Of a DNA stretch of 64,000 nt, positions 1 through 64,000 are shown piece by piece (within the stretch, counting starts at the first letter, position 1; each line of letters starts with the position of its first letter). Below the pieces are notes generated by a model. That model had not been told where the DNA came from and did not search any database. It was given only the letters and a program-made list of their open reading frames with translations. The stretch comes from Acidimicrobiia bacterium. GTDB taxonomy: Bacteria > Actinomycetota > Acidimicrobiia > Spongiisociales > ZC4RG35. Made by a program: the position numbers and the translations under genes. Where the stretch lies: contig CBDBCY010000004.1 in NCBI GenBank assembly GCA_965203555.1, positions 832,001-896,000 on the forward strand. The letters run 5' to 3'.

Positions 1-909
1 ATATTCGAGCCAGTGTTCCAACTCCGCATCCCTCCCGGAAACAAGGCGCTGGAACAGTTCCTGGGCCCGACGGGTGACCGGCCCCGGACGACCGGCCCCT
101 ATTGGACGGCTATCGATCTCTCGTACCGGAGTCACCTCCGCCGCGGTTCCGGTGAAAAACACCTCATCTGCATTGAAAAGATCACCCCTGGTGAGAGTTG
201 CCTCCCGGATTTCCACACCGTCGCGGGTCAGCAGGGTCATCACCGTGTCTCTGGTGATTCCATCCAGTATTCCGGAGGCCACCGGGGGTGTGAAGACCAC
301 CCCGTCCCGTACCACGAACACGTTCTCGCCGCTGCCCTCGGAGACGTTTCCATCGGAGTTGAGCAACAGGGCCTCCTCGTATCCGTTGCTGATCGCCTCC
401 ATCTTGGCCATCACGCTGTTGAGGTATTGCCCGCAACCCTTGGCCACCGGAACGAATGCCGCCGAACTGATCCGTCGCCACGAAGACACTCCCACCCGGA
501 TTCCGTTCAATACTCCTTCCTCTCCCAGATATGCACCCCATCTCCAAGCCGCAATGGCCGTGTGCGGGGTGGCGCCGGACGGATTGAGGCCGATGGCGCC
601 CAGCCCGTAGTAGGAGATGGGACGGATGTATCCAGACTCCAGCCCATTGTCTCTCATTACTGTCTTGCAGGCGTCTACCAATTCTTCCACCGAGTATTCG
701 AGGGGGACGCGGTAGGCCCGGGCGGAACGGTGGAGCCGCTCAATGTGCTCCGTAAGCCGGAAGACAGCCGTTCCTTTATCGGTCTCATACGCCCGGATTC
801 CCTCGAACACTCCGGTTCCGTAATGAAGGGAGTTGCTCAGCACGTGAACGGTGGCATCGTCCCAAGCGACGAGTTCCCCGTCCATCCATATATAAAGTGA
901 GGGTTCCAT
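1..909 (-). CDS. ilvE: Branched-chain amino acid aminotransferase (class IV PLP), runs off the window start
   Basis: Manual minus-strand translation from ATG at 909 (not in the ORF track): MEPSLYIWMDGELVAWDDATVHVLSNSLHYGTGVFEGIRAY...SEGSGENVF...ILDGITR...ADEVFFTGTAAEVTPVREID. Confidence 0.93.
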   Translation of the reverse strand, partial: MEPSLYIWMDGELVAWDDATVHVLSNSLHYGTGVFEGIRAYETDKGTAVFRLTEHIERLHRSARAYRVPLEYSVEELVDACKTVMRDNGLESGYIRPISYYGLGAIGLNPSGATPHTAIAAWRWGAYLGEEGVLNGIRVGVSSWRRISSAAFVPVAKGCGQYLNSVMAKMEAISNGYEEALLLNSDGNVSEGSGENVFVVRDGVVFTPPVASGILDGITRDTVMTLLTRDGVEIREATLTRGDLFNADEVFFTGTAAEVTPVREIDSRPIGAGRPGPVTRRAQELFQRLVSGRDAELEHWLEY

Positions 910-1007
910 CGCCCCTAGTTTGGCACATTCGGCGCTGCGTTTATCCGCACATTCCCCCAAAGGCCCTCCCATTTTGATGATATAGGAGCTCGGTACGCTT
1001 CACACAG

Positions 1008-1451
1008 ATGCGAAAACGGATTGCCTCCCTGTTCGGAGTGGGTCTCTTCCTGAACAGAATGCGGGGCTCCGACTCGGGATCGGGCACATTGGGAGCAGCG
1101 GTAGGACTGGCTGCAGCCTTGGCGGTCGGGGTACTGGGATGGGAGGCGCAGGCCTTGCTGGCCACGGCTGCGGCAGGGGTTTCCGTCTGGAGTTCGCACC
1201 CTTTCACCGATGATCCGGGCTGGGTAGTCATCGACGAAGCAGCCGGCGCGGCGCTGGCGGTCATCGGACTGGATCTCCCCGGGGCCGTGGCGGGATGGGT
1301 GATGTTCCGGCTTGTGGACATCTACAAGATCTTTCCCGGGATGAAATGGGCCGAACGTCTCCCGGGAGGGTGGGGCGTCACCGGCGACGACCTGGTAGCG
1401 GGAGGATACGGCTTGGCGGTTGGTTGGATCGTCCAACTCTGGCTGGGCTGA
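1008..1451 (+). CDS. pgpA: Phosphatidylglycerophosphatase A
   Basis: SGTLG, DPGWVVIDEAAG, FRLVDIYK, ERLPGGWGVTGDDLVAG motifs; hydrophobic. Confidence 0.88.
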   Translation: MRKRIASLFGVGLFLNRMRGSDSGSGTLGAAVGLAAALAVGVLGWEAQALLATAAAGVSVWSSHPFTDDPGWVVIDEAAGAALAVIGLDLPGAVAGWVMFRLVDIYKIFPGMKWAERLPGGWGVTGDDLVAGGYGLAVGWIVQLWLG

Positions 1452-1867
1452 TCGCAGTCTGTCATCCCAACCCCGTACCCACTTGCGGACGAGGTCGCGA
1501 TATTTTTCTTTGAGAAATCGTTGTGTAATGGTTGAAGTCTGTCTCAGGCCCGGTGCATATTGAATAGACAAACATGATTGCGGTCCGGACCGTGGTCATC
1601 AGATCGGTCTTGTTCTTGGTCGAGACGCTGGTTTGACAGTGTCCCCGAGGGCGGACTATCTAGCCGACAACTGATTATGTTTCGGGTTCGGACAGGCCTG
1701 CGCCTGTTCGCGCCTTTTGTGACGGTCAGGAGGCGGCGGGTCGGGAGGGGAAACCCAAAATAGGAGGGTGATGCCGCGGGGCAAGAGTGGGAAAACCGGA
1801 TGGCAGGGGACCGGTGGCGGGTGGAGGATGGCGTCCCGGGTGGGAAGAGTCGGGGGAAGTGGTCTGT

Positions 1868-3115
1868 TTATTTTCGTTGTTTTATGGTGGGTCGGCGTTT
1901 GCGGGAGTAGCGGCTGTTGGGTCGGCGTTTGCGGGGGTAGCGGTGGGAGGTGTTTTGGCGGGATGGGCGTCCCCATTGGGTGGGTGGTCGGCGGAGGGTG
2001 TATCTTCCTGCTGGTGACTGGTGTACTGTCCAGTCGTTGTCGTGTACTTTGTGGTGGCATCTGCTGCACAGCAGGACGAGGTTGTCGATGTTGGTGGGGC
2101 CTCCGTCGGCCCAGTGGATGATGTGATGCGCCTGGCACCAGGCGGCTTTCGCTCCGCACCCGACACAGTGTTTGTCCCGGGCGATGAGCGCGGCGCGTTG
2201 GGCCGGGTTGGCTTTGCGTCGGGCCCGTCCCAGATCCAGGGGTATCGAAGACCCCGAGAAGATGGCGGGCAGGACCTGCGCGTCACACGCCAGGTGGCGC
2301 AATGCCCGGGCGGGGATGGGGGTTCCATCGGACAGACGGGCATTTTTCAGTTGTTGACCGATAGTGTCGTAATCGGCGATCAGCAACAACCGCACATCCT
2401 GGGAACGGCCGTCTTTTCCCTCCCGAGTAAGAAGTTTGGATAGGGCGTCGGCCATTCTCTGTCCCGATGTGGCCCGGTTCCGGGGGTCTTCTTTGTGCCA
2501 TAGTTGTTTCATCATGTGTGACACGGCCGTTTCGACCCGAGCGCCGGTGACCGGATCGAACCTCCCGTAAAGGACGGTCATCCCGTCGTCTTGGTCGGTG
2601 GTGATCCTGGCGAACCGCCGCGACCGCTGATGCTCTAACTTCGACACACCATCATCTCGGGCACGCTGTTGTTCGTGTTTGCGGACCGTCGCCGCGAACT
2701 TGTCAGGAGACTGGGAACGAGCATCGTCCAGCAGTTCGTCTTCTGCTATGGTTCCCCGCTGGTTGGCACCGGCGATGATCCGCGCGTTGTCGTGGGAGAT
2801 CTCACCTTTGCGTAACCCTTTTCGCGTTTTTGGTAGTTCTTCCAATGCTTTGGCGGTTTCTACTTCTGACCGTGCTTTCCGACGGCCCAGCAGACCGTCG
2901 GTTTGCAACACCGTTTCTACCACCTCGGTGCCTTCCCGGCGGCGCAACTCCGACACAATCTCGGCGCGGATCGCCGCTGCCTGGTTCTGAACGCGGACAG
3001 TGGACTTCAACCGCTGGCGCAACTGCTCCAACGAAGCCTCCGAAACCGGCAAAGAAGGCACCAACAAACGCACCCGGTTGGTCACGGATGTTCCGTTCAC
3101 GTCTTTTCTGTTCAT
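1868..3115 (-). CDS. DUF222 domain plus HNH endonuclease (13E12/Rv1128c-like)
   Basis: QRMADAL, LACDAQVLPAIF, PLDLGRARR, QRAALIARDKHCVGC, CQAHHIIHWADGGPTNIDNLVLLCSRCHHKVH. Confidence 0.92.
   Translation of the reverse strand: MNRKDVNGTSVTNRVRLLVPSLPVSEASLEQLRQRLKSTVRVQNQAAAIRAEIVSELRRREGTEVVETVLQTDGLLGRRKARSEVETAKALEELPKTRKGLRKGEISHDNARIIAGANQRGTIAEDELLDDARSQSPDKFAATVRKHEQQRARDDGVSKLEHQRSRRFARITTDQDDGMTVLYGRFDPVTGARVETAVSHMMKQLWHKEDPRNRATSGQRMADALSKLLTREGKDGRSQDVRLLLIADYDTIGQQLKNARLSDGTPIPARALRHLACDAQVLPAIFSGSSIPLDLGRARRKANPAQRAALIARDKHCVGCGAKAAWCQAHHIIHWADGGPTNIDNLVLLCSRCHHKVHDNDWTVHQSPAGRYTLRRPPTQWGRPSRQNTSHRYPRKRRPNSRYSRKRRPTIKQRK
1891..1943 (+). repeat. Imperfect tandem repeat with 30-bp period in the HNH C-terminal tail
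   Basis: gtcggcgtttgcggg(a/g)gtagcgg at 1891 and 1921. Confidence 0.7.
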
Positions 3116-3122
3116 AGATACC

Positions 3123-3144
3123 AGTATGCACCAGGGGTGTGACA
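3123..3144 (-). promoter_or_regulatory. Putative PafBC/RecA-NDp-like DNA-damage promoter, leaderless
   Basis: Minus strand TGTCAC-N10-CATACT, then 7 nt to ATG 3115; resembles TGTCGG-N10-TANNNT. Confidence 0.45.
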
Positions 3145-3279
3145 AACAATGCCATATATCACTAAGTTGTTAAAAGAAACACTATATGGGAAGGTCAGCT
3201 TGGCGGTTGGATGGATCGCCCGACTTCGGCTAGTCTGATCGCAAGCCACCGGGCAACCAAGCTTCCACGGAGAGCGACG

Positions 3280-4080
3280 ATGACCGACTACCTATTCGAT
3301 GCCGACACCCGTCACGCCTTGACTTCGGTCGGCGCCGGCGAGTTCACCGCCAAGGTCAGTTCCCACTGGAACATAGGAGGAGTGCCCAACGGTGGATTCT
3401 CGATGGCCCTGTGTCTCGCCGCTGCCATTCGGGAAGTCCCCCATACCGATCCCCTCTCCATGAGCACTCACTTCCTGGGGAAGACCATACCTGGCGAGGC
3501 AGCCATTCGGTGTCGGGTACTCAAGCGAGGTCGCAGTCTCTCGGTGACAGCGGTTGATCTCGTCCAGGGCGAACGGGTAACCATCAACTCTGTTATCACC
3601 TGGGGGGATCTGTCCAAGTTCACAGGACCCGACGGACCGCCCCTACCGCCGCCGGACCTTCCGGCCGAAGCGGACATGCGCAGGGGTTTCCAAATGACGC
3701 CGGATTCGTCTTTCACCGAGAAATTCGACTATCTGATGCCCCACGACATAGCTCAGGGGGCCTCGGGCAGACCCACCGGCAGGGCACAGGCGAAGGGTCG
3801 GATGCGATTTGCGGACGGCCGCCCACCGGACCTGCTTTCCATGCCGCTGATCGCCGATGGTTTCCCGCCCGCCATCTTCCAACTCGGACACTACGGATGG
3901 GCGCCCACCCTAGAACTCACCATCCACTTCCGCGCCCGCCCGTGCCCGGGCTGGCTGACCGTCGATCAACGCGCCCGCCACCTCGTGAACGGCACCTTCG
4001 AAGAGGATTGCAACATCTGGGACTCCGACGGCAACCTGGTCGCCATGTCCCGCCAACTAGGCCGAACTCTGACCGGATAA
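3280..4080 (+). CDS. Acyl-CoA thioesterase (TesB-like double hotdog)
   Basis: WNIGGVPNGG, PLSMSTHFL, LKRGRS, ADGFPP, PTLELTIHFR, IWDSDGNLVAMSRQ. Confidence 0.88.
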   Translation: MTDYLFDADTRHALTSVGAGEFTAKVSSHWNIGGVPNGGFSMALCLAAAIREVPHTDPLSMSTHFLGKTIPGEAAIRCRVLKRGRSLSVTAVDLVQGERVTINSVITWGDLSKFTGPDGPPLPPPDLPAEADMRRGFQMTPDSSFTEKFDYLMPHDIAQGASGRPTGRAQAKGRMRFADGRPPDLLSMPLIADGFPPAIFQLGHYGWAPTLELTIHFRARPCPGWLTVDQRARHLVNGTFEEDCNIWDSDGNLVAMSRQLGRTLTG

Positions 4081-4143
4081 GACCAAGGGGATTCAAAGAG
4101 CGGGTTTTCACACCTTTTGTCTCCTACTGCTTACAATGGCCTC

Positions 4144-5277
4144 ATGTTCAGGGAAAAGATCACGGAGCATGGACGGCGGGTTGAGACATTGCTCAAGGAC
4201 TTTCCGGAAATCAAAAAACTCGAGGCCGCCACCAAAAACAGTCTGATCGAACCTCTTCTCCGGTGTCTTGGCTATGACACCGGCCATCCTCAACAGGTTG
4301 CACTGGAGGCGCTCACGGAACTTGGCGAAAGAATCGATTATGTGCTGACCGGAGAGGCAAACGTCAAGATTGCAGTCGAAGCGAAGAAAGCCGGAAATCC
4401 GCTGTCCGTAAAGGAGACAAACCAACTGCGGTCTTACTTCACCTTCTCTGAAGCAGTGGCAGGCGTTCTGACCAACGGCATCGACGTCTGGCTCTTCACT
4501 GATCTGGACAAGGCCAACGTGATGGACGCCGAGCCCTATCTAATGGTGGACACCCGCAATGTCACTGATAACGACACATTCCATCTGGAAACGCTGACAA
4601 GAAGCCAAGTGAGCCAAACTGCTATTCACGAACAGGCTCAGAGGGAGCGGTACAGAATACTGATCAACAAGATTGTGACCCAAGAGTTGGGCACCCCTTC
4701 CCAAGAATTTCTCAGGATGGTCGGCAAGAAGGCCGAGATAAAGCCACTTACCAAAGCCACCCTTGAGTCTATAAAACCTCTGGTAGCCGAAGCTATCGAC
4801 CAAAGCCGGGGAGTCACCATCCCTTCCAACACAAAACCATCGCCGCCTGCAGGGCTAGATCCCAAACCTCCATCCCCCACTCCGCCAGCCTCCCCTCCTG
4901 CTAAGGACCCTCCCGAACTCGGACCTGGGAAAAGCCTACTTAACACTGTCCAGATTCAAAGAGCGACGCTGTTCGGGGAGGTTCTTCCTGCGAAGAGCTA
5001 CAGACAGATGCTGCTAGCCGTGGTTGCCGAACTCCAGGCACGGCATCCAAACGAATTCCCGGACCGAGTCCGCAATAAGGACTTCAAGGGAAGACAATGG
5101 TGGTTCATTAGTAGGGATCAGAGCGACCTTAGCCCAAAACTCTCGAAAGCCAAGGTGGGTGAGTATTACGTTAATACAAATTTCAGCAGACTAGGATCGA
5201 TTAAGCAGGCCCACCGATTCCTGATCGCCTTTGGCTACGGTGTCAAAGCGTTAGAAATCCGGACATCTGACGACTGA
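4144..5277 (+). CDS. HsdR_N-type PD-(D/E)xK nuclease, Pro-rich linker, SeqA-like C-terminal domain
   Basis: EAATKNSLIEPLLRCLGYD, IDYVL, AVEAKK, QLRSYF, GVLTNG; TACAAT 6 nt before the ATG. Confidence 0.78.
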   Translation: MFREKITEHGRRVETLLKDFPEIKKLEAATKNSLIEPLLRCLGYDTGHPQQVALEALTELGERIDYVLTGEANVKIAVEAKKAGNPLSVKETNQLRSYFTFSEAVAGVLTNGIDVWLFTDLDKANVMDAEPYLMVDTRNVTDNDTFHLETLTRSQVSQTAIHEQAQRERYRILINKIVTQELGTPSQEFLRMVGKKAEIKPLTKATLESIKPLVAEAIDQSRGVTIPSNTKPSPPAGLDPKPPSPTPPASPPAKDPPELGPGKSLLNTVQIQRATLFGEVLPAKSYRQMLLAVVAELQARHPNEFPDRVRNKDFKGRQWWFISRDQSDLSPKLSKAKVGEYYVNTNFSRLGSIKQAHRFLIAFGYGVKALEIRTSDD

Positions 5278-5289
5278 TCCACCAGACCG

Positions 5290-6483
5290 CTAGCCAACGT
5301 ATCTTGAGGCTTCGGTGGCTGGATCACCGATTGGCCTCCAGGCAAAAGCCTCCAGATAGGGGTTAGGGGTTCCTTCGATTGCATCTGCAATCAGACCGCC
5401 CAAGACGGGACCGAACTTGAAGCCGTGGCCGCTGCCGCCGCTGGCAACCGTCAAACCTTCAACCTCGGGATGTTGGCTGATCAGGAAGTTTCCGTCCCAG
5501 GTGTCCGTGTAGACACACATCTTCAGGGCATGAAGCGGGGCATCCGCCAGAACTGGCAGGGAGTGCGACAGAAAGTCCCGGCAATGGGCGACGTCTTCAT
5601 CTCCGGGCGGAACGCGCGGTGCGTCCGCAGACACAGAATACCCGGGCCCATGGACGCCGATCTTGACTACCCCCTCCCGGTTGGCGGGGAAACCGTACCA
5701 GCCGGTGGTGGCGATGTCTGCACCCCAGGGCGGAAATAGAGGAGGTCGGAAAGGCTCCGGGTCGGCCGGCTCGAAATAGAGGATCGGCTGGCCGGACAGT
5801 CGAAGGAAACCGTTCAGCTCCGGAAGAAGCGAGGGAGTCCACACTCCGGCCGCCACTACCACATGATCAGCCTTGATCTCCGTCCCGTCCTCGGTGACCA
5901 CCCCCGAGACACCCCCACTTCCCACACTTATCGACGACACCACCGCCGTCCTCAAACCGATTCCCCTAGCCGTGGCATCCCGTGCCAACAGGGCAACTAC
6001 CGATCCTGCCTCCGCCCACCCTCCCCTCTGATTGAAATAGCCGTCGACGTAGTAGTCGGAATTCCATCCGGGATACCGGGAAGCTATCTCCGGTGACCCC
6101 AGCCTCTGCAACGAAAAACCCTCCTCGGAGAGAGTACGGTAGGAGTCACCCTCGAATCCCTCCTCCTCCAACGGCCTGCTACTAAGGAATAAAAGACCGT
6201 CCTGGTGATACAGGTCCCGTCCCCAGTGCGCATTCCACCGGCGCCAACCGTCAATGGCTTCATTGGCCAGACGACAGTGCAACCGATCGTTCCCGTAGTC
6301 CGTCCTTACCATCCGGCTCACGTCATTGGAAGCCGCCGAGGGATGCGGTATGGGACCGGCGTTGACTACGGTGACCTGGTATCCCCTATCCGCCAACTCC
6401 AATGCCCCGGCCAGGCCAAAGATGCCCGCGCCGACCATGACAACCGTTCGTCCACGAGCGGTAATCGAGGAAGAGTATCCCAT
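5290..6483 (-). CDS. FAD-dependent oxidoreductase (sarcosine/fructosyl-amine oxidase family)
   Basis: VGAGIFG, ASNDVSRMVRTDYG, MCVYTDT, GGSGHGFKFGPVLG. Confidence 0.88.
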   Translation of the reverse strand: MGYSSSITARGRTVVMVGAGIFGLAGALELADRGYQVTVVNAGPIPHPSAASNDVSRMVRTDYGNDRLHCRLANEAIDGWRRWNAHWGRDLYHQDGLLFLSSRPLEEEGFEGDSYRTLSEEGFSLQRLGSPEIASRYPGWNSDYYVDGYFNQRGGWAEAGSVVALLARDATARGIGLRTAVVSSISVGSGGVSGVVTEDGTEIKADHVVVAAGVWTPSLLPELNGFLRLSGQPILYFEPADPEPFRPPLFPPWGADIATTGWYGFPANREGVVKIGVHGPGYSVSADAPRVPPGDEDVAHCRDFLSHSLPVLADAPLHALKMCVYTDTWDGNFLISQHPEVEGLTVASGGSGHGFKFGPVLGGLIADAIEGTPNPYLEAFAWRPIGDPATEASRYVG

Positions 6484-6485
6484 GG

Positions 6486-7940
6486 CTAGGACCAGGTAAT
6501 CATGGCCACGGCAGTGGTGCTGGCATACAGAACCCGGCCTTCACCGGCGGCGCTGAGGAACATCCCGTTGGCGACTCTCGACCCGGTCGCCACCCTGTCG
6601 AGCAAGGCGCCGCTGGCAATGTCCACCACCACCAAGTCGTCAGATGGGGGGCCTCCCTCGGCGCTCACGTGGAAGTCGTTTATGACCAACTCGCCGGACT
6701 CGGGATAGACCACCGGTTGCATGGACGGTCTCACATCAAGGTGCCATGCAACTTTCATGTCAGTGCCGCCGTTCCGGGAAGAGCACTCGATACCCGCCAA
6801 ACCACCGTTCACCGAGTCCCAGGCTATAGCCATATCCAATCCCGGCTTGACCTGTGGTACGTGGACCGGAGGTGCGATAATGCCTCCCCCCGGCGTACCG
6901 AACGGCTCAATCGCTCCCCAGTCCTGGTCAGAAGTGAGGCTCACTCGGAACAAGCGCTGCGCTCCCGACCATGGCGCGGGGCGCCGCCACGAGAGTCTTC
7001 TGCCCGGAGAGACGCTGAACCGGCCGTTGGGCTCGGTGCCGTGAATGGCCCGGACGGACTCGATGTCCCCGCAATCCATGATCCAGCAGTGACCCGCAGA
7101 GAGACAACAATCCCAGGAAAGACCGAACTCACCGTTGAGCCGGCGGTAACGCGGCCGCCAAGTGCGGTCAATCTCCAGACCGCACCCACTGCCGTAGCCC
7201 AAAGAGCCGGCACCGTTGAAGTCAGCCACGACCAACCGCCAGACGTGCTCGGTCCCGGGGACGTAAATCAACTCCGTCTGCACACCGTCGATCTCAACCA
7301 GGTCGGCTGCGATCCGGCCCATCGATCCCTCCGGCAGCACCAGTGGTTCGCCCACCAACTCGAGCGACTCCGGTTCCAGCCGGGTGAGAGTGGTGCCTCC
7401 CTGTCCTTCCAGCCGCAGGTCCTTGGTGACTATGGTTCCATCCCGCAGCGCCAGCATTCCGTTGTGCGAGCGGTCGACGGGAAGCCGACGCTCAGCCAAG
7501 ACCGACAGGTCGAGGGGGTCGAGCTTGTGCAGGTAAGAGCCGTTGACGCTGTAGATGGCACCGTTGGCGTGGGCCAGTATCGATCCGCACCACACATGAC
7601 TCCCGCAGGGAAGCCGAGGCGATACAGCTTCCGGCTCAAGCGCATCGACACCGGACCCACCCTCGCTCAGGTCGAGACGCTCCACCCACCCGTGGGGCTC
7701 GGGACCGCTGAAGGCCGGCATCGTCCCGCCCAGGTACCATTCACCCGGCGCCCGCTCCACGAACATCACGTTCCAGCGACCGTTCAGCCGAGTCACTACC
7801 GAAGCGGACCGGGAAGCGGCATCCAAACGTCCCACGGCAGCCTTTTGCCGCCGGTTCCCGCCGCATTCCGCCGGCCATGGAGATGGCCAGTAGCCATCCC
7901 GCCCACCCGGTCGCCCTTCCAGGCGGTCCAGGGCCGTCAC
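6486..7940 (-). CDS. Hypothetical protein, probably beta-propeller
   Basis: 484-aa ORF with aggaggc RBS, ends 2 nt before the oxidase start; beta-strand-rich blade-like segments. Confidence 0.65.
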   Translation of the reverse strand: MTALDRLEGRPGGRDGYWPSPWPAECGGNRRQKAAVGRLDAASRSASVVTRLNGRWNVMFVERAPGEWYLGGTMPAFSGPEPHGWVERLDLSEGGSGVDALEPEAVSPRLPCGSHVWCGSILAHANGAIYSVNGSYLHKLDPLDLSVLAERRLPVDRSHNGMLALRDGTIVTKDLRLEGQGGTTLTRLEPESLELVGEPLVLPEGSMGRIAADLVEIDGVQTELIYVPGTEHVWRLVVADFNGAGSLGYGSGCGLEIDRTWRPRYRRLNGEFGLSWDCCLSAGHCWIMDCGDIESVRAIHGTEPNGRFSVSPGRRLSWRRPAPWSGAQRLFRVSLTSDQDWGAIEPFGTPGGGIIAPPVHVPQVKPGLDMAIAWDSVNGGLAGIECSSRNGGTDMKVAWHLDVRPSMQPVVYPESGELVINDFHVSAEGGPPSDDLVVVDIASGALLDRVATGSRVANGMFLSAAGEGRVLYASTTAVAMITWS

Positions 7941-8057
7941 CGTTCCATAGCCTCCTGTCTGACGGTCATCGCAAGTCCAGGCTACCCGCCGGTGGCGGAA
8001 CTCCGTTCCACCGCCCCCTTCCGGAGGTCGATCCCGTGCCGAAGCGGACCCTTGTGT

Positions 8058-8957
8058 TCAGGCTGTTGTTGCCGGAACACCGTCCTGCAGTTGTTTCTTT
8101 TTCTTCTTCTTGGTCCTTGACCCCGGCTGGGGGACATATAGATCGGGAACGAAGGCCTGTTCGGTGATGGGCGGACGGATGTATTCATCGCCGCTCTGTC
8201 GAGCCGGCAGGCTGAGTTCCGGAACTTCCACATTGTGATAGGGGATGCTGCTCAGCAGATGGCTGATGCAGTTGAGCCGTGCCCGGCGTTTGTCGTCGGC
8301 ATTCACCACGTTCCAGCGACAATCGATGATGTCGGTGTGTACGAACATGTCGTCCTTCGCCCTGGAATAGTCGATCCAGCGCTTCCTTGACTCCAGGTCC
8401 ATCGGGCTCAGCTTCCACCGCCGCCGGGGATCCGTGAGCCGGGCTTGAAAACGGCTCTCCTGCTCCTCGTCGCTCACGGAGAACCAGTACTTGATGATCT
8501 GGATGCCGGAACGGATCAGCATACGTTCGAACTGTGGGCAGGACACCAGGAACTCCTGATACTCCTGCTCGGTACAGAATCCCATCACCCGCTCCACGCC
8601 GGCCCGGTTGTACCAGCTGCGGTCGAAGAGCACCATCTCGCCCGCAGCGGGCAAGTGTGTCACATAGCGCTGGAAATACCACTGGGTCTTCTCACGCTCG
8701 GTGGGCACCCCGAGAGCCACCACCCGACAAACACGGGGATTCAGTCTCTCAACGATCCGCTTTATCACTCCCCCCTTGCCGGCCGCGTCCCGACCCTCGC
8801 AAATCACCAGGACTTTGAGTCCCCGGTTGACAATCCATCTTTGAAGCATCGCCAACTCTTCCTGCAGTCTGCGCAACTCTCGTTCGTAATACCTCCGCTC
8901 GAGCCTTCCCTTTGCTGTGTAGTTGGGTGGGCTCACTGAGGAATACATCCCGTTCAT
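8058..8957 (-). CDS. ppk2: Polyphosphate kinase 2
   Basis: EGRDAAGKGG, QWYFQRY, FDRSWYNRAGVERVMGFC, WKLSPMD. Confidence 0.96.
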   Translation of the reverse strand: MNGMYSSVSPPNYTAKGRLERRYYERELRRLQEELAMLQRWIVNRGLKVLVICEGRDAAGKGGVIKRIVERLNPRVCRVVALGVPTEREKTQWYFQRYVTHLPAAGEMVLFDRSWYNRAGVERVMGFCTEQEYQEFLVSCPQFERMLIRSGIQIIKYWFSVSDEEQESRFQARLTDPRRRWKLSPMDLESRKRWIDYSRAKDDMFVHTDIIDCRWNVVNADDKRRARLNCISHLLSSIPYHNVEVPELSLPARQSGDEYIRPPITEQAFVPDLYVPQPGSRTKKKKKKQLQDGVPATTA

Positions 8958-9106
8958 TCTTCTCTCCTCTCGCCGGCTGCGTCGTCTCCCGTCGGCTAGA
9001 AGGGGGCTTTACCTGTCGCTGTCGGAGAGTAACACCAGGCGGCACTTCAACCTGCCGGGACGGGGGTTTTTTTGACGAGCCGGTTACAGCACGAATCCAT
9101 GGCCTT

Positions 9107-9736
9107 CTATGGATCCGTGATCTCCAATCCCCAGCTAATCCACCCATCGGCGTTCGTGCGGGCGAACAACTCGATCTTGCTCTGCGAAGGAAACATTTCT
9201 TCGATCCTGCTCCGGACTTCCTCGGGCTTCTGCGAGTGCGGGCCTCGTGCGCTGCGAACCATCTGACGAACATTTCTCGCCCCCCGAGGCGTCGGGATTC
9301 GACCCTTCTTGAAAACCAGGCAGAGTTCACATTGGCTGAGGGTGTAGAAACCCGGGTTCACTCTTACCTTGTCCCATACGAAGGCAACCGTCGCCCACTT
9401 GAACCCCCAGGACTTTCCCAGTTCCACAGCCTGGTCAAGGTGAGGATTGGTAGTCCACATGAACAACAGGCAGTCGTCGGCAGCGATGGAGGGAACTCCC
9501 AGTTTCTTGAGATCGGAGAGCTTGACCGTGGGATAGTGCCGGACGGCGCCTCCGGTGTCGCCCGATCCCACTCCGGCGTGCTGGAGTTGCCCCCGGTAGT
9601 CCCAGGGTGGATCGGCATAGATAATCGCGAATCTCTGATCGGGGAGCCCAGGGAACATTTGCTCGGTTCCGATGTCAACACCTACCTGCTTGTCTTGGGA
9701 CCCGACCCTCTCCACGCGGGCTGATCGCCGAGACAC
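9107..9736 (-). CDS. MT-A70 family N6-adenine methyltransferase
   Basis: IIYADPPW, DDCLLFMW, WGF, HSQKP, KIELFAR, GWISWG. Confidence 0.92.
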   Translation of the reverse strand: MSRRSARVERVGSQDKQVGVDIGTEQMFPGLPDQRFAIIYADPPWDYRGQLQHAGVGSGDTGGAVRHYPTVKLSDLKKLGVPSIAADDCLLFMWTTNPHLDQAVELGKSWGFKWATVAFVWDKVRVNPGFYTLSQCELCLVFKKGRIPTPRGARNVRQMVRSARGPHSQKPEEVRSRIEEMFPSQSKIELFARTNADGWISWGLEITDP

Positions 9737-9811
9737 GGCGTCTCAGCCCTGACAACATTAATGCCGACCGACGTTGTTCACCTCACCTTCCCTGCCTGGC
9801 TCGGCGTTTGC

Positions 9812-10891
9812 TCAACCGGCCCGCATCGGCATGACCAGATTCCAGACTCGCGCACAGTGGGGGTCGGCGACAAGTACCGGCTTGGGCCGGGCCAGCGGAT
9901 CTTCTGCAAACCTGATCTCCACCTGATCGGAGACCAGGTTCGCCAGAGCGTCCGCCAGGAACAACGAGTTGAAACGCATAGTCAATTCCTCTGGCAACGC
10001 CGCATGATGGGCATCCACGGATCCGCTCACCATCCCGATCGGCGATTTCGCAACGAACTCAATTCCCGATGTTGAGAAAACCAGCTTGGCGGGTGCCGGT
10101 GACTTTCGGTCCAGCGCCACGACTCTGGAGGTGAGTTCGGAGAGGGGGGCTCGGGCACAAACGACGCGACCCTCCCAGGGAGGGGACCAGCCCCGGTAGC
10201 GTGGATAGTCAGATCGGTCGCACACGATCCCCATCTTGCCCAGCTTCTCGACCTCGAACCACACATAGCCCTCTTCCAACCACACCCGGTACACCGAAGC
10301 CTTTCCAAATGCCCGCAGCATCCTCTTGATCAGACGGACGTTCACCGAGAATGTCCCGTGACCCGGGATTCCCGACAAGTCACGCACCGCCAGCCGGAAG
10401 GTGTCGGAGGCAACCAGCCGCATGGTCCCGTCCGTCTCATCGAATCGCACCGAGCCGAATATCGGATGGTTGTCGGTGGCGGCCGCCGGAATCACACCAC
10501 CCAGGGACGATCTCATAAGCTCTCCATCGATGGGGTCTGCGGTATCTTCAGGCTCCGGTAATACGACTCCGCACAGTTCGTCCTGTTCGGCCAGGACAAC
10601 CCTGGCGCCCCCGCCGGTAAAAGCTATCCCTTCCTCTGCCCGTTCCATGGTGACCGCGCCGGCAGGAAGCGACTTGACCACCGAGACGATCTGTCGCAGC
10701 ATCACCTCGGCTGCCCCGTCCCGATCCACTGCCGCGTCCACTTTGGCCACAAAGACCACGTTCCTTCCAACGGCCACCAATTCCAGTCTCCCCGAATCCG
10801 CCGTCAGCACCAGGGGCGCCGTCGAACCGGCCCCGGTAGAGAGTCTCCGCAGAGCGCTGTTGAGTTGGTGACGCTCCAAGGTTGCCTTCAT
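9812..10891 (-). CDS. Divergent DNA polymerase III beta clamp (DnaN-like paralogue)
   Basis: 359 aa; MRLVASDTFRLAV, DYPRY, RFNSLFLADAL, C-terminal LVMPMR; aaggag RBS. Confidence 0.82.
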   Translation of the reverse strand: MKATLERHQLNSALRRLSTGAGSTAPLVLTADSGRLELVAVGRNVVFVAKVDAAVDRDGAAEVMLRQIVSVVKSLPAGAVTMERAEEGIAFTGGGARVVLAEQDELCGVVLPEPEDTADPIDGELMRSSLGGVIPAAATDNHPIFGSVRFDETDGTMRLVASDTFRLAVRDLSGIPGHGTFSVNVRLIKRMLRAFGKASVYRVWLEEGYVWFEVEKLGKMGIVCDRSDYPRYRGWSPPWEGRVVCARAPLSELTSRVVALDRKSPAPAKLVFSTSGIEFVAKSPIGMVSGSVDAHHAALPEELTMRFNSLFLADALANLVSDQVEIRFAEDPLARPKPVLVADPHCARVWNLVMPMRAG

Positions 10892-11181
10892 ATCCCCGCT
10901 CCTTGCTTGAGATCCAACAATGACCTGACGCCCCGCCCCGGTTGGTGTCCCCGTTCAAAAAGCGCTTAACCATTGCATACAGTTGTTATCTCCTTTCACT
11001 ATGCGGACACTGCTTCATCCGGTGGCATCGCAGGCATCACGGTTTTTCCCAAACCGGGTCCCTTTTTTGCCACTGTCCGGACCTGCAGTCCTCACATCCG
11101 GCCAGACGGCAACCCTCTCCGGTTGTGGGCCGGCGATGGCAAGGGGCGGTGGGCAGCCGTCCCCTCAGATGCGCCTTGAGA

Positions 11182-11880
11182 TCAACTTTCGGCGCTTGGA
11201 TCCCTGGGGAGCTTTTCGAATCGACGCCGGGTCGCCAGCAGACCGACTGCACCCATCACCACCCCGGCCAGATACCACCACGTCCAGTGGGACCAGGCCC
11301 CCACCGACCAAAGGGGCGTCACCAGCCGGACCGCCGAAGCCCATCCCAGACCCGCGGCGGCGCTGCCGCCCTCCCACCGCAGGGGCCTCCACCACAGCAA
11401 TACCGCCCCGGCGGCCAACAATATCGAGACGTAGACGCCTACGGGATGCCGGAGAAGGTCGCTTCCTTGCAGAGGCATCGCCCACCACAGATCCGACGGG
11501 GACCCCAGACAGGATCCCTGCCACCAACATCCCCCTTCCCACACCGCCAACCCGGCCAGAACCGCCGGAACCAGGTGGTCCAGACGTCTCAACAGGTCCG
11601 ATCGACAAGTCCAGGCCAGATAACCGACAGCGGCTATGGCGGCGGGAACCGGCGCGACACCACCCCGGATGAAGACCAGTTCCATCGGAGGGGCCAGCAG
11701 GTCAATACCCTCCGCCAATACGTAGGACAGGCGTCCTGCCGCCATCCCGACCAGGACCGCTCCGAGCAGATCGCTGAACGGTTGCGTGGAACCCGGCGGA
11801 GAATGCCGTCTCGATGCCCACAGTACCAAAGCGGCGACGACCATCGCCCCCAAGGCCCGCAGTACCAGAGTGAAGTCCAC
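11182..11880 (-). CDS. Lgt-like membrane protein (divergent prolipoprotein diacylglyceryl transferase family)
   Basis: GRLSYV, IRGG, LD, GCWWQGSCLGSPSDLWWAM, RHPVGVY; multiple TM segments. Confidence 0.65.
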   Translation of the reverse strand: MDFTLVLRALGAMVVAALVLWASRRHSPPGSTQPFSDLLGAVLVGMAAGRLSYVLAEGIDLLAPPMELVFIRGGVAPVPAAIAAVGYLAWTCRSDLLRRLDHLVPAVLAGLAVWEGGCWWQGSCLGSPSDLWWAMPLQGSDLLRHPVGVYVSILLAAGAVLLWWRPLRWEGGSAAAGLGWASAVRLVTPLWSVGAWSHWTWWYLAGVVMGAVGLLATRRRFEKLPRDPSAES

Positions 11881-11993
11881 CTCAGCCCTTCATCGTGCCA
11901 GTCTCGGCAGTTCAGCACCTTTCCACAACGTTCGTTCGAACGTCCCGAACTCAAAAAACAACAGGTGGTTTAGCAGCTTGGACTGTCCGGTGG

Positions 11994-12494
11994 TCATCCC
12001 AGACGGGAGAGTTCGTCGGTCCACAGGTTGAGAATGTTCTCATCGATGATTCCCCGGTGAACGTTGAGCACGTCACCCGCCGAATCGGTGAACACGGTGA
12101 AGGGAATCCCAAACGCCCCGTAATGCTCCCTCATGGAACCGCCGTCGGCCAGATAGTTTTGGAAGAGGATCCCGAAGGACTCCATGAAGTCGAAGGCGTC
12201 GGCGGCCGTGTCGTCCACCGCCACCCCGATGAAGCGCACCCGGTCGCCATACTCTTCATGAGCCCGCCGCAACACCGGGGCCTCCGCCCGGCACGGTCCG
12301 CACCACGAGGCCCAGAAGTTCACCACCGCCGCCCCACCGGAGGACAGCTCCACGGTCAACTCCTCGGGAGTGATCCAGTTCAAACTGTCCGGCACGGTGG
12401 CTGCCACCGTTTCCGGGTCGCTCCCGCCGCCACACGAAACAGCCAGCAGGCCCAGCAGCACGCCCAGTATCACAGTTTTACGCTTCATCGCCAA
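11994..12494 (-). CDS. TlpA/ResA thiol-disulfide oxidoreductase lipoprotein
   Basis: Lipobox LAVSC; VNFWASWCGPCRAE; GIPFT. Confidence 0.92.
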   Translation of the reverse strand: MAMKRKTVILGVLLGLLAVSCGGGSDPETVAATVPDSLNWITPEELTVELSSGGAAVVNFWASWCGPCRAEAPVLRRAHEEYGDRVRFIGVAVDDTAADAFDFMESFGILFQNYLADGGSMREHYGAFGIPFTVFTDSAGDVLNVHRGIIDENILNLWTDELSRLG

Positions 12495-12651
12495 TCCATC
12501 GCCAATCCGATGTTATGTGCCCCACCGGGTCTGCGCATCTGTTTCCTCCCCCTCAAGAACCCTTCAGGGGTAAACGGGAATAAGCCGGCGCCCGGCTCGT
12601 CTACAATTGCGTGGGCGAACCGGACCACCTCCGGCTCCCCATCCTCTCCTT

Positions 12652-12725
12652 TCCGGGGTAGCTCAATTCGGCAGAGCGGCGGGCTGTTAACCCGAAGGTT
12701 GTGGGTTCGAGTCCCACCCCCGGAG
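12652..12725 (+). tRNA. tRNA-Asn (GTT)
   Basis: Acceptor TCCGGGG/CCCCGGA, D arm TAGCTCAATTCGGCAGAGC, anticodon loop CT-GTT-AA, T arm GTGGGTTCGAGTCCCAC. Confidence 0.95.
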
Positions 12726-12860
12726 CTGATAATACAGGTATTTGCCCAGGTCAGAGGACCTTTAGGTCTAATCCGACATCACTTGTGGCATCTACTGGCC
12801 CCGATGATTCATGGGTGGGAATCCCAGCTTGGTGCAGCATAGGCAGGGGTGGGACCAAGT

Positions 12861-12977
12861 GATGAGTACTTGTCGATAGACGACATCATCACATCCAAAG
12901 AAAAAGCAGGCCGAGAAAAGGACCGGCTTACTCTGCCCGAGTTGCGACGCTTCCGAGACGAACAGCCACGTTCCTGA
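12861..12977 (+). pseudogene. C-terminal fragment of a nucleotidyltransferase-like protein
   Basis: DEYLSIDDIITSKEKAGREKDRLTLPELRRF resembles the SLxDIIxSKxxAGRxKD tail; N-terminal part absent (in-frame TAG at 12840). Confidence 0.5.
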
Positions 12978-13156
12978 ACCAAAAGTTCATTTTATGTGGG
13001 GAGTATTCGCGGAGCCAGGGCGAAACGCGCGGCGTTTTTGGGATGGGTCTGCTTTCGCAGGCACTATTGCGGCGTTTCAGTGACTTTGGGCAACCCAGTC
13101 AATTGCGTGTCTGCCGGGGTTCCCGAAAGAGATGGGACCGCGGCAGGACGGAGGCC

Positions 13157-13576
13157 CTACTCTTCCATGTTTATAACTATGTTGTCCGGTCCGCGGGCCA
13201 GGAACTGTTCCGACGGTACGTCGTAGGGATTTTCCTCGATGTGCCACATGTGGGCAGGCACGAACAGAAAGTCGCCTGGTCCGGCCTCTACCCATTCCTT
13301 GAAGTCCTCGCCATAGTAGACCCGGACGTGGCCGGAAATGACGTAGGCGGCGGTCTCGGCCTCACCGTGCATGTGGGGCGGACCCGTGTGATTGGGCTCT
13401 GAGGTGACCGTGCCGAACCAGATCTTGCTGGCTCCTACCGCTGCCGCGTCGATTGCGGGACGGCGGATCAGGCCGGGAGTCTGTGCCGTGTCGCTTGGCG
13501 GCCGGGTGCCGGGGACCACCATCGGGACGGTGCCGGGGACCACCATCGGGACTATGAGCTCAGTCTTCGCTTCCAA
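13157..13576 (-). CDS. Cupin domain protein
   Basis: TAQTPG, PHMHGEAETAAYVISG, GPGDFLFVPAHMWHIEEN; gaggagg RBS before TTG. Confidence 0.88.
   Translation of the reverse strand: MEAKTELIVPMVVPGTVPMVVPGTRPPSDTAQTPGLIRRPAIDAAAVGASKIWFGTVTSEPNHTGPPHMHGEAETAAYVISGHVRVYYGEDFKEWVEAGPGDFLFVPAHMWHIEENPYDVPSEQFLARGPDNIVINMEE
13505..13552 (+). repeat. Perfect 24-bp tandem duplication in the cupin gene
   Basis: ggtgccggggaccaccatcgggac x2 (VPMVVPGT x2). Confidence 0.9.
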
Positions 13577-13750
13577 GGTTGGCCTCCTCGTTGGCGTGTG
13601 CGCCGCGACCGACGCGGGGTTACCGTATGTTCGCTTCGATGGTTAGTTTACGGGCACTCGCCGCACAGGTTGTGAGAATGCGCCGTGAATATGCGGATGG
13701 TGGCGACAAGGGGGCGGGTCAAATGTTGGTCGGTATTCGCGATCGACCGA

Positions 13751-14602
13751 TCACACGTCGTCTCCCGGGTTTATTGACTGCTTGCCAAGTTGCGGCCAGG
13801 CGGCAGGCGCGGCGGCCTTGGCGAGCCGTTGTTCTATGGGCAAACGGTCGTCCCAGTAGTAGGCAATAAGACGCATGCCGTTGGTACCGTCGGACTCCTC
13901 GGACGCGAGCCACACCGCGGGCCCGTTCATCACCTCCGGCCGCATGAGGATCGCCCGCCCCACCGCGATGTCATCGGGAATGACGTGTGTGTCGGTCTCG
14001 CCGCCGGGGACAAGTACGTTGGCGGTTACTCCGGTCCCCTCCAATTCGCGGGACATGAGAGCAACAAGCGCCTCGTGGCTTGCCTTGGATGGACCGTAGG
14101 GGCACATGCCCGGCCGGTACATGGTGTCGACGCTGGTCGTGACGCCGATTATCCGGCCCCATCCCTGATCGAGCATGTGGCCCACTGCCGCCCGGGCCAT
14201 GAAGAACGATCCGCTGGAGTTGACAGCGATTATCCTGCTCCACGTCTCGGGAGTGATGTCCCAGAACTTGGGAACATTACCGCCGGCGAGGTCCGCAAGG
14301 TGGATCGTTCCAGCGTTGTTGATGAGCACGTGGAGCCCGCCGAGCCCGTCTATCGTCTTGCGGACAGCGTCCTCCACGCTTTCGGGGTCTGCGATGTCGC
14401 AGACCAAGTCCAAGACACAGTCGTCCCCACCGGCCGCCCGCACCTCGCCTGCGGACTGCTCCAGCCACTCCTCGTTGATGTCCAGCATCGCCACGCGTGC
14501 CCCGGCCTGCACCAGGGCAAACGTCATGGCGCGGCCCATGCCGATGGGGCTGCCGGCACCGGTAACGATTGCCACTTTTCCGTTTAGCGGTTTGTGTTGC
14601 AT
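13751..14602 (-). CDS. SDR family oxidoreductase
   Basis: VAIVTGAGSPIGMG, LINNAG, YGPSK. Confidence 0.93.
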   Translation of the reverse strand: MQHKPLNGKVAIVTGAGSPIGMGRAMTFALVQAGARVAMLDINEEWLEQSAGEVRAAGGDDCVLDLVCDIADPESVEDAVRKTIDGLGGLHVLINNAGTIHLADLAGGNVPKFWDITPETWSRIIAVNSSGSFFMARAAVGHMLDQGWGRIIGVTTSVDTMYRPGMCPYGPSKASHEALVALMSRELEGTGVTANVLVPGGETDTHVIPDDIAVGRAILMRPEVMNGPAVWLASEESDGTNGMRLIAYYWDDRLPIEQRLAKAAAPAAWPQLGKQSINPGDDV

Positions 14603-15002
14603 GTCGACTTCTCAGTTCGTGTGCGTACTCGAATACTTGACTTGCCGTCACCGATGTTCAAGAAAAGGCGTCCAAAGGGCCACCGACGGAATTGGCAATA
14701 ATCAGTCTACGAGGTTGGAATAGCAGCGACCCAGCCCAGTCTCGTATTCTGGACGCATGTGTCTCATCCCGTCCCGGATCAGAGGCACTTTCCGCGTCAA
14801 ACCCCCAACAACCCCACATCCCCTTCGGTGGACTCAGGATTACCGTTCCCGAGCATCGGCACTCAGGCGGTAGTGAAGACCACAAGTGATACCGCGAGCA
14901 TGATCCGGCATTTTGAGCAGGGTAAACGGAGGTTGCCGAATCTCGACGGTAGGCGGCCCGCTCGGAACTCAGCACCCGGTTCTGGCTGTGACGGCCCTTA
15001 CC

Positions 15003-16070
15003 TCAGGCAGAAGCCGGTCGGTAGGAGTCCATGTAGACCTCTTTGCCCTCGCGGGAGGAATCGTAGATGGCCATGATGATGGCCAGCGGCACCCGGGCGT
15101 CCTCTCCCGTGAGGATCGGATCACGGTCTTCCCGGATTGCATCCACCATGTCCTGTAGTTGGATCCGGTGGCGGCTCTGCGGATAGTCCCACGGATCGTC
15201 GATGTCGGTTAACTCGAAGCTTTGCTCCACATCCACGCGGCCCTGATCGCCTTTCACGTCCCACAGAAGGAACTTATCGTATTGGGCGTTGGCGACTACG
15301 GTGCCGTTGTCTCCGTGAAGTTCCAATCGGGACTTCAGAGCGGTCCGGACCGAGGAAGTGCTTTCGATGATCCCGATGGCGCCACTCTCAAAGGTAACGA
15401 CGGCGGTGGCAGTGTCTTCGATCTCGATGTCGTGTACCTGCGTGGCCACCCGGCCCATCACCGACCGCACTGGTCCCATCAGGTATTGCAGCAGATCGAT
15501 GATGTGGATCGACTGGGTCATCAGGCAACCCCCGCCCTCGAGCGTCTTGGTGCCTCGCCAGGCTGCGGAGTTGTAGTATGCGGTAGTCCGGCTCGACTTG
15601 TCGATGGCGTCACTCAGGAACACTCGTCCCAGCCGCCCGGAATCCACGGCCTCTTTGAGGGTGCGGGCTACCACCCCAAAGCGCATCTGGAATATCACTC
15701 CGAGCTTGGTGTTGTTCGCCCGGCAAACACCGATCATCCGGTCAGCCCTCTCCAGATTGATCTCGATCGGCTTTTCCACCAGCGCGTGCTTTCCGGCGTT
15801 GGAAGCGGCGATGGTGACGTCGGCATGAAGGCCGCTTGGAACTGACACGATCACTACATCGACGTCTTCATGTTCCACCAACTGACGGTAATCGGTGAAC
15901 CAGTGTCTCACATCGTTTGCCCTAGCGAAGCCGCTGACGTTGGCCTCGTTCCGGCTGCAAACCGCAACCAACTCACCGCCTTCGACGTATTCCATTTCCT
16001 TGGCCATGAAGCCACCCGACATCCCGGTCCCTACCAGGCCGAAACCGATCTTTTCGTTTCTCACCGTCAT
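15003..16070 (-). CDS. Gfo/Idh/MocA oxidoreductase
   Basis: GLVGTG, AGKHALVEKP, GGGCLMTQSIHIIDL, EIEDTA. Confidence 0.93.
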   Translation of the reverse strand: MTVRNEKIGFGLVGTGMSGGFMAKEMEYVEGGELVAVCSRNEANVSGFARANDVRHWFTDYRQLVEHEDVDVVIVSVPSGLHADVTIAASNAGKHALVEKPIEINLERADRMIGVCRANNTKLGVIFQMRFGVVARTLKEAVDSGRLGRVFLSDAIDKSSRTTAYYNSAAWRGTKTLEGGGCLMTQSIHIIDLLQYLMGPVRSVMGRVATQVHDIEIEDTATAVVTFESGAIGIIESTSSVRTALKSRLELHGDNGTVVANAQYDKFLLWDVKGDQGRVDVEQSFELTDIDDPWDYPQSRHRIQLQDMVDAIREDRDPILTGEDARVPLAIIMAIYDSSREGKEVYMDSYRPASA

Positions 16071-16363
16071 CGCCGCCCTTCTCTGGGAGGAGTGTTACTC
16101 GAGGGGCTGTAGATCATCCGACCAACGCCCCATCCTAATTCTGTCTTTGTCGAACAGTCCGAAATCTACTCAGAGTCCCATACCGTGTCAAGGGTTCTGG
16201 TTGGGCAGCGGCCTACCAGGTTCCGGCGGCGCGAAAAACGCCTGCTGGAAATCGGCGCGAGCACGAACCGGTGTGGCGGACACTCTCCGATGAATGAAAC
16301 GAACGATCGAGCCCTGTTTTCGATGGGAGTACCAAGTCGGCAAGACCCATACACTCGGGGCGA

Positions 16364-17029
16364 GTGATCCAATCCTCCGCTTCCCCCTCCCCGACCACCC
16401 CCTTGGTGGAATTGGTCGATCTCTCCGTTTCGTTGGGCGGGGTCCGAGTACTTTCGGATTGCCGACTCACACTCCATCCCGGTGAGTGCCTGGGGGTGGC
16501 AGGACCAAACGGCGCCGGGAAATCGACGCTGCTGGCCACGGTAGCCACCTTCATCTCCCCCGCCGAGGGCGCCGGAACGGTCATGGGGGTTCCCCTCGGT
16601 ACACCCCGAACCCCGGCGGTACGCTCCCGGATCGGATGGTCCGGGCATCTCCCCGCCCTTTATCCCGACCTGACTCTTGGCGAGAACCTGACCATGGCCG
16701 CCCGGTTGAGTGGCCGCTCCGCCAACGACGGAGATCGCGCCCTCCAGAAGGTGGGATTGGGACGGGCTCGCAATATACGTGTGGAGAGGTGCTCCAACGG
16801 AATGAAACGAAGAGCCGACCTGGCCCGGTTACTGATCGGCCGGCCGCGCCTGGTGCTGCTCGACGAACCCGACGCCGGCCTGGACCGGGACGCCGCTTCG
16901 ATCATCACCCACTTGATCAGTAGAACCACCAGCCGGGGCGGCGGCGTGCTGTGCGTCTCCCACGATGCCGCCCGATTGTCGGGCTGGGCAGACCGGGTGG
17001 TGGAGATCAGGGAGGGAAGGATCAGATGA
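16364..17029 (+). CDS. ccmA: Heme export ABC ATPase CcmA
   Basis: GPNGAGKST, CSNGMKRR, LLDEP; first gene of the ccm operon. Confidence 0.88.
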   Translation: MIQSSASPSPTTPLVELVDLSVSLGGVRVLSDCRLTLHPGECLGVAGPNGAGKSTLLATVATFISPAEGAGTVMGVPLGTPRTPAVRSRIGWSGHLPALYPDLTLGENLTMAARLSGRSANDGDRALQKVGLGRARNIRVERCSNGMKRRADLARLLIGRPRLVLLDEPDAGLDRDAASIITHLISRTTSRGGGVLCVSHDAARLSGWADRVVEIREGRIR

Positions 17030-17703
17030 CGGCCGGTTTCTGGAGGTCCGCATCAATCATTGCCCTGCGCGATCTCCGGGTTGAGATTCGAAGCGGAGAA
17101 GCTCTGTCGGTGGTCTTTCCGTTCGCGGTCGTAGCCACCTGGGTGGTGCCCCTGGCGACCGACGCCTCCCGGAGTTTGCTCAGGGATCTGGCTGCTCCCG
17201 TCTACTGGCTGATCTTTCTGCTGTTCGGAATGATGATCGTTTTCCGGCAGACCGCGGTGGAGACATCGGACCAAAGGCGCGTGCTGGCGCTGACGGGCCT
17301 TGACCCGGCTGCCCGGTTCGCAGGCCGCTCAGCAGCGTCGGCACTGATCCTGGTCCCGATATCGGGGACGCTGGTCTTTCCGATCATCGTGCTCTACGAC
17401 TACCGGCCTCCGTCGGGAACGATCCTGATGGTCCCAGTGATCATCCTCGCCGCGGCAGGAATATCCATGTTGGGGACCTTGGCCGCAGATGTAACCGTGG
17501 GATTGAGGGCCCGCACCAGCCTCGCCCCCCTGCTGATGGCGCCCTTGGCCGCTCCCCTCCTGATGGGCGCTTCCCAGGCCCTGGAAAGCTTGATCGCCGA
17601 ACGCGGTATCATCATCTGGGTACTGGTGCTGGTTATCGCTGACCTGGGGTTGGCCGCCGCCGGAGTCATGTCGGCCCGGGCCTTGGAGGAAATCGCTCTG
17701 TGA
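17026..17703 (+). CDS. ccmB: Heme exporter permease CcmB
   Basis: RDLRVEIRS, six TM segments, LAPLLMAPLAAPLL; overlaps the ccmA stop. Confidence 0.85.
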   Translation: MTAGFWRSASIIALRDLRVEIRSGEALSVVFPFAVVATWVVPLATDASRSLLRDLAAPVYWLIFLLFGMMIVFRQTAVETSDQRRVLALTGLDPAARFAGRSAASALILVPISGTLVFPIIVLYDYRPPSGTILMVPVIILAAAGISMLGTLAADVTVGLRARTSLAPLLMAPLAAPLLMGASQALESLIAERGIIIWVLVLVIADLGLAAAGVMSARALEEIAL

Positions 17704-18404
17704 AAAAGAAGGTTCTCGCCACCCTGACCGTCCTGGCGTTGGCGGCGGGTCTGGCCACTGCATTCACCTCACCCCCCGACGTCTTGCAGGGTGACTTCGT
17801 TCGGATCCTCTACATTCACGTTCCTTCAGCCTGGTTGGCTTTTCTGGCCTTCGGAGTCACTGCGGTGGGAAGCATCGGGTGGCTGTTCACCCACCGGATG
17901 GGTTGGGACCGGGTGGCTGAGGCGTCTGCGGAGACGGGCGTGCTCTTCACGGCCGTCGCCCTGGCCACCGGGATGATCTGGGGAAAGCCGGTCTGGGGCA
18001 CTTACTGGGATTGGGGTGACGCACGATTGGCCACCACCGCCCTGATGTTCTTCGTCTACCTGGGCTACCTGGCACTGCGTCGCACCACGTCCGACCCCTA
18101 CCGTCAGGCCCGTCGTTCATCGGTATTGGGAGCGGTGGCGGTCGTGCAGGTGCCGCTGGTCTATTTTTCGGTGAAACTGTGGCGCACCCTCCACCAGGGT
18201 CTCACCATCCGCCCCGACGGCATCCAAATGGACGGCGCCATGGTCACGGCACTGCTGGCGAACCTGGGAGCTTTCACCTTGCTTTACCTGACTCTGATCA
18301 GCTTCCGGACCGAACTGGCCCGACTTGAGAAAGCTGTTCACGAATCGCAGGTCTCGGTCCAAAACCGTGTCACCGTCCCCCAACTGGGTAAAGCAGAAGC
18401 GTGA
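17700..18404 (+). CDS. ccmC: Heme exporter CcmC
   Basis: RILYIHVPSAW, TGMIWGKPVWGTYWDWGDARL (WWD domain), WRTLHQ. Confidence 0.94.
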   Translation: MKKKVLATLTVLALAAGLATAFTSPPDVLQGDFVRILYIHVPSAWLAFLAFGVTAVGSIGWLFTHRMGWDRVAEASAETGVLFTAVALATGMIWGKPVWGTYWDWGDARLATTALMFFVYLGYLALRRTTSDPYRQARRSSVLGAVAVVQVPLVYFSVKLWRTLHQGLTIRPDGIQMDGAMVTALLANLGAFTLLYLTLISFRTELARLEKAVHESQVSVQNRVTVPQLGKAEA

Positions 18405-18511
18405 ACGCCGGTTGGGTATGGGCAGCGTATCTTGCCACGGGCCTGATCCTGGCGGGCTACGTTCTCCGCCTGGTGGTCCGGTGGCGGAGGGCGACCGGTC
18501 GCCGCGACTGA
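18401..18511 (+). CDS. ccmD: CcmD-like small membrane protein (36 aa, absent from the ORF track)
   Basis: MNAGWVWAAYLATGLILAGYVLRLVVRWRRATGRRD; overlaps the ccmC stop and ccmE start. Confidence 0.75.
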   Translation: MNAGWVWAAYLATGLILAGYVLRLVVRWRRATGRRD

Positions 18512-18918
18512 TGAAGGTACGCCGCTGGCCGTTTTTGATCTCGGCGGGGGTGGCCATCCTGATAGCCGGCTTCTTCCTGGTGCAGAACATCGGCAACGAC
18601 CTGGTCTACTACCTCACTCCCCACGAAGCCGTGACCCAGCGCGCCGACTTCACCGACGGCCGGCGCTTCCGGTTGGCGGGCGTCGTGGTGGAGGGGTCGC
18701 TGCGGGAAGGTAGCGATCCGCTCAGGTTCGAACTCACCGATGGCGCTTCCACCATTTCCGTCCTTCTCACCGACACCCCTCCTCTCCTGTTCGACGAGGA
18801 TGTGAACGTGCTGCTGGACGGGGCTTGGCAAGATGATCACTATCGGGCGGACGGGGCACTTGTATCCCATGATGAGAATTACGAGGCCCCTCCGGTGACC
18901 GGCGTCTCGGAACCCTGA
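18511..18918 (+). CDS. ccmE: Heme chaperone CcmE
   Basis: LVYYLTP, RFRLAGVV, PLLFDE, HDENY (HxxxY). Confidence 0.93.
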   Translation: MKVRRWPFLISAGVAILIAGFFLVQNIGNDLVYYLTPHEAVTQRADFTDGRRFRLAGVVVEGSLREGSDPLRFELTDGASTISVLLTDTPPLLFDEDVNVLLDGAWQDDHYRADGALVSHDENYEAPPVTGVSEP

Positions 18919-20966
18919 TGCTCTCCTTCTCCGGAACCCTGGCGGTGTGGGCGGCGCTGTTCGGCGCGGCCTGGCTGACATTGACGGCTTGGCAGGCGGC
19001 CAGGCGGCGCTCTTTCTCCGTAGCCGTTCTCCGTAGGCCGATGCTGACCATGGTCCTGGCTGCCGTGGCCGCCATGGTGGTCCTGCTCGCCGCCCTGCTG
19101 GCCAACGATTTCACTGTCTCCTACGTGGCGAACCACCATTCCCGACATACCCCTTTTCCCTTCAACATCGCCACTGCCTGGGCGGCTCTGGAGGGCTCTA
19201 TAGTGCTCTGGGGGCTGGTGCTGGCCGGTTATGCCTACTTCGTCTGGCGACGAGCCACCACCAGAAGTGGGCAGCCGGACGCCTTGGACTGGGGCGCCCT
19301 GGCTGCTATCGCAGCGGTGGGGGTGTTCTTCTTCGGATTGATGGCTACGGTGGGCAATCCCTTCGAGGTGTGCGTGGAGGCCACCTCCCGCTCCTGCGCC
19401 GTCTCCAGCGCCATACCCTTCTCCCCGGCGGTGGGGCCTGCTGACGGCGCCGGCCCCAACCCGCTCTTGCAGAACCATATCTTGATGGCTATTCACCCAC
19501 CGCTTCTCTACCTGGGCTACGTGGGAATGACCGTTCCCTTCGCCTATGGCGTCGCCGCCCTGGCCCTGCGCCGACCCGGTTCGGAGTGGCTGCGCCGAAG
19601 CGGCATGTGGACCAGGATCAGCTGGGTGTTTCTCACCGCCGGCATCACCCTGGGCGCCTGGTGGGCTTACGAGGTGTTGGGCTGGGGAGGGTATTGGGCG
19701 TGGGACCCGGTGGAGAACGCCTCTTTCATGCCCTGGCTGGTCGCCACCGCCTTCCTGCATTCCTCCCTGGTGCAGGAGCGCAGAGGAATGTTGGAGGCGT
19801 GGAATTTCGTGCTGGTGATCGGAACCTTCTCCTTGACCATCCTCGGCACTTTCCTTACCCGTTCCGGAGTGATCGCTTCGGTCCATTCCTTCACCCAGTC
19901 GGCGATCGGCCCGGCGCTTTTGGGATTCCTGGTGGTGGTGGTGGTGGGCTCGTTCACTTTGTTCGCGGCGCGCGCCCAGTTGATCTCCTCACCTCCCCGG
20001 TTGGAGTCCCTTTCCAGTCGGGAGGGGAGTTTCCTGCTCAACAACCTGCTCTTGACTGTGTATGCAATGGTGGTGCTGACCGGCACCATCTATCCGCTGG
20101 TGCTGGAAGCCTTCACCGGTTCTGAGGTGGGAGTGGGGAGGCCCTTCTTTGATCGTCTGGCCGTTCCCATCAGCTTTGCCCTGTTGCTGGCGATGGGTTT
20201 GGGACCCGCCCTCCCCTGGCGGGTGGCCCGGCCCAAAATAGTGTGGCCCCGGATACATCTTCCCCTCCAAGTGGCGTTGGGAGTCGCAGCGGTGGTGGTG
20301 ATGACCGCCACCGCGATCGGCTATGTGGTGCTGGCGGTGCTGGCGGGCAGCTGGGTGGTGGCGGTGGCTGCCTATCGCCTCTGGGCCCAGGCCCGTCGGA
20401 TCGCCGGATCCAGAGGAACGGCGGTTCACAGGCAGTTGGGAAGAGTCGTCCGGTCCGATCGAGGGTTCTGGGGAGGCCAGGTGGCTCACGCCGGGGTGGC
20501 GTTGGCGGCGGTGGCCATCGCCACCACCGCCAACCTGGGGCAAACCCTGGACCGGGTGGAGCTGACGCCCGGGGACCGGGTCGAGTTTGCCGGGTACCAG
20601 TTGCTCCACACCGGCGTGGACACTGCCAGGACGCCAAACCGTCTCACCAGTTCCGCCGCCGTGCAGGTCTGGAAGGACGACGCATTGCAGGGACTGGCGA
20701 GACCTTCCCTGAGCCAATTCGAGACCTCGGCTCTGCCGATTGCCACTCCCGGGATACATCGCACCTTCAAAGAGGACCTCTACCTGAGCCTGACCCGCAT
20801 CGACGAGCAGGGCATCACCCTGCGGGCGGCCACCGCTCCCCTCCAATGGGTGCTGTGGGTGGGCGGCCTGCTCTGCGCGGCGGGAGGTCTCTATTCGCTG
20901 GTGGGACGGAACCGTCGCCGGTCCGCCTCCCCGGCCCGGATGAAGGGACCCCGCCCGCGTGGATGA
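18918..20966 (+). CDS. ccmF: Heme lyase CcmF
   Basis: NDFTVSYVA, WAALEGS, NPLLQN, IHPPLLYLGY, WAYEVLGWGGYWAWDPVENASFMPW, SVHSF. Confidence 0.96.
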   Translation: MLSFSGTLAVWAALFGAAWLTLTAWQAARRRSFSVAVLRRPMLTMVLAAVAAMVVLLAALLANDFTVSYVANHHSRHTPFPFNIATAWAALEGSIVLWGLVLAGYAYFVWRRATTRSGQPDALDWGALAAIAAVGVFFFGLMATVGNPFEVCVEATSRSCAVSSAIPFSPAVGPADGAGPNPLLQNHILMAIHPPLLYLGYVGMTVPFAYGVAALALRRPGSEWLRRSGMWTRISWVFLTAGITLGAWWAYEVLGWGGYWAWDPVENASFMPWLVATAFLHSSLVQERRGMLEAWNFVLVIGTFSLTILGTFLTRSGVIASVHSFTQSAIGPALLGFLVVVVVGSFTLFAARAQLISSPPRLESLSSREGSFLLNNLLLTVYAMVVLTGTIYPLVLEAFTGSEVGVGRPFFDRLAVPISFALLLAMGLGPALPWRVARPKIVWPRIHLPLQVALGVAAVVVMTATAIGYVVLAVLAGSWVVAVAAYRLWAQARRIAGSRGTAVHRQLGRVVRSDRGFWGGQVAHAGVALAAVAIATTANLGQTLDRVELTPGDRVEFAGYQLLHTGVDTARTPNRLTSSAAVQVWKDDALQGLARPSLSQFETSALPIATPGIHRTFKEDLYLSLTRIDEQGITLRAATAPLQWVLWVGGLLCAAGGLYSLVGRNRRRSASPARMKGPRPRG

Positions 20967-21393
20967 CCAACCGACCGTCAAGCGGCGTCTCCGGCGGCTC
21001 TCCCCCCTGGTCACGGTAGGGCTGGGGATCTTCATACTGGTCTCGGTCGTAAACGCCGACCCTATAGCTCAAGACCGTTCCGAGCGCCTGGGAAAACAGG
21101 TGCGCTGCCCGGCCTGCGAAGGGGAATCCATAGCCGAGTCGCCCAGTTCCTACGCAGCCGACATGATGACCTACGTGCGTGAACTGATAGACGGGGGGCT
21201 GTCCGACCGGCAAGTCTTGGACCGGTTGATGGCGTCATACCCGGATTCCCAGTTACTCGATCCTCCGCTGAGAGCCGGCACTGTTCTGTTGTGGCTTGTT
21301 CCCGCCGCCGCCTTGCTGGCCGGTGCGGGCCTGGCCGTATCCCGCCTCCGCAGGCGGCCGATCTTCTGGCCGGATGGAGATCCCGGTGAGTGA
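20959..21393 (+). CDS. ccmH: CcmH N-terminal domain protein
   Basis: VRCPACEGESIAES, LLDPP, LLWLVP. Confidence 0.9.
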   Translation: MDDQPTVKRRLRRLSPLVTVGLGIFILVSVVNADPIAQDRSERLGKQVRCPACEGESIAESPSSYAADMMTYVRELIDGGLSDRQVLDRLMASYPDSQLLDPPLRAGTVLLWLVPAAALLAGAGLAVSRLRRRPIFWPDGDPGE

Positions 21394-22174
21394 GGAATCC
21401 AAGTGGCAGCGGCGATTCGACCAGGCCTCCCGGGATCTGGAAGAGTTGGAACTGCAGCTCGCCCAGGGTGAGATACCCGCGTCAACCGGTAGGAGACTGC
21501 AAGAGACATACCGGGAGGAGATGGAGGAGGCCCGGCGCGGCATTGGGGATGCAACACCAGGAGTGGACCCCGACTCGGCGCCTGCCGGGGAGGACGTCCG
21601 GTCCACGGGATTCTGGAACCAGGGAAGGATCTTGGTGGCGGTCATTCTGGCGGCCGCCGCCTTGGCGTTGGTGGTTTCAGTGGGTTGGTTCGCCCGGCCC
21701 GAACAGCAGGTCGCTTCCGACCAGGAGTTCGATCCGTCCAGTTATTCCAACGAGACCATGGAGGCGGTGATCGCCGCCAACGCCGATCACCCCCGGATAA
21801 ACGGGATGCGCCTGGCCCTGGCAGCGCGGTATTTCCAGGCGGGAGAATTCTCGGGCGCCTTTGCCCATTACCGGGAAGTATTGGAACGCGACCCGCTCCC
21901 CGGCGAGGAGGCCGAGGCTTTGAGACGCCTGGGTTGGATGGCCTGGGCGGGTTCGGGAGAAGTTCAGTTGGCCGTCGAGACCCTGGACCGGTCCCTGGTC
22001 GTGGTCCCAAACCACCCCCAGACCCTCTATTTCAAGGCCATTGTCCTCTGGTGCGGCGCCGGACAGCATCAGGAGGCTGTTCCGCTATTGGAACGAGTTG
22101 TCGAAGCTCTGCCCGCCGAGACCGAAGTCGTCGCCGAACTGGCCGCCGCCCGGGAGGGAGAAACGTGTCGGTGA
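21386..22174 (+). CDS. CcmI/CycH-like TPR protein
   Basis: DLEELELQLAQGEI segment, one TM, TPR-like helices; operon position. Confidence 0.75.
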   Translation: MSEESKWQRRFDQASRDLEELELQLAQGEIPASTGRRLQETYREEMEEARRGIGDATPGVDPDSAPAGEDVRSTGFWNQGRILVAVILAAAALALVVSVGWFARPEQQVASDQEFDPSSYSNETMEAVIAANADHPRINGMRLALAARYFQAGEFSGAFAHYREVLERDPLPGEEAEALRRLGWMAWAGSGEVQLAVETLDRSLVVVPNHPQTLYFKAIVLWCGAGQHQEAVPLLERVVEALPAETEVVAELAAAREGETCR

Positions 22175-22725
22175 GTTACAAGCCCGGCCGGGCGGTGATG
22201 GCTCTTGCGGCACTGGTGGTGGTCTCGACTGCGGTTGTCGCCGGGGTTTTTGCCTCCCGACTCTCAAACGACCCCCTATCAACCCCCTCACCGCTGATCG
22301 GCAGGCAGTCACCCATCTTGACCCTTCCGTTCCTGGACGGATCGGGGGAACTCGCCATCCCGGATCCCGAGGCCGAGGTGACCATCATCAACTTCTTTGC
22401 ATCCTGGTGCCTGGAGTGCCGGGTGGAGCATGCCGATCTGATGGCGGTGGCCGATGCCTTCTCCGGGGCGGGAGTCCGACTGGTCCAGATCGCCTACCAG
22501 GATCGCACCACAGACGCCATCGCCTTCGTCAACGAGATGGGAGTTTCACCCCTGGTCGGCTACGTTTCCGACCCCGGCAGTCGCGCAGCCATCTCATTCG
22601 GGGTTTTCGGGGTGCCGGAGACTTACGTCATCGGACCGGACGGCACGGTTACGGAAAGGATCACCGGACCGACCACCGCCCTGCAGTTGGGTGAACAGAT
22701 AGACCGCGTGCTGGGCGCCGGGTAG
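22171..22725 (+). CDS. ccmG: CcmG/DsbE thiol-disulfide oxidoreductase
   Basis: SPLIG, INFFASWCLECRVEH, GVFGVPETYVI. Confidence 0.88.
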   Translation: MSYKPGRAVMALAALVVVSTAVVAGVFASRLSNDPLSTPSPLIGRQSPILTLPFLDGSGELAIPDPEAEVTIINFFASWCLECRVEHADLMAVADAFSGAGVRLVQIAYQDRTTDAIAFVNEMGVSPLVGYVSDPGSRAAISFGVFGVPETYVIGPDGTVTERITGPTTALQLGEQIDRVLGAG

Positions 22726-22748
22726 CCGGTGAACCAGGCAACCGTTCC

Positions 22749-24143
22749 CTACGGGATCAACTCGAATAGCACTCCCGGCGGTGGGGCCTGGGTCAGGTCT
22801 CTGCCGCCCACGCCCATCAGGTGGCGGTCAAAAAACGAGACCAGGTAACGGTCGACGATGGCAAAGACCTGAGCCGCGGGCATGGAACCTCGCAACCCGA
22901 ACCAACCTCCCACCGGGGAGATCGCCGGCGCCGCGGTCAGATCGCTGTGTACGGTGTTTTCGATCCCAATCCAGTAGGTGCGCCGGTTGCTGCGTTCCAC
23001 CAGACCCCTCAGCACCCCGTCATTCTCCAGTTCTCGCCAAGGGTCGGACCGAATGAACATGGAAGGCACATCCAGTTCTGTCGAGAGTTCCGAGGCGGTG
23101 ATCGGCTCGACCCACCCGTCCAGGGAGGCCACAACCCGACACCTGGTATCTACCAGACAGGTCCTGACTGCCGCTCCTCCGCCGAGAGAGTGACCGTAGA
23201 TTCCCAGGCGTTCCATATCTGCAATCCCCGCCAATGATCCGAATGGTCCGCTCACCCCCTCTTCCAAGCCGGCGATGACCATCAAGAGATCATCAGAGTA
23301 GGTCTGCAGAATCCTTATCGCCGCTACTTCGAACGCATCATCGCCTACTTCGTCCAGATCGGGAAGCGCATCGGGATCCAATCCGACCACCTCCCCGTCC
23401 GGAAATACCGTGGCCACCGACCCGTAAGTGTGGTCGACTGATATGACCAGGTACCCGTGGCTGGCCAGGGACTCCATTTGGTGCACTGCCGCGTTGCGGA
23501 ACAGTCGCCATCCGTGTGAATAGAGAATGACCGGGATCTTTCCCTGATAGGGCAGGGCTTGCTCGTAACTGTGAGCGCCCGTATAGCGGGTGTGATCGAG
23601 AAGGAAGCCCGGGATGCCCAGGGTTTCGGCCAGAGCCGGTCCCACTACTTCCAAGTCCTCGATCCAGGGACTGAGCGGTTCGGCATCCCCTGATACTCGA
23701 CCGGGATACCAGACCTGCACCATCACTCGCCGGAATTCGCCAGGATTGGCCCCGTAGTCCTCGAGTCGATCATCGCTGCGGATCTCAAAGCTGCGGGTGG
23801 CAATCTGATAGGGTCCGGTCGGCGGAGGCATTTCCACGATGGGCAGGGCCCACAGCGGAATGATCACCAGCATGATTCCGACCACACCCAAGACCGCCCT
23901 GCGGATACGCTGGTAGGACTCCAGCCGTCTCTCACCGGCCAGCAGATCACCCAGTGCCATCCCGAGGGCCACTGCGTACAAACCCCACAGTTGCCACCGG
24001 AATCCCTCCACCAGAAACTGCATCGACCCACAGGCCGACAGCACCACCGCCACCACCCCTCTGGGGAGCCGCTTGCCCTCCAACGCCGGCCAGATGATGG
24101 CCAGTACACAGGTCCCGGTAAGCAGTACCTCCCAGAGTCTCAT
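22749..24143 (-). CDS. Membrane-anchored alpha/beta hydrolase (PAF-acetylhydrolase-like)
   Basis: EGFRWQ, PTGPY, MVQVWYP, YSHG, LASHGY, GHSLGG, LDGW, HSD. Confidence 0.88.
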   Translation of the reverse strand: MRLWEVLLTGTCVLAIIWPALEGKRLPRGVVAVVLSACGSMQFLVEGFRWQLWGLYAVALGMALGDLLAGERRLESYQRIRRAVLGVVGIMLVIIPLWALPIVEMPPPTGPYQIATRSFEIRSDDRLEDYGANPGEFRRVMVQVWYPGRVSGDAEPLSPWIEDLEVVGPALAETLGIPGFLLDHTRYTGAHSYEQALPYQGKIPVILYSHGWRLFRNAAVHQMESLASHGYLVISVDHTYGSVATVFPDGEVVGLDPDALPDLDEVGDDAFEVAAIRILQTYSDDLLMVIAGLEEGVSGPFGSLAGIADMERLGIYGHSLGGGAAVRTCLVDTRCRVVASLDGWVEPITASELSTELDVPSMFIRSDPWRELENDGVLRGLVERSNRRTYWIGIENTVHSDLTAAPAISPVGGWFGLRGSMPAAQVFAIVDRYLVSFFDRHLMGVGGRDLTQAPPPGVLFELIP

Positions 24144-24200
24144 GAAACCTCAGTCACGTCCGTTGGAACCAGGAACCGTGACGGACCGGTTACCGAGTGT

Positions 24201-25055
24201 TCAGCCCGATACGGAAAGCAGCTCTTCGATGGCGCTCCTCAGGGAAGATTCACCCTGAGCACCGAACAGCGTCTGGACAATGGTCTTGTCGGCGCCGACC
24301 AGAACGGTCACCGGCTGGTAACCGACTCCATAGGCCGAAAAGATCCGCTCCTCCTGGTCCAGGCCCCACTTCACTGCTCCGCTGGTCAAAAGCTGCCCGG
24401 CTCTTTGTGAGGTGTCCGACAGGCCGGCCTTCCAGGCCGGAGCCACGAATGCCACACGATCCTGGTACTCGGTCGCCAGTTGATCCACGACGGGCAACTC
24501 CCGTCGACAAGCCGGTCACCACTCGGCCCAAAACACCAGGTAGACAGGCCGCGGTTCGGCAGAAAGGGTGAAGGTTCCACCGTTTCCCAACTCCAAGGTG
24601 AAATCGGGTGCGCCTGGACGATCATGAGCCTCGGTCGTGGTGGTCGTGGGAGCAGCCGTAGAAGTGGTAGTGATCGCCCCAGTGGTTGTCGGGGGTTGGG
24701 TGGTGGGAGCGGCAGTCGTGGTGGCGACAGTGTCCTCGTCGGTCACAACCGCCACCGTGGTGGTGACGTCCGTGTCAACCTCCTCAGCCGCCGTCGTCTC
24801 TGCTGCCACCGTGTTCGTGGTTACCGCCCCGCTGGTCGGCGCCGGATCGTTGTCGCCCAAAGCGGGATCCTCAACCCCTGAAGAAGGTTCCTCCACCGGC
24901 TGGTCCAAGGTCGACTGGGTGGTTGGCGCGGCACCGGCGCTTTCGATCTGTGGGTCCGTATCTTCCGAACCACATGCGCTCCACACCAGTCCGCAAAGTA
25001 CCCAGACAGCCAACCTCACCCGGCCAGGGGGTTGGGAAGGCTTTGTGCGGCTCAT
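24201..25055 (-). CDS. Selenocysteine-containing redoxin (TlpA-like) lipoprotein, UPAC, 284 aa, Thr-rich linker
   Basis: ORFs 24516-25055 and 24201-24497 are in frame across a TGA at 24516-24518: FWAEW-U-PACRRELP...GYQPVT; lipobox WSAC. Confidence 0.9.
24488..24506 (-). promoter_or_regulatory. Bacterial SECIS-like hairpin
   Basis: CGACGGG-AGUUG-CCCGUCG; loop begins 16 nt after the UGA. Confidence 0.8.
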
Positions 25056-25651
25056 CAGGCGTCAGCCAACAGGGTGTCGAGGACCTCCCGGATCGCATCG
25101 GGGTTCCTGGCTCCGCGCCAAGTGGAGACCAGGGAGCCGTCGGCCGCGATGATCGCCCCGGCCGGCTGTCCTCCCACACCGTAGGCGGCGAAAACCTCCT
25201 GCTTTCCATCCAACCCCCACAGGACCTTCCCTGAAGGCAACAGACGATCTGCAACCTGGGTGGTATCTTCCAAACTCGACTTCCAGGCCGGCGCCACCAC
25301 CACGACCCTCCCTTCGTATTCCCCGGCCAACTGGTCGAAAGCGGGCAACTCCCGCCTACAGGTAGGTCACCACTCAGCCCAAAAGATCATAAGGACCGGG
25401 GTGGTCTGGTCCGAAAGAGCGAACGTCCCGCCATCGGCCAACTGCAATGTGAAATCGGGCGCCGGCGGCCCGAGAAGTTCATCCGTGGTTGTCGGGGTCG
25501 TGGTTGCAACTGTGGTTTCGGGAGAGCTGGTCACCGCGGCGACGGCCTCCGCCGGTTCACTGCTGTCCGAACCCCCGCCCCCGCAGGAGGATACGACCAA
25601 ACCAATCAGCAACAATACGGCTGTCCAAGACCAGCGCCCGCCGCGATTCAT
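25055..25651 (-). CDS. Selenocysteine-containing redoxin (TlpA-like) lipoprotein, UPTC, 198 aa
   Basis: ORFs 25367-25651 and 25055-25348 are in frame across a TGA at 25367-25369: FWAEW-U-PTCRRELP...GGQPAG; lipobox VSSC; TGATG coupling to the next gene. Confidence 0.9.
25339..25357 (-). promoter_or_regulatory. Bacterial SECIS-like hairpin
   Basis: AGGCGGG-AGUUG-CCCGCUU; loop begins 16 nt after the UGA. Confidence 0.8.
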
Positions 25652-25738
25652 GTGAAAAAGTATAGGTGAAAGACGGTCTTTACACCGCGGGTGAAAGTGC
25701 TCACCGGATTTGCGCCGGTGGCGCCCGCCCTGGGTTCT

Positions 25739-26749
25739 TCACGTACTGCTGAGTTCGATTACCTGGTCGAGCACCTGTTCCGCCGCTCCCGAATCAATAG
25801 ACCTTGCCGCCATACGGGCCCCATCCGTCGCCGTTTCCGCCAACCCGGCCACCATCAGCGTCGCAGCCGCGTTGGCCACCGCCGCGTCCCGGCGGGGACC
25901 GACCTCACCGGCCAACACGGACCGGAGCATCATGGCGTTGCGGCGGGCGTCTCCTCCTATCAGTTCGGAAACATCAGAAGACGCCAGACCGAAGTCATCG
26001 GGGGTGAACACGATCGGTGTAACCTCGCCGCCCGCCAATTCGAAGCCCCTGGTGGGGCCTGAGACCGACACTTCATCCAACCCGTCGTCGGCATGGATCA
26101 CCAATGCCCGCTCCGTCCCGAGACGGGAAAGCACTCCGATCATCCGCTCCGCCATCCGGCTGTCGTAAACGCCGATCAGTTGACGAGTGGCGCCTGCCGG
26201 ATTGGTGAGCGGCCCCAGAAAATTGAAAACGGTGGGTATCCCCAATTGACGCCGGATCGGAACCACATACTTCATGGCCGGGTGGTACCGGGGAGCAAAG
26301 AAGAACCCGAATCCGGCCTCCCTAACCATCTCGGCGGTTTGTTCCGGCGCAAGTTCGATGCCCATTCCCAGGGCTTCCAATACATCCGCCGATCCGCACT
26401 TCGAGGAAGCCGACCGGTTTCCGTGCTTCGCCACTTTGGCACCGGCTCCCGCTGCGATCAGGGCGGCGGTAGTGGAGATGTTGAAAGTGCCGGAGCGATC
26501 TCCTCCGGTCCCGGCCGTGTCCACCACCGGCTCCCCTATCGATACCCTGACGCCCACGGCCCGCATGGTCTCGACCAGGCCGGCCATCTCATCGGTGGTT
26601 TCACCCTTGATTCGAAGCGAGACCAAAAAAGCAGACGTCTGAGCCGCGGTGGCCTGTCCGCTCATGATGTCATTCAGGGCCGCCCGGGCCTGCTCCCGGC
26701 TCAAGTCCTCCCCGGCCGTCAGCTTTCCGAGTACATCAGCCCAGTTCAT
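25739..26749 (-). CDS. trpD: Anthranilate phosphoribosyltransferase
   Basis: DTAGTGGD, TFNIST, AKHGNRSASSKCGSADVLE, FNFLGPLTNP, DGLDE. Confidence 0.96.
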   Translation of the reverse strand: MNWADVLGKLTAGEDLSREQARAALNDIMSGQATAAQTSAFLVSLRIKGETTDEMAGLVETMRAVGVRVSIGEPVVDTAGTGGDRSGTFNISTTAALIAAGAGAKVAKHGNRSASSKCGSADVLEALGMGIELAPEQTAEMVREAGFGFFFAPRYHPAMKYVVPIRRQLGIPTVFNFLGPLTNPAGATRQLIGVYDSRMAERMIGVLSRLGTERALVIHADDGLDEVSVSGPTRGFELAGGEVTPIVFTPDDFGLASSDVSELIGGDARRNAMMLRSVLAGEVGPRRDAAVANAAATLMVAGLAETATDGARMAARSIDSGAAEQVLDQVIELSST

Positions 26750-26763
26750 AGCCTGTTAGTCCC

Positions 26764-27396
26764 TCAGGCGTCGACCGAGTCGGTACGCGCCACCTTGGTA
26801 ACCAGCCAGGCCACAGCCCCGCCGACCAAAGGCGCCACGATGTACAGCCAGATGCCGCTCAGGTCGCCGGCCACCACCGCCGGGCCCAGCGATCGAGCCG
26901 GGTTTACCGAAGCCCCGGAGATGGGTATTCCTGCCAAATGGATAGCGACCAGCGCCAGTGAGATCACCACCCGGGCGTGGCTGAGACCCTGGCTTCCCAC
27001 CACCATGATCACCAACACAAAGGCGCCGGTTAGGATGATCTCGGCGCCGAAGGCGGGACCGGTGTCTCCGAAGGTGTTCATAGTGTCGGCTACGGCATCC
27101 GATCCCTTCATGGCCAGCACGGCCAGCGACGCCAGAACCGCACCGATGACCTGGGCGATCCAGTACCCGATCATGTCAGCGGTGCTGAGGGCGCCGCCCA
27201 ACCGCATCGCCAGGCTAACCGCGGGATTGAAGTGTCCTCCGGAAATGTGACCTACCGAATAAAGGGCGATGAGCAGCGCCAGTCCGAATCCGAATCCCAC
27301 GATCAGCAGGTTCCCACCTGAAGAGAGGGCAGCCATCGACCCTATTGCCACCAGAATGAAAGTGCCGATCAACTCGGCGATATACGACTGCTTCAT
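26764..27396 (-). CDS. Aquaporin (MIP family)
   Basis: SGGHFNPAVS and GASVNPARS; six TM segments. Confidence 0.94.
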   Translation of the reverse strand: MKQSYIAELIGTFILVAIGSMAALSSGGNLLIVGFGFGLALLIALYSVGHISGGHFNPAVSLAMRLGGALSTADMIGYWIAQVIGAVLASLAVLAMKGSDAVADTMNTFGDTGPAFGAEIILTGAFVLVIMVVGSQGLSHARVVISLALVAIHLAGIPISGASVNPARSLGPAVVAGDLSGIWLYIVAPLVGGAVAWLVTKVARTDSVDA

Positions 27397-27483
27397 ATTG
27401 TTCTCCTCCAGGCTATGCGATCAACATCGTAAAACTCTACCCTTCTCGGCTAACAGGATCCGGGTCATCGCTGAAACGGGAAG

Positions 27484-27879
27484 GTGACAAGCTTGAGAAT
27501 TCCTAGCGTCCGATTGCGAGCCTTGGTATTGGGCACGGCCGTGGGACTCCTGGCGGTGGCGTTCGTCACCCTCGTCGAGTGGTGGCTGGGCGCCCTGGGC
27601 TGGGAACTCTTCCCGGGTTTCGGCAGCGCAGACAGCCGGGGGGGCGGCGCCGTGGGGGGATTGGTGGCGGGGGTGCTGGTCGGCGGGTGGGTGTCAGGAC
27701 GGTCCGTCTCCCTGCAACAACGCTTCCACGGCTCCGTAACGGGGCTGGCAATAGTCGCAGTCCTGGTAATGCTGGCCGCCACCGGAGGCGCCAACGTCAC
27801 GATTTCCCAGGTGCTGCCGGCGGCATTGCTGGGAGTCGTCCTCGGCGGACTCACCGGATGGTGGGCCGGACGCCGATGA
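27484..27879 (+). CDS. Hypothetical four-TM membrane protein
   Basis: Gly-rich hydrophobic helices; ggaagg RBS. Confidence 0.6.
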   Translation: MTSLRIPSVRLRALVLGTAVGLLAVAFVTLVEWWLGALGWELFPGFGSADSRGGGAVGGLVAGVLVGGWVSGRSVSLQQRFHGSVTGLAIVAVLVMLAATGGANVTISQVLPAALLGVVLGGLTGWWAGRR

Positions 27880-27961
27880 ACAGAGCCCTGCGGAGACCGG
27901 GAGACTCGGCAGGTCAAACCGCTGGAAGGGCACCGGATTTGTGACATAACATACAAAGCAA

Positions 27962-28340
27962 AGAGCGAGTTCGCCGGGTGACCGCGGGCGTAGGGTAAAA
28001 CCGAGGCTTGAGGAAAGTCCGGACTCCACAGGGCAGGGTGCTGGGTAACGCCCAGGCGGGGCGACCCGACGGAAAGTGCCACAGAGAACAGACCGCCGAT
28101 GGCTCTTGACCAGAGAGCACAGGCAAAGGTGAAACGGTGGTGTAAGAGACCACCAGCGCGCCGGGTAACCGGGGCGGCTGGTAAACCCCACCCGGAGCAA
28201 GGCTAAGCAGGGACGCGGCGGCCCATCGAATCGTCCCGGGTGAGCCGCACGAGGTCGCCGGCGACGGCGATCCCAGATGGATGGTCACCGGGGGCCGGAA
28301 ACGGTCCCCACAGAATCCGGCTTACAGGCGAACTCGTTCT
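27962..28340 (+). ncRNA. rnpB: RNase P RNA, class A
   Basis: GAGGAAAGTCCGGACTCC, AGTGCCACAGA, GGTGAAACGG, GGTAAACCCC, ACAGAATCCGGCTTA; P1 GAGCGAGTTCGCC/GGCGAACTCGTTC. Confidence 0.97.
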
Positions 28341-28381
28341 CATCCTGTTTTCGAACCGGTGACCGAGACCTGCCATTCCTT

Positions 28382-29194
28382 TCAGGTGACCGCGATCTCT
28401 ATTCTGCAATGGTCGCTTGGTCCCCACTCTTCAACACCGTTCAGGGCCCGTACTTCTACGGAGTCCGCCATGCCCTGTGAGGCGAACACGTAATCAATCT
28501 GGTCTCTCGCCGTGGCGGGGGATTCCCCGATTCTCTGGTAGGTGGGAACGTTCAGGCTGTCCTCCGGCAACCAGGTCGGCCAGGGATCGGCCTGCCGTCC
28601 GTGAGGATGCTGTGGCCCGACCAGAGGAAGCCCAATGGCCTCCATGCGCTCGAAGACAGTGTCGCTGCGCCGTTTCCAGTAGTCGTTCCCTCCGTAGCCA
28701 TGCCAGACGGTGAGATCACCCGCCGCCACGATGCGGTGTCCCCTCTGTTTCCCTATCAGCAGCGACAGGTCAGAGATGATCCGATGCACGGAAGCGTCGA
28801 CTATGTACATCTTGCCTACGGATCGATAGACCTTGTCGTATGCCGCGCAGATCGAGGCGGCGATGAACGGTGTCACGCCCGGTCCGGAAACGATAGCGGC
28901 CGCAATGGCTCCTGGTTGACTCTCAACGAAGTCGCCTCCCCGCGCCTCGGTAATCGGCACGGGCTCCAGCCATTCCACCTGAATCCGATCGGAGAGCTTC
29001 ACGACGGCCGCCCGCGAGAACCTGTATCCATCGGCGTCATGGAACGGCGCCGGGTCCACCTCAACCTGCCCAGCCACATCATCAGGCGGCAGGTTCGTCT
29101 CCTGTAAGAGTGCAACGTCCGCCTCGCAACCGAGCAGGAACCGCCAAGCGGCACGTCTACGTGCGATGTTCCAGCAGACGATCTTCACTGTCAT
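28382..29194 (-). CDS. Endonuclease/exonuclease/phosphatase family protein
   Basis: KIVCWNI, DVALLQE, AGD, PT, QIDYVFAS, PSDHC. Confidence 0.88.
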   Translation of the reverse strand: MTVKIVCWNIARRRAAWRFLLGCEADVALLQETNLPPDDVAGQVEVDPAPFHDADGYRFSRAAVVKLSDRIQVEWLEPVPITEARGGDFVESQPGAIAAAIVSGPGVTPFIAASICAAYDKVYRSVGKMYIVDASVHRIISDLSLLIGKQRGHRIVAAGDLTVWHGYGGNDYWKRRSDTVFERMEAIGLPLVGPQHPHGRQADPWPTWLPEDSLNVPTYQRIGESPATARDQIDYVFASQGMADSVEVRALNGVEEWGPSDHCRIEIAVT

Positions 29195-29306
29195 GCTAGG
29201 CACCTGCCAGTGCGAAACTGGTGCGATCGGCAGGAACACCCCTCGAAGGCGACTTCAGCGGAACCTGCCACTTGCACTGGGAACGGCTCGTCCACTTCCT
29301 GCTTCC

Positions 29307-29477
29307 CTACCAGAAACGAACCTGGAGTCGGTCCCCAACTCCTTCGCAAGCCGCCCACTCTCGAATGAAACCTACCAGTTCAGCCAAAGTGTCAGCTCCA
29401 CCGGTGAACCCAAGGTCTCCCTCGGCCCACCAAAGCGCGCCTTGATCACGATTCAGGTGAACGCGAACGGTGTACAT
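29307..29477 (-). CDS. Small HicB-like protein (56 aa), possibly degenerate
   Basis: Manual translation MYTVRVHLNRDQGALWWAEGDLGFTGGADTLAELVGFIREW...; gaagg RBS. Confidence 0.45.
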   Translation of the reverse strand: MYTVRVHLNRDQGALWWAEGDLGFTGGADTLAELVGFIREWAACEGVGDRLQVRFW

Positions 29478-29622
29478 CAGAAGCCTTCTTTCATAAGGGC
29501 ATGCAAAGCAGTTATTTCTTTGCCTAACTAATGGCTGATCCTGTTCAGCAGGTCAAAGACCTTCTGGCCTTCAAGACTGGGAATCTCGAGACTAGCACCA
29601 GATTCGACTTTGAACGGTCCAT

Positions 29623-30888
29623 TCAGGATGCGAGGTAACGCAGAGCGGCCAACGCATAGATCCGGGAGGCTTCGTAAACTCCGGTGGCCGCCAAGTGTTC
29701 GTTGGGAGCGTGTGCCCGTGGCAGGTATCCCGGGCCGAAGGCCGCAACCGAGGGAATCCCGGCCGTGGCCTGGAAGCTGTAGGCGTCGGTGGCGCCGGGG
29801 AAGATGGCAGGTTCCAGTTCTTTTCCCAGCACATGGGAAGTGGCATGCCGGATTGCGCTCACCACCGGATGATCGAAAGGAATCTCGGTGGCGGGAACCC
29901 CTCCCTCGATTGTCAGCTTCGCCCGGAGCCGGGGATTGGCCGCCATGGCGTCATCCAGGAAACGTTGGATGTCGGCCCTGACGCTCTCGACAGTCATCCC
30001 AGGTGTCAACCGTATGTCGCAGGCGAACCACCCGTTTCCCGGGTAGACCCCATAGAAGACCCCTGATTCCGACATGACGCCCACATTGACAGTGGGACCG
30101 GGTCCCCCCAAATGGTGCGGTTCGTAAGTCAGGTAGCTCTTCATCCGAGTGTGCATCCGCTGGATGAGCCAGGCCATCTCCACCGTGGCGTTCACCGGGT
30201 CGAACCGATCGGAAACGCTGGAATGCATCTGCGTCCCGATGACCTCTATCTTGACCAGGGCAGCGCCCCGGGAGACCACACCGATGTTCTCCCATTCCGA
30301 AACCACTCCGCATGGCTCCCCGATTATGGCCGCGTCTGCATCCAGGTAGCCTTGTCCGGCCATCCACTTGGAGCCCAGGTTCGAACCGGCTTCCTCGTCG
30401 GCGGTGAACACCAACTGGAGTTCCCCCGACCACCCCGACACTCGGGACACAGCCGCCCCCGCGTACACCATGGCGGCCACCGCCACCTTCATGTCCCCCG
30501 AACCGAGACCGTACAGGTTGCCGTCCCGGACCACCGGATCCCATGGATCTGTCTCCCAACGAGCCATGTCGCCCGCCGGTTTGGTATCGAGATGTCCGGA
30601 CAGGACCAGCGTGGGACCGTCGCCGGGGCCGGGAATCCTCACTATCAGATTGGGACGTCCCACCACCTGCGCCAACTCGGTTATGTCCGTGATCCCCAAT
30701 CGCTCCAGCCGCTGCATCACCACCTCCGCCACCGCCACTTCCCCGCCGGGAGGATTGGGACTGGGAGTGGCGATCAGTTCCCGGGCAAACGCCAACTGTT
30801 CTTCGGCGGTTTCCTCCAAGAAGGAAAGTACATCGATTTCGGAAGCGGTCAGATCAGCCACGACCAAAACATTAGCCGTCTGTGGCAA
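29623..30888 (-). CDS. M20 family amidohydrolase (ArgE/DapE-like)
   Basis: SGHLDT, LYGLGSGDMK, ADEE, IGEP, GATD, AHAPNE. Confidence 0.92.
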   Translation of the reverse strand: MPQTANVLVVADLTASEIDVLSFLEETAEEQLAFARELIATPSPNPPGGEVAVAEVVMQRLERLGITDITELAQVVGRPNLIVRIPGPGDGPTLVLSGHLDTKPAGDMARWETDPWDPVVRDGNLYGLGSGDMKVAVAAMVYAGAAVSRVSGWSGELQLVFTADEEAGSNLGSKWMAGQGYLDADAAIIGEPCGVVSEWENIGVVSRGAALVKIEVIGTQMHSSVSDRFDPVNATVEMAWLIQRMHTRMKSYLTYEPHHLGGPGPTVNVGVMSESGVFYGVYPGNGWFACDIRLTPGMTVESVRADIQRFLDDAMAANPRLRAKLTIEGGVPATEIPFDHPVVSAIRHATSHVLGKELEPAIFPGATDAYSFQATAGIPSVAAFGPGYLPRAHAPNEHLAATGVYEASRIYALAALRYLAS

Positions 30889-30924
30889 TGGGGCCAGTAA
30901 TCGAAGACTCTCGGATGCAGGTCT

Positions 30925-32046
30925 CTAAAGTCGTCGGGAACCACAAAACGGCAGATCGGTCACCTCAGTCTCTCGAGGTCCGGTCGGATGGTCAGCCGTC
31001 AGCACCGTGCCGGTCCGGTTGTGGGGAACATCAACCAGGGCCAAGCCGATGTTGCGTTCCAACCGGGGCGAATAGGCCGCCGCCCGGACCGTTCCCACCG
31101 CCTGGGAACCCAGCATGATCGGCCAGGGGTGCTCCAAACCACCAACATGATTTCCTTCGATCCACAAACCCACCAGTTGTCTGCTCAGCCCGGCGGATCG
31201 CTTGCGTATCAGGGCATCCCTGCCAATGAAATCGACACCCGAGTCCAGATCCAGGAATCTGTCCAGTCTCGCCTCAAAGGGATCAACATCGTCAGGAGTG
31301 TCACCCCGGTAGGACAACAGAAAACTCTCTATGCGCTCGGCGTTGTTGGGAGCGCCCGGGATGATGCCATGCAGTTCTCCCGCCCCGGCCACCAGTCGCC
31401 ACAGGTCAGACCCCCGGTCTCGATCGAGCAGGTACACCTCAAAGCCCCCCTGCTTGGACCATCCGGCCCGGCCCACCCACACCGGAATTCCTTCCACCGT
31501 GGTTGCCCGGTATCTGAAGAAACCCAGATCGCGCACCCATTCCCCCAGCAGATCCGCCATCACTTTCTCCGCCAGGGGACCCTGGACCGCCAACGGGTAT
31601 ACGTCAGGAATGGTTACCCTCACATCCAGTCCGCGTTCGGCCCCCACCGCCCTGCACCAGTACACCATGTCACTGTCAGCCAGGGACAGCCACCACCGGT
31701 CGGTGTCCACTCTCAAAGCCAGCGGGTCGTTCATGAGACGACCGCTGTGATCAACCATCGGGGCGTACTTGGCTTGACCCACCGCCACATTCGACAGGTC
31801 CCGGCACACCACTGCCTGGGCCAGCGTGCCGGCATCCGGACCGGACAGCTCCACCTGCACCTGGCAGGCGACATCCCACATCACCACCCCGTCGATGAGC
31901 CGCCAATACTCAGCGACCTCGTCCCCGTAGGACACGGGCAGGAGCATGTGGTTGTACACCGAGAAGCGCTTCGCCCCCGCCGCCACCGTGCAATCGAAGA
32001 ACGGGGATTTTGCGATGCGGGAACCGATAGCCAATTCGAAAGTCAC
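30925..32046 (-). CDS. GcvT-family THF-dependent demethylase, DmdA-like
   Basis: VYNHMLLP, WDVAC, MNDP, WLSLADSD, GWSKQGGFE, PNNAERIESFLLSY. Confidence 0.85.
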   Translation of the reverse strand: MTFELAIGSRIAKSPFFDCTVAAGAKRFSVYNHMLLPVSYGDEVAEYWRLIDGVVMWDVACQVQVELSGPDAGTLAQAVVCRDLSNVAVGQAKYAPMVDHSGRLMNDPLALRVDTDRWWLSLADSDMVYWCRAVGAERGLDVRVTIPDVYPLAVQGPLAEKVMADLLGEWVRDLGFFRYRATTVEGIPVWVGRAGWSKQGGFEVYLLDRDRGSDLWRLVAGAGELHGIIPGAPNNAERIESFLLSYRGDTPDDVDPFEARLDRFLDLDSGVDFIGRDALIRKRSAGLSRQLVGLWIEGNHVGGLEHPWPIMLGSQAVGTVRAAAYSPRLERNIGLALVDVPHNRTGTVLTADHPTGPRETEVTDLPFCGSRRL

Positions 32047-32200
32047 ATCGCCCCTATCTCAAAAGAGAACCGGTGCATCGCGTACCTCCGAGCCGCGCCC
32101 CGTCATGGCTGCTATAGATTACCGTTTGTCGGAGAAAAACTTCCTCTCGCCACCAGTCGACCGTGCCTGACATCGCCATTGTCATTCGGGTGGGCGGGAC

Positions 32201-33670
32201 TCAAATCAAAGTCGGGTCGATAGGGTAGAGAGGCCGGGGGGCGTGCACGAATCGCAGATACTCCAAGCGGGGAGTGCTGGCGCCGGGCAGGTCGAGGGTG
32301 ATGGCTTCCGGCGCCGCAGTGGGGAAGTTGGCCCGGTAGTCGCTGCAGGATCGCACCACCAGCACATCTGTGCGATCAGGATCCAGACCGGCGTGTCGCC
32401 AGGTAGCCGGGTCGGCGGTGATGGCAGGCCGGGAAGAGATCAGAAGATGGTGACGTCCCGTGGTCAGGACAGCCCACTCACCCATCGAAACCTCCCTGCC
32501 GGTAAAGGAGCATCCTGTTAATCGATAACTCCCCGCCCCGGCGCTGGTAACCACCCCCTCCACGGTCACCTGCCGGGCGGCGGGATTGAAACCTCCGCCC
32601 ACGTCGACCTTCGTTCTGCTCCCCACCGCCCGACCACAATGTCGCGCCGCGGCGGGGTCCAGCACCGAGTGCAGCACCGTCAGGTCAGCCCCGTGCCGGG
32701 CCGCCTCGGTCACCAGTATCGGATCATCCCCGGAAGCGCCGGCCGTGGGGCAATCGGCAGTGTGCGCCATGACGAACGGCCGGGTAGAGGAAAGCCGGGC
32801 CGTGGCAAAAGCGGCAGAAGTCGTAAGGATCCGGGGGGTGACCATCCTTCCCCGTCGTCGCCAAACCTCATAGGCCAACCCCTCGGCCATCAAAGACGCC
32901 CCTTCGGCATCGTCGTCGGTGACCACCAACACCCCCAAACCGAGTTCCGGCACATCCAGCCAGGGCTGGACGGGAAAGACGGACACGTCCAAAACCTGAT
33001 CTCTGATCAGACCATTGGCTATTGTCCTCACTTCCGACATCGGGCCCACATCGGTGCGCATTCCCTCGGCAGGGATCAGAAGTGACCGCTTGGCCAGCCC
33101 CATGGCGGGCCTGATCTCGTTTCGCGCCGAGGCGGCCACCAGCCGGGCGATTCGCTCTCCTGTCGAAGCCATGTCGATATGCGGCTCGGTGTGATATCCC
33201 ACCATCACATCCGCCAACTCCACCATCCGGACGGTCAGGTTGGCGTGTAGATCCAGGCACACCCCCACCGGCGCCCCGTCCATGCGCCTGCGGGCGACTT
33301 CTATGAGCGTCGAATCAGCGTCGAAGTGATCCTCCGACACCATTGCCCCGTGCAAGGACAGCACCAGCCCGTCAAGCTTGCCGGCCTGCTTGATACCGGC
33401 GTCAAGCAACTCGGACAGCCGGTGGAAGGTCCCCTCCGTGACCGGCCCCGACGGGAGTGCCCAGGCAGCAACCAGAGGCACGTGATCTACGCCCCGCTGG
33501 CGCAATTCGGAAACCGCTCCTGCAAATTCGGTGTTGGTTCCCTCCAAAGCGACTTCCGCCTCAGCGCCGACAAGAACGGTGAAGTCTTCCCATTCGGTCG
33601 GCTTCGGGCTGAAAGTATTGGTCTCCTGAACCAGGGAGGCAACCCCAATCCTCGGACCAGCCCCGACCAT
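32201..33670 (-). CDS. M81 metallopeptidase (MlrC-like), copy 1
   Basis: QETNTFS, LSLHGAM, LDLHAN, EPHID, PWLDVPELG. Confidence 0.92.
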   Translation of the reverse strand: MVGAGPRIGVASLVQETNTFSPKPTEWEDFTVLVGAEAEVALEGTNTEFAGAVSELRQRGVDHVPLVAAWALPSGPVTEGTFHRLSELLDAGIKQAGKLDGLVLSLHGAMVSEDHFDADSTLIEVARRRMDGAPVGVCLDLHANLTVRMVELADVMVGYHTEPHIDMASTGERIARLVAASARNEIRPAMGLAKRSLLIPAEGMRTDVGPMSEVRTIANGLIRDQVLDVSVFPVQPWLDVPELGLGVLVVTDDDAEGASLMAEGLAYEVWRRRGRMVTPRILTTSAAFATARLSSTRPFVMAHTADCPTAGASGDDPILVTEAARHGADLTVLHSVLDPAAARHCGRAVGSRTKVDVGGGFNPAARQVTVEGVVTSAGAGSYRLTGCSFTGREVSMGEWAVLTTGRHHLLISSRPAITADPATWRHAGLDPDRTDVLVVRSCSDYRANFPTAAPEAITLDLPGASTPRLEYLRFVHAPRPLYPIDPTLI

Positions 33671-33920
33671 CAGGTCCTCGGGACCCCGAGTTGCACCAAA
33701 CGCGGGTACAACTGGCCTACCGATCGCTCCCCACTCCGGTTGGAGACACGGGACGAAAAGTTACCGATTCGTATCGGGATCATGACCTCTAAGTTAACCG
33801 AACTGCAAATGCCGATCTTAACCTGGACTGGATTCTATCTTTCCTACCCCGCCGGCTCACAGCACACCGGGAACGCGACAGTACATGGCGAAACCGTCCG
33901 GGCCCCAGCTCACCCCGTTG

Positions 33921-35390
33921 TCAGACCAACACCGAATCGAGAGGATAGAGAGGGCGGGGGGCGTGTTGGAAATGGAGGCTCTCCAGTTTGGGGGTGCTGG
34001 CCCCGGGTAGGTCGAGGTTGATCGCTTCGGGGGCGGCGGAGGGGAAATTGGCCCGGTAGTCACTGCAGGAACGTACCACCAGGACATCCGCCTGATCAGG
34101 ATCCAGTCCGGCATGACGCCAGGTGGCCGGATCGGCGGTGATGGCGGGAAGGGAGGTGACCAACAGATGGTGAAGACCGGAAGTGATGACCCCCCACTCG
34201 CCCATCGAAACCTCTCTTCCCGTGTGGGACAGGCCCGTCATCCGGTAGCTCCCCGCCCCGGCCGCGGTAACCACCCCCTCCACGGTGACCCGTCGCGCCG
34301 CGGGATTGAAAACCGCCCCCACCTCCATCCGCACCCGGCTTCCCACCGACCCCGCACAACGGCGGGCGGCCGCGGGGTCCAGCACCGTATGCATCACCAC
34401 CAAATCGGCCCCGTGCATTGCGGTCTCGTTCACCATTATCGGATCGTCCCCCGTAGCCCCGGCGGTGGGGCAGTCGGCGGTGTGCGCCATCACAAACGGC
34501 CGGGTCCCCGATCGCCGCGCAGTAGCAAAAGCCGCCGCGGGAGTCATGACTCGGGGGGTGGTCATCCGGGACCGTCTTCGCCAGACCTCATCCGCGAATT
34601 GCTCCGCCAGGCGGATGGCGCCGTCGGGGTCATTGTCGGTAACCACCAAAACCCCCAAACCGAGTTCCGGCACATCCAACCAGGGCTGCACCGGGGAGAT
34701 CGAGATGTCCAGCACCGGGCCTTCGGTCTTCCGGTCAGCGAGTTGGCGGACCTCGGACATCGGGCCCACGTCGGTACGCATGCCTTCGGCAGGGATCAGC
34801 AGCGGCCGTTTGGCCAAAGCCATAACGGGAGAGATGCTGCCCCGCACCGTGGCGGCGACCAGACGGGCGATTCTCTCCCCGGTCGACCCCATATCAATGT
34901 GCGGTTCGGTGTGGTATGTCACCATAACGTCCGCCGATTCCACCATCCGGCCGGTCAGGTTGGCATGCAGATCCAGGCAAACCCCCACCGGCGCACCGCC
35001 CATGCGCCTGCGGGCGACCTCTATGAGCATCGAATCAGCGTCGAAGTGGGTCTCCGACACCATCGCCCCGTGCAAGGACAGCACCAACCCGTCAAGCTTG
35101 CCGGCCTGCCTGATACCGGCGTCAAGCAACTCGGACAGCCGGTCGAACGTCTCCTCCGTAACCGGTCCCGACGGGAGGGCGTCCGCCGACAGCAACGGGA
35201 CCGGTTCCCCTCCCAGTCGCACCAGTTCGGCGGCCGCCCCGGAGAATTCCGAGTAGGTGCCGCCCAGGACATCCAATGCCTCCCGCCCCACCAGGACCGT
35301 GAAATCCTCCCACCCGGTGGGCCTGGGGCTGAATGTATTGGTCTCCTGAAAGACGGAGGCGACCCCTATCCTCGGGCTGGATCCGACCAT
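33921..35390 (-). CDS. M81 metallopeptidase (MlrC-like), copy 2
   Basis: Same motifs and same 489-aa length as copy 1. Confidence 0.92.
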   Translation of the reverse strand: MVGSSPRIGVASVFQETNTFSPRPTGWEDFTVLVGREALDVLGGTYSEFSGAAAELVRLGGEPVPLLSADALPSGPVTEETFDRLSELLDAGIRQAGKLDGLVLSLHGAMVSETHFDADSMLIEVARRRMGGAPVGVCLDLHANLTGRMVESADVMVTYHTEPHIDMGSTGERIARLVAATVRGSISPVMALAKRPLLIPAEGMRTDVGPMSEVRQLADRKTEGPVLDISISPVQPWLDVPELGLGVLVVTDNDPDGAIRLAEQFADEVWRRRSRMTTPRVMTPAAAFATARRSGTRPFVMAHTADCPTAGATGDDPIMVNETAMHGADLVVMHTVLDPAAARRCAGSVGSRVRMEVGAVFNPAARRVTVEGVVTAAGAGSYRMTGLSHTGREVSMGEWGVITSGLHHLLVTSLPAITADPATWRHAGLDPDQADVLVVRSCSDYRANFPSAAPEAINLDLPGASTPKLESLHFQHAPRPLYPLDSVLV

Positions 35391-35529
35391 CAGCCGATCA
35401 CGGTCACCAGGCTTACCGAACCCCGGTGGCGGTGGTTCCCGGCGCAGTCTCTGCGAAAAACCGGATGCACCGAGTTTGCAGGTTCGTTTCGGATCATTGC
35501 CCCTAAGTTAACCGGTTGGTGGGTGGCAT

Positions 35530-36438
35530 GTGATCGTTAGCTGCGGTGAGGCCCTGGTGGATCTGGTTCCGGATCCGGCGCCGGGCGGAGGCCCCATGAA
35601 TGTCGCCGTCGCCTGTGCCCGTCTGGGGGTTCCGACTGCCTTTGTGGGTCGTGTCTCCACAGATGCCTACGGGGAGGCGATCTGGGCATTCCTGAGAGAC
35701 AACCAGGTGGATGTTCGAGCCTGTCAAAGAGGCCCCGAACCCACCGCCCGGGCCATCGTTGAACACACCCCCCGGCTGCGTTTCCGTTTCGAGGGGAAGG
35801 CAACCGCCGATACGATGCTCTCGTCGGTCGACACGAAGAGTCTCGGGGAGGGGCCGCACATCGTCCATGGCGGGACGCTCGGGATGTTCCGGGGCCGGAC
35901 CGCAGAAGTCCTGGCCCGTCTGGCGGAGAACCACCGGGGCATCGTCTCGGTGGATCCCAACGTCCGCCCCCAGATCATCGACGACCGCGCCCGCTGGGAC
36001 CACTATCACAACCGATGGGTGGTCAGGGCAGACATCTATCGGGCATCCGATGAGGACCTCGAATGGATATGGCCCGGTCGGAGTGGAGAGTCGTGCGCCG
36101 AGGAACTGCTGTCGACAGGGGCTTCCACCGTGTTCATCACCCACGGCGGATCGGGCGCCACGGTGTACACCGCCAAAGGTGACCTGTCGATGGAGGGAAA
36201 GCCCGTGGAGGTGGCCGATGAGGTCGGAGCGGGAGACACGTTCGTTGCCTCCATCCTGGCTTCGGTGTGGAATCTGGGTCTGGCGGGTGATCGGCAACGC
36301 CTCGGCAACCTGGGTTTGACCGCTTGGAGCGAAGTGATGGAACTCGCCACGGCCGCCGCGTCCATCACCTGCTCCCGGCCGGGCGCCGACCCTCCATGCC
36401 TGGCGGAACTACCTCCCGGGACGGCGTTTTGGAATTGA
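35530..36438 (+). CDS. PfkB family carbohydrate kinase
   Basis: GEALVD, GGGPMNVA, DPNVRP, DEVGAGDTF. Confidence 0.92.
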   Translation: MIVSCGEALVDLVPDPAPGGGPMNVAVACARLGVPTAFVGRVSTDAYGEAIWAFLRDNQVDVRACQRGPEPTARAIVEHTPRLRFRFEGKATADTMLSSVDTKSLGEGPHIVHGGTLGMFRGRTAEVLARLAENHRGIVSVDPNVRPQIIDDRARWDHYHNRWVVRADIYRASDEDLEWIWPGRSGESCAEELLSTGASTVFITHGGSGATVYTAKGDLSMEGKPVEVADEVGAGDTFVASILASVWNLGLAGDRQRLGNLGLTAWSEVMELATAAASITCSRPGADPPCLAELPPGTAFWN

Positions 36439-36458
36439 TTTCAGGGGATTTGGTTCGA

Positions 36459-37475
36459 TCAGCAGGGAGGAGGAGGAGTCAGCTCCACGGGAGCATGGCA
36501 GGCCGCGGAACGCTTGGCCGCGTCCACCATCGCCTGGGCATGTCGAGCCATCTCGAGAGTGACCTCGGGCGCCACACCACCCCTTACCGAGCGTATGAAG
36601 TGGTCCAGAGATGCTGCCAGGTCTCCCCCGACCCTGTCCAGTATCACCGGCCAGTGGGTGAGATCGGGCTTCGAATATGCCTCGGCGTCCATAATCGACA
36701 GCCCATGATTCGAACTGTCGACAAAGACGGCTCCTCCGGTCCCAACCACCTCCAGGCAGGCATCCAACCCGGCCGGGAGACGATTGGGCATCACCCAACT
36801 GGTCTCCAAGACCCCGATCGCGCCGCTGTCGAACCGCACCATCACCATGGCCGCGTCGTCATGTCCGTAGTCGGCCAAGCGCCGAGAGATGGTTTCGGCA
36901 TACACCCGGGTGACCGGCGAGTCAGCCAGCCACGCCATGGCGTCCAGATCGTGGATGCCGGTGGATATCAGCAGGTCGGTCCAGACCCCGTAGATCTCTG
37001 CCCCCAGATACGATCCCCGTCGGCGGGTGAACATGGTATGGATATCCCCCAGCCTGCCACTGGCAGCCGCCGCTTTGGCTTCCGAATAACGAGGATCGAA
37101 TCGCAGGATGAAGTTCACCATGGTGAGGACGCCCGTCTCTTGCAGGTCGGCTATCAGGCGATCCGCCTCAGCCAGACTGGGCGCCAGGGGTTTTTCGAGC
37201 AGCAGATGTTTACCGGCCCTTGCCAGGGGCATAGCGGTCTCGTAGCGATAGTGCTCCGGAACGGAAACTGAGGCAGCCTCGAATTCGCAACTCAACAACA
37301 GATCCGACACCTCGGTGAACCAGGGGACGCCCAAAGGTTCAGCTACCGCCTCCGCCGTCTCGGGATTGGCGTCGACGATGCCTGCCAACTCGGCCATTGG
37401 GTGCTCGGCATAGATGCGGGCGTGGAGAGACCCGATCGCTCCGGTGCCCACCACCGCGGTTCGCAAAGCGTTCAT
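36459..37475 (-). CDS. Gfo/Idh/MocA oxidoreductase
   Basis: VVGTGAIG, AGKHLLLEKP, IHDLD. Confidence 0.92.
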   Translation of the reverse strand: MNALRTAVVGTGAIGSLHARIYAEHPMAELAGIVDANPETAEAVAEPLGVPWFTEVSDLLLSCEFEAASVSVPEHYRYETAMPLARAGKHLLLEKPLAPSLAEADRLIADLQETGVLTMVNFILRFDPRYSEAKAAAASGRLGDIHTMFTRRRGSYLGAEIYGVWTDLLISTGIHDLDAMAWLADSPVTRVYAETISRRLADYGHDDAAMVMVRFDSGAIGVLETSWVMPNRLPAGLDACLEVVGTGGAVFVDSSNHGLSIMDAEAYSKPDLTHWPVILDRVGGDLAASLDHFIRSVRGGVAPEVTLEMARHAQAMVDAAKRSAACHAPVELTPPPPC

Positions 37476-37476
37476 C

Positions 37477-38238
37477 TCAACTCCCCCGGGGAGCGAAGGC
37501 CCGGTCATGGCCCGGCATAACCGTATTCGGCCGGAGGGCCTGTAGCCGATCCAGGCTGGAGTGCAGCTCCCGCAGCTGACCGCTGGTGTACCAGTGGGAG
37601 AACGTCCGATCCGAATACTCCCGACGGGTCATTACCGTGTCTCCCGCCACTACCACCCTCTCTCCCTCTTCATTCTCGGCCACCACGCTGATGTGGCCGG
37701 GGGTGTGTCCGGGCGTCGAAATGGCCACTACCCCGGGCATCAGTTCCAGCTCCTCTCCCCTTCCCACCTCGATCAGGCGACCCATCACCGAAAGTCGGGC
37801 TTCCGTCTCGGCGGCGCCGTACAACTCCTCGCAGAAGTCGGCTTCGCCCTCACCCAGCACGATGTCGGCGCCGGGAATACGGAAGGCGCTGCCCATGTGG
37901 TCGTGATGACAGTGCGTGCACACAACCGTGTCTATGTCTCCCGGCGTTAACCCGAATCGCTGCAGGCCAATGGCCAATTGTCCGTAGAACCCGGTGTGAT
38001 GATTGCCGGGATCGACCACAACGTTCTTCTCCCCCCTGATCAATACGGTCGTGGAGACCGGCATGAATCCGAGATTGGAGTCGAACAACATGTCCGTCTC
38101 CGGGTTTATTCCCATCATCAGTTCCATCCGATCCAAGACAGCCTCGGTATCCGCGGCGAAGAAATAGACCACCTCGTCATCCAAGAGGGTGAATCTCAGC
38201 ACCACCGGCTGGATGACTACATCTATCTGGTTGTCCAC
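37477..38238 (-). CDS. MBL-fold metallohydrolase
   Basis: THCHHDH, TPGHTPGH, AGD, PGHD. Confidence 0.9.
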   Translation of the reverse strand: MDNQIDVVIQPVVLRFTLLDDEVVYFFAADTEAVLDRMELMMGINPETDMLFDSNLGFMPVSTTVLIRGEKNVVVDPGNHHTGFYGQLAIGLQRFGLTPGDIDTVVCTHCHHDHMGSAFRIPGADIVLGEGEADFCEELYGAAETEARLSVMGRLIEVGRGEELELMPGVVAISTPGHTPGHISVVAENEEGERVVVAGDTVMTRREYSDRTFSHWYTSGQLRELHSSLDRLQALRPNTVMPGHDRAFAPRGS

Positions 38239-38301
38239 AAATCAACTCCTCTCAAGTCCAAGCCGTAGAACTCCCAAACCATGTTTCGAAGGCCGTGCCC
38301 G

Positions 38302-39153
38302 TCATCTCTCCACCCCGGCGGTCACGACCTCGGAGATGTTGCGCTGGAAGATGGCGGTGATGAGGATCACCGGCAGGGCGGTTATCACCGTGGCCGCCGC
38401 CAACTGCCCGATGGCGATGTCCGTCGTTGAGCGGAACAACCCCAGCGTCACGGTGAGAATGGAAAGGTCGCTGGTGAAGAGCAACGGGGTCAGGAACTCC
38501 ACCCAAGCAAGAATGAAGCCCAACAGCAACCCGGCGAAGATCCCGGGCCGGAGCAACGGGATGATGATACGAAACATCAGCTGGCGAAGCCCGGCGCCGT
38601 CGATCCGGGCCATCTCCTCCACTTCCACCGGTATCGCCCGGACGAACGATCCCATGATCCACACCATGAAGGGCAGGGTAAAGGCCACGTAGGGAAGCAC
38701 CAACCCTATGTAGGTGTCGTAGAGGCCCAATTGCACCACCGCGATGAACAGGGGAAGAACGAACAACAGGGTGGGAAGAATGTAGATGGCGGCGAACCCG
38801 CCCAGAATGATCCTCCTCCCCGGGACCGTCATCCGGTGCAGGGCGTAGGCGGCGGGCACCGCGATCGCCACGGTCAGAAAGGCCGTGGCCAGCGCCACCA
38901 CCAGACTGTTCACCATCGATTCCGCCACCGGGATGCCCGAGGCCTCCTCAAAGATCCTCTGATAATGCTCGGTCTCGATGTAGGTGGGGACGAACGCCAC
39001 GTCCCGGGAGCGAATGTCGGGTTCGGTCTGGATGCTGGTCAGGATGATCCCGTAGAGGGGAAAGGCCGTCACGACCAGGACCAGCACTGCGGCGCCGTAT
39101 ATCATCGCCCGTTTGAGCCGGCGTCCCGCGGACATGCGGTTCGAGGCCACCAT
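38302..39153 (-). CDS. Carbohydrate ABC transporter permease
   Basis: NSLVVA, EEMARIDGA, WVEFL. Confidence 0.92.
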   Translation of the reverse strand: MVASNRMSAGRRLKRAMIYGAAVLVLVVTAFPLYGIILTSIQTEPDIRSRDVAFVPTYIETEHYQRIFEEASGIPVAESMVNSLVVALATAFLTVAIAVPAAYALHRMTVPGRRIILGGFAAIYILPTLLFVLPLFIAVVQLGLYDTYIGLVLPYVAFTLPFMVWIMGSFVRAIPVEVEEMARIDGAGLRQLMFRIIIPLLRPGIFAGLLLGFILAWVEFLTPLLFTSDLSILTVTLGLFRSTTDIAIGQLAAATVITALPVILITAIFQRNISEVVTAGVER

Positions 39154-39155
39154 CG

Positions 39156-40085
39156 CTACATCCCCGCCAGTCGCCGGGATCGGGCCAGCATCCACCCCAA
39201 ACCGGCAATTGCCAGCACCGTCAGGGCAGATAGAAGGTATGCGGTAGCCGCCGCGTTGCCGAAATCGAACTGCTCGAATCCCTGGCGATAGGTCAGGAAA
39301 TTGAGGGTGGTAGTGCCCCGGATGGGTCCCCCTCGGGTCAGAACGAAGATGGTGTCGAACACCTTCATTGCCCACACGAACAGAAAGATCACCACCGGGA
39401 CCACCACCGGCAGCATCAGCGGGAGGGTCACATGGCGGAAACCCCGCCACGGACCGGCGCCGTCGATGGCGGCCGCCTCCCGGACGGACCTGGGCACGAT
39501 CTGCAGGCCGGCCAGGATGAACAGGGTGGCGAAAGGAATCCATCTCCAAACCTCGGTGATCAGCACCGAGTGAAGGGCGATGGTCGAACCGCCCAACCAG
39601 ATTATTCCCCCTTCTCCGCCGAATGCCCTGATCAGTCCGTTGAGAAATCCGAATTCGGCATGGAACATCTGCACCCACAGCACCCCGGAGGCGACGGGCG
39701 GCACCGCCCAGGGGAGCAGGACGGTCACCCTGAGCAGACCCCGGCCGAAGAAGGTCCTGTTCAGGAGGAGGGCTATCAAAAAGGACAGCACCACCGTCAG
39801 CACACAGAGCATCAACCCGAAGTAGACGGTTATCCGGGTCGCCTGCCAGAAGTGGGGATCGGTCAACTGGTTGATGAAGTTCTTGAACCAGACGAAACCC
39901 TCGATCCGGAATCGGGGAGACAGGTCTATCTTGGAGAAGCTGTAGGCCAGGGTCGAGAGAGCCGGATAGGCGTACACGCCGCACACCACCAGCACCGCCG
40001 GGGCCACCATCGCCGCCGCGACCAAACGACCGCGGCGGCGAGTCCGGCCGGCCCGAGCCTCGACCGCCTGCTCCTGGGAAGTCAT
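39156..40085 (-). CDS. Carbohydrate ABC transporter permease
   Basis: LLPWAVP, WRWIPF, EAAAIDGA, LTRGGP. Confidence 0.93.
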   Translation of the reverse strand: MTSQEQAVEARAGRTRRRGRLVAAAMVAPAVLVVCGVYAYPALSTLAYSFSKIDLSPRFRIEGFVWFKNFINQLTDPHFWQATRITVYFGLMLCVLTVVLSFLIALLLNRTFFGRGLLRVTVLLPWAVPPVASGVLWVQMFHAEFGFLNGLIRAFGGEGGIIWLGGSTIALHSVLITEVWRWIPFATLFILAGLQIVPRSVREAAAIDGAGPWRGFRHVTLPLMLPVVVPVVIFLFVWAMKVFDTIFVLTRGGPIRGTTTLNFLTYRQGFEQFDFGNAAATAYLLSALTVLAIAGLGWMLARSRRLAGM

Positions 40086-40101
40086 GGAGTCGGGCGCGGT
40101 T

Positions 40102-41472
40102 TTACGCTTCGTCCTGCCTGCGAGCTTCCAGGGTGGCTGCTGCTGCGTCGTCCAGGGCCTGCTGCGGAGTCTTCCGTTGCGCCAGAACCTCGTGGATCTC
40201 GTCGGAGAGGAACTGCGTCCAGCGAGGACGGTCCTCGGACCACCCTCCTTCCACGGGATACTCGTACGCCTTGGCCAGGGCCGGATAGAACGGGAAGGCT
40301 TCCACGATGTCGGGCTCGTTCAGGACCCCGCTGTAGATGGATCCCCATCCGCCCAGCGCCACCACTCTCTGGCCCTCGCGGGAAGAGATCAGATCCAGCA
40401 GGCGCCAGGCCTCGTCCTTGTTCTCGGCATAGACCGGGACTCCGAAGAACTCCGACCCGTCCACCGATCCGCTGGTCACCACGGCCGGGTTGGGAGCGAA
40501 GGCGCTGTGACCGGCGATTCCGGGCGCCGCGTCGGGAAGGGCCGCCACTCCCGCCACGAACGGCCAGGAGATGAACATGCCTCTCGTTCCGTCGAAGAAG
40601 CCGGGGGTGGCGTCGAACACCCAGGTGTAGGTGGGGACGGCGGGATCTATGCACTTGTGAACGTGAAGCAGGTCATGCAGCTTCTGCAGCGCTTCTACCC
40701 CTGCCTCGCTGTTGAAGGCAGGCTGCTGCTCCTCGTCGAGGAAAGTCCCGCCGTGCATGTGAAGCATGCCGCCCCAGGTGAACAGAACGTGCTGGTCGGC
40801 CCAGGCGTCGGTGAGTCCGTAGTACTGGACACCGTCCCGCTCTCCCGTCATCGCTATGGCGTATTCAACAAAGGTGTCATAGGAGTTGGGAGTGGAATGC
40901 CAGTCGAGCGGAAGGTCGGGATCGAGCCCCGCCTGTTCCATGAGCTTCTTGTTCCAGTGCAACAACTGACTGCCCATGGTCCACGGCACGGCCCAGGTTT
41001 CCCCGCCAAACTCCACTGCGCCCATGCCCCGGGTCAATAGGTCGGGTTCACTGCGAACCCGCTCGTCCATGAAGGGACCGGCGTTGGTGAGCCATTCGCC
41101 GTTGGTGAGCTCGGCCCCCAACGTGGCGGTGACGAACACCGCGTCCCAAGGCGAACTCTGCGCCAGGAAGGAAGTGGTCAGCTTGGTGCGCAGGTCGGGA
41201 CTGGTGACCTCTTCGACATTGGGAGCGAACCCCACGTTGGCCTCGTGCTGTTCCAGGAGTTGCTTGATGGGATCCATGTGCGTCCCGATCAGCACCCCCA
41301 GTTCTCCGGTGAAGTCCTCACCCGGCTCCGCCCCCTCATCGGTGGGGTCCCCTCCGCCGCAGGACGCCAACAGGCTTGAAAATCCTCCCATGGCGGCAAA
41401 GGCCAGCAGCGCGGAACTTCCTCCCAGGAATTGGCGACGGGTAATTCCAGAATCAAATCGTTTGGGGGTCAA
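40102..41472 (-). CDS. Sugar-type ABC substrate-binding lipoprotein with Tat signal
   Basis: TRRQFL, LLASC, WNKKLMEQAGL, FNSEAGVEAL, TPQQALD; gaggagg RBS. Confidence 0.9.
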   Translation of the reverse strand: MTPKRFDSGITRRQFLGGSSALLAFAAMGGFSSLLASCGGGDPTDEGAEPGEDFTGELGVLIGTHMDPIKQLLEQHEANVGFAPNVEEVTSPDLRTKLTTSFLAQSSPWDAVFVTATLGAELTNGEWLTNAGPFMDERVRSEPDLLTRGMGAVEFGGETWAVPWTMGSQLLHWNKKLMEQAGLDPDLPLDWHSTPNSYDTFVEYAIAMTGERDGVQYYGLTDAWADQHVLFTWGGMLHMHGGTFLDEEQQPAFNSEAGVEALQKLHDLLHVHKCIDPAVPTYTWVFDATPGFFDGTRGMFISWPFVAGVAALPDAAPGIAGHSAFAPNPAVVTSGSVDGSEFFGVPVYAENKDEAWRLLDLISSREGQRVVALGGWGSIYSGVLNEPDIVEAFPFYPALAKAYEYPVEGGWSEDRPRWTQFLSDEIHEVLAQRKTPQQALDDAAAATLEARRQDEA

Positions 41473-41805
41473 AGTGTTCCTCCTCGATTAGGGGATAGTT
41501 TGCTTTGCCATCTTAAGCTAGCCGGTTGTTCATCGACGGGTAACCAAAGCGGGGAGTTTTGCCGAGCAACCCGCAAGGAGCCCTCTTCATCAAGCCGATA
41601 GATCGGGAAGCTACCGGCATCCTGTTATCAGGCCTACTCATAAGAAGGGCTCAGAAGACGTCCTGTTTGCACAAGACAGCCCATCAGGACCTTATTTGGA
41701 CAGATTTGCTTAGCATAGCTCTTATCCGCACTAAAACGTATATATAACCCATTATCGCACAAAAATGCATGTATAAGAAAGAGAACCGTTGATATCATTC
41801 CATGC

Positions 41806-43329
41806 ATGGCCCGAACGACCTACCCCCCCTGGCCCACCGAGATGCGGTCCGTTTTCTTCGACAACGAAGACATAGCTTCGACCGCCACCCTGAGAAGGGC
41901 CGTGGCCGAGGAACGGATACGCCGCTTGGCGCCTCGACTCTATACGGCGGATCTGAAAAGTGATGCTGCTGAAATAGTGGTGGAGAACCGCTGGTTCATC
42001 CTGGGCCGCCTGCTGCCGGGTGCGCTCATAGTGGACCGTTCGGCGGCCGAAGGGGGTCGAGTGGTGAACGGCTTTCTGTTCGTAGCCTCTGAGGAAAGGC
42101 GTACGCCTATCCGGTTACCCGGTCTGGTCGTACACGTTCGTAACGGGAGACCGGTCGATGAACCGACAGAAGACCCGATGTGGGCAGAGGGTCTGAGGAT
42201 GTCCAGTCCGGCTCGAACTCTGGTGGACAACATGGCAGTGTCACGTCGTCGGGGAAAGCGACCTGCTCGAACCTTGTCGCCGAGCGAACTGGAAGATTGG
42301 CTGGCTCGGAAAGCCCTGGTCTGGGGACCGAAGCGTATATCGCGCCTTCGCGGCAACGCAGTGGCGATGGCTGAAGTTCTGGATGCACCGGATCGCGTTG
42401 AGAACATCAAACGCATCTTCGAGCAATTGGCTGGTCAGAGACCACCCAGCCCTGCCGCCGGTAGGTATTTCAGAGCGGTAGTCAAAGGTCGAGCCTGGGA
42501 CGAGCGGCGGATGGGGATGTTTCAACGATTAGTAGAAGGGCTCAATAAATACGACGATCCCGACCTGCCGGATTGGTTGCCTGCGGAGCCCTCTCCCGGG
42601 GAATTGCCTTTCTTCGAAAGCTACTTCTCGAACTACATCGAAGGAACAATCTTCACAGTGAACGAGGCCCGGCATATCGTGGAGAGCCAAGAGCCTCCAG
42701 CAACCCGCGCCGCCGATGGACACGACATACTGGGGACCCATCGCTGTGTCGTAGATCCTGTTGGCCGCAAGGCCGTCTCCGAAAAACCAGAGGAGATCGT
42801 CAGCCACCTCTGCAAACGTCACGAAACGATCATGGCCGTCGGACGACCGGAGTTGCTGCCCGGTCTATGGAAACACGAAAACAACCAGGCGGGAGGGTAT
42901 GTGTTCGTGGCTCCCAACCTGGTGGAGGGTACTCTCATGAAGGGTCTTGAACTCGTCTCCTCGGTTCCCGCCGGATTCCGGCGAGCCCTGTACGTGATGA
43001 TGGTGACCCTTGAAGTTCATCCCTTCATCGACGGAAACGGGCGGGTGGCCCGCGTGATGATGAACGCCGAACTTTCGGCAGCCAACCTGGCGCGGATCGT
43101 CATACCCAGCGTTTATCGCCGCGAATACCTCGGTGGGATACGGAGAGCCTCACTGTCGGACGGAGAGCACATCGGCAGCCTGGTCAAGGTAATGAGCTTT
43201 GCCTGGCGGTGGACCGCTGCCATGCCCTGGGAGGATCGGGCGGCTACCGAAGGGCAGTTGAAGGCCACCAACGCATTGCTGGACCCGGATGAAACCCCGA
43301 TGGGTGGCATCCGCTTGGAATTGCCCTGA
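41806..43329 (+). CDS. Fic family protein with extended N-terminal domain
   Basis: FFESYFSNYIEGT, HPFIDGNGRVAR. Confidence 0.92.
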   Translation: MARTTYPPWPTEMRSVFFDNEDIASTATLRRAVAEERIRRLAPRLYTADLKSDAAEIVVENRWFILGRLLPGALIVDRSAAEGGRVVNGFLFVASEERRTPIRLPGLVVHVRNGRPVDEPTEDPMWAEGLRMSSPARTLVDNMAVSRRRGKRPARTLSPSELEDWLARKALVWGPKRISRLRGNAVAMAEVLDAPDRVENIKRIFEQLAGQRPPSPAAGRYFRAVVKGRAWDERRMGMFQRLVEGLNKYDDPDLPDWLPAEPSPGELPFFESYFSNYIEGTIFTVNEARHIVESQEPPATRAADGHDILGTHRCVVDPVGRKAVSEKPEEIVSHLCKRHETIMAVGRPELLPGLWKHENNQAGGYVFVAPNLVEGTLMKGLELVSSVPAGFRRALYVMMVTLEVHPFIDGNGRVARVMMNAELSAANLARIVIPSVYRREYLGGIRRASLSDGEHIGSLVKVMSFAWRWTAAMPWEDRAATEGQLKATNALLDPDETPMGGIRLELP

Positions 43330-43527
43330 AGAACCGGGCGCCATTTCTGGTCCGATGGGAGGTTCGTTGCCCCGGCTCGACTCCTCGACACTGCGGCCTC
43401 CTCCGACCGGACAAGCCATCCGAGTAGCAGGGAATGGCCTGCGGACAGTCGGATCGTCCTGGAGCAGACGGGACTCTCGGCGGCGCCTCGTCCGCATCGT
43501 TCCGGTGGACGACGAACACGGCTCGGA

Positions 43528-44904
43528 TCAACCGGCGGGCAGGATCCATGCGGATGGCGCCAGGTTGCGAGGTTGGGACAGGAGGTCCACTGAGGGGTCG
43601 ACAATCCGTCGAGCGGGGCGTCCGTTCATCGACACCCAGGCATCGGCTCGCACCTCGAGATCTTCAAACCCCTGTCGTTGATAGTGATCGGCTATGAGAC
43701 GAGCCGTGGCGTGGATCAGATCAGGCCGCACGTTGGCCTGCCCGGTCTGCCAATCGGTCAAGACAAGCTCGGGTCCGGTCAGCCAGGTATGTCCTCCGGA
43801 AGTATCGGTAACTCGATACTCGACGTACCCCGTCTTCTCGGTGAGCATGACCCGCCATGACCAGTAGTAACCCTCCTCGGTCCATCTCACGTTCCCGGTG
43901 TAGGCGTAGTGTCGCAGCGGCAGCAGCACCTGGAACAAAGCCAAGGCGACCAAAAGCACCACAGCCGGTCGGGTGATCCTTGCCGTTGCACCAGGCGCCG
44001 CTGCTCTCGCCTTGGACCCTGGTCGGATTGCTCGCCACGCCTTTACGGGCCAGTCGGGGCCGAAAAACACCAGACCACTCACGATCATCACCCACGGAAA
44101 CACCCCTATCCGGAACATCACTCCGGTGGCTAGATGAAACCCGACCAGCGCCATGTACGCCCACGGACGGCTGCGACGCCACAGCAGCCAGGCCACGATG
44201 GTGCAGTCGAAAAAGGCGCCCCCCCAACTGGCCAGGTAGGCGACCACCGGCTCATCGAGAAGGGGCCCGATGATCGGAAGATGGGTGCGGTCGGCCAGCC
44301 ACAGCCGCAGCGGTTGGGCTCTCAGCAGCCAATCTCCGTTGAGTTTGGCCAACCCGGCGAAGGCATAGAGCAGACCCAACTGCCCCCGGAGCACCCAGAC
44401 CACCGCCGCCGACACGGTCGCTCTCGCCTCCACCCGACCTGCCCGGGCGTCGAGCGACCAGCGATGGTGCACGGGGAGGAGCACCAACAGCACTGCGGCC
44501 AGCGTGACGAACCAGTAGTGGTTCAGATACAGGACCGCGTCGATCAATTCCGTGTAGGTGAATCCCACCGCATACAACGCCGCGGCCAGCCGATGCCGGT
44601 ACCCCAAGGCCACACAGATCCCCAGAAGAGCCAGCACCACCATGAGAAGGTGCATCCACGGAGCGGGAAGCGGGTGAACCCAGTCGAAGCCCGGATAACT
44701 CAGATGATTGGTAGGCGCGAGATAGAGGCTGTCCACCCAGCCGCGGGCCAGAAAACGGACTGAACCGAAGGTCGCCACCACCCCGAAGCCGATACGAAAG
44801 ACTGCCACCGAGTCGGCAGCCACCGGCCGCCGGGCCGCAGCGCCGAGTCGCGCCAGAAAATCCGACAGGGGTCGGGCTTCAACCGGAACTGTCGCCGTCG
44901 GCAT
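43528..44904 (-). CDS. HTTM / vitamin K-dependent gamma-carboxylase-like protein
   Basis: FRIGFG, YLNHYW, AGLAKLNGDWL, IGVFPW, WTEEGYYWSWRVML, SMNGRP...IVDP. Confidence 0.9.
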   Translation of the reverse strand: MPTATVPVEARPLSDFLARLGAAARRPVAADSVAVFRIGFGVVATFGSVRFLARGWVDSLYLAPTNHLSYPGFDWVHPLPAPWMHLLMVVLALLGICVALGYRHRLAAALYAVGFTYTELIDAVLYLNHYWFVTLAAVLLVLLPVHHRWSLDARAGRVEARATVSAAVVWVLRGQLGLLYAFAGLAKLNGDWLLRAQPLRLWLADRTHLPIIGPLLDEPVVAYLASWGGAFFDCTIVAWLLWRRSRPWAYMALVGFHLATGVMFRIGVFPWVMIVSGLVFFGPDWPVKAWRAIRPGSKARAAAPGATARITRPAVVLLVALALFQVLLPLRHYAYTGNVRWTEEGYYWSWRVMLTEKTGYVEYRVTDTSGGHTWLTGPELVLTDWQTGQANVRPDLIHATARLIADHYQRQGFEDLEVRADAWVSMNGRPARRIVDPSVDLLSQPRNLAPSAWILPAG

Positions 44905-45928
44905 CGCTGAACCCGAGGGCCACTCCCAATTGGGCGATCACCTCGGTGGCCACGCTGATCTGCACGGCTTTCACGGCATCCCGGGCGGCTGCGACCACGG
45001 CGGGAGTGTCGACCACGGCCTGCCGCAGGGGTGGTCGGATAGCCTCCACGGCGTCAAGGGCGGCAATCATCTGCGTTGAGAGCCGTTCCGCCAGGTCTTC
45101 GGTCAACAGGGCGTCCAGCCCGGAATCGAGGTCCTGCCCGATCAATACCGATTGCAAGCCGAGCAAACGTTCCAGAAGGTCAGTCACCCCACCGCCCGCC
45201 TCACCTTCCTGGATGGCTTCCAGTTTGGGTGAACGGCCCATCACTCCCAGGGCAGAACCCAATTCCAGGTCGGTGACGGATTCGAGAAGGAAGAAGGCGT
45301 CGTTTACCAACGAGTCCAACCCGTCGCCGTCGGCAACGCTGAACGTTTCCCGGTAGGGAGCGCCTCCCTCCCGGCCGGTGGTCCAGTCGGAGAGAAGCAG
45401 GTCGGCCTGGTCGGCAATGATCTCCGAGACGGTTTGCAGGTATTCGCACCTGCGGGGATCCTGCAGCGCAGCCAGTGGGTCGTCTCCGGCGTGGAGAACG
45501 TACTCCAACCCATCCAGGCCCCGCTGATCGGATCCGATGCGGGTGGCCAGGCGCTCGAAGTCCAACCCGACAGAAGTGTCGGAAATCATATCCTCGATCT
45601 GGTCGGGGTCCACCGGCCACCGGACCACCGACCAGGACCGCCGTTCCATCACCGGACCCACCCACATCGCCTGGGCGCCCACCCAAGCCTGGCGTGCGGA
45701 ATCCACCGCGGTCCGCGAAGCGGCCAGCCCCGCACTGTCCGGGGCTTCACAGAATCCACCGATGGTGGAGTACATGTGGGAAGCAGCGGCTTGGAACCGC
45801 TCGTAAGCGGGGATGATCGCCTCGCCAGCCAAATCGTCCAGGATCTCCGGACGGCTCGGGGCTCCCGCGCAGGAAGCCGCCAAAACCGCGAACGCAACCA
45901 GTGTCCCGACCGGGCGTCGGAGGTTCAC
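44879..45928 (-). CDS. Imelysin-like (M75) lipoprotein lacking the motif His
   Basis: Lipobox LAASC, IIPAY, ARQAW, VGP, RGLDGLEYVL, C-terminal GFSDADGD. Confidence 0.85.
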   Translation of the reverse strand: MNLRRPVGTLVAFAVLAASCAGAPSRPEILDDLAGEAIIPAYERFQAAASHMYSTIGGFCEAPDSAGLAASRTAVDSARQAWVGAQAMWVGPVMERRSWSVVRWPVDPDQIEDMISDTSVGLDFERLATRIGSDQRGLDGLEYVLHAGDDPLAALQDPRRCEYLQTVSEIIADQADLLLSDWTTGREGGAPYRETFSVADGDGLDSLVNDAFFLLESVTDLELGSALGVMGRSPKLEAIQEGEAGGGVTDLLERLLGLQSVLIGQDLDSGLDALLTEDLAERLSTQMIAALDAVEAIRPPLRQAVVDTPAVVAAARDAVKAVQISVATEVIAQLGVALGFSDADGDSSG

Positions 45929-47310
45929 AATGCCTCCAAAAAAGCCACCAAATCAGCCCGGTCCTCGGCATCGGCCATCCTGAACGCCTCGCGGGAAGCT
46001 TCAGCCTCTCCGCCGTGCCACAGTATGGCTTCCTCCAAGGTCCTGGCCCGGCCGTCATGCAGAAGGAACCGATACCCCTGGACATCGTCAACAAGTCCGA
46101 GACCCCACAGCGGCGGGGTGCGCCACTCGCTACCGCTGGCCGCGAAATCTTCCCTGTTATCAGCCAGACCCGGTCCCATGTCGTGCAGCAACAGATCAGT
46201 GTAGGGATGAATGGTCTGGTTGGAGAGGGTCAAAAGGTCCACTGTTCCGGTCTGGTGGGTGGGAGTGTGACAGGCCGCACACCCAAAGTCCGCAAACAAC
46301 TGCGCGCCGGCCCGCACCGGGGCAGTCTCATGTCCCCGCATGGCGGGAACCGCCAGGGTGCGGATGTACAGGACCACAAACGCCAGGCGGGAGTCGGTTA
46401 TCTCAGGCGTGCCTCCGTGAGGAGCGGCGGAGCAATCTCGTTGGACGGGCCTGCAGTTCTCTTCGGGGTGCAGAACCGAAGTTATCCCGATGTCGCCGTG
46501 AAACGCTCCGGCGGCCTGCTGCTCGGCGGTGGCGACATTGGCCTTCCATCCAAACCGGCCCAGGGTATGGGTTCCCGCCCTGGCATCCCAAACCACATTG
46601 GCCCGGCCGGAGATGCCGTCGCCGTCGGCGTCATCGGGGTCGGCGGCGGCCAATATCGATTCGGCGGGAATAGCTTCCAGCAACCCTATTCCCACCACCT
46701 GCTGTGCCAAACGGGAACTGGTACGCACATTTTCCGCCAGGGGACCGAAGGCGAGATCGACGATCTCGTATGTCGGCGCCCGCAGCTCGAATTCGCTGCC
46801 GTCGCCGTAGGCGCCGACGATGTACTCGTAGGTCACGTTCAATGTCCCTTCGGCAGGCACCCCCAGAACGGACCGATCCTGCAACTGGCCACCGTACACC
46901 GGATCCGGCAGCGGCGCACCGGTGACGGGGTCTGCACCGGGAACCGAGAGCCTGACGAGCAGACCCAGACGCGTCTGCGCTCCGGTGGGATCGGGAGGAA
47001 GTCCTCGTCCGTCCAGCAGGTGACAGGACGCACAAGCTTGAGCATTGAAGACTGGACCCAGCCCGTCCCTGGCCTCGGTGGAAGCCGGAGCGGAAACCCA
47101 GTTCTGGGTAAAGAAACTGTCCCCTACCTCGAACAGCCGGCGTTCTTCGTTGGACAGTTGGGGCGCCGGCAGGCTAAACGAGTTCCTGGAGACATCGCTG
47201 CGCGTGGTATCACCGCCCAGTTTGGGGTCCAGAACCAAATCATCGGCGCTGCAGGCACCGGCCAGCAGGACAAAGCCCACCACGATCAACGGAGTAACCC
47301 GATGGGCCAC
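45925..47310 (-). CDS. Di-heme oxidoreductase (DHOR) lipoprotein
   Basis: GLGPVFN, CASCH, GRFGWKA, CAACH, YTDLLLHDMG, EWRTPPLWG, LHDGRA. Confidence 0.93.
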   Translation of the reverse strand: MAHRVTPLIVVGFVLLAGACSADDLVLDPKLGGDTTRSDVSRNSFSLPAPQLSNEERRLFEVGDSFFTQNWVSAPASTEARDGLGPVFNAQACASCHLLDGRGLPPDPTGAQTRLGLLVRLSVPGADPVTGAPLPDPVYGGQLQDRSVLGVPAEGTLNVTYEYIVGAYGDGSEFELRAPTYEIVDLAFGPLAENVRTSSRLAQQVVGIGLLEAIPAESILAAADPDDADGDGISGRANVVWDARAGTHTLGRFGWKANVATAEQQAAGAFHGDIGITSVLHPEENCRPVQRDCSAAPHGGTPEITDSRLAFVVLYIRTLAVPAMRGHETAPVRAGAQLFADFGCAACHTPTHQTGTVDLLTLSNQTIHPYTDLLLHDMGPGLADNREDFAASGSEWRTPPLWGLGLVDDVQGYRFLLHDGRARTLEEAILWHGGEAEASREAFRMADAEDRADLVAFLEAL

Positions 47311-47373
47311 CTCTAGCCGATCCGGCCGATACCTGGCAACTCCTTCACCTTTTCGAAAAAGCCAAGTCTCGTA

Positions 47374-48555
47374 TCAGCTGACCTCTATGGCAATGCCGAG
47401 GGCATCCGCGGCAGCCACGATGGTGTCGGTCTGGGTTTCCAGGGCCTCGATGGTAGAGAGCACCTGCTGGCGACCGGGATCGTTGTCCGACACCCCGTCC
47501 CGGAGGTGCTGATCAAACGGCGCCGGAATGGCCCGGGCGGCATTGATGCTGACCGCTACCTCTCCTCTGAGCTGCTGGGCCAGTTCACTGTCGGCCGCAG
47601 CAATGACATCGAGCAGGCCGGTGCCGGAGACACCGCCCGGGTAGCTGCCCAGCAGCACCATCTCCACGCCACGGGCGTTGCCAATAATGTCAACCGTGGT
47701 GTTGTCCGAGAAGCAGGAATGTTCATCCTCCTGGGAACGCTCCAGATACGCAACGCTCATACGCTCGCCGGCCAATTCGCCACGAGACATCTCGCCGATA
47801 CCGGTGAAGGCCAGCCTGAGTGCGTCGGAGGAGTCCATTGCCTCGAAACCGGCCCGGTAGTTGTTCTGCCCCGGCGCCCAGGCAACCACCAGTTCTTCGA
47901 GATGGGCCACCAATTGATCTGTCACCGCAGCCAGATAGGCTGCTCGGCGATCAGCGTTGGCGGCGGTGGTGTAGTCCTCCACCGGACGATCGCCGGGACC
48001 GTTCTCATTCATGTCCTGACCCCATAGCAGGAATTCGATGGCATGCCAGCCCGTCGACACGTTGGCCTCGCCACCCTGCTCGTTCAACTCCACCAGGAGG
48101 TCGGCGGTGATTTCCGGATAGGCGCCCGGATCGTTGATGATCCCGGTTCCCGAGTCTCCTTCGACATAGTCGATGTAACCCTCGTCCAAGGGCCAGGCGT
48201 TTATGAGACCTTCGGTACCGGTCTCCTCGTTGTCGATGGGACCCCCATAGAAACGGAACACTTCTGTTGGACCGTAGTCCACCCTGGCCACCAACCAGGC
48301 CTGGCGCGCTGCGTCCAGGGTGGCCTGGGAGGGGGAGTCCAGGAAGGCGTCGATAGCTGAGTCCATGGCCCTCGCCGAGAAGAGACTGGCCTGATAAGCC
48401 GAGTGCACGCCGGCGGCATAGGTTGCCGCGGCGTCATCAAGCACAGCCTCGTCGACCGACGAATCATCGGCGCAGGCGGACAGCGTCAGGGCAATGGCTG
48501 CAACCAGGGACAAGAGGCGGACAAGACTTAGCGAGTTTGTGTTAGTACGTAGCAT
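47374..48555 (-). CDS. Imelysin/IrpA-like iron-regulated lipoprotein (start uncertain)
   Basis: Lipobox LSAC, TEVFRFYGGPID, INAWPLDEGYID, TGWHAIEFLLWGQD (GxHxxE), EDEHSCFSDNT. Confidence 0.92.
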   Translation of the reverse strand: MLRTNTNSLSLVRLLSLVAAIALTLSACADDSSVDEAVLDDAAATYAAGVHSAYQASLFSARAMDSAIDAFLDSPSQATLDAARQAWLVARVDYGPTEVFRFYGGPIDNEETGTEGLINAWPLDEGYIDYVEGDSGTGIINDPGAYPEITADLLVELNEQGGEANVSTGWHAIEFLLWGQDMNENGPGDRPVEDYTTAANADRRAAYLAAVTDQLVAHLEELVVAWAPGQNNYRAGFEAMDSSDALRLAFTGIGEMSRGELAGERMSVAYLERSQEDEHSCFSDNTTVDIIGNARGVEMVLLGSYPGGVSGTGLLDVIAAADSELAQQLRGEVAVSINAARAIPAPFDQHLRDGVSDNDPGRQQVLSTIEALETQTDTIVAAADALGIAIEVS

Positions 48556-48875
48556 ATTTTGCATAATAAACATTTTATAAAACATTTGCCAAATACCAAT
48601 AGTGTCAAACCGCGACCCCATGAGGCAGGCTGGACTACAAACCCGGCCAGGAGCCTTTACGCCCGGTATTTCTGCCGGGAACAACGAAGAGCACTGACGT
48701 CAACTGTCTCTTCATTTTGGCCGAGAAGTTCTCGACACCAGGTTCGCGGTTCTCCGGGAAGGCCTGAGAAAGGCAAGAACTCTTCGATGAGTCCGGACCC
48801 CGCTGCCGTCGGGCGGCGCCGGAGGTCCCGTTCGCGCAGAACCCGGAGCCAGGACGGGGCGAACTCCGCCGGACG

Positions 48876-50291
48876 TCAGTCGCGGAGCCCGGGCAGGTCG
48901 GGGCCGAAACCCTGGCGGAAGTCGAACTCCTCAGTCTCCACCGTGGCGGCCCCCAGTTGCCGGCTGGCTTTCTCGGCGGCGATGATCATGCTCTTGGGGC
49001 CGCACAGCGCGACATGGCCGCCCCTGAGGCCGTCGGGTCCGAAGTGCTCAGCCAGAGTCGACTTCCCGAATCGTCGCCCCTCCGCGGAGGCGATGACCTG
49101 CAGACTGATTCTGCCCTCGGCGTGGGCCTTGCCGAGCAGGTCCATCCCCATCGCGTCAGCCCGGTTTCGCACGCAATAGAACAGCACGGGAGGATTGTCG
49201 GAGTCGGCAGGCATCATCGTCGAGTTGGACAAAAACGGTGTGATGCCCACGCCGCCGGCCACCCAGACGGTCGGGGCGTCGTTTTTGGATGTCTCGAACG
49301 TTCCGTACGGTCCTTCCACCAACACCTCGAGTCCGACCAGATCGGTGTCGTGGAGCTTCGCCGTCCAGTCGCCCAGCCGACGGATGAAAAAGCGCAGATG
49401 GCCCGAGCCGGGCGGCGCGGCGACAGTGAACACATGCGGCTCGGACAGTCCCCGCTTCTGGAACTTCAGGACTGCGAACTGCCCTGCGTGGTAGTCGAGA
49501 TGCCTGCCCACCGGCTCGAGGACGATATCCAGGGCCGTCCCCACCTTCGCCGCGGACACGACCCGGTATCGCAGGCCCCGAAAGATCATGTCGCGCACGA
49601 TCAGACGGTGGAGGCACGCGGCCATCCCGACGGCCATGATGGCGTTCAGGAGTATTCCCGCCCCCGACCAATTCTGAAAGGGCTTCTCGGCGGTGTACAC
49701 GTGCCACACGGCGAACGCGTACGGTACGCCGAACAACTTGTGGGTGAGGCGCCACCATCGGTACGGCATCCATCTGAGAATGCTGAACACGAACAGGACG
49801 AGGCTGATGATGACTGCCGCCGACGCCAACCCGAGCGCGGTGTCGGCAGTCGATTGAGCGACCTCCAGATAGCCGCCGCGGATGCCGGCCGAGCCAGCGT
49901 GGAACAGCATCGTGGGAATAGCCAGCGCGCCGGTCCAGCGATGCACCCGGTAAGCGCGGTCGAGACCGCCGAAAACAGGCTCCAACCACGGGATGCGAAC
50001 GGCCAACACGAAGCTCCAGGACATGAGCACCAGCGACATCGCGCCGATGGTCAGTCCCGACGCGCGGGCGTTGCCGCCGGGTCCCGAACCGCTCGACACC
50101 GCGATCGCCGACGCGAAGACCGACACCACCACGATCGACGGGCCCACCCACCCCAGATGCGGCCGCAGGATGCGGATGCTGGGAGCCTTCAGGCGCCAGT
50201 CCTGGCGACGCCCGAACAACCGCCGCAGTGGCGAGGGCCGCGAGCGGGCACGCGGCAGGGAGCGGGGATACCGGGCGGCATCGGCGACCAT
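48876..50291 (-). CDS. Ferric reductase-like TM domain plus FAD/NAD-binding oxidoreductase (start uncertain)
   Basis: FGGLDRAYRVHRW, WRLTHK, HAGQF, EPHVFT, GDWT, EGPYG, AGGVGITPF, CGP, EEFDFR. Confidence 0.9.
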   Translation of the reverse strand: MVADAARYPRSLPRARSRPSPLRRLFGRRQDWRLKAPSIRILRPHLGWVGPSIVVVSVFASAIAVSSGSGPGGNARASGLTIGAMSLVLMSWSFVLAVRIPWLEPVFGGLDRAYRVHRWTGALAIPTMLFHAGSAGIRGGYLEVAQSTADTALGLASAAVIISLVLFVFSILRWMPYRWWRLTHKLFGVPYAFAVWHVYTAEKPFQNWSGAGILLNAIMAVGMAACLHRLIVRDMIFRGLRYRVVSAAKVGTALDIVLEPVGRHLDYHAGQFAVLKFQKRGLSEPHVFTVAAPPGSGHLRFFIRRLGDWTAKLHDTDLVGLEVLVEGPYGTFETSKNDAPTVWVAGGVGITPFLSNSTMMPADSDNPPVLFYCVRNRADAMGMDLLGKAHAEGRISLQVIASAEGRRFGKSTLAEHFGPDGLRGGHVALCGPKSMIIAAEKASRQLGAATVETEEFDFRQGFGPDLPGLRD

Positions 50292-50302
50292 CCGACGTCG
50301 TT

Positions 50303-51100
50303 CTACTCTCGGCGAATGGTCCTGCGCCACGGGGACCAGCGGGTAGCAGCATAGGCCATGGCCTCGTCGGTGAGCAGCAACCGCGTCGAATTGCCGATGC
50401 GCACGTAGAAATCGGCGGCGCGGCGCCCGCCCGGAGGGTTGGCGAACACGGCCCGAGGATGCGGGTCGACGTCGATGCGGACCACGTTGTGCAATCCGCA
50501 CGGCGGGAACGAGACCCTGATCGAGGCCATCGCGGCACTGCCCAATGTGGATTGGAGCATGTCGGCCAGCCAGAGATGGTAGCGATCGAAGTCGGGCTGC
50601 TTCATGTGCTGCAGGTCGTCGTCGAGTCCTACCGGATGGCCGGCGTCGTCGACCCCGACCAGCAGTGTTCCGCCGCGGCTGTTCAGGAAGCCGGCCACGG
50701 TCTTGGCCACCGCCATCTCGATCCGGGCGTCCCGCCGGCCGGTGCGGACGTTGTGTCGTGCGGTCTGCTTGAACTCGACTTCTTCCGATTCCCCGGCGCC
50801 CAGGATCTCGCTTACGGACTTCGCCGAGCGCTTGGCAACCGCCGACGCCACCGCGGCGTAGACAGCGAGCACACCGACGGACCCGGCGACCGCCGACGCC
50901 ACCGACAGCACCGTCGGCTCGAATGCCGCGCTGCCGCTGAAAAGCGACAACAAGGTCGTTCCGACGCCTGCGCCGACCATGCCCACCAGGATGGTCTCGG
51001 CCCACGACAGCGACACCCGTCGCCTCAGCATCAGGCGAGCGACAGTGCCCAGCACCAGTCCGGCGAGAAGGAACCCGATCCAGGAGAACCCGCTCAGCAC
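50303..51100 (-). CDS. GlsB/YeaQ/YmgE-like TM domain fused to a Schlafen AlbA_2 domain
   Basis: GLVLGTVARLML...TILVGMVGAGVG; GESEEVEFKQT, KTVAGFLNSRGGTLLVGVDD, FYVRIGNST. Confidence 0.88.
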   Translation of the reverse strand: MLSGFSWIGFLLAGLVLGTVARLMLRRRVSLSWAETILVGMVGAGVGTTLLSLFSGSAAFEPTVLSVASAVAGSVGVLAVYAAVASAVAKRSAKSVSEILGAGESEEVEFKQTARHNVRTGRRDARIEMAVAKTVAGFLNSRGGTLLVGVDDAGHPVGLDDDLQHMKQPDFDRYHLWLADMLQSTLGSAAMASIRVSFPPCGLHNVVRIDVDPHPRAVFANPPGGRRAADFYVRIGNSTRLLLTDEAMAYAATRWSPWRRTIRRE

Positions 51101-51331
51101 GGTCGACCCCCGGACGCGCCGACGACGGTACGGGCCGTCACGTCAGTGTCGTCGTCTCTTGGTTCTGTGCGCATCGCTAAGGACCTCATAGTGGTCCGGG
51201 CGTACTGTACCGCCAAACTCTTGTGAGAGGCTCGGGCTGTGAGGGGGGCTAGCAGCCTCACGAACAGCCACTGCCCTCCGGCGCAATCAAGTGGGAGCGC
51301 CGGCGCGCCGGTCACCGGTCGCGGTGAGGGC

Positions 51332-51370
51332 ATCACTGCGATCGGCAACTCCGTCGGCGTCATAGTCCCT
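51332..51370 (+). pseudogene. AbrB/MazE-like antitoxin N-terminal remnant
   Basis: ITAIGNSVGVIVP matches the AbrB N-terminal signature; no start or continuation. Confidence 0.4.
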
Positions 51371-51432
51371 CACCCCCGAGTAACAACCAAGAGCGCCCAA
51401 GCAAACAGAGTCCTTCGCCTCGCCGGGAGAGG

Positions 51433-52323
51433 TCAGTTCTCGGAAGGAGTTTCGCAGGCATCGTCAAACAGTTCTTCGATCCGCTGGAAGAAACCCTCGA
51501 AGTCCTGTCCATCCTCGTTTTCCGAGCCTTCCAGATCTTCGATGTCTTCGACAATGTCCGACAGACTCTGAAAGTCGAGTTCGCAGTCTTCGAGAAAGGC
51601 CAGGTCGGGCAGAATATCTCCGAAGGCGAATCCGAACAATCCCTCAAAAGGCATTTCCCCAAAAGGCATTTCCCCGTCCTCGCTCCATGAGTTCTCTTCC
51701 CAGAACCTCTTCTCTCTGTCCTCCCCGTTGTCGAACCGGTCGGGACTGCCGAACCCGTCGGGCCACCCCATGCCCGGACGGAACCGACCTTCATCCCAAC
51801 GCCTCTCGATGAGACTCCCGATCTCTTCGACGGCCTCTTCGATAAGTTCCTCCAACACCTCATAGGGGATATAGATACCCCTGCGGTCTCCGAACTCCCC
51901 ACCGAGCGGCCCCCTCTCCGGGAACCAACCCCTGCGGTCCCCTTTCCAATCGAATTCTCCATCGAGGCCCGGGAAGGGGCGGAACCGCCTTCCGTCCCGC
52001 CACCGTTTTCCTTCATCGGACCACTCCTCGAGAGGTTTCACCTCGGATGCGGAAAAGCCCTGCTCGTGACGGTCGTCCAACTCCACCCCCCCATCCCCGT
52101 CTTCGTACCAGAGTCCGATCAGCACTCCCGCGCCCAGGAGCAGCACCCCCACTCCCAGCCGCCACCAAAAAGCCCACTTGCCCAAATAGCCGAAAATTCT
52201 GCCCAGGCGTCTTCTTCTGCGGGCCGGGGTCTCGCTCTCCTCCATCGGGGTCTCGCTCTCCTCCATCTCCGAGTCGGGGGATGGTGACGATTCCTCCGGA
52301 TTCCGGTCATGCTGTTCTTCCAT
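51433..52323 (-). CDS. Highly acidic single-TM hypothetical protein
   Basis: gaggag RBS; one TM; D/E/G/F-rich low-complexity ectodomain with two Cys. Confidence 0.7.
   Translation of the reverse strand: MEEQHDRNPEESSPSPDSEMEESETPMEESETPARRRRRLGRIFGYLGKWAFWWRLGVGVLLLGAGVLIGLWYEDGDGGVELDDRHEQGFSASEVKPLEEWSDEGKRWRDGRRFRPFPGLDGEFDWKGDRRGWFPERGPLGGEFGDRRGIYIPYEVLEELIEEAVEEIGSLIERRWDEGRFRPGMGWPDGFGSPDRFDNGEDREKRFWEENSWSEDGEMPFGEMPFEGLFGFAFGDILPDLAFLEDCELDFQSLSDIVEDIEDLEGSENEDGQDFEGFFQRIEELFDDACETPSEN
51646..51675 (+). repeat. 15-bp tandem repeat (GEMPF x2)
   Basis: aaaaggcatttcccc x2. Confidence 0.85.
52225..52266 (+). repeat. 21-bp tandem repeat (MEESETP x2)
   Basis: cggggtctcgctctcctccat x2. 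Confidence 0.85.
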
Positions 52324-52495
52324 GTTGCTCCTCGCTAACCGCGTCTTCTGTTCCGTTGTGTCCCATTACCCATAAAAACACCATAAACACCATGCGGACC
52401 GGCGTCCAGACCCACCGCACGGGGGCGCTGTCCCGACCGGTTCGACTCATGGCGAAGTCGTCACTCTCAACAGATTTGTAGCATTCGGGACATAG

Positions 52496-52804
52496 ATGAA
52501 AGAGCGAGACCGGAACATGAAAGGGCCGCAGGCGCAGTCGGATTCGACGTCGTCCCCGGCAAAATCCCCCCTGAAGAAACCCGCCCTCCCCTGGAGGGTG
52601 GCAGGCGGCGGGCTGATCGCCCTGCTTTTGATCTGGTTCGTCATCCAGAATTCCCACCCGGTGGAAGTCCGCCTGTTCTGGTGGGCCGGCGCTTTCCCCA
52701 TGATCATGGTCCTGGCGGCTGTGGTGGTGGCCACCATCCTGATCCGGGAGACACTGGGGTCGATCAGGCGACGACGACGCAGACGAAGGCCCAAAGGTGG
52801 CTGA
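52496..52804 (+). CDS. LapA/DUF1049 family membrane protein
   Basis: WFVIQNSHPVEVRLFWW, two TM segments, Arg-rich tail. Confidence 0.8.
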   Translation: MKERDRNMKGPQAQSDSTSSPAKSPLKKPALPWRVAGGGLIALLLIWFVIQNSHPVEVRLFWWAGAFPMIMVLAAVVVATILIRETLGSIRRRRRRRRPKGG

Positions 52805-54143
52805 ACGACTGGTGGTCATCGGAGGAGACGCGGCCGGGATGTCCGCGGCCAGCCAGGCGCGAAGGCGCCGGTCAGCCGAAGACCTGAGCATTGTCGCCCT
52901 GGAACGTTCCTCCCATGTCTCCTATTCGGCTTGCGGAGAGCCTTACCATGTAGCCGGCTACGTCGATCCGCTGGAACGGCTCGTGGCCCGTTCGCCCCGG
53001 CAGTTTGAAGACCGTGACATCGAGGTCCGGATCCGCCATGAGGCGGTGGAGATCGACTTGGACATACGTGAAGTCACGGTTCGGGACATCCGGCAGGGCA
53101 ACACCTACCGGCTCGGCTTCGATCAACTGATGGTGGCAACCGGGGCCACCGCGTTGCGGCCGCCGATCAGCGGCATCGACCTGCCCGGGGTCTCGGAACT
53201 GCGGACCCTGGACGACGCGGCCTGGCTGCGACAACGCGCTGACGGCCGCAAGGTTCCGGTAGTGGTGATCGGAGGGGGATACATCGGTTTGGAAACGGCC
53301 GAGGCATTCCACCACCGTGGATTTCCGGTGGTGGTGCTCACTTCCGGCCAGGCCGTCCTGGACCGCACCCTTGATCCCGACCTCGGACTCAAAGTGGTCA
53401 AAGCCCTCGAGGACATGGGGATCAGAGTGGTGACCGAAACCCGGGTCAAGTGCATCAACGGCGCCAAACGGGTGGAGAGCGTGGGATGTGAAGACGAGAC
53501 CCACCCCGCCAATCTGGTGGTGCTGGGTCTTGGTTCGCGTCCCGAGACTGAACTGGCCACCGAAGCCGGGATACCGGTCGGCGACACCGGCGCTATTGCC
53601 GTGGACAGAAGGCAGCGGACCGAGATCGATGGAGTATGGTCGGCCGGAGATTGTTCGCAAGCCATACACCGCGTTACGGGCCGACCAGTCAACTACCACC
53701 TGGGAACTATCGCCAACAAGACCGGACGGGTGGCAGGCATCAACATCGGGGGAGGCAGGGCCGAGTTCCCCGGGGTATTGGGAACGGCTATCACCAAGGT
53801 CTGCGATCTTGAGATCGCCTCGACCGGGCTGACCAGCGGTGCCGCCCGGCAGGCAGGGTTCCAGATCGTGATCGGAGACGCTGCGGGAACTACGACAGCC
53901 GGATACTGGCCGGCCGCCTCGCCCATGACCATCCGGGTTATAGCCGAAGAGTCCAGCAACCGGATCCTGGGCGCCCAGATCGTGGGCGGCCCCGGCGCCG
54001 GTAAGAGAATCGATGTGTTCGCCACGGCCATCTGGAATGACATGACCGCCCGCCAACTGGCCTGGACCGACCTCGCCTACGCTCCCCCATTCTCAGGGGT
54101 GTGGGATTTGATCCATATCGCTGCTCGGCGCACAACCTATTAA
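52797..54143 (+). CDS. CoA-disulfide reductase / NADH oxidase family flavoprotein
   Basis: IGGDAAGMSAA, SYSAC, ATGA, GGGYIGLE, SAGDC, DLAYAPPFS. Confidence 0.92.
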   Translation: MAERLVVIGGDAAGMSAASQARRRRSAEDLSIVALERSSHVSYSACGEPYHVAGYVDPLERLVARSPRQFEDRDIEVRIRHEAVEIDLDIREVTVRDIRQGNTYRLGFDQLMVATGATALRPPISGIDLPGVSELRTLDDAAWLRQRADGRKVPVVVIGGGYIGLETAEAFHHRGFPVVVLTSGQAVLDRTLDPDLGLKVVKALEDMGIRVVTETRVKCINGAKRVESVGCEDETHPANLVVLGLGSRPETELATEAGIPVGDTGAIAVDRRQRTEIDGVWSAGDCSQAIHRVTGRPVNYHLGTIANKTGRVAGINIGGGRAEFPGVLGTAITKVCDLEIASTGLTSGAARQAGFQIVIGDAAGTTTAGYWPAASPMTIRVIAEESSNRILGAQIVGGPGAGKRIDVFATAIWNDMTARQLAWTDLAYAPPFSGVWDLIHIAARRTTY

Positions 54144-54153
54144 CCTCCCCGCT

Positions 54154-55338
54154 ATGAATCGCATCTCACATCGGATCGGCAGCATCGCTCCCTCGGCTAC
54201 CATGGCCGTCTCCGCCAAAGCGAAACAGATGGCCGCGGCAGGAGCAGACGTAGTCAGTTTCGGGCCGGGCGAACCCGACTTTCCTACCCCTCAACATGTG
54301 GTGGAGGAGGCGGCGGCCGCCTGCCGGGACGTGCAGAATCACCGCTACAGCGCCACGCCCGGGCACCAAGACTTGAGGGAGGCGGTGGCTGCCGCAACTT
54401 CCGCCAATTCCAAAGTTGATGTATCTGCGTCCCAGGTGCTGGTCACCAACGGAGGAAAATACGCGGTTTTTGCAGCCTGCGCGGCCCTCCTTGACCCTGG
54501 AGACGAAGTGATAGTTCCTGCTCCGTACTGGGTCTCCTATCCGTGGACAATTCATCTGGCCGGCGGTGTAGCCGTACCGGTTCTGGCCGATCAAAGTACG
54601 GGATTCCAGATAACTATCGACCAACTGGAACAGGCCGTGACCGACCGTACCAAGGCCCTGATCTTTGTCTCTCCCTCCAATCCCACCGGCGCTGTTTACA
54701 GCCCTGCCAAAGTTCGAGAGTTGGCCGAGTGGGCGTCGCAGCGGGGAATCTGGGTGATCGCGGACGAGATCTATGAACATTTCGTCTATGACGGCGCCGA
54801 GTTCTCTTCCATCGCTGCCTTTATGGACGACCGCTGGGTGATCGTCAACGGCGTGGCGAAGGCGTACGCCATGCCGGGCTGGCGGGTAGGGTGGATGGTC
54901 GGGCCGTCCGATGTGATCAAGGCTGCCGTCGGACTGCAGTCCCACTCCACCTCCAACGTGTGCAACGTTGCTCAGAAGGCGGCCTTGGCGGCGCTCACCG
55001 GACCACAGCAGCCGGTGGCGGACATGAGAGACGCCTTTGATCGCCGCCGCCGGACCATGTACGATGCCCTGTCGGCCATGGAGGGGATCGAATGTCTGGT
55101 ACCCCAAGGCGCCTTCTACGCTTTCCCCGACTGCTCCGGCCTCATGGGGCGCAGTCTGGGCGGCAGGAAAGTGCTCAACACCATCCAGTTGGCGGACACC
55201 TTCCTCGAAGAGATCAAAGTAGCGGTTGTACCCGGGGAGGCGTTCGGAGCGCCGGGCTTCGTACGGTTTTCCTATGCCCTTTCGGACCAGGATCTCGCCA
55301 AGGGAATGCAACGTCTCTCCAACTTTCTAGCCAGGTGA
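54154..55338 (+). CDS. Class I PLP aminotransferase (aspartate aminotransferase-like)
   Basis: GEPDFPTP, PYWVSY, SPSNPTG, DEIY, AKAYAMPGWRVG, GAFY. Confidence 0.93.
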   Translation: MNRISHRIGSIAPSATMAVSAKAKQMAAAGADVVSFGPGEPDFPTPQHVVEEAAAACRDVQNHRYSATPGHQDLREAVAAATSANSKVDVSASQVLVTNGGKYAVFAACAALLDPGDEVIVPAPYWVSYPWTIHLAGGVAVPVLADQSTGFQITIDQLEQAVTDRTKALIFVSPSNPTGAVYSPAKVRELAEWASQRGIWVIADEIYEHFVYDGAEFSSIAAFMDDRWVIVNGVAKAYAMPGWRVGWMVGPSDVIKAAVGLQSHSTSNVCNVAQKAALAALTGPQQPVADMRDAFDRRRRTMYDALSAMEGIECLVPQGAFYAFPDCSGLMGRSLGGRKVLNTIQLADTFLEEIKVAVVPGEAFGAPGFVRFSYALSDQDLAKGMQRLSNFLAR

Positions 55339-55482
55339 GGCCCCGGCGCCAAAGGGAAGAGCGGGCGTGACACCCAGCCGCCTGATCGATACATGTAGCA
55401 TCGATTAGGCACCCCTTGGTGGGGATTTCAGCCGACACCCCCGCAAATGTACGCTCTGTCCTCAACAGCCAGAGGGACAGCC

Positions 55483-56562
55483 ATGAGCGGAATCGGCGTA
55501 AAGGCCCAAATATTGGTCGAGCCGCACACCCTGCGACCCCGGACTCTGCCGCGGCGTTCCATTCAGGAGGGGGCATGGTTGGCAGTGGAGGCGACCAGCC
55601 TATCGGGAATAGACGCTCAGGCATGGGCCGGCGAGATCTCCCAGCTGACTTATCCCGTCATCCTGGGGCGGCAGGTGGTGGGCAGGATCGCCGACTCGAT
55701 CAATGGAGATCTGCCGTATCCGATCGGATCCCGAGTCTTGGTGGAGCCGGTCATCCGGTGCCGCCGGTGCTCCTCCTGTCTGGCGGGACTTTCCTTATGC
55801 CGACACCGGCATCCGGTCAACTCTTACGGCCTGATCCCCTCCACCGAGCACCCCGGGCTATGGGGGGGGATGGCCGAGACCCTCTACATCGACCCCAACG
55901 CCCGTCTTCATCAGATCAGTGACGACATCCCGGCCGTGACCGCCACAATCGCTCATGCTCTGGCCGACGGGTGGACATGGGCGGTCCAGAGTCCGCGTCT
56001 GCACCCCGGAGAGAACATTTTGATCCTGGGGCCGGGACCTCGAGGGTTGGCCTGCCTGCTGGCCGCCAAGAGCGCCGGCGCCGGGTGGGTGGGTATCAGT
56101 GGCCTGGATGTGGACTCCGACCGTTTGGAGATGGCCCGAAAACTCGGAGTTGATCTGACCGTCAACGTCACCGGGCAGGACTTGCAAACGGCGGTGGCAA
56201 ACAGCCTCGGTTGCCGCCCTGACGTGGTGGTGGACGTGACATCCAACGATCCCGAAGCTATTTATACGGCTCTTGAGATCGTACGGCCGGGAGGCCAAGT
56301 GATACTGGCCTCAACCAAGGGAGGCAGACCTCTCTACTCGCTGTACTCCGATGTCATCGTCACCAAGCAACTGCAAGTGATGGGAGTACTGGGCCCGTCA
56401 GCGGAAGGGTTCGAGTGGGGAGTAAGGCAGTTGGCGATCGACCCGCGGCTCGACTCCCTGATCAGTCACCAGTTTCCGTTGGACGAGTCTCACCTGGCGG
56501 TGGCAGCCACTTCCGGGAAGTTGGGCCACGAAGAATTGATCTCGGTGGCAATCAGCTTTTGA
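55483..56562 (+). CDS. MDR (Zn-ADH) family protein with altered catalytic Zn ligands
   Basis: CRRCSSC...C, GLWGGMAE, LGPGPRGL; SLSGID and ILGRQ in place of GICGSD and GHE. Confidence 0.82.
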   Translation: MSGIGVKAQILVEPHTLRPRTLPRRSIQEGAWLAVEATSLSGIDAQAWAGEISQLTYPVILGRQVVGRIADSINGDLPYPIGSRVLVEPVIRCRRCSSCLAGLSLCRHRHPVNSYGLIPSTEHPGLWGGMAETLYIDPNARLHQISDDIPAVTATIAHALADGWTWAVQSPRLHPGENILILGPGPRGLACLLAAKSAGAGWVGISGLDVDSDRLEMARKLGVDLTVNVTGQDLQTAVANSLGCRPDVVVDVTSNDPEAIYTALEIVRPGGQVILASTKGGRPLYSLYSDVIVTKQLQVMGVLGPSAEGFEWGVRQLAIDPRLDSLISHQFPLDESHLAVAATSGKLGHEELISVAISF

Positions 56563-56584
56563 CGCCGATTACCAAAGCCGGACG

Positions 56585-57898
56585 GTGACCGGATTGACCC
56601 CCGCACCGGACTGGCAGCCGTCTCGTTCCTCGGTCTGGGCCTGGGTCGGTTATGACTTGGCCAATACCATTTTCTCGCTGGGAGTGATCGGGCTCTATCT
56701 TCCCCAGTGGATCTTGGAGGAGGGACTTGCCGATTCGGCGTTGTCGTTGGCCACCGCCGGGGCCGGAATGGCCGTGGCTTTCCTGGCGCCCTGGGTGGGG
56801 GCCAGGACCGACTACCAGGAAAACAGAATCGGCGCCTTGGCGATCACGACCGGCATGGCCGTGGCGGGGACCTCCTTGTTGGCGATAGGACCAACCCTGC
56901 TTACCATGGTCATCTTTGCCGTTTCCCTCATTGGATTCCATGTGGGATCAGCTGTCTACGACTCTTTACTTCTGGATGTAAGCACCCCCCAGACCCGCAG
57001 TCGCGTGTCAGGACTGGGAGTGGCGATCGGATACGTGGGGTCCTTCATCGGATTGGGGATCGGTTCTGTGGTTCTGGGTATGGGAGGGGAGTACTCAACA
57101 GTCTTCCGTTCCCTGGCGGTCGGCTTCGCGGTCTTTTCCCTGCCCGCTTTCTTCCTGATACGCCCCGCTCCCCGACCGGCGCCGGTGGGTGATCCTCCAC
57201 CCCTTTGGAGAATCCTCGGGGAACTGTTCAGATCATGGAAGGCCACCAGGCAATACCCGAACCTGACGCGATTCCTGGTGGGCCGGTTTTGCTATACGGA
57301 GACAGTTAATACCCTCATCGGCGGGTTCCTGGCCATCTACGCAACGGAAGAGGCGGGATTAACCACCTCGGAGGTCACCGTGCTGCTGGGCGCCGCCATA
57401 GCCGCTTCCATGGCCGGCGGGTTCTTCGGTGGTTGGCTGGCTGCCCGCTTCGGACCCGGGCCGGCAGTGCGCCTGATCCTGAAATTGTGGATAGTGACCA
57501 TCGCCTTGGGGGTAACCGCCGGCATAACCGGCGTCACCGTCTTGATCTGGATAGCGGGCCTGTCCGGCGGTGTGGCGTTGGGTGCACTGTGGGCCACAGA
57601 CCGGGTGCTGATGACCGGTCTCTCCCCACCCCACCGTCTCGGGGAATTCTATGGCCTGTACGCCACTGTGGGAAGGTTCGCCGCAGTTCTCGGACCGTTG
57701 CTTTGGGGTTTCATAGTGGATGTTCTGAAATGGCGCCGGCATGCGGCCATGATCAGTTTGATGGTCGTGGCGGGGATCGCTCTCTATATCCTCAGGGAGG
57801 TCAATCCCCCGGTCGCCTACGAACCTTCCCCTTCCGACCCCGGCCCTGATGGATACACTACAGAAACCGATCCACCCAAAGATCCGTTGGGAACGTAG
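56585..57898 (+). CDS. MFS transporter (BtlA/UMF1-like)
   Basis: WVGYDLANT, YDSLL, VSGLGVAIGYVG, GEFYGLY, GPLLWG. Confidence 0.9.
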   Translation: MTGLTPAPDWQPSRSSVWAWVGYDLANTIFSLGVIGLYLPQWILEEGLADSALSLATAGAGMAVAFLAPWVGARTDYQENRIGALAITTGMAVAGTSLLAIGPTLLTMVIFAVSLIGFHVGSAVYDSLLLDVSTPQTRSRVSGLGVAIGYVGSFIGLGIGSVVLGMGGEYSTVFRSLAVGFAVFSLPAFFLIRPAPRPAPVGDPPPLWRILGELFRSWKATRQYPNLTRFLVGRFCYTETVNTLIGGFLAIYATEEAGLTTSEVTVLLGAAIAASMAGGFFGGWLAARFGPGPAVRLILKLWIVTIALGVTAGITGVTVLIWIAGLSGGVALGALWATDRVLMTGLSPPHRLGEFYGLYATVGRFAAVLGPLLWGFIVDVLKWRRHAAMISLMVVAGIALYILREVNPPVAYEPSPSDPGPDGYTTETDPPKDPLGT

Positions 57899-58364
57899 TA
57901 GGTCATACCTTCCTCGTCACGGAGGATGGTCACCCGGGGACGGATGTCCACCACCTCCCCAACCGCAGAGCCGCTCTTGACCTTGTCCCCGATCCGGTAC
58001 TGGTCCTCAGCCAGGATGAAGAAGCCGGCAATCACATCCTGGACCAAACCCCTGGCCCCCAAGCCGATTGCCACACCTGCCGCCGACGCAACCGCCAGGA
58101 ATGGCGCAAGCGGCAATCCCCACACCGCGATGATCATAATCCTCACGTTACCAGGAAAGCGATCAGGATGACCCTGCGCACCAATGACCACAAAGAAGCG
58201 GCTCGCGTCCCGTGGTCATCGCCCCGCTCGGCCATCTCTCCGACCACGCGTCTCCCTGTCCTCTTCACGACCAAATGAAGGATCCAAAGACCCAGCGCGG
58301 TGATAATCGTCCCCAGCATCTCATCTGCAAATTGCCACTCTGTGACGGATGACCACATGATCAA
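57817..58364 (-). pseudogene. Frameshifted and truncated MscS mechanosensitive channel
   Basis: N-terminal TM ORF stops at 58143; the other frame gives GVAIGLGARGLVQDVIAGFFILAEDQYRIGD...YYVPNG and then loses similarity inside the MFS 3' end. Confidence 0.75.
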
Positions 58365-58457
58365 AAGCTCCCATTCCGGTCGGGTAATAGGGACAAGTAG
58401 AAGCAGCGTTCGCTACCTACACTTTAACCGGGTTATCTCATCCTTTTTCCCTTCGCC

Positions 58458-60647
58458 ATGTCTCGAGCGGCCCGTTCCCTCCTGATAGTTGTAACGGCGG
58501 CGGCCGCGGTGATCATTGTCTCGGTGGTCAGCTTCGTACTGTGGAGCAGAGCCAATAGTCAGACCATCATCGGATCGGTAACCGTGGCAGGGTCGGACCT
58601 GAGCGGTTTGGAAAGAGCGGAGGCTGAGGCGGTTCTGGCCGAATTGGAAGCTGAGCAGGCGCAGGCAACCATCCGGATCCTCGTCAACGACCAGCCCATG
58701 ACGGTCAACGCGGCAGAGTTCGGATACCGCATCAATACCCAGGAGTTAATCGATCTGGCCCTGTGGCAGGAAAGGGACGGGGGCTTTCTCGCCCGGTGGC
58801 GACGCTGGCTGAGAGGCTTCTTCGACGACCCGGGCACCGTAGAGTTACAGCCCCAATCCTCCGTTGATCGGACCTTGGTGGAGAATCTTCTCAGCCAATT
58901 GGATCGACAATTCGGAATGCTCCCCGTGGAGGGGAAGGTGGAGTTCCTGGATGGACAGCCGGTAGCCACCTACCCCTCTCCAGGGTGGCTTCTGGACAGT
59001 TCGAACGCCGCCGAACAGATAACCGCCGCGGCGGTGAGCGGCGGGGGCACCGTGCAATTGAATACGGTGTTGGTAGAGCCTCGGACCAGTATCGGTCAGA
59101 TAGCCGATGCGGTGGCTCTGGCGCAAAAATGGATATCCGGACCGGTGGTCCTCCACGACCCGGAAGGAAATGCAGACCTGGTCTTCTCCGCCCAGGAGAT
59201 CGCCGACGCCACCATTTTTGAATTCGACGCCGCCTCCACTCCCCAGGTCACTCTGAACATCGACCGAAGGCTGGTGACCCGTAAGGTAGCCGGTATAGGG
59301 GACCTGATTGGCGACCCTCCCGTGGACGCATACTACGAGATCGACGAGAACGACCAGGTAACCATCCATCCATCCGCGGTCGGCACCGTCCTGGACGTGA
59401 CAGCCATCGGCGACATGCTGGTACAACTGGCGGCCGGTGAGGTGCGGGAGGGAACTTTACCCTTGGCGGAGGGAGTGCAGCCCCAGGTGACCACCGGAGA
59501 CATCGAGAACCTGGGGATCCGCCACTTGGTGTCCCAATACACCACCTACCACCCCTGCTGCGCTGCCCGGGTAACCAACATCCATCTCTTTGCCGACGCC
59601 GTCACCGATGCGCTGGTCCCGCCAGGTGAGGAGTTCAGTCTCAACGGGTATGTCGGCGAGCGAACCACCGAGGACGGGTTCGTAGAGGCGGGAACCCTGG
59701 TGAGGGGCGAACTGATCGACACGATCGGAGGAGGGGTAAGCCAATTCGCCACCACTTTTTACAACGCGGTGTTCTGGGGTGGATTCAAGGATGTGACCCA
59801 CAAGACCCATAGTTTCTATTTTCCTCGCTACCCCGAGGGCATTGAAGCCACCATCAACTGGCCCGAGGTGGATCTTGTTTTCCTCAACGACTCAGAGAGT
59901 CACGTGTTGATCCGCACCGAATACACCCGTACCTCCATCACCGTGAAGTTCTTCGGCGACAACGACGGGCGGGTCATAGTAGGAAGCTGGAAGGACGGAA
60001 GGGGCCGTCTGGAGGTCGTCTCAGAAGGAGGACCCGCCGCCCGGGTTGTGTCAGCCACGGTGTCGGAACGTTTCAATGGAATAGAACCGCCCGAGACCCT
60101 GTATCGGGCCAATCCAGAATTGGCGCCCAACGAGGTGGACCAGATTCAAACGGCTGAAAACGGCTGGACGGTGACCGTAATCCGCACTATCCAGCGGGGA
60201 GAACAGGACATCCAGCACATCCGCAACGTTCGATACATACCCCGCCAGGAAATAATCGAAGTCCATCCCTGCGTGATGTCGCTGCTGACCGAGTCCGGGG
60301 CGGTTGCGCAGGTGGAGGAATCAGAAGCGGGCGAGCAAGGCCCCGCCAACGGCGAGCCCATCGTGTGCCCGGGACCCGAGGATGAGGAACCCACCGTGCT
60401 TCCCGAAGATCTGAATGAACGATTCCCGGAATTGGCGCCCGAGGAAGGGGAGCAAACGCCGATAACAGACGAAGAAGGCGAACAGGGCCCCATAGAGGAA
60501 GAAGGCGAACAGGGCCCCATAGAGGAGGAAGAAGGGGAGCAGGTCCCTATAGGGGACGGGGAAGAGGAGAAGCAAGCACCCGTGGGAAACAGCGAGGAGA
60601 CCCCTCCGGACCCCGAACAGGATTCAAGCTCCGACGACGGTCAGTAG
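58458..60647 (+). CDS. VanW family protein with PG-binding domains and acidic tail
   Basis: N-terminal TM; RVTNI, VPPGEEFSLN, GGGVSQFATTFYNA, RYPEGIEATI. Confidence 0.92.
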   Translation: MSRAARSLLIVVTAAAAVIIVSVVSFVLWSRANSQTIIGSVTVAGSDLSGLERAEAEAVLAELEAEQAQATIRILVNDQPMTVNAAEFGYRINTQELIDLALWQERDGGFLARWRRWLRGFFDDPGTVELQPQSSVDRTLVENLLSQLDRQFGMLPVEGKVEFLDGQPVATYPSPGWLLDSSNAAEQITAAAVSGGGTVQLNTVLVEPRTSIGQIADAVALAQKWISGPVVLHDPEGNADLVFSAQEIADATIFEFDAASTPQVTLNIDRRLVTRKVAGIGDLIGDPPVDAYYEIDENDQVTIHPSAVGTVLDVTAIGDMLVQLAAGEVREGTLPLAEGVQPQVTTGDIENLGIRHLVSQYTTYHPCCAARVTNIHLFADAVTDALVPPGEEFSLNGYVGERTTEDGFVEAGTLVRGELIDTIGGGVSQFATTFYNAVFWGGFKDVTHKTHSFYFPRYPEGIEATINWPEVDLVFLNDSESHVLIRTEYTRTSITVKFFGDNDGRVIVGSWKDGRGRLEVVSEGGPAARVVSATVSERFNGIEPPETLYRANPELAPNEVDQIQTAENGWTVTVIRTIQRGEQDIQHIRNVRYIPRQEIIEVHPCVMSLLTESGAVAQVEESEAGEQGPANGEPIVCPGPEDEEPTVLPEDLNERFPELAPEEGEQTPITDEEGEQGPIEEEGEQGPIEEEEGEQVPIGDGEEEKQAPVGNSEETPPDPEQDSSSDDGQ
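60441..60550 (+). repeat. 27-30 bp coding repeats (EEGEQxPI x4)
   Basis: gaagaaggcgaacagggccccatagag exact at 60471 and 60498, with degenerate flanking copies. Confidence 0.85.
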
Positions 60648-60802
60648 CGCCCCCAACACCCCCCTCCGACAGCGAGGACGTGCGGTCGGGCAGAGGCGGG
60701 CAAGGAACATACATCTTGACGCTTTCGTTCAGCATCGCAACAACCCGGAGAGCCGAGCGTTGGCCGCACTTTCGGGGAAGAGCCTTCCCGTCCTGGCGCA
60801 CT

Positions 60803-61384
60803 CTATATCGGACTTCGGTTCTGAGAGGCGGCTTCCGCCGTTTTGGCGATACGCCGAGCTCGGGTGTCGGAACGACGAGCAGTGGCAATCCACCACAGGA
60901 CGCTCTTCCTGGCGGAGACGGTCAGTCCCTCGAAATTCTCTCTGGCCGACCTCCGTCCGGCCAGAGCGACAGCCAAGTCTTCGGGAACCACCAGGTCCTC
61001 GATGGGATCGTAAGCGGCCCATGCGCCGTTGCGCCTGGCTTCCTCTATGCAGGCCATCCCCGCCTCGGCCATCATTCCGCTCGCCACCAACCTTCTCACC
61101 CTTTCCTTGTTGGTACGGGACCATGGACTTCGGGGGTTTCGAGGGGTGAACATCAGGGCATACCGCCGGTCATCCAAGCGTCTTTTGCGACTGTCGACCC
61201 ACCCGAAGCAGATCGCTTCCTCCACAGACTCCTCGTATTTCATGGTCTGCTTCCCGGCGCCCTTCTTATAGAAGACCACCCATATCCCCGGCCCGAGGGC
61301 GTGGTTATTCTCCAGCCACTCCCGCCAGGCGCCCCGGTCGGAAAAGTATATCCGCTGGTGGTCACCGGGCGTCGGGGGACCCAT
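60803..61384 (-). CDS. YdeI/OmpD-associated family protein
   Basis: WREWLENNH, EEAICFGWVDS, FTPRNPRSPWSRTNK, VPEDL, TRARRI. Confidence 0.92.
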   Translation of the reverse strand: MGPPTPGDHQRIYFSDRGAWREWLENNHALGPGIWVVFYKKGAGKQTMKYEESVEEAICFGWVDSRKRRLDDRRYALMFTPRNPRSPWSRTNKERVRRLVASGMMAEAGMACIEEARRNGAWAAYDPIEDLVVPEDLAVALAGRRSARENFEGLTVSARKSVLWWIATARRSDTRARRIAKTAEAASQNRSPI

Positions 61385-61392
61385 CAGGGTAT

Positions 61393-61695
61393 CTACCCCC
61401 CGGCGTAGAAAAGAAAAAACTCCGACACAGTTTCGGACACCCGCTCCACTTCGTCCGGCACCCATCCTCCCTTCCGCCGCACGGTCAAAGTGTTGGAAAG
61501 GGTGAAAACGCGGTTGATGCGGGGATCGAGGTCCATGAGACGAGCCGAGAGTTGAGCCGGGAAGGTATTCGCTGACCGGGCGATGTCCCGGTCCTCATAA
61601 CCTTCTCCGTCCTGTCCCCCCAGACTGCGATTGGTGTCGATCAACAGCACATCCCCCACCATTTGGGTGGAGAGAACCTCTATCAACTGTCCCAA
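61393..61695 (-). CDS. Nfu/NifU N-terminal scaffold-like domain protein
   Basis: TNRSL, LSARL, INRVFTLSNTLTVRRKGGW. Confidence 0.6.
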   Translation of the reverse strand: MGQLIEVLSTQMVGDVLLIDTNRSLGGQDGEGYEDRDIARSANTFPAQLSARLMDLDPRINRVFTLSNTLTVRRKGGWVPDEVERVSETVSEFFLFYAGG

Positions 61696-61816
61696 ATCAA
61701 CCCTTTCTTCGCCGCCCCGCATTCTAACGGCGCAGGCAGGACGGACAGACCTCGCAAACCGGGCCCTGAACTCGGATGAGCGGGGCTTCGGGAGCTGTCA
61801 ACCACAGCCCTGCCCC

Positions 61817-63289
61817 TTATCTTCTTCTGCGTGCCGCCGCTGCTTTTCGGTCCCGTCGGAAAGAGTTGCTGTAACGTTCTCCGATTGATTGGACCTTGAT
61901 CAGGTTGGTGGAGGCCGCCCGGTTGGGAGGGGTGCCCGCCACCATCACCACCAGTTCATCTCTTTGGCAGAACCCCTTTCTCTCCAACAACTTCTCCGCG
62001 GCGGCAAACATGAGGTCGGTGTGATCCCGGCGCACGAACGGGAAGGGAGTTACTCCCCAATAGAGTGCAGCCTGTCGCAAAGCGCGGAGCACCGGCGTGA
62101 GGGCAATAATGCGAGCCCGGGGACGGTACTTGGAGAGCAGCCGCGCCGTGGCGCCCGACTCTGTGAACGCCACCAGGGTATCAACACCCAGGTTGTGGGC
62201 GGCATCGACTGCCGAACGGGCCACCGCGGAAGCGGTGCCTCCTCCGGCAGTTATGTAGGGGACCGCCGGATCCCCTTCCGCTTTGAGGAGCTCCTTTTCT
62301 ATCTCCATGCAGATTTCCGACATCACCTCCGTCGCCCTGATCGGATATGCACCCACCGCCGTCTCAGCCGACAACATCACTGCATCGGTCCCGGCTGCCA
62401 CCGCGGTGGCGACATCGGTTACTTCCGCTCGGGTCGGCCGAGCAGAACGGGTCATCGACTCCAGCATCTCGGTGGCTGTGATAGCGATCAGACCGGCCCG
62501 ATTGGTCCGTCGCAGAATGTCCGCCTGCACTATGGGGAGTCGAGCCATCGGGAGTTGGACCCCCAGATCACCTCGAGCCACCATCACCCCCGCCGCCTCA
62601 GCCAAGATTTCGTCGAGGTTCTGGTAAGCGGTCGCCAACTCCACCTTGGCAATCACCGGCGCTCCGCCCGCCAAACCCTTGATCGTGCGAACGTCCTGGC
62701 CGGTGCGAACGAAAGAGGCGGCCACGTAGTCCACCCCCAATTCGATTCCGAATTCCAGGTCGCGGCGATCCTTGTCGGTGACCGCAGGCAATTGCAGGGT
62801 GCTCTCGGGGAAAGCCACCCCCTTCCCGCTCCAGAGTTCTCCACCCCAGGTCACTTCGCCGACCAGCCGATCCGGGTGATGTTCGACCACCGTCATCCTT
62901 ATCATTCCGTCCGACATCACCACCCTGTCTCCGTCATTGACGTCATCCAGCAGCCTGGAGTAATCAATCGGGATGGTTCGAGATTCCCTGGGCATCAGAC
63001 GTCCCGGGACCAGGTTGACCCGGTCCCCGTGTCGCAGTGCGATCCTCCCCTCTGCGATCTGCCCCACCCGCAGTTTGTGCCCCGAAATGTCCTGGAGAAC
63101 GGCCACCGTCTTCTCTTCGTCCTCACCGGCCTGTCTCACCCACTCCACAAATCGGCCATGAAGCTCATGATCCCCATAGGAGAAGTTCAGTCTGGCGACA
63201 TCCATCCCGGCGGCCACCAGTTCCCTGATCTTGTTGGGGGACGCCACTCCCGGCCCCAGGGTGGCCACGATCTTGGTGAATCTCTCCAT
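61817..63289 (-). CDS. pyk: Pyruvate kinase
   Basis: TKIVATLGP, GMDVARLNFS, IAKVE, VMVARGDLG, ATEMLESM, PTRAE, DAVMLSAETAVG. Confidence 0.96.
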   Translation of the reverse strand: MERFTKIVATLGPGVASPNKIRELVAAGMDVARLNFSYGDHELHGRFVEWVRQAGEDEEKTVAVLQDISGHKLRVGQIAEGRIALRHGDRVNLVPGRLMPRESRTIPIDYSRLLDDVNDGDRVVMSDGMIRMTVVEHHPDRLVGEVTWGGELWSGKGVAFPESTLQLPAVTDKDRRDLEFGIELGVDYVAASFVRTGQDVRTIKGLAGGAPVIAKVELATAYQNLDEILAEAAGVMVARGDLGVQLPMARLPIVQADILRRTNRAGLIAITATEMLESMTRSARPTRAEVTDVATAVAAGTDAVMLSAETAVGAYPIRATEVMSEICMEIEKELLKAEGDPAVPYITAGGGTASAVARSAVDAAHNLGVDTLVAFTESGATARLLSKYRPRARIIALTPVLRALRQAALYWGVTPFPFVRRDHTDLMFAAAEKLLERKGFCQRDELVVMVAGTPPNRAASTNLIKVQSIGERYSNSFRRDRKAAAARRRR

Positions 63290-63348
63290 GCCAGGTTCAA
63301 CGCTAACGAGCCGATGTGAACACCGCGATATCAATATCCGCAATCAAG

Positions 63349-64000
63349 TCAGCGTCGGAGCTCAAACACCTCGAAGCCATACAACCGCAGATTGGCTCTT
63401 CTCACCGACTCCCGACCGTCAGGGGATTGCAGCCACCGGACGAAAGCCTCCGCCGCCTCTGCCACCGGTGAATCCTTGACCGCCATGGCCCGGTAGGGGT
63501 TGTCCAACCCGGTCGGATCCACCATGGCGTCCACCAGACCAGCTGCTTTCTTTGCCGCCAGGAAGACACTCAACTCCACCAGGACGAAAGCTTTCCTCTG
63601 GGAGGCGACCTGCAGAGTGAGCCCCATGCCCTGGCGCGTTTGGATGTACCAGTCCCGACCGGTGGGGTCCAGACCTGCTTGGCGCCATATCAGGCGCTCT
63701 CTTTGAAACGTGCCGGACCCATCGGCCCGGCTGACGAACAGATGGCCCGCTTCGGCTATCTGCTGGAAAGCCCGGGCGGGGCTCAGTCCCTCAAGGGCCT
63801 GGGCCGCAGATGGGGGACCGGCCAGGACGAACCGGCTTGAAAACACCTCAACTGCCAGTTCAGTCCCCCCTTCGGCAATGAACCTCTCCTCTTCTTCAGG
63901 ATCGTGGGTGATCGTGATATCCACCGACCCGCTTCTCGCCAAGGCAAGCGCCCGGGCTGTGGGGGCGCCAACCACGCTGACTTTCACACCCCGACGCTGT
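63349..64000 (-). CDS. Tungstate ABC substrate-binding protein, TupA-like (5' end outside the window)
   Basis: THDPEEE, FVSRADGSGT, WYIQTRQGMGLTL, LDNPY. Confidence 0.78.
   Translation of the reverse strand, partial: QRRGVKVSVVGAPTARALALARSGSVDITITHDPEEEERFIAEGGTELAVEVFSSRFVLAGPPSAAQALEGLSPARAFQQIAEAGHLFVSRADGSGTFQRERLIWRQAGLDPTGRDWYIQTRQGMGLTLQVASQRKAFVLVELSVFLAAKKAAGLVDAMVDPTGLDNPYRAMAVKDSPVAEAAEAFVRWLQSPDGRESVRRANLRLYGFEVFELRR

Follow-up and report, generated by a model that had tools for sequence, protein, structure and literature searches.

Putative SECIS hairpins of the ordinary bacterial type behind in-frame UGA codons in two tandem thioredoxin-fold genes

Two adjacent genes on the minus strand of the window (the whole stretch of 64,000 nucleotides that was analysed) each contain an in-frame UGA codon, and a short hairpin follows each UGA. 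Are these UGAs read as selenocysteine (Sec) and, if so, are the hairpins a lineage-specific kind of SECIS element, as a sequence-only reading had proposed, or the ordinary bacterial kind? We consider it very likely, from the sequence comparisons described below, that both hairpins are functional bacterial SECIS elements of the ordinary type that recode UGA as Sec. The recoding mechanism is the known bacterial one, the signal is not of a new kind, and the proteins belong to an already catalogued kind of selenoprotein.

Gene A (25058..25651, minus strand), translated with TGA as U, encodes a 198-aa ResA/TlpA-like thioredoxin-fold protein with the active site WAEW-U95-P-T-C. Gene B (24204..25055, minus strand) encodes a 284-aa paralogue of it with a Thr/Pro-rich linker and the active site WAEW-U180-P-A-C; the two products are 55% identical over 135 aa. 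The in-frame UGA of gene A (U95; 25369-25367, minus strand) stands opposite Cys in Cys-form orthologues and is also UGA in 72 homologues, and that of gene B (U180; 24518-24516, minus strand) was placed by translation and the homologue alignment. Besides the internal codon, UGA is the true stop codon of both genes. The stop UGA of gene A (25057-25055) and the ATG of gene B (25055-25053) have an A in common, and this TGATG overlap (25053..25057, minus strand), read straight from the sequence, suggests translational coupling; the genes are probably a co-translated tandem. Gene callers that read UGA as a stop would be expected to split each gene in two.

Thioredoxin-fold Pfam domains run across the UGA in both genes with scores above the cut-offs (26 for PF00578 and 26.6 for PF08534). 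Gene A scored 54.7 bits with AhpC-TSA (PF00578) and 52.5 bits with Redoxin (PF08534), and gene B scored 41.4 bits with Redoxin and 40.4 bits with AhpC-TSA. By eye, the N-terminus of the gene A product is lipoprotein-like, and a ccm cluster (cytochrome c maturation) lies about 1.5 kb from the twin genes. The best explanation is that both products are exported (lipoprotein-like) thiol-disulfide oxidoreductases with a thioredoxin fold, predicted to be of the ResA/TlpA/Prx-like kind, in which Sec almost certainly takes the place of the first CxxC cysteine (UxxC).

The twin-gene proteins have in common with ResA of Bacillus subtilis and TlpA of Bradyrhizobium a membrane- or lipid-anchored thioredoxin fold (the anchor being a prediction in the window) and the W-C-x-x-C...E-x-P region; ResA and TlpA are Cys-form reductases, whereas in the twin genes Sec stands for the first Cys. 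They are relatives, not members, of the named families, as their scores are far below the cut-offs for ResA (NF002854; 51.6 and 51.5 against 170), TlpA (NF047696; 38.2 and 26.9 against 230), and WAxxUGC_long (NF041054; 32.9 and 27.3 against 300). Prx-like UxxC proteins were described in a Sargasso Sea study (PMC1088965). The twin genes resemble these selenoproteins in the thioredoxin fold, the UxxC motif with nucleophilic Sec, the existence of Cys-form homologues, and the best Pfam matches (PF00578/PF08534), but they form a distinct subfamily with the motif FWAEW-U-x-x-C-R-R-E-L-P.

The layout given in the sequence-only reading (a UGA, 9 nt, a 7-bp stem, and an identical AGUUG loop) is right for both genes on the minus strand. 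Hairpin A (25339..25357, minus strand; AGGCGGG/AGUUG/CCCGCUU) consists of a 5' arm (25357-25351), a loop (25350-25346), and a 3' arm (25345-25339), and is separated from the UGA by the spacer CCUACCUGU (25366-25358). In hairpin B (24488..24506, minus strand; CGACGGG/AGUUG/CCCGUCG), the spacer is at 24515-24507, the 5' arm at 24506-24500, the loop at 24499-24495, and the 3' arm at 24494-24488. The UGA-to-loop distance is 16 nt in both cases, and the evaluated dG is -10.2 kcal/mol for hairpin A and -11.6 kcal/mol for hairpin B. All three of the pair differences that had been claimed (C-G to A-U, G-C to G-U, and A-U to G-C) are seen between the hairpins. The differences in the 5' arm are between synonymous Arg codons (CGA and AGG), and those in the 3' arm do change the protein, from PVV to PAF, as had been stated.

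The exact geometry occurred at 145 of the 90,897 TGA trinucleotides in the genome, and three of these 145 had the AGTTG loop. When the peptide was fixed and synonymous codons were redrawn from the genome usage (100,000 draws), a 7-bp stem appeared in 1.0% (A) and 3.6% (B) of the redraws, and a stem of at least 6 bp with the AGTTG loop in 0.7% (A) and 2.0% (B). The minimum free energy structure (RNAfold) contains both hairpins. The folding energies of 56-nt segments were unexceptional compared with dinucleotide shuffles (z = +0.84 and -1.42); thus, the case rests on comparative evidence and not on stability. An extension of the lower helix of the window hairpins, considered by eye (G20-C42 and U19-G43, in the column numbering of alignment A1), was discarded, since column 42 falls on a third codon position that varies freely.

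The bSECIS model of Zhang and Gladyshev (summary in PMC13188914) specifies a loop of 3-9 nt, a stem of 4-16 bp, and a UGA-to-loop distance of 16-37 nt, with G at loop position 1 or 2, G or U as the usual next base, and a minimum free energy no higher than -7.5 kcal/mol. As required, the window hairpins are part of the coding sequence and follow the Sec UGA directly on its 3' side. Their 5-nt loop and 7-bp stem are within the limits (at least 6 bp in 69 of 72 homologues), the second loop base is G and is followed by U, and the dG of -10 to -12 kcal/mol passes the energy limit. The 16-nt spacing is allowed, but it is exactly at the lower bound. The commonest pattern of the model has a canonical N1-N2 loop pair, whereas the window loop ends (A, G/A) cannot pair in this way, and the loop sequence of the twin-gene family is unusually invariant. 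No Rfam SECIS family matched the window hairpins at the gathering score or at E ≤ 10; a preprint (10.64898/2026.04.03.716425) states that Rfam covers bacterial SECIS elements poorly.

For the comparative analysis, 70 loci were fetched from 100 family genomes, which gave 72 UGA-containing and six Cys-containing homologues with the motif FWAEW[U/C]. Gene B is the canonical form of the family order-wide, with orthologues present in relatives, and its hairpin matches their majority form exactly in stem and loop; in the genus of the window, the family occurs as tandem duplicates in two to three copies. Among the 72 Sec sequences, 94.4% of 497 stem cells were paired, and both-sided changes were found in five of the seven stem pairs (28 cells, a count that overstates independent events because the sequences are related). 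None of 500 shuffles matched any of the five covariation measures, and controls with a slid register had 35-73% of cells paired. On a quick FastTree tree of the 138-aa domain, with the SECIS residues left out, the G-C/A-U exchange at pair 2 requires at least six changes (genera g1, g31, and g34) and the A-U/G-C exchange at pair 3 at least two. In the common register, the stem had 7/7 pairs in 53 Sec homologues, 6/7 in 16, and two to four in three; of the last three, two (the KRQLP paralogues) could fold into a 5-bp stem in a shifted register, capped by an AGUU tetraloop, and one requires a bulge.

The codons over the hairpin are frozen as well. Codon entropy collapses there in the Sec homologues (CGG in 70/70, GAG in 70/70, CCC in 94%), and the Leu codon is TTG or TTA in 72/72 and never CTN; the flanking codons have an entropy of about 1-1.8 bits. 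In the loop, all 76 order-level homologues have the A, the G, and the second U, and 75 of them have the first U. The covariation, the frozen synonymous sites, and the loss of the hairpin in Cys forms described next support the earlier suggestion of selection on RNA structure within the coding sequence.

The six Cys orthologues (50-62% identity) align FWAEW-C-xx-C with FWAEW-U-xx-C. Equal retention of the hairpin in such orthologues had been named in advance as the observation that would speak against a SECIS function; we found it lost in all six. Each keeps only two to four of the seven stem pairs, with an evaluated dG of -4.8 to +5.4, compared with a mean of -10.4 for the Sec forms. The hairpin is lost even in the Cys-form homologue L044, in which the peptide CRRELPVVD is identical. 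Both compensatory change in the stem and absence of the hairpin from Cys-form orthologues were thus observed.

The Sec machinery of the genome is complete: we found selB (281.9 bits, cut-off 242) with a SelB-wing_3 domain, selA (411 bits), selD (380 bits) with an in-frame TGA of its own, and tRNA-Sec (78.7 bits). Each UGA would be recoded by the SECIS within its gene, with a 7-bp stem and an AGUUG pentaloop starting 16 nt after the UGA. By analogy with known systems, the loop would be bound by the C-terminal winged-helix domain of SelB (G21/U22, numbered from the U of UGA), and SelB would bring Sec-tRNA(Sec) once the UGA enters the A site; SelB binding and actual Sec insertion at U95 and U180 are presumed on this basis. 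As the hairpin is made of the codons for C-R-R-E-L-P-V-V, the RNA would freeze the synonymous sites CGG, GAG, UUG/UUA, and CCC, and would tie the first Arg/Gln/Lys codon to the opposite Val/Ala codons, so that they change together.

The SECIS elements of Escherichia coli fdhF and formate dehydrogenase have a GGUCU-type loop. They have in common with the window hairpins a stem-loop whose small apical loop contains G-U and lies at a fixed short distance after the UGA, and the winged helix of SelB is the reader there, as we presume here. The window loop differs in being AGUUG, not GGUCU, and in starting 2 nt nearer the UGA; the canonical window form has no bulged U, although one order-level homologue (L106) needs it.

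Does the pattern UGA-N16-AGUUG then define a lineage-specific SECIS class that is preferred by the SelB of the lineage and marks the selenoproteome of the organism? We consider this unlikely. The genome contains at least ten selenoprotein genes, the two window genes and eight others. GC3 was too weak as a candidate filter in this genome of 62% G+C, and a codon log-odds score with a best-of-six-frames filter was used instead; the final pick from 250 candidates was made by eye, and the list of ten is therefore a minimum. The eight other genes differ in spacing (16-34 nt across the genome), and seven differ in the loop (AGUUC, GGUCU, AGUGU, GUG). The FdhA element is CGUCGCC/GGUCU/GGCGGCG, 18 nt after the UGA; the WAxxUGC gene also has a GGUCU loop, the UGSC2 element has AGUGU (or GUG), and the SelD element has GUG. 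With such varied loops and spacings in one genome, a single SelB must read them all.

The resemblances on which a lineage-specific class would depend lie in other genes of the genome and in the family itself, where 75 of 76 order-level homologues have an AGUU(G/A) loop and the remaining one has AGCUC. The unrelated UGSC-family gene UGSC1 has the same AGUUG pentaloop at a distance of 18 nt from its UGA, there read in another frame as W-S-C, but its orthologues were found in only two of 41 family genomes with identical hairpins and therefore give no comparative information on the loop. A second tandem TlpA-like pair has AGUUC loops 34 nt after the UGAs, and these two elements are paralogous copies that count as one. 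An AGUU tetraloop is possible in the Prx-like gene, which brings the predicted elements containing AGUU to six of ten. However, in a set of 22 loci, with that of G033 set aside, 13 Prx-like orthologues passed the regex, and all 13 have AGCU where G000 has AGUU. The real SECIS of this gene may be a different conserved stem, GCCAG/YUGGC with a loop of 9 nt, and the assignment is therefore uncertain.

The pattern also failed as a means of finding the rest of the selenoproteome. R1, the covariance model of the hairpin in this family, detected hairpin B (51.1 bits, E 1.1e-7) and hairpin A (44.7 bits, E 2.7e-6) and none of the eight other genes; the next match in the genome had 20 bits (E 0.6). The genome scan for TGA-N16-AGTTG added a single match, at C2:104711. 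On the opposite strand there runs an uninterrupted ORF, by eye solute-binding-protein-like, and the match is a false positive. When the scan was relaxed to NGTTR loops, it gave 426 hairpins, of which 80 had a TGA at 12-24 nt upstream and 15 had open frames on both sides; three of the 15 were real, namely the two window genes and UGSC1, which was the sole addition. A 'CUWKC' candidate (C4:1868689) was dropped because by eye it looks like the end of a long helicase-like gene and has no convincing hairpin.

The general bSECIS model already fits the window element; the restriction to a lineage concerns the gene family, which has inherited its SECIS. At E ≤ 1e-22, the subfamily was found in seven of 301 genomes of the phylum sample, all in one order. 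A search of wider genome contigs, with a Cys codon in the back-translated motif (FWAEWCxxC), gave no Sec orthologues; the matches were distant Cys-form homologues from many phyla, with 25-33% identity over long matches and 59% in some short segments. There is a slight chance that the SelB of the order has shifted its preference to A-G-U-U pentaloops placed as close to the UGA as is workable (16-18 nt), giving a lineage-tuned subclass. On that same doubtful reading, such elements would have arisen independently in the TlpA-like family, in UGSC1, and, with a longer spacer, in the second TlpA-like pair, beside inherited GGUCU-type elements.

Two further explanations dispute recoding as Sec itself. 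Downstream structures can stimulate readthrough in general, so that the hairpins might promote SelB-independent insertion of another residue, for example by near-cognate Trp or Cys readthrough. This is very improbable: the site is the redox-active Cys position typical of Sec/Cys pairs, and the loop retains the G-U signature of SelB ligands. Moreover, selA was not found in four of five genomes of a Cys-form genus (g9), nor in the 55% complete genome G020, whereas it was present in all four Sec-form control genomes; one Cys-form genome (G043) still has it. Such a coincidence of Cys forms with genomes where selA was not found would follow from dependence of the UGA on the Sec pathway. Equally remote is the explanation that the UGAs are real stops, as they are at the gene ends and as gene callers would treat them, with the genes split, decaying, or under programmed termination and the hairpin kept for another reason (protein or codon constraint, or a regulatory stem), because the UGA falls exactly at the nucleophilic CxxC Cys in 76 homologues from four families of one order, the frames are open and conserved on either side, Cys orthologues with the same peptide have no hairpin, and the Sec machinery is complete.

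The family-specific model R1 could help to annotate this subfamily in related genomes, as Rfam has no matching model. If the preference for A-G-U-U loops were true, selenoprotein prediction in the order would become sharper with its loop and spacing rules, which would also define a case of SelB-SECIS co-evolution. The locus itself is a clear natural experiment in overlapping codes: the same 19 nt encode R-R-E-L-P-V-V and would form the ligand of SelB, and in relatives that switched to Cys, the hairpin has decayed while the peptide has been kept.

Two pairs of adjoining ORFs on the minus strand of the window became two continuous genes when the in-frame TGA was read as selenocysteine (U). Gene A (25651-25058, minus strand) encodes 198 amino acid residues with U95, and gene B (25055-24204, minus strand) encodes 284 residues with U180. 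Each product begins with a hydrophobic stretch ending in Cys, followed by a linker rich in Thr and Pro and then by the thioredoxin-fold domain; judged by eye, the N-termini (VSSC in A and WSAC in B) are putatively lipoprotein-like. The Pfam matches (AhpC-TSA, Redoxin, and Thioredoxin) were above their cut-offs and spanned the UGA, and the nearest NCBIfam models (ResA, TlpA, StoA, DsbE, and the WAxxUGC selenoprotein family) were all far under theirs. The two domains are 55% identical and share the active site FWAEW-U-P-[TA]-C-R-R-E-L-P. As the terminating TGA of gene A overlaps the ATG of gene B (TGATG at 25057-25053), the arrangement suggests translational coupling.

On this strand, genes A and B come after aquaporin and trpD, in that order, and are followed by a gene for a PAF-acetylhydrolase-like hydrolase. 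The plus strand carries a system I cytochrome c maturation cluster (16364-22725; a ccmA-like ABC ATPase, ccmB, ccmC(-like), ccmE, ccmF, a TPR protein, and a CcmG-like redoxin), whose end is about 1.5 kb away from genes A and B and whose redoxin is a Cys form (WCLEC). The predicted role of the A and B proteins as extracytoplasmic reductases, in cytochrome maturation or otherwise, is plausible. The window also contains a class A bacterial RNase P RNA (27966-28340, plus strand, 280 bits) and a tRNA-Asn (GTT) gene (12652-12726, plus strand). The genome (3.42 Mb in 4 contigs) has selB (281.9 bits against a cut-off of 242.25, with a C-terminal SelB-wing_3 domain), the adjoining selA (411.2 bits), selD (379.8 bits), which carries its own in-frame TGA, and tRNA-Sec (78.7 bits against a gathering score of 47). 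Judging from these four genes, the organism can presumably decode Sec.

In both genes, a 9-nt spacer separates the UGA from a 7-bp stem capped by the loop AGUUG, as the sequence-only reading had claimed; both hairpins lie on the minus strand. The three base pairs said to differ between the hairpins do so exactly as stated, and the 3'-arm differences alter the protein (Ala-Phe in A, Val-Val in B); those in the 5' arm are synonymous Arg codons (AGG in A, CGA in B). Both hairpins were recovered by RNAfold. Their stability by itself is not remarkable in a genome of 62% G+C, and the folding energies were unexceptional against dinucleotide shuffles (z = +0.84 and -1.42). The exact geometry was found at 145 of the 90,897 genomic TGAs, three of them with an AGTTG loop. 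When the peptides were held fixed and synonymous codons were redrawn from the usage of the genome, a 7-bp stem arose in 1.0% (A) and 3.6% (B) of draws, and a stem of at least 6 bp with an AGTTG loop in 0.7% (A) and 2.0% (B).

We then searched 100 genomes from the window's family in all six frames. There were matches in 92 of these, or in 93 of 101 when the genome holding the window is counted, and most of the matches contained exactly one TGA. Frames containing FWAEW[U/C]xxC were extracted from 70 loci, with genome G033 left out, and gave 72 homologues with UGA at the first CxxC position (Sec forms) and six with a Cys codon there (Cys forms). In the gap-free alignment of the 72 Sec forms, 94.4% of 497 stem cells pair, and five of the seven pairs have changes on both sides, in 28 cells altogether. 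The observed values were not reached in any of 500 column shuffles, and just 35-73% of cells paired in slid-register controls. Since kinship inflates covariation counts, the pair states were mapped on a FastTree tree from which the residues encoding the SECIS had been left out. The G-C/A-U exchange at pair 2 required at least six changes, across genera g1, g31, and g34, and the A-U/G-C exchange at pair 3 at least two. Other variants were confined to lone sequences: pair 1 occurs as A-U and G-C, pair 2 as U-A and C-G, pair 4 as G-U, and pair 5 as A-U. Several exchanges combine a non-synonymous change in one arm with a synonymous one in the other; for instance, GUC to GUU accompanies the replacement of Arg (CGA) by Gln (CAA). 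All seven pairs are present in 53 of the 72 sequences and six in 16; the remaining three are off-register, namely one that requires a bulge and two genus-specific paralogues with KRQLP for RRELP, in which an alternative 5-bp stem with an AGUU tetraloop is possible.

The KRQLP sequences come from two genomes in the genus of the window, where they form a third copy in the tandem (L023 702-755, plus strand; L025 2660-2713, minus strand); the codon change GAG to CAG, replacing Glu by Gln, moves their hairpin into another register. At another locus (L022, G068 contig C2, 2551756-2552055, minus strand), a third match lies between two Sec paralogues; it covers residues 39-138 only at 65% identity and has no TGA, and is possibly an incomplete or diverged copy without the active-site region.

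Measured only over sequences with the commonest residue at a site, codon entropy lies at about 1-1.8 bits on either side of the hairpin and collapses across it. Arg+5 is CGG and Glu+6 is GAG in 70 of 70 sequences each, and Pro+8 is CCC in 94%. Leu+7 is TTG or TTA in 72 of 72 and never CTN, although 69% of the Leu codons in the genome's long ORFs are CTG or CTC.

The six Cys-encoding orthologues (five from genus g9, one from genome G020) are 50-62% identical to gene B across the whole domain. Retention of the hairpin in such orthologues would have spoken against the element; all six keep just 2-4 of the 7 pairs, with evaluated dG of -4.8 to +5.4 kcal/mol against a Sec-form mean of -10.4. In the case of the Cys form L044, the peptide CRRELPVVD is unchanged, the codons are CGG CGA GAA CTT CCG GTG GTA, and the hairpin is absent; therefore, it is for the RNA rather than the protein that the nucleotides are conserved. 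Covariation, frozen synonymous sites, and loss of the hairpin in Cys forms strongly support the proposal that hairpins A and B are SECIS elements and that selection acts on RNA structure inside the coding sequence.

We did not find selA in four of the five g9 genomes (G008, G064, G082, and G096; 90-95% complete) or in G020 (55% complete), and it was present in all four Sec-form genomes checked. The fifth g9 genome, G043, has the Cys form yet retains selA. The g9 pattern fits a loss of the Sec trait, with Sec giving way to Cys and the SECIS decaying. The Sec/Cys state changed twice on the unrooted tree, and the distribution suggests that Sec is ancestral.

The sequence-only reading also proposed the element as a candidate lineage-specific SECIS that might serve as a key to the rest of the selenoproteome. 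This extension is not supported. The general bacterial SECIS model, as given in a 2026 review, has a loop of 3-9 nt with G then G or U early in it, a stem of 4-16 bp, a spacing of 16-37 nt, and an MFE of at most -7.5 (PMC13188914); the window hairpins satisfy every constraint, their 16-nt spacing being the lower bound. They had no match in Rfam, in agreement with the remark in a 2026 preprint that bacterial SECIS elements are not captured by Rfam SECIS models (10.64898/2026.04.03.716425). A genome scan with the strict motif added only an antisense false positive, and a relaxed scan added one UGSC-family gene (UGSC1). With a calibrated covariance model from 76 homologues, the two genes of the window were the sole hits, at 51.1 and 44.7 bits, the next in score being at 20 bits (E 0.6).

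A selenoprotein hunt (14,453 TGA junctions, reduced to 250 by a codon-score filter, then to candidates chosen by eye and confirmed by family searches) gave seven genes in addition to SelD, bringing the further selenoprotein genes to at least eight. Their hairpins are single-sequence predictions, the best SECIS-like candidate for each: UCGAGC/AGUUC/GCUCGG at 34 nt in both copies of a second tandem TlpA-like pair, one with SLH domains (C4:2443385-2445290); UCUGCC/GGUCU/GGCAGG at 20 nt in WAxxUGC (C2:5229-6380; 259.8 bits with NF041054, whose cut-off is 300); GGCC/AGUU/GGCC at 16 nt in a Prx-like/SelL-related gene (C4:378331-379002); CGUGG/AGUUG/CCACG at 18 nt in UGSC1 (C1:20720-21259, minus strand, on a 92-kb contig); GUCGUGC/AGUGU/GCACGAC at 18 nt in UGSC2 (C4:1832796-1833578); CGUCGCC/GGUCU/GGCGGCG at 18 nt in FdhA (C4:1465140-1467038; TIGR01591, 646 bits, cut-off 666); and GGCGCAG/GUG/CUGCGCC at 33 nt in SelD (C4:2892744-2893658). 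Recurrence of the AGUU loop in six of the ten elements of this genome is suggestive but weak: four of the six belong to just two sets of paralogues (genes A and B, and the second TlpA-like pair), all 13 orthologues captured for the Prx-like gene (22 loci examined) have AGCU in place of AGUU, and UGSC1, which has the AGUUG loop of the window genes, was found in only 2 of 41 family genomes, both of the window's genus, with identical hairpins. UGSC1 may be a recent acquisition or a genus innovation. As loops and spacings differ among these genes, one SelB must serve AGUUG, AGUUC, GGUCU, and GUG at 16-34 nt.

The gene family of A and B is narrowly distributed. In a phylum-wide sample of 301 genomes, seven had a match (E <= 1e-22), all within the window's order (3/3 in family f1 and 1/1 each in f2, f3, and f4), and none of 15 genomes of other families of the class had one at this threshold. 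All nine matches in the phylum sample have one TGA. Members outside the window's family keep the element with some variation: there is an identical copy, one with an A/G mismatch at pair 1, one whose stem has a bulged U (L106 1594-1626, plus strand), and one with the loop AGCUC, without G-U (L104 1768-1800, minus strand), the last two from other families of the order. The bulged U and the AGCUC loop possibly show how far a hairpin can deviate and still be tolerated by the cognate SelB.

The table of the review lists 'Prx-like thiol:disulfide oxidoreductase' (PF00578) and 'Thiol:disulfide interchange protein' (PMC13188914), a Sargasso Sea study describes Prx-like UxxC proteins (PMC1088965), and the preprint reports selenoproteins including Sec-SelD in another Acidimicrobiia order (10.64898/2026.04.03.716425). 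A limited literature search, which does not prove absence, found no published description of the SECIS of this subfamily. UxxC thioredoxin-fold selenoproteins are a kind catalogued since the mid-2000s, and genes A and B are well-documented added members.

Follow-up and report, generated by a model that had tools for sequence, protein, structure and literature searches.

How should two adjacent genes be read when each is interrupted, at the same catalytic codon, by a single in-frame TGA? The question is raised by a 64,000-nucleotide stretch of DNA from an Acidimicrobiia bacterium (the window), in which translation table 11 gives four open reading frames that match exactly the four fragments joined into two genes by a first-pass annotation: 25367..25651 and 25055..25348 for gene A, and 24516..25055 and 24201..24497 for gene B (Table 1). 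Each gene contains one in-frame TGA, located as proposed where a thioredoxin-type motif begins; the motif becomes UxxC (WAEW-U-PTC in A, WAEW-U-PAC in B) when the codon is read as selenocysteine (Sec, U). The stop TGA of gene A (25057-25055) shares one base with the ATG of gene B (25055-25053), which gives the TGATG coupling (25057-25053) already noted at first reading, and the two products are 55% identical over 135 amino acids spanning the TGA.

Table 1. Features of the redoxin pair and of its neighbourhood (positions in the window)
Feature	Position	Strand	Details
Gene A, predicted selenoprotein lipoprotein redoxin	25055..25651	-	198 aa with TGA read as U; U95; stop TGA 25057-25055
Gene A, predicted lipoprotein signal peptide	25583..25651	-	residues 1-23, lipobox VVSS-C23
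Gene A, disordered Thr/Pro/Ser-rich linker	25472..25582	-	~residues 24-60; pLDDT <50 for residues 1-57
Gene A, TlpA/ResA-type thioredoxin-fold domain (modelled)	25058..25471	-	residues 61-198, active site U95-P-T-C98
Gene A, putative Sec codon (UGA)	25367..25369	-	residue 95, context FWAEW-U-PTC
Gene A, SECIS-like hairpin	25339..25357	-	7-bp stem AGGCGGG/CCCGCUU, loop AGUUG, begins 9 nt past UGA
Gene B, predicted selenoprotein lipoprotein redoxin	24201..25055	-	284 aa with TGA read as U; U180; stop TGA 24203-24201
Gene B, predicted lipoprotein signal peptide	24972..25055	-	residues 1-28, lipobox VWSA-C28
Gene B, long acidic Thr/Pro/Ala-rich linker	24621..24971	-	~residues 29-145
Gene B, TlpA/ResA-type thioredoxin-fold domain (predicted)	24204..24620	-	residues 146-284, active site U180-P-A-C183
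Gene B, putative Sec codon (UGA)	24516..24518	-	residue 180, context FWAEW-U-PAC
Gene B, SECIS-like hairpin	24488..24506	-	7-bp stem CGACGGG/CCCGUCG, loop AGUUG, begins 9 nt past UGA
System I cytochrome c maturation operon	16364..22725	+	ccmA, B, C, E, F, H and Cys-type CcmG/DsbE; convergent with A and B
Cys-type CcmG/DsbE gene	22165-22725	+	full length on TIGR00385, 90.8 bits, under the cut-off of 123.15
Membrane-anchored PAF-acetylhydrolase-like hydrolase	22749..24143	-	immediately downstream of gene B
trpD	25739..26749	-	upstream of gene A, 87-nt gap

The motif WAEW-TGA-xxC is retained in 41 of 42 homologous genes, distributed over 20 loci in which the frames are intact on both sides of the TGA; the remaining gene carries TGC, and 13 full-length database homologues have Cys at this column, the kind of Cys/TGA pairing that the first-pass annotation had proposed to look for. 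Such retention places the resemblance between A and B far beyond chance. At least one TGA-containing homologue (E<=1e-25) is found in 33 of 41 genomes (the organism's own and 40 relatives, with rows counted by hand), and one TGA is present in 40 of the 43 matches obtained in a 201-genome sample of the class. A similarity search of genome contigs returned three related loci only, one of them a mere motif match in Nocardioides, and the family is confined, among the genomes sampled, to one Acidimicrobiia order. It had been argued at first that two independent nonsense mutations at the same codon of diverged paralogues are implausible. This argument has to be abandoned, since a quick IQ-TREE tree traces the A/B split to a genus-level duplication of a gene already carrying the TGA, and A and B thus appear to have arisen in tandem from that event. 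Given TGAs of shared origin, the argument should rest on how the TGA and the intact frames have persisted from one species to the next, and not on a coincidence between two mutations.

The coding constraint past the TGA is purifying selection, not the relaxed selection that would have spoken against the proposal. Compared with its orthologue in the relative G004, gene A downstream of the TGA gives dN 0.061 and dS 0.640 (dN/dS 0.10), and gene B gives dN 0.246 and dS 0.853 (dN/dS 0.29); the all-pair median of dN/dS downstream of the TGA is 0.355 (848 pairs). Strain-level variants in this part of gene A comprise two synonymous and two non-synonymous changes, a number too small for inference. Three more sequencing runs (X2, X3 and X5, from two other studies) yielded contigs with differences at 22-23 of 1451 positions, and none of these contigs shows another letter, TGC and TGT included, at either TGA. 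The contigs that keep both TGAs come from sponge and coral metagenomes.

Decoding of UGA as Sec needs a dedicated machinery, and selA, selB, selC and selD, whose search had been recommended, are all present in the genome above curated or gathering cut-offs, so that an absence of Sec machinery is no objection. The scores are 411 bits for selA, 282 bits for selB, which adjoins it, 78.7 bits for tRNA-Sec (anticodon tca, UCA, by ARAGORN) and 379.8 bits for selD, which itself contains one in-frame TGA with the U within GAG-U-GCK. The genome holds at least seven selenoprotein genes besides A and B, hence at least nine in total, three of which encode predicted lipoproteins; those other than A and B are mostly of antioxidant type (AhpD-like, SelL-related Prx-like, UGSC and WAxxUGC). 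A composition-filtered scan for TGA-interrupted frames recovered six other selenoprotein genes and missed A, B and selD, so this selenoproteome is incomplete. The remark that selenoproteins are uncommon in Actinobacteria fails for this lineage, in which selA occurs in 39 of 41 relatives; Sec use is broad in at least one Acidimicrobiia order (Actinomycetota). A genome-wide reassignment of TGA to one of the standard amino acids, for instance Trp or Gly, with A and B as ordinary proteins, has the open frames on its side and nothing more, and its probability is negligible when A and B themselves terminate at TGA, the in-frame TGA aligns with Cys of the homologues and not with Trp or Gly, a dedicated tRNA-Sec accompanies selA, selB and selD, and every in-frame TGA found inside a recognised domain falls where a known selenoprotein family is known to have its Sec.

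A bacterial SECIS (bSECIS) element is a stem-loop directly past the UGA whose apical loop is small and contains G, and both genes have such a structure. Its covariation score across the family, 0.248, was equalled in 0/500 shuffles (0.141+-0.015), all slid registers score lower, and 20 cells are changed on both sides of the stem where 7.5 are expected. For example, the pair 21-35 occurs as GC in 20 sequences, AU in 10 and GU in 5. At least five of the seven pairs are in register in 36 of 41 Sec forms, and the remaining five have a shifted CGGC-AGUU-GCCG hairpin. In all three Cys forms the hairpin is absent, with just 2-4 of the seven pairs, and the local minimum free energy (MFE) is -1.8 to -4.5 kcal/mol as against -6.4 to -14.5 kcal/mol in Sec forms. 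The G-U at loop positions 2-3 also occurs in the hairpins found past the UGA of FdhA and of five other selenoprotein genes of the same genome. In this GC-rich coding sequence the MFE of the hairpin region is no better than that of dinucleotide shuffles (z 0.58 and -0.79), and the case for the hairpin therefore rests on covariation and on how Sec and Cys forms differ. A crude count, over the whole genome, of hairpins with an AGTTG loop that follow a TGA found 5 of 11 in open frames and fails to discriminate when set beside eight comparison loop words (six unrelated controls and GTTGA, 0-4; AGTT, 5/29; AGTTA, 0/1), and a permissive Rfam search of positions 24000-25900 gave two chance-level matches and no bacterial SECIS family.

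Public gene calls treat A and B as split genes. Protein sets hold the family cut at the TGA, with three N-terminal fragments ending in ...FWAEW and five C-terminal ones starting after the motif, and the public record for the product of the window itself stops at FWAEW after 112 aa; the expectation that standard annotation would miss these proteins was therefore borne out. If these calls were right, translation would stop at the TGA and the second half of each gene would either be left untranslated or be made as a separate product, a reading that is very improbable in view of the conserved catalytic column with its intact flanking frames, the low dN/dS values downstream and the linkage of the hairpin to the UGA. 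In addition, the Cys forms include the sole one of their three genomes examined for Sec genes (G024), which gave no selA or selD match at 95% completeness and only two borderline tRNA-Sec matches, both being tRNA-Ser. The one case that runs the other way, G035, has TGA forms and no selA match at 98% completeness; it retains a TGA-containing selD and, at 721 nt from the beginning of a contig, a tRNA-Sec, and the absence of selA is likely an assembly gap. According to the structural model described below, neither half alone could form a thioredoxin fold. On this comparative evidence A and B are most likely genuine selenoproteins.

The thioredoxin-fold domain runs across the TGA in both genes, as had been claimed. 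Reading through the codon yields matches to AhpC-TSA (PF00578) and Redoxin (PF08534) of 54.7 and 52.5 bits for A and of 40.4 and 41.4 bits for B (Pfam cut-offs 26 and 26.6), and the Pfam Thioredoxin match of both proteins is likewise above its gathering score. The domain of A was modelled by AlphaFold2 with a pLDDT of ~96; helix 96-111 begins directly after U95, and P163, in the loop opposite the active site, is invariant in 15 sequences. Foldseek comparisons (TMt) gave 0.90 with ResA (1st9), 0.89 and 0.83 with M. tuberculosis DsbF (3ios) and DsbE (1lu4), 0.85 and 0.84 with Etrx1 and Etrx2 (32% and 25% identity), and 0.77 with CcmG (2b1k). The globular part is thus, as modelled, a TlpA/ResA/DsbE-type thioredoxin-fold domain with U-P-x-C where helix alpha-1 begins.

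Both proteins begin with a basic n-region, a hydrophobic core and a lipobox, the features of a lipoprotein signal, and a lipobox pattern modelled on the PROSITE lipoprotein rule picks out 38 of the 42 homologues. The lipobox of gene B has an unusual W at position -3. The genome contains lspA (88.1 bits, cut-off 73.95) and an lgt match of 73.8 bits over positions 5-273 of 280 that lies under the curated cut-off of 118.9. The core of the first-pass reading, a tandem of presumably lipid-anchored and exported thioredoxin-fold proteins with Sec as the attacking residue of UxxC, holds on every computational test run.

Computation shows the structure of the genes, the Sec machinery, the pairing of Sec with Cys, a hairpin linked to the UGA, purifying selection and the fold. 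The following course of events is proposed, in which export, lipidation, the direction of electron flow, the electron donor and the substrates are what we infer. The hairpin 9 nt past UGA95 (A) or UGA180 (B) would recruit SelB with Sec-tRNA(Sec), and Sec would be inserted instead of termination. The precursors would be exported, modified with diacylglycerol by Lgt at Cys23 (A) or Cys28 (B) and cleaved by LspA, leaving the mature redoxins on the outside of the cytoplasmic membrane, held there by disordered Thr/Pro-rich linkers of ~37 (A) and ~117 (B) residues. There the selenolate may attack an oxidised substrate outside the cytoplasm, either a protein disulfide or else a sulfenate or a peroxide; the resolving Cys would form an intramolecular selenenylsulfide, and the reduced form would be restored by the single CcdA-type membrane reductase of the genome. 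This CcdA/DsbD_TM gene (47.1 bits, cut-off 27.1) is located ~200 kb from A and B, and its flanks contain no redoxin, the neighbours resembling, by motif only, an anthranilate-synthase gene and a methyltransferase. Taken as a whole, an explanation by hairpin-directed Sec insertion into exported, lipid-anchored TlpA/ResA-type redoxins that exist besides CcmG is considered highly probable.

The neighbourhood could point to another partner. In 9 of 14 related loci, belonging to several families, and in the window, ccmG-ccmH-ccmF lies 0.1-6 kb from a redoxin gene and convergent with it; in 5 of 14 loci the PAF-acetylhydrolase-like gene separates the redoxin from ccm, and trpD adjoins the redoxin in 9 of 14. 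A and B could on these grounds be Sec accessory reductases of System I that pass electrons to CcmG/CcmH or to apocytochromes, an idea to which the CcmG-like fold lends itself, as does the U-P-T-C of A, which we take to correspond to a CPTC of E. coli CcmG. However, the operon has its own CcmG/DsbE orthologue, which at 90.8 bits on TIGR00385 (cut-off 123.15) is clearly a better CcmG candidate than A (35.3 bits) or B (26.3 bits), and the ccm genes are neither operonic nor co-transcribed with A and B. Furthermore, neither ccmH nor ccmF is found nearby in 5 of 14 loci, and CcmF, present in 39 of 41 genomes, occurs in 5 of 7 relatives that lack the redoxin family (4 of 5 when the unpublished G027 and G038 are left out). 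Two stricter forms of the idea were rejected: that A or B is the CcmG of the adjacent operon, by the higher score of the operon's own protein, and an obligatory Ccm role, by the phyletic pattern together with that better CcmG. An accessory role is itself unlikely.

Somewhat more plausible, and still to be regarded as doubtful, is a surface antioxidant system of the Etrx kind, or direct selenol peroxidases, acting in envelope protein repair or in peroxide reduction outside the membrane. The best PDB sequence matches are pneumococcal Etrx1 and Etrx2 (4hqs with 52 bits, 4evm, 2yp6 and 4hqz), the architecture of a lipoprotein with a TlpA-like domain is shared and CcdA is encoded in the genome; the AhpC/TSA matches are as strong as the Redoxin ones, and the antioxidant character of most other selenoproteins of the genome and the occurrence of the organism in sponge and coral metagenomes point in the same direction. 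The target of Etrx is extracellular MsrAB2, and against this assignment the corresponding target is not visibly exported here, as the sole MsrA and the sole MsrB of the genome, by inspection, have no hydrophobic N-terminal segment.

The tandem arrays of two to three redoxin copies allow a more speculative proposal. The tether between lipobox Cys and U has a length typical of each paralogue type (~38 residues in type C, 71-131 in A and 151-248 in B), and the two or three Sec-redoxins might form a depth-graded selenium redox shield outside the membrane, with selenols held at differing distances in the envelope that scavenge oxidants or peroxide, or repair proteins, independently of cytochrome c maturation. 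This is improbable as things stand; if true, it might have helped the Acidimicrobiia order to adapt to habitats rich in oxidants, sponge and coral hosts among them.

A and B are a well-supported case of selenoprotein genes halved by public gene calling. Enrichment of selA/selB is noted for sponge-symbiont bins (PMC5649159), and the redoxin family offers a concrete, lineage-wide target for it. Within the family the hairpin accompanies the Sec forms and is lacking in the Cys forms, which include those of a genus that has apparently lost the Sec machinery; this constitutes a natural experiment that could show what selenium buys an extracytoplasmic thiol-disulfide oxidoreductase.

Comparison with known systems places A and B within familiar ground. 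Etrx1 and Etrx2 of Streptococcus pneumoniae (4hqs, 2yp6) are, like A and B, lipoprotein-anchored TlpA-like domains, but they use CxxC where A and B use UxxC. Bacillus subtilis ResA, Mycobacterium tuberculosis DsbE/DsbF and CcmG/DsbE share the fold and are extracytoplasmic thiol-disulfide oxidoreductases, all of them Cys-based in contrast to the predicted Sec-based A and B, which score 51.6 and 51.5 bits on the ResA model NF002854 (cut-off 170). NF041054, the ResA-like WAxxUGC motif-containing (seleno)protein, resembles A and B in its ResA-like fold and in a Sec that follows a WAxxW/WAxx context; it differs in its U-G-C, as opposed to U-P-x-C, and in a length of ~350 aa compared with the ~200-280 aa of the A/B lipoproteins, which reach only 32.9 (A) and 27.3 (B) bits against a cut-off of 300. 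A likely member of NF041054 is encoded elsewhere in the genome (L065, 259.5 bits, under that cut-off). Catalogues have listed UxxC selenoproteins of TlpA-like and Prx-like type since 2005 (PMC1088965, PMC2398784, PMC13188914), and, as far as the consulted parts of these sources describe them, they share with A and B a thioredoxin or TlpA-like fold, Sec as the first residue of UxxC, Cys homologues, a marine metagenomic origin and a status of computational prediction only. In a comparison by description only, the same parts make no mention of the WAEWUPxC motif, of a lipoprotein anchor with long linkers, of tandem arrays of two to three copies, of a restriction to one order in sampled genomes or of an AGUUG-loop hairpin. 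A and B are a further member of an already catalogued type, and not a new kind of system.

Genes A and B, the tandem minus-strand lipoprotein redoxin genes of the window, are well supported as a genuine pair of unannotated selenoprotein genes. Under table 11 each breaks into two ORFs, which reproduces the four fragments that the first-pass annotation had joined into two genes, and each holds a single in-frame TGA at the first Cys of CxxC, as had been read. The claim that a thioredoxin-type fold runs on past this codon also holds: Pfam Redoxin, AhpC-TSA and Thioredoxin matches above gathering score span the TGA in both read-through proteins, which are 55% identical over 135 residues across it. 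The proposed coupling is seen as an overlap of the stop of A with the start of B (TGATG). Both genes terminate at TGA, and this codon is therefore also a stop in this organism.

Positions of genes A and B, their neighbours and the further selenoprotein genes of the genome
Feature	Position	Strand	Remarks
Gene A	25651..25055	minus	198 aa with TGA read as U
Gene A in-frame TGA (U95)	25369-25367	minus	sole one; MIFWAEW-U-PTC
Gene B	25055..24201	minus	284 aa with TGA read as U
Gene B in-frame TGA (U180)	24518-24516	minus	LVFWAEW-U-PAC
trpD	25739-26749	same as A/B	upstream, with an aquaporin gene also upstream
PAF-acetylhydrolase-like membrane hydrolase			downstream of A/B
System I ccm operon	16364-22725	plus	ccmA, B, C, E, F, H + redoxin; complete; convergent with A/B
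Further selenoprotein locus L063	C4:2443373-2444125
Further selenoprotein locus L064	C4:378322-379002
Further selenoprotein locus L065	C2:5175-6380
Further selenoprotein locus L066	C1:20720-21562	minus
Further selenoprotein locus L067	C4:337631-338179
Further selenoprotein locus L068	C4:1465089-1467038
Further selenoprotein locus L069	C4:2892600-2893800
Third lipoprotein redoxin			SPF-U-ETC; lipobox + Thr-rich linker
SelL-related Prx-like selenoprotein			W-U-PYC
WAxxUGC ResA-like selenoprotein			259.5 bits
UGSC-family selenoprotein
AhpD-like peroxidase-related selenoprotein			CHY-U; 137 bits
FdhA			647 bits
selD			GAG-U-GCK

The search for homologues of A and B took in their own genome and 40 relatives, of which 16 belong to the same genus, 8 to other genera of the taxonomic family and 16 to other families of the order. 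At E≤1e-25, 33 of the 41 genomes have one or more homologues in which a single in-frame TGA occurs (57 match rows), one genome (G024) has a full-length stop-free homologue, and seven have no match at this threshold. Among these seven, G034 carries a distant homologue (G034:C61:5558-6169; 34% identity, E 1.8e-12) that is interrupted by a single in-frame TGA and may represent a divergent Sec-containing branch. Two more stop-free matches span residues 98-197 only and are uninformative on the TGA column; sited between A and B copies (G002:C1:736847-737140 and G005:C2:2551756-2552055), they look like what is left of an additional copy, its C-terminal half. The alignment of homologues suggested as a check pairs TGA and Cys at one column: the 42 motif-bearing genes, in 20 loci, comprise 41 with WAEW-TGA-xxC and one, from G024, with WAEW-TGC-PVC. 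Wider samples confine the family to the window's order, with 39 of 201 genomes of the class (TGA in 40 of 43 matches, the three others from genera g9, with two, and g36, with one) and seven of 301 genomes of the phylum (TGA in 9/9 matches); it was not found in other orders and classes of these samples. In a public protein collection, 13 full-length homologues read WAEW-C-P[TV]C, three N-terminal fragments stop precisely at ...FWAEW, the window's own product among them, and five C-terminal fragments start just past the motif. Gene callers do cut the family at TGA, and standard annotation does miss these genes, as had been anticipated.

The genome (3.42 Mb, four contigs, estimated 95% complete) encodes all four components of the Sec machinery for which a search had been proposed, namely selA (411 bits), the adjoining selB (282 bits), selD (379.8 bits; one in-frame TGA, with U within GAG-U-GCK) and tRNA-Sec, the selC product (78.7 bits; anticodon tca by ARAGORN). 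Besides A and B, at least seven selenoprotein genes, selD included, lie beyond the window; in each of them a domain runs across the TGA, and the genome is Sec-rich for an actinobacterium. Across the 41 genomes, selA is present in 39. One genome without it is G024, the bearer of the Cys form, which also lacks selD and whose two borderline tRNA-Sec matches are tRNA-Ser. The other, G035, counts against the Sec reading, as it has TGA forms of the family and no selA was found in it; this genome has a strong tRNA-Sec (80.2 bits, anticodon tca), 721 nt away from the start of a contig, and a selD that contains a TGA, so that selA is probably missing through an assembly gap.

In both genes a 7-bp stem with the 5-nt loop AGUUG begins 9 nt past the UGA, and the stems (AGGCGGG/CCCGCUU in A, CGACGGG/CCCGUCG in B) differ by compensatory changes. 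Alignment of the 41 TGA forms leaves 85.7% of stem cells paired, with a covariation score of 0.248 against 0.141±0.015 for shuffles (0/500 as high) and 20 cells changed on both sides against 7.5 expected (0/500); six slid registers all score lower (maximum 0.197), and RNAalifold recovers the stem core. The stem overlaps the codons of a peptide, C-R-R-E-L-P, that is conserved in Cys forms too, which makes the RNA of these forms the decisive control. The three available (G024, G219, G098) form in-register pairs at only 2-4 of 7 positions, with a local MFE of -1.8 to -4.5 kcal/mol; Sec forms reach at least 5/7 pairs in 36 of 41, the remaining five having a shifted CGGC-AGUU-GCCG stem, with a local MFE of -6.4 to -14.5 kcal/mol. 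Six other selenoprotein genes of the genome have post-UGA loops of GGUCU (FdhA, AhpD-like, WAxxUGC) or AGUU(G/C) (UGSC, SelL-related, third lipoprotein redoxin), and G-U at loop positions 2-3 is common to all eight hairpins. In E. coli, the SelB determinant is an apical-loop G-U. Hairpin MFE z-scores against shuffles were not significant, a crude genome-wide tally of such hairpins after TGA was not discriminating, and an Rfam search returned nothing relevant.

Relaxed selection past the TGA, which would have spoken against the reading, is not seen: against the G004 orthologues, the region 3′ of the TGA has dN 0.061 and dS 0.640 in A, and dN 0.246 and dS 0.853 in B. Over all usable pairs, where many dS values are near saturation, median dN/dS is 0.185 in the 35 codons that precede the TGA (676 pairs) and 0.355 past it (848 pairs). 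The locus occurs in metagenomes from sponge, coral and marine sources, in six runs of four studies. Two other studies supplied three runs whose contigs differ from the window at 22-23 of 1451 positions but at neither TGA codon, where TGC or TGT might have been met; 18 of the 30 variant sites among metagenome contigs are synonymous. Short pieces of other contigs in these runs align to window 24483-24535 alone, with 2-4 differences. This segment of ~50 nt, FWAEW-UGA plus hairpin, is the family's most conserved at the nucleotide level, as expected from joint protein and RNA constraint. Taken together, TGA conservation, machinery, hairpin, selection and independent contigs rule out a reassigned code as well as sequencing error and pseudogenes.

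A quick maximum-likelihood tree, in effect unrooted, places the genus's B copies (support 96) as sister to the A and C copies (support 100), with the third paralogue type, C, nested at 98. On this topology, the tandem array goes back to a duplication, in the genus or shortly before it, of a gene in which the TGA was already present. Cys forms cluster (support 95), and the cluster includes one Sec form of unresolved placement.

AlphaFold2 models residues 60-198 of A with confidence (pLDDT about 96), and residues 1-57 come out as disordered. In keeping with the claimed lipid anchor, both N-termini combine a basic n-region and a hydrophobic core with a predicted lipobox (VVSS-C23 in A, VWSA-C28 in B), a pattern found in 38 of 42 homologues. 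The genome has lspA above cut-off, an lgt homologue below its cut-off and one CcdA-type gene. A Thr/Pro/Ala/Asp/Glu-rich linker, of a length typical of each paralogue type, separates the lipobox Cys from U (71-131 residues in type A, 151-248 in B, 38-39 in C, which this genome lacks). Many type-A orthologues from several species of the genus (L023-L036) have a conserved C-terminal tail of 14-19 residues, ...LSGSNSFSIGS...PG, absent from the window's gene A.

The gene neighbourhood is conserved: at 14 loci of other genera and families, a ccmG-H-F cluster lies within 0.1-6 kb in nine, trpD is adjacent in nine and the hydrolase lies between in five. The M81/MlrC-type metallopeptidase family (DUF1485 + MlrC_C) is represented elsewhere in the window by two 489-aa paralogues in tandem, at 32201-33670 and 33921-35390 on the minus strand. 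Despite the nearby ccm genes, A and B are unlikely to be obligatory for cytochrome c maturation, since the ccm operon is convergent and has its own Cys-type redoxin (ASWCLEC; FGVFGVPETYVIGPDG), a DsbE/CcmG orthologue at 90.8 bits over full length, and CcmF, found in 39 of 41 genomes, is present in five of seven relatives without the family. The 41-genome tallies (homologues, selA, CcmF) take in the unpublished genomes G027 and G038, which lack the family and have selA, with CcmF in G027 only; when they are left out, selA stands at 37/39, CcmF at 38/39 and CcmF without the family at 4/5, and the conclusions are independent of them. Most Actinobacteria use System II, and System I across this order is possibly notable in its own right.

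The Etrx-type model couples a lipoprotein redoxin to its target, an exported methionine sulfoxide reductase. Such a model is without a visible target here, as inspection of the sole MsrA and sole MsrB of the genome found no hydrophobic N-terminal segment. Given these two outcomes, a generic mechanism is most likely, with A and B as putative lipid-anchored selenol/thiol oxidoreductases that CcdA would keep reduced and that would act on oxidised envelope substrates; we infer the substrate and the direction of electron flow. The single ccdA (L058, G000:C4:631344-634919) has no informative neighbours; it adjoins an anthranilate synthase (trpE)-like gene, judged by motif, as the Sec-redoxins adjoin trpD, and this adjacency of tryptophan and envelope redox genes may be coincidence or old synteny.

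By Foldseek, the A domain sits among extracytoplasmic TlpA-type redoxins, close to B. subtilis ResA (TMt 0.90), M. tuberculosis DsbF (0.89) and DsbE (0.83), the pneumococcal lipoproteins Etrx1 and Etrx2 (0.85 and 0.84; the best PDB sequence matches) and E. coli CcmG (0.77). A and B fall outside the NCBIfam models, with scores below cut-off for ResA (51.6 bits for A against 170), DsbE (35.3 against 123), TlpA (38.2 against 230) and the WAxxUGC selenoprotein (32.9 against 300). Supplementary tables aside, literature searches gave no description of the WAEWUPxC motif, lipoprotein architecture or tandem arrays of the family, nor of its order-wide conservation with Sec absent where the machinery is gone (G024). 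UxxC thioredoxin-fold selenoproteins of this kind are already published: the GOS report lists Prx-like 1 (pfam00578, 225 sequences), Prx-like 3 (pfam08534, 68) and Trx-like 2 (PMC2398784). Actinomarinales, another order of Acidimicrobiia, have Sec machinery with a Sec-type selD, and ~5 selenoproteins in each genome, according to a 2026 preprint (10.64898/2026.04.03.716425), and selA and selB were enriched in sponge-symbiont bins in a 2017 study (PMC5649159), one bin of which is the source of a related locus (L042). Genes A and B thus add to an already known sort of selenoprotein.

Follow-up and report, generated by a model that had tools for sequence, protein, structure and literature searches.

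Among bacterial homologues of the human vitamin K-dependent carboxylase GGCX, the available sections of the literature found name a single characterised case, MloH. [quoted passage not shown] Published iron induction of relatives of the cassette described here is confined to Leptospira and Riemerella. The present locus, found in the window (the whole stretch of 64,000 nucleotides analysed), joins two questions through a linkage that spans several phyla, namely what the bacterial GGCX homologues do and how the imelysin cassettes, widespread and regulated by iron, work.

Gene layout and products of the cassette

Four minus-strand genes at 43528-48555 encode, in order, an ICMP-type imelysin (imelysin A), a di-haem DHOR protein, an IPPA-type imelysin (imelysin B) and an HTTM/vitamin-K-carboxylase homologue:

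48563..48592, minus strand: promoter-like site, TTGGCA, 18 nt, TATTAT (consensus scan, 10/12 positions)
47374-48684, minus strand: imelysin A open reading frame, long form (ORF call)
47374..48555, minus strand: imelysin A, ICMP/PA4370-type lipoprotein (Pfam PF09375, E 1.9e-75)
45925..47310, minus strand: DHOR di-haem protein, predicted lipoprotein (Pfam PF06537, E 8e-99, positions 7-499 of 499)
44879..45928, minus strand: imelysin B, IPPA/PA4372-type lipoprotein (Pfam PF09375, E 2.4e-27)
43528..44904, minus strand: HTTM/vitamin K-dependent carboxylase homologue, 458 aa, integral membrane plus lumenal-type domain (PF05090, PF22777)

The preliminary description had seen four co-oriented genes, the last three overlapping, three of them for acidic lipoproteins, and the minus-strand reading frames agree with it: gene 2 overlaps gene 3 by 4 nt and gene 3 overlaps gene 4 by 26 nt, with a gap of 63 nt between genes 1 and 2. 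The mature products of genes 1-3 have pI values of 4.05, 4.6 and 4.1 (9.87 for the HTTM protein), and each carries a Cys behind a hydrophobic N-terminal segment, so that all three are predicted to be lipidated. The start of imelysin A is likely the ATG at 48555, inside the longer reading frame. The promoter-like site ends 7 nt ahead of this ATG, within an AT-rich island; in the 3.4-Mb genome 23 stretches of 40 nt contain 9 G+C or fewer, this island among them. The site, a candidate promoter, suggests a separate, possibly leaderless transcript. All four genes are matched by contigs (146-354 nt, 1-7 differences) of a single RNA library, which is not proof of transcription. The neighbours of the cassette in the window are a NOX-like reductase, a Fic protein, an ABC sugar-type transporter and redox enzymes.

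Imelysin A, whose signal peptide ends in LTLSAC, matches the Pseudomonas aeruginosa IcmP structure 7xrx (phmmer, E 6.6e-70) and carries the motif GWHAIE (GxHxxE) at residue 212 of the long reading frame. The DHOR protein has two CxxCH haem c motifs, CASCH at 93 and CAACH at 344, and a sequence search for a relative of solved structure found none. In imelysin B, a scan for GxHxxE or HxxE found neither, the motif His being missing. A profile of 36 relatives of imelysin B matches IPPA (3pf0, E 2.2e-36) end to end, including the C-terminal DGD, and the Cys behind its N-terminal segment is invariant in all 36. The protein ends in an acidic tail, GFSDADGDSSG, that is conserved among the aligned relatives and predicted to be flexible, the AlphaFold2 model having a pLDDT of 92.6 overall and of 46 over the last 10 residues; the available part of the crystallographic account of IPPA describes the C-terminal tail as disordered (PMC3143127). 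The tail is not specific to HTTM contexts, as it also occurs in a Psychrobacter IPPA, in an imelysin-DHOR-imelysin operon lacking HTTM, and in two hydroxylase-linked cassettes.

Linkage with imelysins and with iron

Of 76 informative related loci from about nine phyla, 60 have an imelysin gene adjoining HTTM, and in 11 of those 60 it is the sole cassette partner of HTTM. In a sample of 201 Bacteroidota genomes, an imelysin lies within about 400 bp of HTTM in 38 of the 42 genomes that bear HTTM; in a same-class sample of 151 genomes, six have an HTTM of more than 200 bits, and in five of these DHOR is less than 3 kb away, the sixth HTTM being at a contig end. The window genome has 43528..44904 as its sole HTTM gene. 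The constant partner is the IPPA-type imelysin alone, rather than the whole imelysin-DHOR-imelysin trio, and the link is therefore not monoderm-specific. The linkage between HTTM and imelysin is strongly conserved across these surveys and is no monoderm trait, the arrangement being common in Bacteroidota and Myxococcota, beside TonB-dependent receptors. A quick tree groups the 11 unlinked HTTMs, together with one locus whose context is unknown, in a single clade (support 98), and the context labels need 6 changes on the tree against a shuffled mean of 20.7. A search for HTTM-imelysin fusion proteins found none, which is weak evidence, and a discussion of the HTTM-imelysin link was not found in the open literature searched. 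HTTM is very probably a working part of the imelysin cassette. Cultured, non-pathogenic carriers among the related loci are Ilumatobacter nonamiensis (L017) and Pedobacter (L038, L053).

The proposed tie of such cassettes to iron holds, by the published data and by gene context in relatives. The order DUF4856-imelysin-HTTM-TonB receptor occurs in four loci (L029, L036, L038, L053), a TonB receptor flanks 8 of 11 imelysin-HTTM loci, and a ferritin, a FecCD protein or a siderophore-type binding protein flanks three actinobacterial loci. Ahead of the cassette, 25 of 60 relatives carry the operator TTAGG-N4-CCTAA, the chance expectation being 0.05 per 500 nt; the window genome contains 0 perfect copies, with none at the operon, and no Fur box was seen at the window cassette. 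The cassette probably serves iron uptake.

Possible reactions of the HTTM protein

The protein matches PF05090 (HTTM) over positions 2-259 of 259 (E 1.7e-74, 251.2 bits against a cut-off of 27.7) and PF22777 (VKGC_lumenal_dom) over positions 5-149 of 152 (E 2.4e-42, 144.9 bits). The motifs listed in the preliminary description are all present in its translation (YLNHY at 126-130, AGLAKLNGDW at 183-192, WxxxGYxWSWxxM as W341..GYYWSW..M353, and SMNGR at 425-429 followed by ..DP), and their suggested correspondence to the catalytic His/Lys region is borne out by alignment with human GGCX chains (phmmer, E 1.7e-34), which equates H129 with His160 and K187 with Lys218. In that alignment, human N159/H160/K218/D222/W223/D263/F299 correspond to N128/H129/K187/D191/W192/D233/F269, and none of these seven catalytic-site residues varies among the 64 HTTM relatives aligned. 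Following the roles given in the available part of PMC12647623, counterparts are present both of the catalytic base Lys218 and its supporting Trp223 and Asp263 (K187, W192, D233), by sequence alignment, and of the Glu/CO2-site residues Asn159, His160, Phe299 and Tyr395 (N128, H129, F269, Y346). The alignment stops at human residue 503, the human C-terminal domain (503-758) being absent, and the propeptide-clamp residues Y425, R436 and H440 are not kept, reading L, Q and R by alignment count. The AlphaFold2 model (pLDDT 95.7) matches only GGCX structures in Foldseek: all 16 matches at E<=1e-3 are GGCX, with TM 0.68-0.84. Sequence and model together support the view that HTTM is a full-length, catalytically intact-looking GGCX homologue.

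The protein might instead be non-catalytic, a membrane dock or a permease for iron freed by the lipoproteins. The cassette contains no recognisable permease, and FTR1/EfeU (PF03239) gave no match in the 95%-complete genome, with controls positive in four genomes. Complex prediction for HTTM with residues 21-349 of imelysin B gave a score of 0.50 (runs 0.50, 0.37 and 0.55) against 0.01 for the best of three controls; between runs, contacts agree to 69% or more, with a partner pLDDT of at least 86. Among 157 solved complexes 116 reach the pass mark, and among 215 mismatched pairs 2 do; the passing scores of 0.60 or less comprise 18 of the 157 solved complexes and both mismatches. These counts hold only roughly here, since alignments made for this analysis were used. 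This weakly supports a predicted contact between HTTM and imelysin B. Seven residues invariant across 64 proteins from many phyla would, however, be unexpected for a mere anchor, and the transporters closest to the model reach no better than E 0.3, at a TM below 0.2; a non-catalytic role is very improbable. HTTM more likely than not carries out catalysis that depends on a quinol and O2.

In the explanation that we prefer, the four genes would form one iron-acquisition cassette acting at the outer face of the cytoplasmic membrane, where the three acidic lipoproteins (ICMP-type imelysin, DHOR and IPPA-type imelysin) would handle the metal. HTTM, whose topology we infer from homology to GGCX, would draw menaquinol from the membrane and with O2 form a strong base, which would permit the addition of CO2 adjacent to a carboxylate. 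The partner specific to HTTM would be the IPPA-type imelysin, an acidic residue of which is the most likely substrate; the best candidate would be the conserved, flexible C-terminal D-x-D-G-D tail, which on carboxylation would become a malonate-like metal-chelating group. That menaquinol is used, that carboxylation takes place and which substrate receives it are what we infer here, and the explanation as a whole, to which the complex prediction with imelysin B also lends weak support, is offered tentatively, being rather doubtful. Against it stand the changed propeptide-clamp residues and absent C-terminal domain, the acidic tails outside HTTM contexts, the lack of the relatives' operator at the window promoter and, weakly, that of any fusion protein. 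That the reaction is carboxylation of an imelysin protein is plausible but, taken by itself, unlikely. As for the quinone, MenA of menaquinone synthesis is encoded in the genome (213 bits). The interpretation of menaquinone-dependent carboxylation linked to metal uptake in a monoderm thus retains the intact-looking GGCX homologue, the conserved linkage, the tie to iron and the presence of MenA, and loses the monoderm peculiarity.

A Leptospira HTTM homologue reportedly epoxidises vitamin K, carboxylation being undetected. HTTM could be an oxygenase only, performing 'epoxidase' chemistry with menaquinol and O2 and carboxylating no protein, in which case it would provide the same oxygen-dependent membrane step as the di-iron hydroxylase of sister cassettes; such a step could oxidise or modify a lipid-soluble molecule, an imported iron ligand or imelysin-held iron. 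In both of two gammaproteobacterial DUF4856/imelysin/TonB-receptor cassettes, an FA_hydroxylase (PF04116, 86 and 78.7 bits) occupies the position of HTTM; this makes a more general membrane step that needs oxygen a serious competitor of carboxylation, and the shared role of this position, as the substitution suggests, need not be carboxylation. The substitution is, however, observed in two loci only. In favour of the oxygenase, giant viruses have a gamma-carboxylase-like epoxidase that is either fused to a His-box desaturase or paired with one, according to the available sections of PMC13486548, which also describe region 374-418 as required for carboxylation and absent from viral epoxidase-only forms; this region is retained in the window HTTM, which speaks against the oxygenase, as does the invariance of the substrate-carboxylate/CO2 residues N159, H160 and F299 in all 64 relatives. 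Also against it, the counterpart of Y395, the residue that binds substrate Glu, is Tyr mainly within the imelysin-linked clade (39 of 51 linked HTTMs, with His in 8 of 11 unlinked ones). At the position of M401, all 51 linked proteins have Val and all 11 unlinked ones Met. On the side of the oxygenase, the analysis identified neither a carboxylated residue nor a substrate motif or propeptide-like element, and VKOR does not co-occur with HTTM: it was found in 4 of the 42 Bacteroidota genomes that bear HTTM and in 30 of the 159 that do not, and was not found in the 95%-complete window genome. Bacterial VKORs are in any case mostly without epoxide reductase activity, as far as the accessible text of PMC4555120 states. 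An oxygenase-only HTTM is judged somewhat unlikely.

HTTM might also carboxylate a small molecule, a carboxylate-bearing ligand such as an iron chelator or an organic acid, which imelysin B would hold or deliver while itself unmodified. MloH offers a precedent with its non-protein aspartyl intermediate, in the parts available of two sources (bioRxiv 10.64898/2026.08.19.745780; PMC12647623), the catalytic residues of HTTM are intact, and the diderm cassettes, with their TonB-dependent receptors, imply that a ligand is imported. Scans of 14 neighbouring window ORFs and of 135 out of 190 flanking ORFs in relatives found, however, no biosynthetic genes (PKS, NRPS or similar), and monoderm cassettes lack a receptor or dedicated importer; the small-molecule target is improbable. 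A still more speculative and quite improbable variant of protein modification would have interchangeable enzymes turn the IPPA-type D-x-D-G-D tail into a strong Fe(III) chelator, HTTM by beta-carboxylating Asp (with menaquinol, O2 and CO2) and the sister di-iron hydroxylase by beta-hydroxylation.

A GGCX homologue that recurs across many bacterial groups as a constant part of an iron-scavenging gene set is a concrete, testable clue to the function of the bacterial family, and the locus supplies a named partner (the IPPA-type imelysin) and a candidate target (the acidic C-terminal tail). Were carboxylation to prove true, vitamin K-dependent protein modification would be placed in bacteria and tied to metal acquisition, whereas the oxygenase would mean a new oxygen-dependent step in iron uptake. 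The tail as a chelator would represent the first vitamin K-dependent protein carboxylation in bacteria, and would explain both the purpose of the bacterial GGCX homologues and iron capture by imelysin systems that have no permease.

Comparison with known systems

Human GGCX (PDB 9l21, 9bvk) resembles the window HTTM in its membrane fold and lumenal domain (TM 0.80-0.84 normalised to the query) and in the kept counterparts of N159, H160, K218, W223, D263, F299 and Y395. It differs in length (758 aa against 458 aa), the window protein lacking the C-terminal domain 503-758 and the clamp residues; moreover, no Gla-domain substrate is known for the window HTTM, its quinone would be menaquinone, and no VKOR was found in the genome. 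In Pseudomonas, the fourth gene of the PA4370-4373-type cassette encodes a DUF1513 protein, whereas the fourth gene here encodes HTTM; a search of the genome with PF07433 (DUF1513) gave no match, the controls likewise giving none in any genome. The first three genes and their order are as here, an ICMP-type imelysin, a DHOR and an IPPA-type imelysin ending in DGD (PMC3143127). The window host differs in being an Acidimicrobiia-type actinobacterium, in which an outer membrane is therefore absent.

The Riemerella genes share the layout of TonB receptor, carboxylase homologue, imelysin and hypothetical protein with L029, L036, L038 and L053, and differ from the window in forming a two-lipoprotein cassette, without DHOR or an ICMP-type imelysin, in a diderm host. 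MloH (Streptomyces, malonomycin) is likewise a bacterial HTTM-family enzyme, with vitamin K-dependent carboxylation demonstrated according to the excerpts available; by description it is set apart, acting on a small-molecule intermediate in a PKS-NRPS cluster, whereas the window cassette lies outside any such cluster. EfeUOB/M combines an imelysin-domain protein with a haem peroxidase-type partner in envelope iron handling, as the available parts of PMC3143127 and PMC9174327 describe; no EfeU/FTR1 permease was found in the window cassette or genome, the haem protein is DHOR and not DyP, and EfeUOB has no HTTM. The DUF4856-imelysin-TonB receptor-FA_hydroxylase cassettes (L103, L104) share with HTTM cassettes the IPPA-like imelysin with a C-terminal GDGD, DUF4856 and the TonB receptor, and differ in their membrane enzyme, a His-box di-iron hydroxylase (PF04116) replacing HTTM. 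We rate the HTTM-bearing set as a variant of the known imelysin cassette.

The HTTM operon and its surroundings

ORF calls and Pfam searches place four genes on the minus strand, with overlaps of 4 nt between genes 2 and 3 and 26 nt between genes 3 and 4 and a 63-nt spacer between genes 1 and 2, which bears out the preliminary description of four co-oriented genes, the last three overlapping. The same description had called three of the products acidic lipoproteins, and indeed imelysin A, DHOR and imelysin B (genes 1 to 3) have pI values of 4.05-4.6 and each carries a Cys behind a hydrophobic leader, as predicted lipoproteins should; the pI of the HTTM protein is 9.87.

Features of the operon and its upstream neighbour
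48555 down to 43528, minus strand: four-ORF operon (ORF calls and Pfam)
Gene 1: imelysin (Pfam E 1.9e-75)
Gene 2: DHOR (Pfam E 8e-99)
Gene 3: second imelysin (Pfam E 2.4e-27)
Gene 4: HTTM (Pfam E 1.7e-74) with GGCX lumenal domain (Pfam E 2.4e-42)
3' end 7 nt ahead of ATG 48555, minus strand: promoter-like site TTGGCA-18-TATTAT (sequence)
48876-51005, minus strand, directly upstream of the cassette: NOX/FRE-like protein, 709 aa (Ferric_reduct, FAD_binding_8, NAD_binding_1)

Imelysin A contains GWHAIE and matches IcmP (7xrx) at E 6.6e-70, and is thus of the ICMP/PA4370 type, while imelysin B, in which the motif His is absent, is of the IPPA/PA4372 type. Strongly AT-rich 40-mers number only 23 genome-wide, and the promoter-like site sits within one of them; no further copy of this AT-rich element was found in the rest of the genome. 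Contigs of 146-354 nt from one metatranscriptome library, with 1-7 differences, fall on all four genes; they document presence only, rather than transcript ends or levels, and may include DNA carry-over.

The NOX-like ferric reductase was considered as a member of the cassette. Pfam matches nothing in its N-terminal 320 aa, phmmer returned 0 matches to it in the 79 related loci, and a terminator-like site together with the operon's own promoter separates it from the cassette; it is therefore treated as a mere neighbour. On the other side, a Fic-domain gene (41806-43329, plus strand) separates the cassette from an ABC sugar-type transporter (38302-41472), and in the closest relative among the loci fetched for comparison (L013) transporter genes come straight after the cassette.

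Kinship with GGCX and linkage to imelysin

The HTTM protein is genuinely related to GGCX, a carboxylase dependent on vitamin K; NCBIfam has no model naming it. Human GGCX is matched by phmmer at E 1.7e-34 over residues 19-455. The AF2 model, built on an alignment of 64 relatives, has a pLDDT of 95.7, and all 16 Foldseek matches at E<=1e-3 are GGCX chains (TM 0.68-0.84), the first match beyond this set having E 0.3, so that structure prediction agrees with the homology proposed earlier. Functional roles have been assigned to GGCX residues by cryo-EM, as described in PMC12647623, and their equivalents, counted along the HMMER alignment and thus from sequence rather than 3D superposition, are listed below.

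Equivalent residues in human GGCX and the window's HTTM protein
N159 / H160: N128 / H129
K218: K187
W223: W192
D263: D233
F299: F269
Y395: Y346

N128, H129, K187, W192, D233 and F269, as well as D191 (human D222), are identical in 64/64 aligned proteins; the proposed correspondence of the HTTM motifs to the catalytic His/Lys region of GGCX thus holds by alignment, with H129 corresponding to H160 and K187 to K218. The equivalent of human residues 374-418, a region described in PMC13486548 as required for carboxylation and absent from viral epoxidase-only forms, is retained as well. Unlike human GGCX, the window's protein lacks the C-terminal domain (503-758) and does not retain the propeptide-clamp residues.

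Conservation of the linkage between HTTM and imelysin, which had been put forward as a check, was surveyed in 79 loci with HTTM relatives, sorted by profile searches made from the window's own proteins; imelysin adjoins HTTM in 60 of the 76 informative loci. The labels of the relatives' loci are mostly Acidimicrobiia, many of them sponge-associated MAGs, the closest being 79% identical. By record title, the imelysin-linked loci belong to Actinomycetota, Chloroflexota, Acidobacteriota, Bacteroidota/Balneolota, Myxococcota, Bradymonadales, a Verrucomicrobiota-labelled MAG, Pseudomonadota and Sericytochromatia.

Gene arrangements in loci with HTTM relatives
Imelysin-DHOR-imelysin-HTTM, co-directional: 35 loci
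The same, partial or cut by contig end: 4 loci
Imelysin-DHOR-imelysin trio divergent from HTTM: 8 loci
The same trio convergent with HTTM: 1 locus
HTTM with imelysin fragment at contig edge: 1 locus
Imelysin-HTTM only: 11 loci
HTTM, no imelysin: 16 loci
Uninformative: 3 loci

HTTM matches above 200 bits occur in 6/151 genomes of the same class, lying <=3 kb from DHOR in five and at a contig end in the sixth. In a sample of 201 Bacteroidota genomes, HTTM gives a strong match in 42 and an imelysin is present in 46; by coordinate comparison, 38 have the two no more than ~400 bp apart. Eight Bacteroidota genomes with imelysin but no HTTM-imelysin pair carry different systems with a core of ICMP-type imelysin and DHOR (42/78 ORFs scanned), one of them having the trio without HTTM. 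From the arrangements in the loci and the genome samples it follows that the constant partner of HTTM is the IPPA-type imelysin. Where DHOR occurs without HTTM in the same class, a Pfam imelysin adjoins it in 1/8 loci fetched (49/78 ORFs scanned). No fusion of HTTM or imelysin B was found among the longer proteins searched, which is weak evidence.

The HTTM proteins without an imelysin stand apart. In a quick IQ-TREE phylogeny, 11 unlinked HTTMs and one of unknown context form a single clade (support 98), and the context labels require 6 changes, where shuffled labels average 20.7. At the position of human Y395, 8/11 unlinked proteins have His and 39/51 imelysin-linked ones Tyr; at that of M401, Met is found in 11/11 of the former and Val in 51/51 of the latter. 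The 16 loci show mixed neighbours and no common partner (54/82 ORFs scanned). A separate imelysin-less subfamily has DUF1559 pseudopilin-like proteins next to it, along with a small unknown ORF, in L049, L061 and L074 (two labelled Planctomycetaceae, one Alcaligenaceae); in L054 and L066 it adjoins a P-type ATPase as well as a DUF389 protein.

The set L020, L022, L039 and L026 includes near-identical HTTMs from MAGs labelled Acidobacteriota and Actinomycetota, and in the quick tree a Granulosicoccaceae (Pseudomonadota) HTTM is nested among actinobacterial copies. Such cross-phylum near-identity and nesting suggest that the cassette was transferred or that contigs were misbinned.

Imelysin B as a candidate substrate

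Homology to GGCX predicts that the HTTM protein has its active site facing outward, on the side of the lipoproteins. The invariance of the residues binding carboxylate and CO2 speaks for true carboxylation of a carboxylate-bearing substrate. The window's genome (95% complete) contains a MenA gene; VKOR, FTR1 and FA_hydroxylase genes were not found in it.

A possible target is the C-terminal tail of imelysin B, in which GFSDADGD(SSG) is conserved. The tail is predicted to be flexible (pLDDT 46 vs 92.6 overall), and the corresponding tail is disordered in the IPPA crystal as reported in PMC3143127. Complex prediction for HTTM and imelysin B gave a score of 0.50 (runs 0.50, 0.37 and 0.55), the best of three controls reaching 0.01, with at least 69% of contacts agreeing between runs and a partner pLDDT of at least 86. 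The pass mark of this procedure was met by 116/157 solved complexes and 2/215 mismatched pairs, passes at a score <=0.60 comprising only 18 of the 157 solved complexes plus both passing mismatches, and these calibration counts hold roughly, as custom alignments were used for the prediction. The models thus lend weak support to a contact between the two proteins.

The acidic tail is not specific to HTTM, which counts against a simple carboxylation reading: it also occurs in a Psychrobacter IPPA, in a trio without HTTM (L100) and in two cassettes whose membrane enzyme differs. In a same-family genome, an imelysin next to DHOR at a locus without HTTM (L091:3304-4509, minus strand) has LLDLTGSSRNTQ at its C-terminus and no DGD tail, a single case that may be decay.

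A strong rival is that HTTM acts as an oxygenase only and carboxylates no protein. Both DUF4856 cassettes found in 301 Gammaproteobacteria (2/2; 12/23 ORFs scanned) combine imelysin and a TonB receptor with FA_hydroxylase and have no HTTM; the HTTM position can therefore be taken by a His-box di-iron hydroxylase. In giant viruses, a truncated carboxylase-like epoxidase is fused to a His-box desaturase, according to PMC13486548. VKOR was rejected as a recycling partner: it was not found in the window's genome, and Bacteroidota genomes with HTTM do not have it more often than those without (4/42 HTTM-bearing vs 30/159 HTTM-less genomes); however, bacterial VKORs are described in PMC4555120 as mostly without epoxide reductase activity. 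Taken with the occurrence of the tail outside HTTM contexts, the hydroxylase swap, the viral fusion and the lack of VKOR enrichment keep the oxygenase-only role a strong rival to true carboxylation.

Iron context and relation to known systems

Imelysin-DHOR-imelysin operons belong to Fur regulons, as reported by Xu et al. 2011 (PMC3143127), and the operon of Leptospira is described in PMC13066512 as induced by iron limitation. Among the relatives' flanks (135/190 flanking ORFs covered), a TonB receptor adjoins 8/11 imelysin-HTTM loci, and three actinobacterial loci are flanked by ferritin, a FecCD protein or a Peripla_BP_2 protein.

The palindrome TTAGG-N4-CCTAA (<=2 mismatches) lies 5' of the cassette in 25/60 relatives' loci, with 0.05 expected per 500 nt. 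It precedes the first imelysin in L002-L028 (e.g. L002:4362-4394, L010:4286-4318), often in two copies 19 bp apart that overlap the promoter region. In the 4.1-Mb genome of one relative (G151), 2 of 3 perfect copies precede the operon, the third having an ABC-2 exporter on one side and a CoA-transferase on the other and being uninformative on iron. Compared with the 19-base actinobacterial iron box, at least 13/19 positions agree in 14/58 loci (0.028 expected per 500 nt), and the palindrome would appear to resemble that box in part only. The window's genome lacks the palindrome, and the window's best match to the iron box is 10/19.

In the Bacteroidota locus L095, a haem oxygenase gene (4429-5025, minus strand) stands between the ICMP-type imelysin and DHOR, and in L043 an HmuY-like gene follows HTTM. 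These two neighbours hint that haem may supply some of the iron for such cassettes. Bacteroidota also have a second imelysin system (L093, L098), in the order ~420-aa unknown protein, small Rieske protein (L093:6093-6533, L098:6027-6461), ICMP-type imelysin, DHOR.

No paper on HTTM together with imelysin was found in the open literature, subscription journals and supplements lying outside its reach. Carboxylase and imelysin do stand as neighbours in a table of the Riemerella study PMC5609570, beyond which the open literature yielded nothing on DUF4856 with a carboxylase. All genes of that set are up 2.1-3.1 under iron restriction, and its authors make no remark on the carboxylase-imelysin link. 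The Riemerella layout recurs as DUF4856-imelysin-HTTM-TonB receptor in L029, L036, L038 and L053. The imelysin cassette itself is already known and its HTTM-bearing form is rated new, providing a concrete way to test what bacterial GGCX homologues do.
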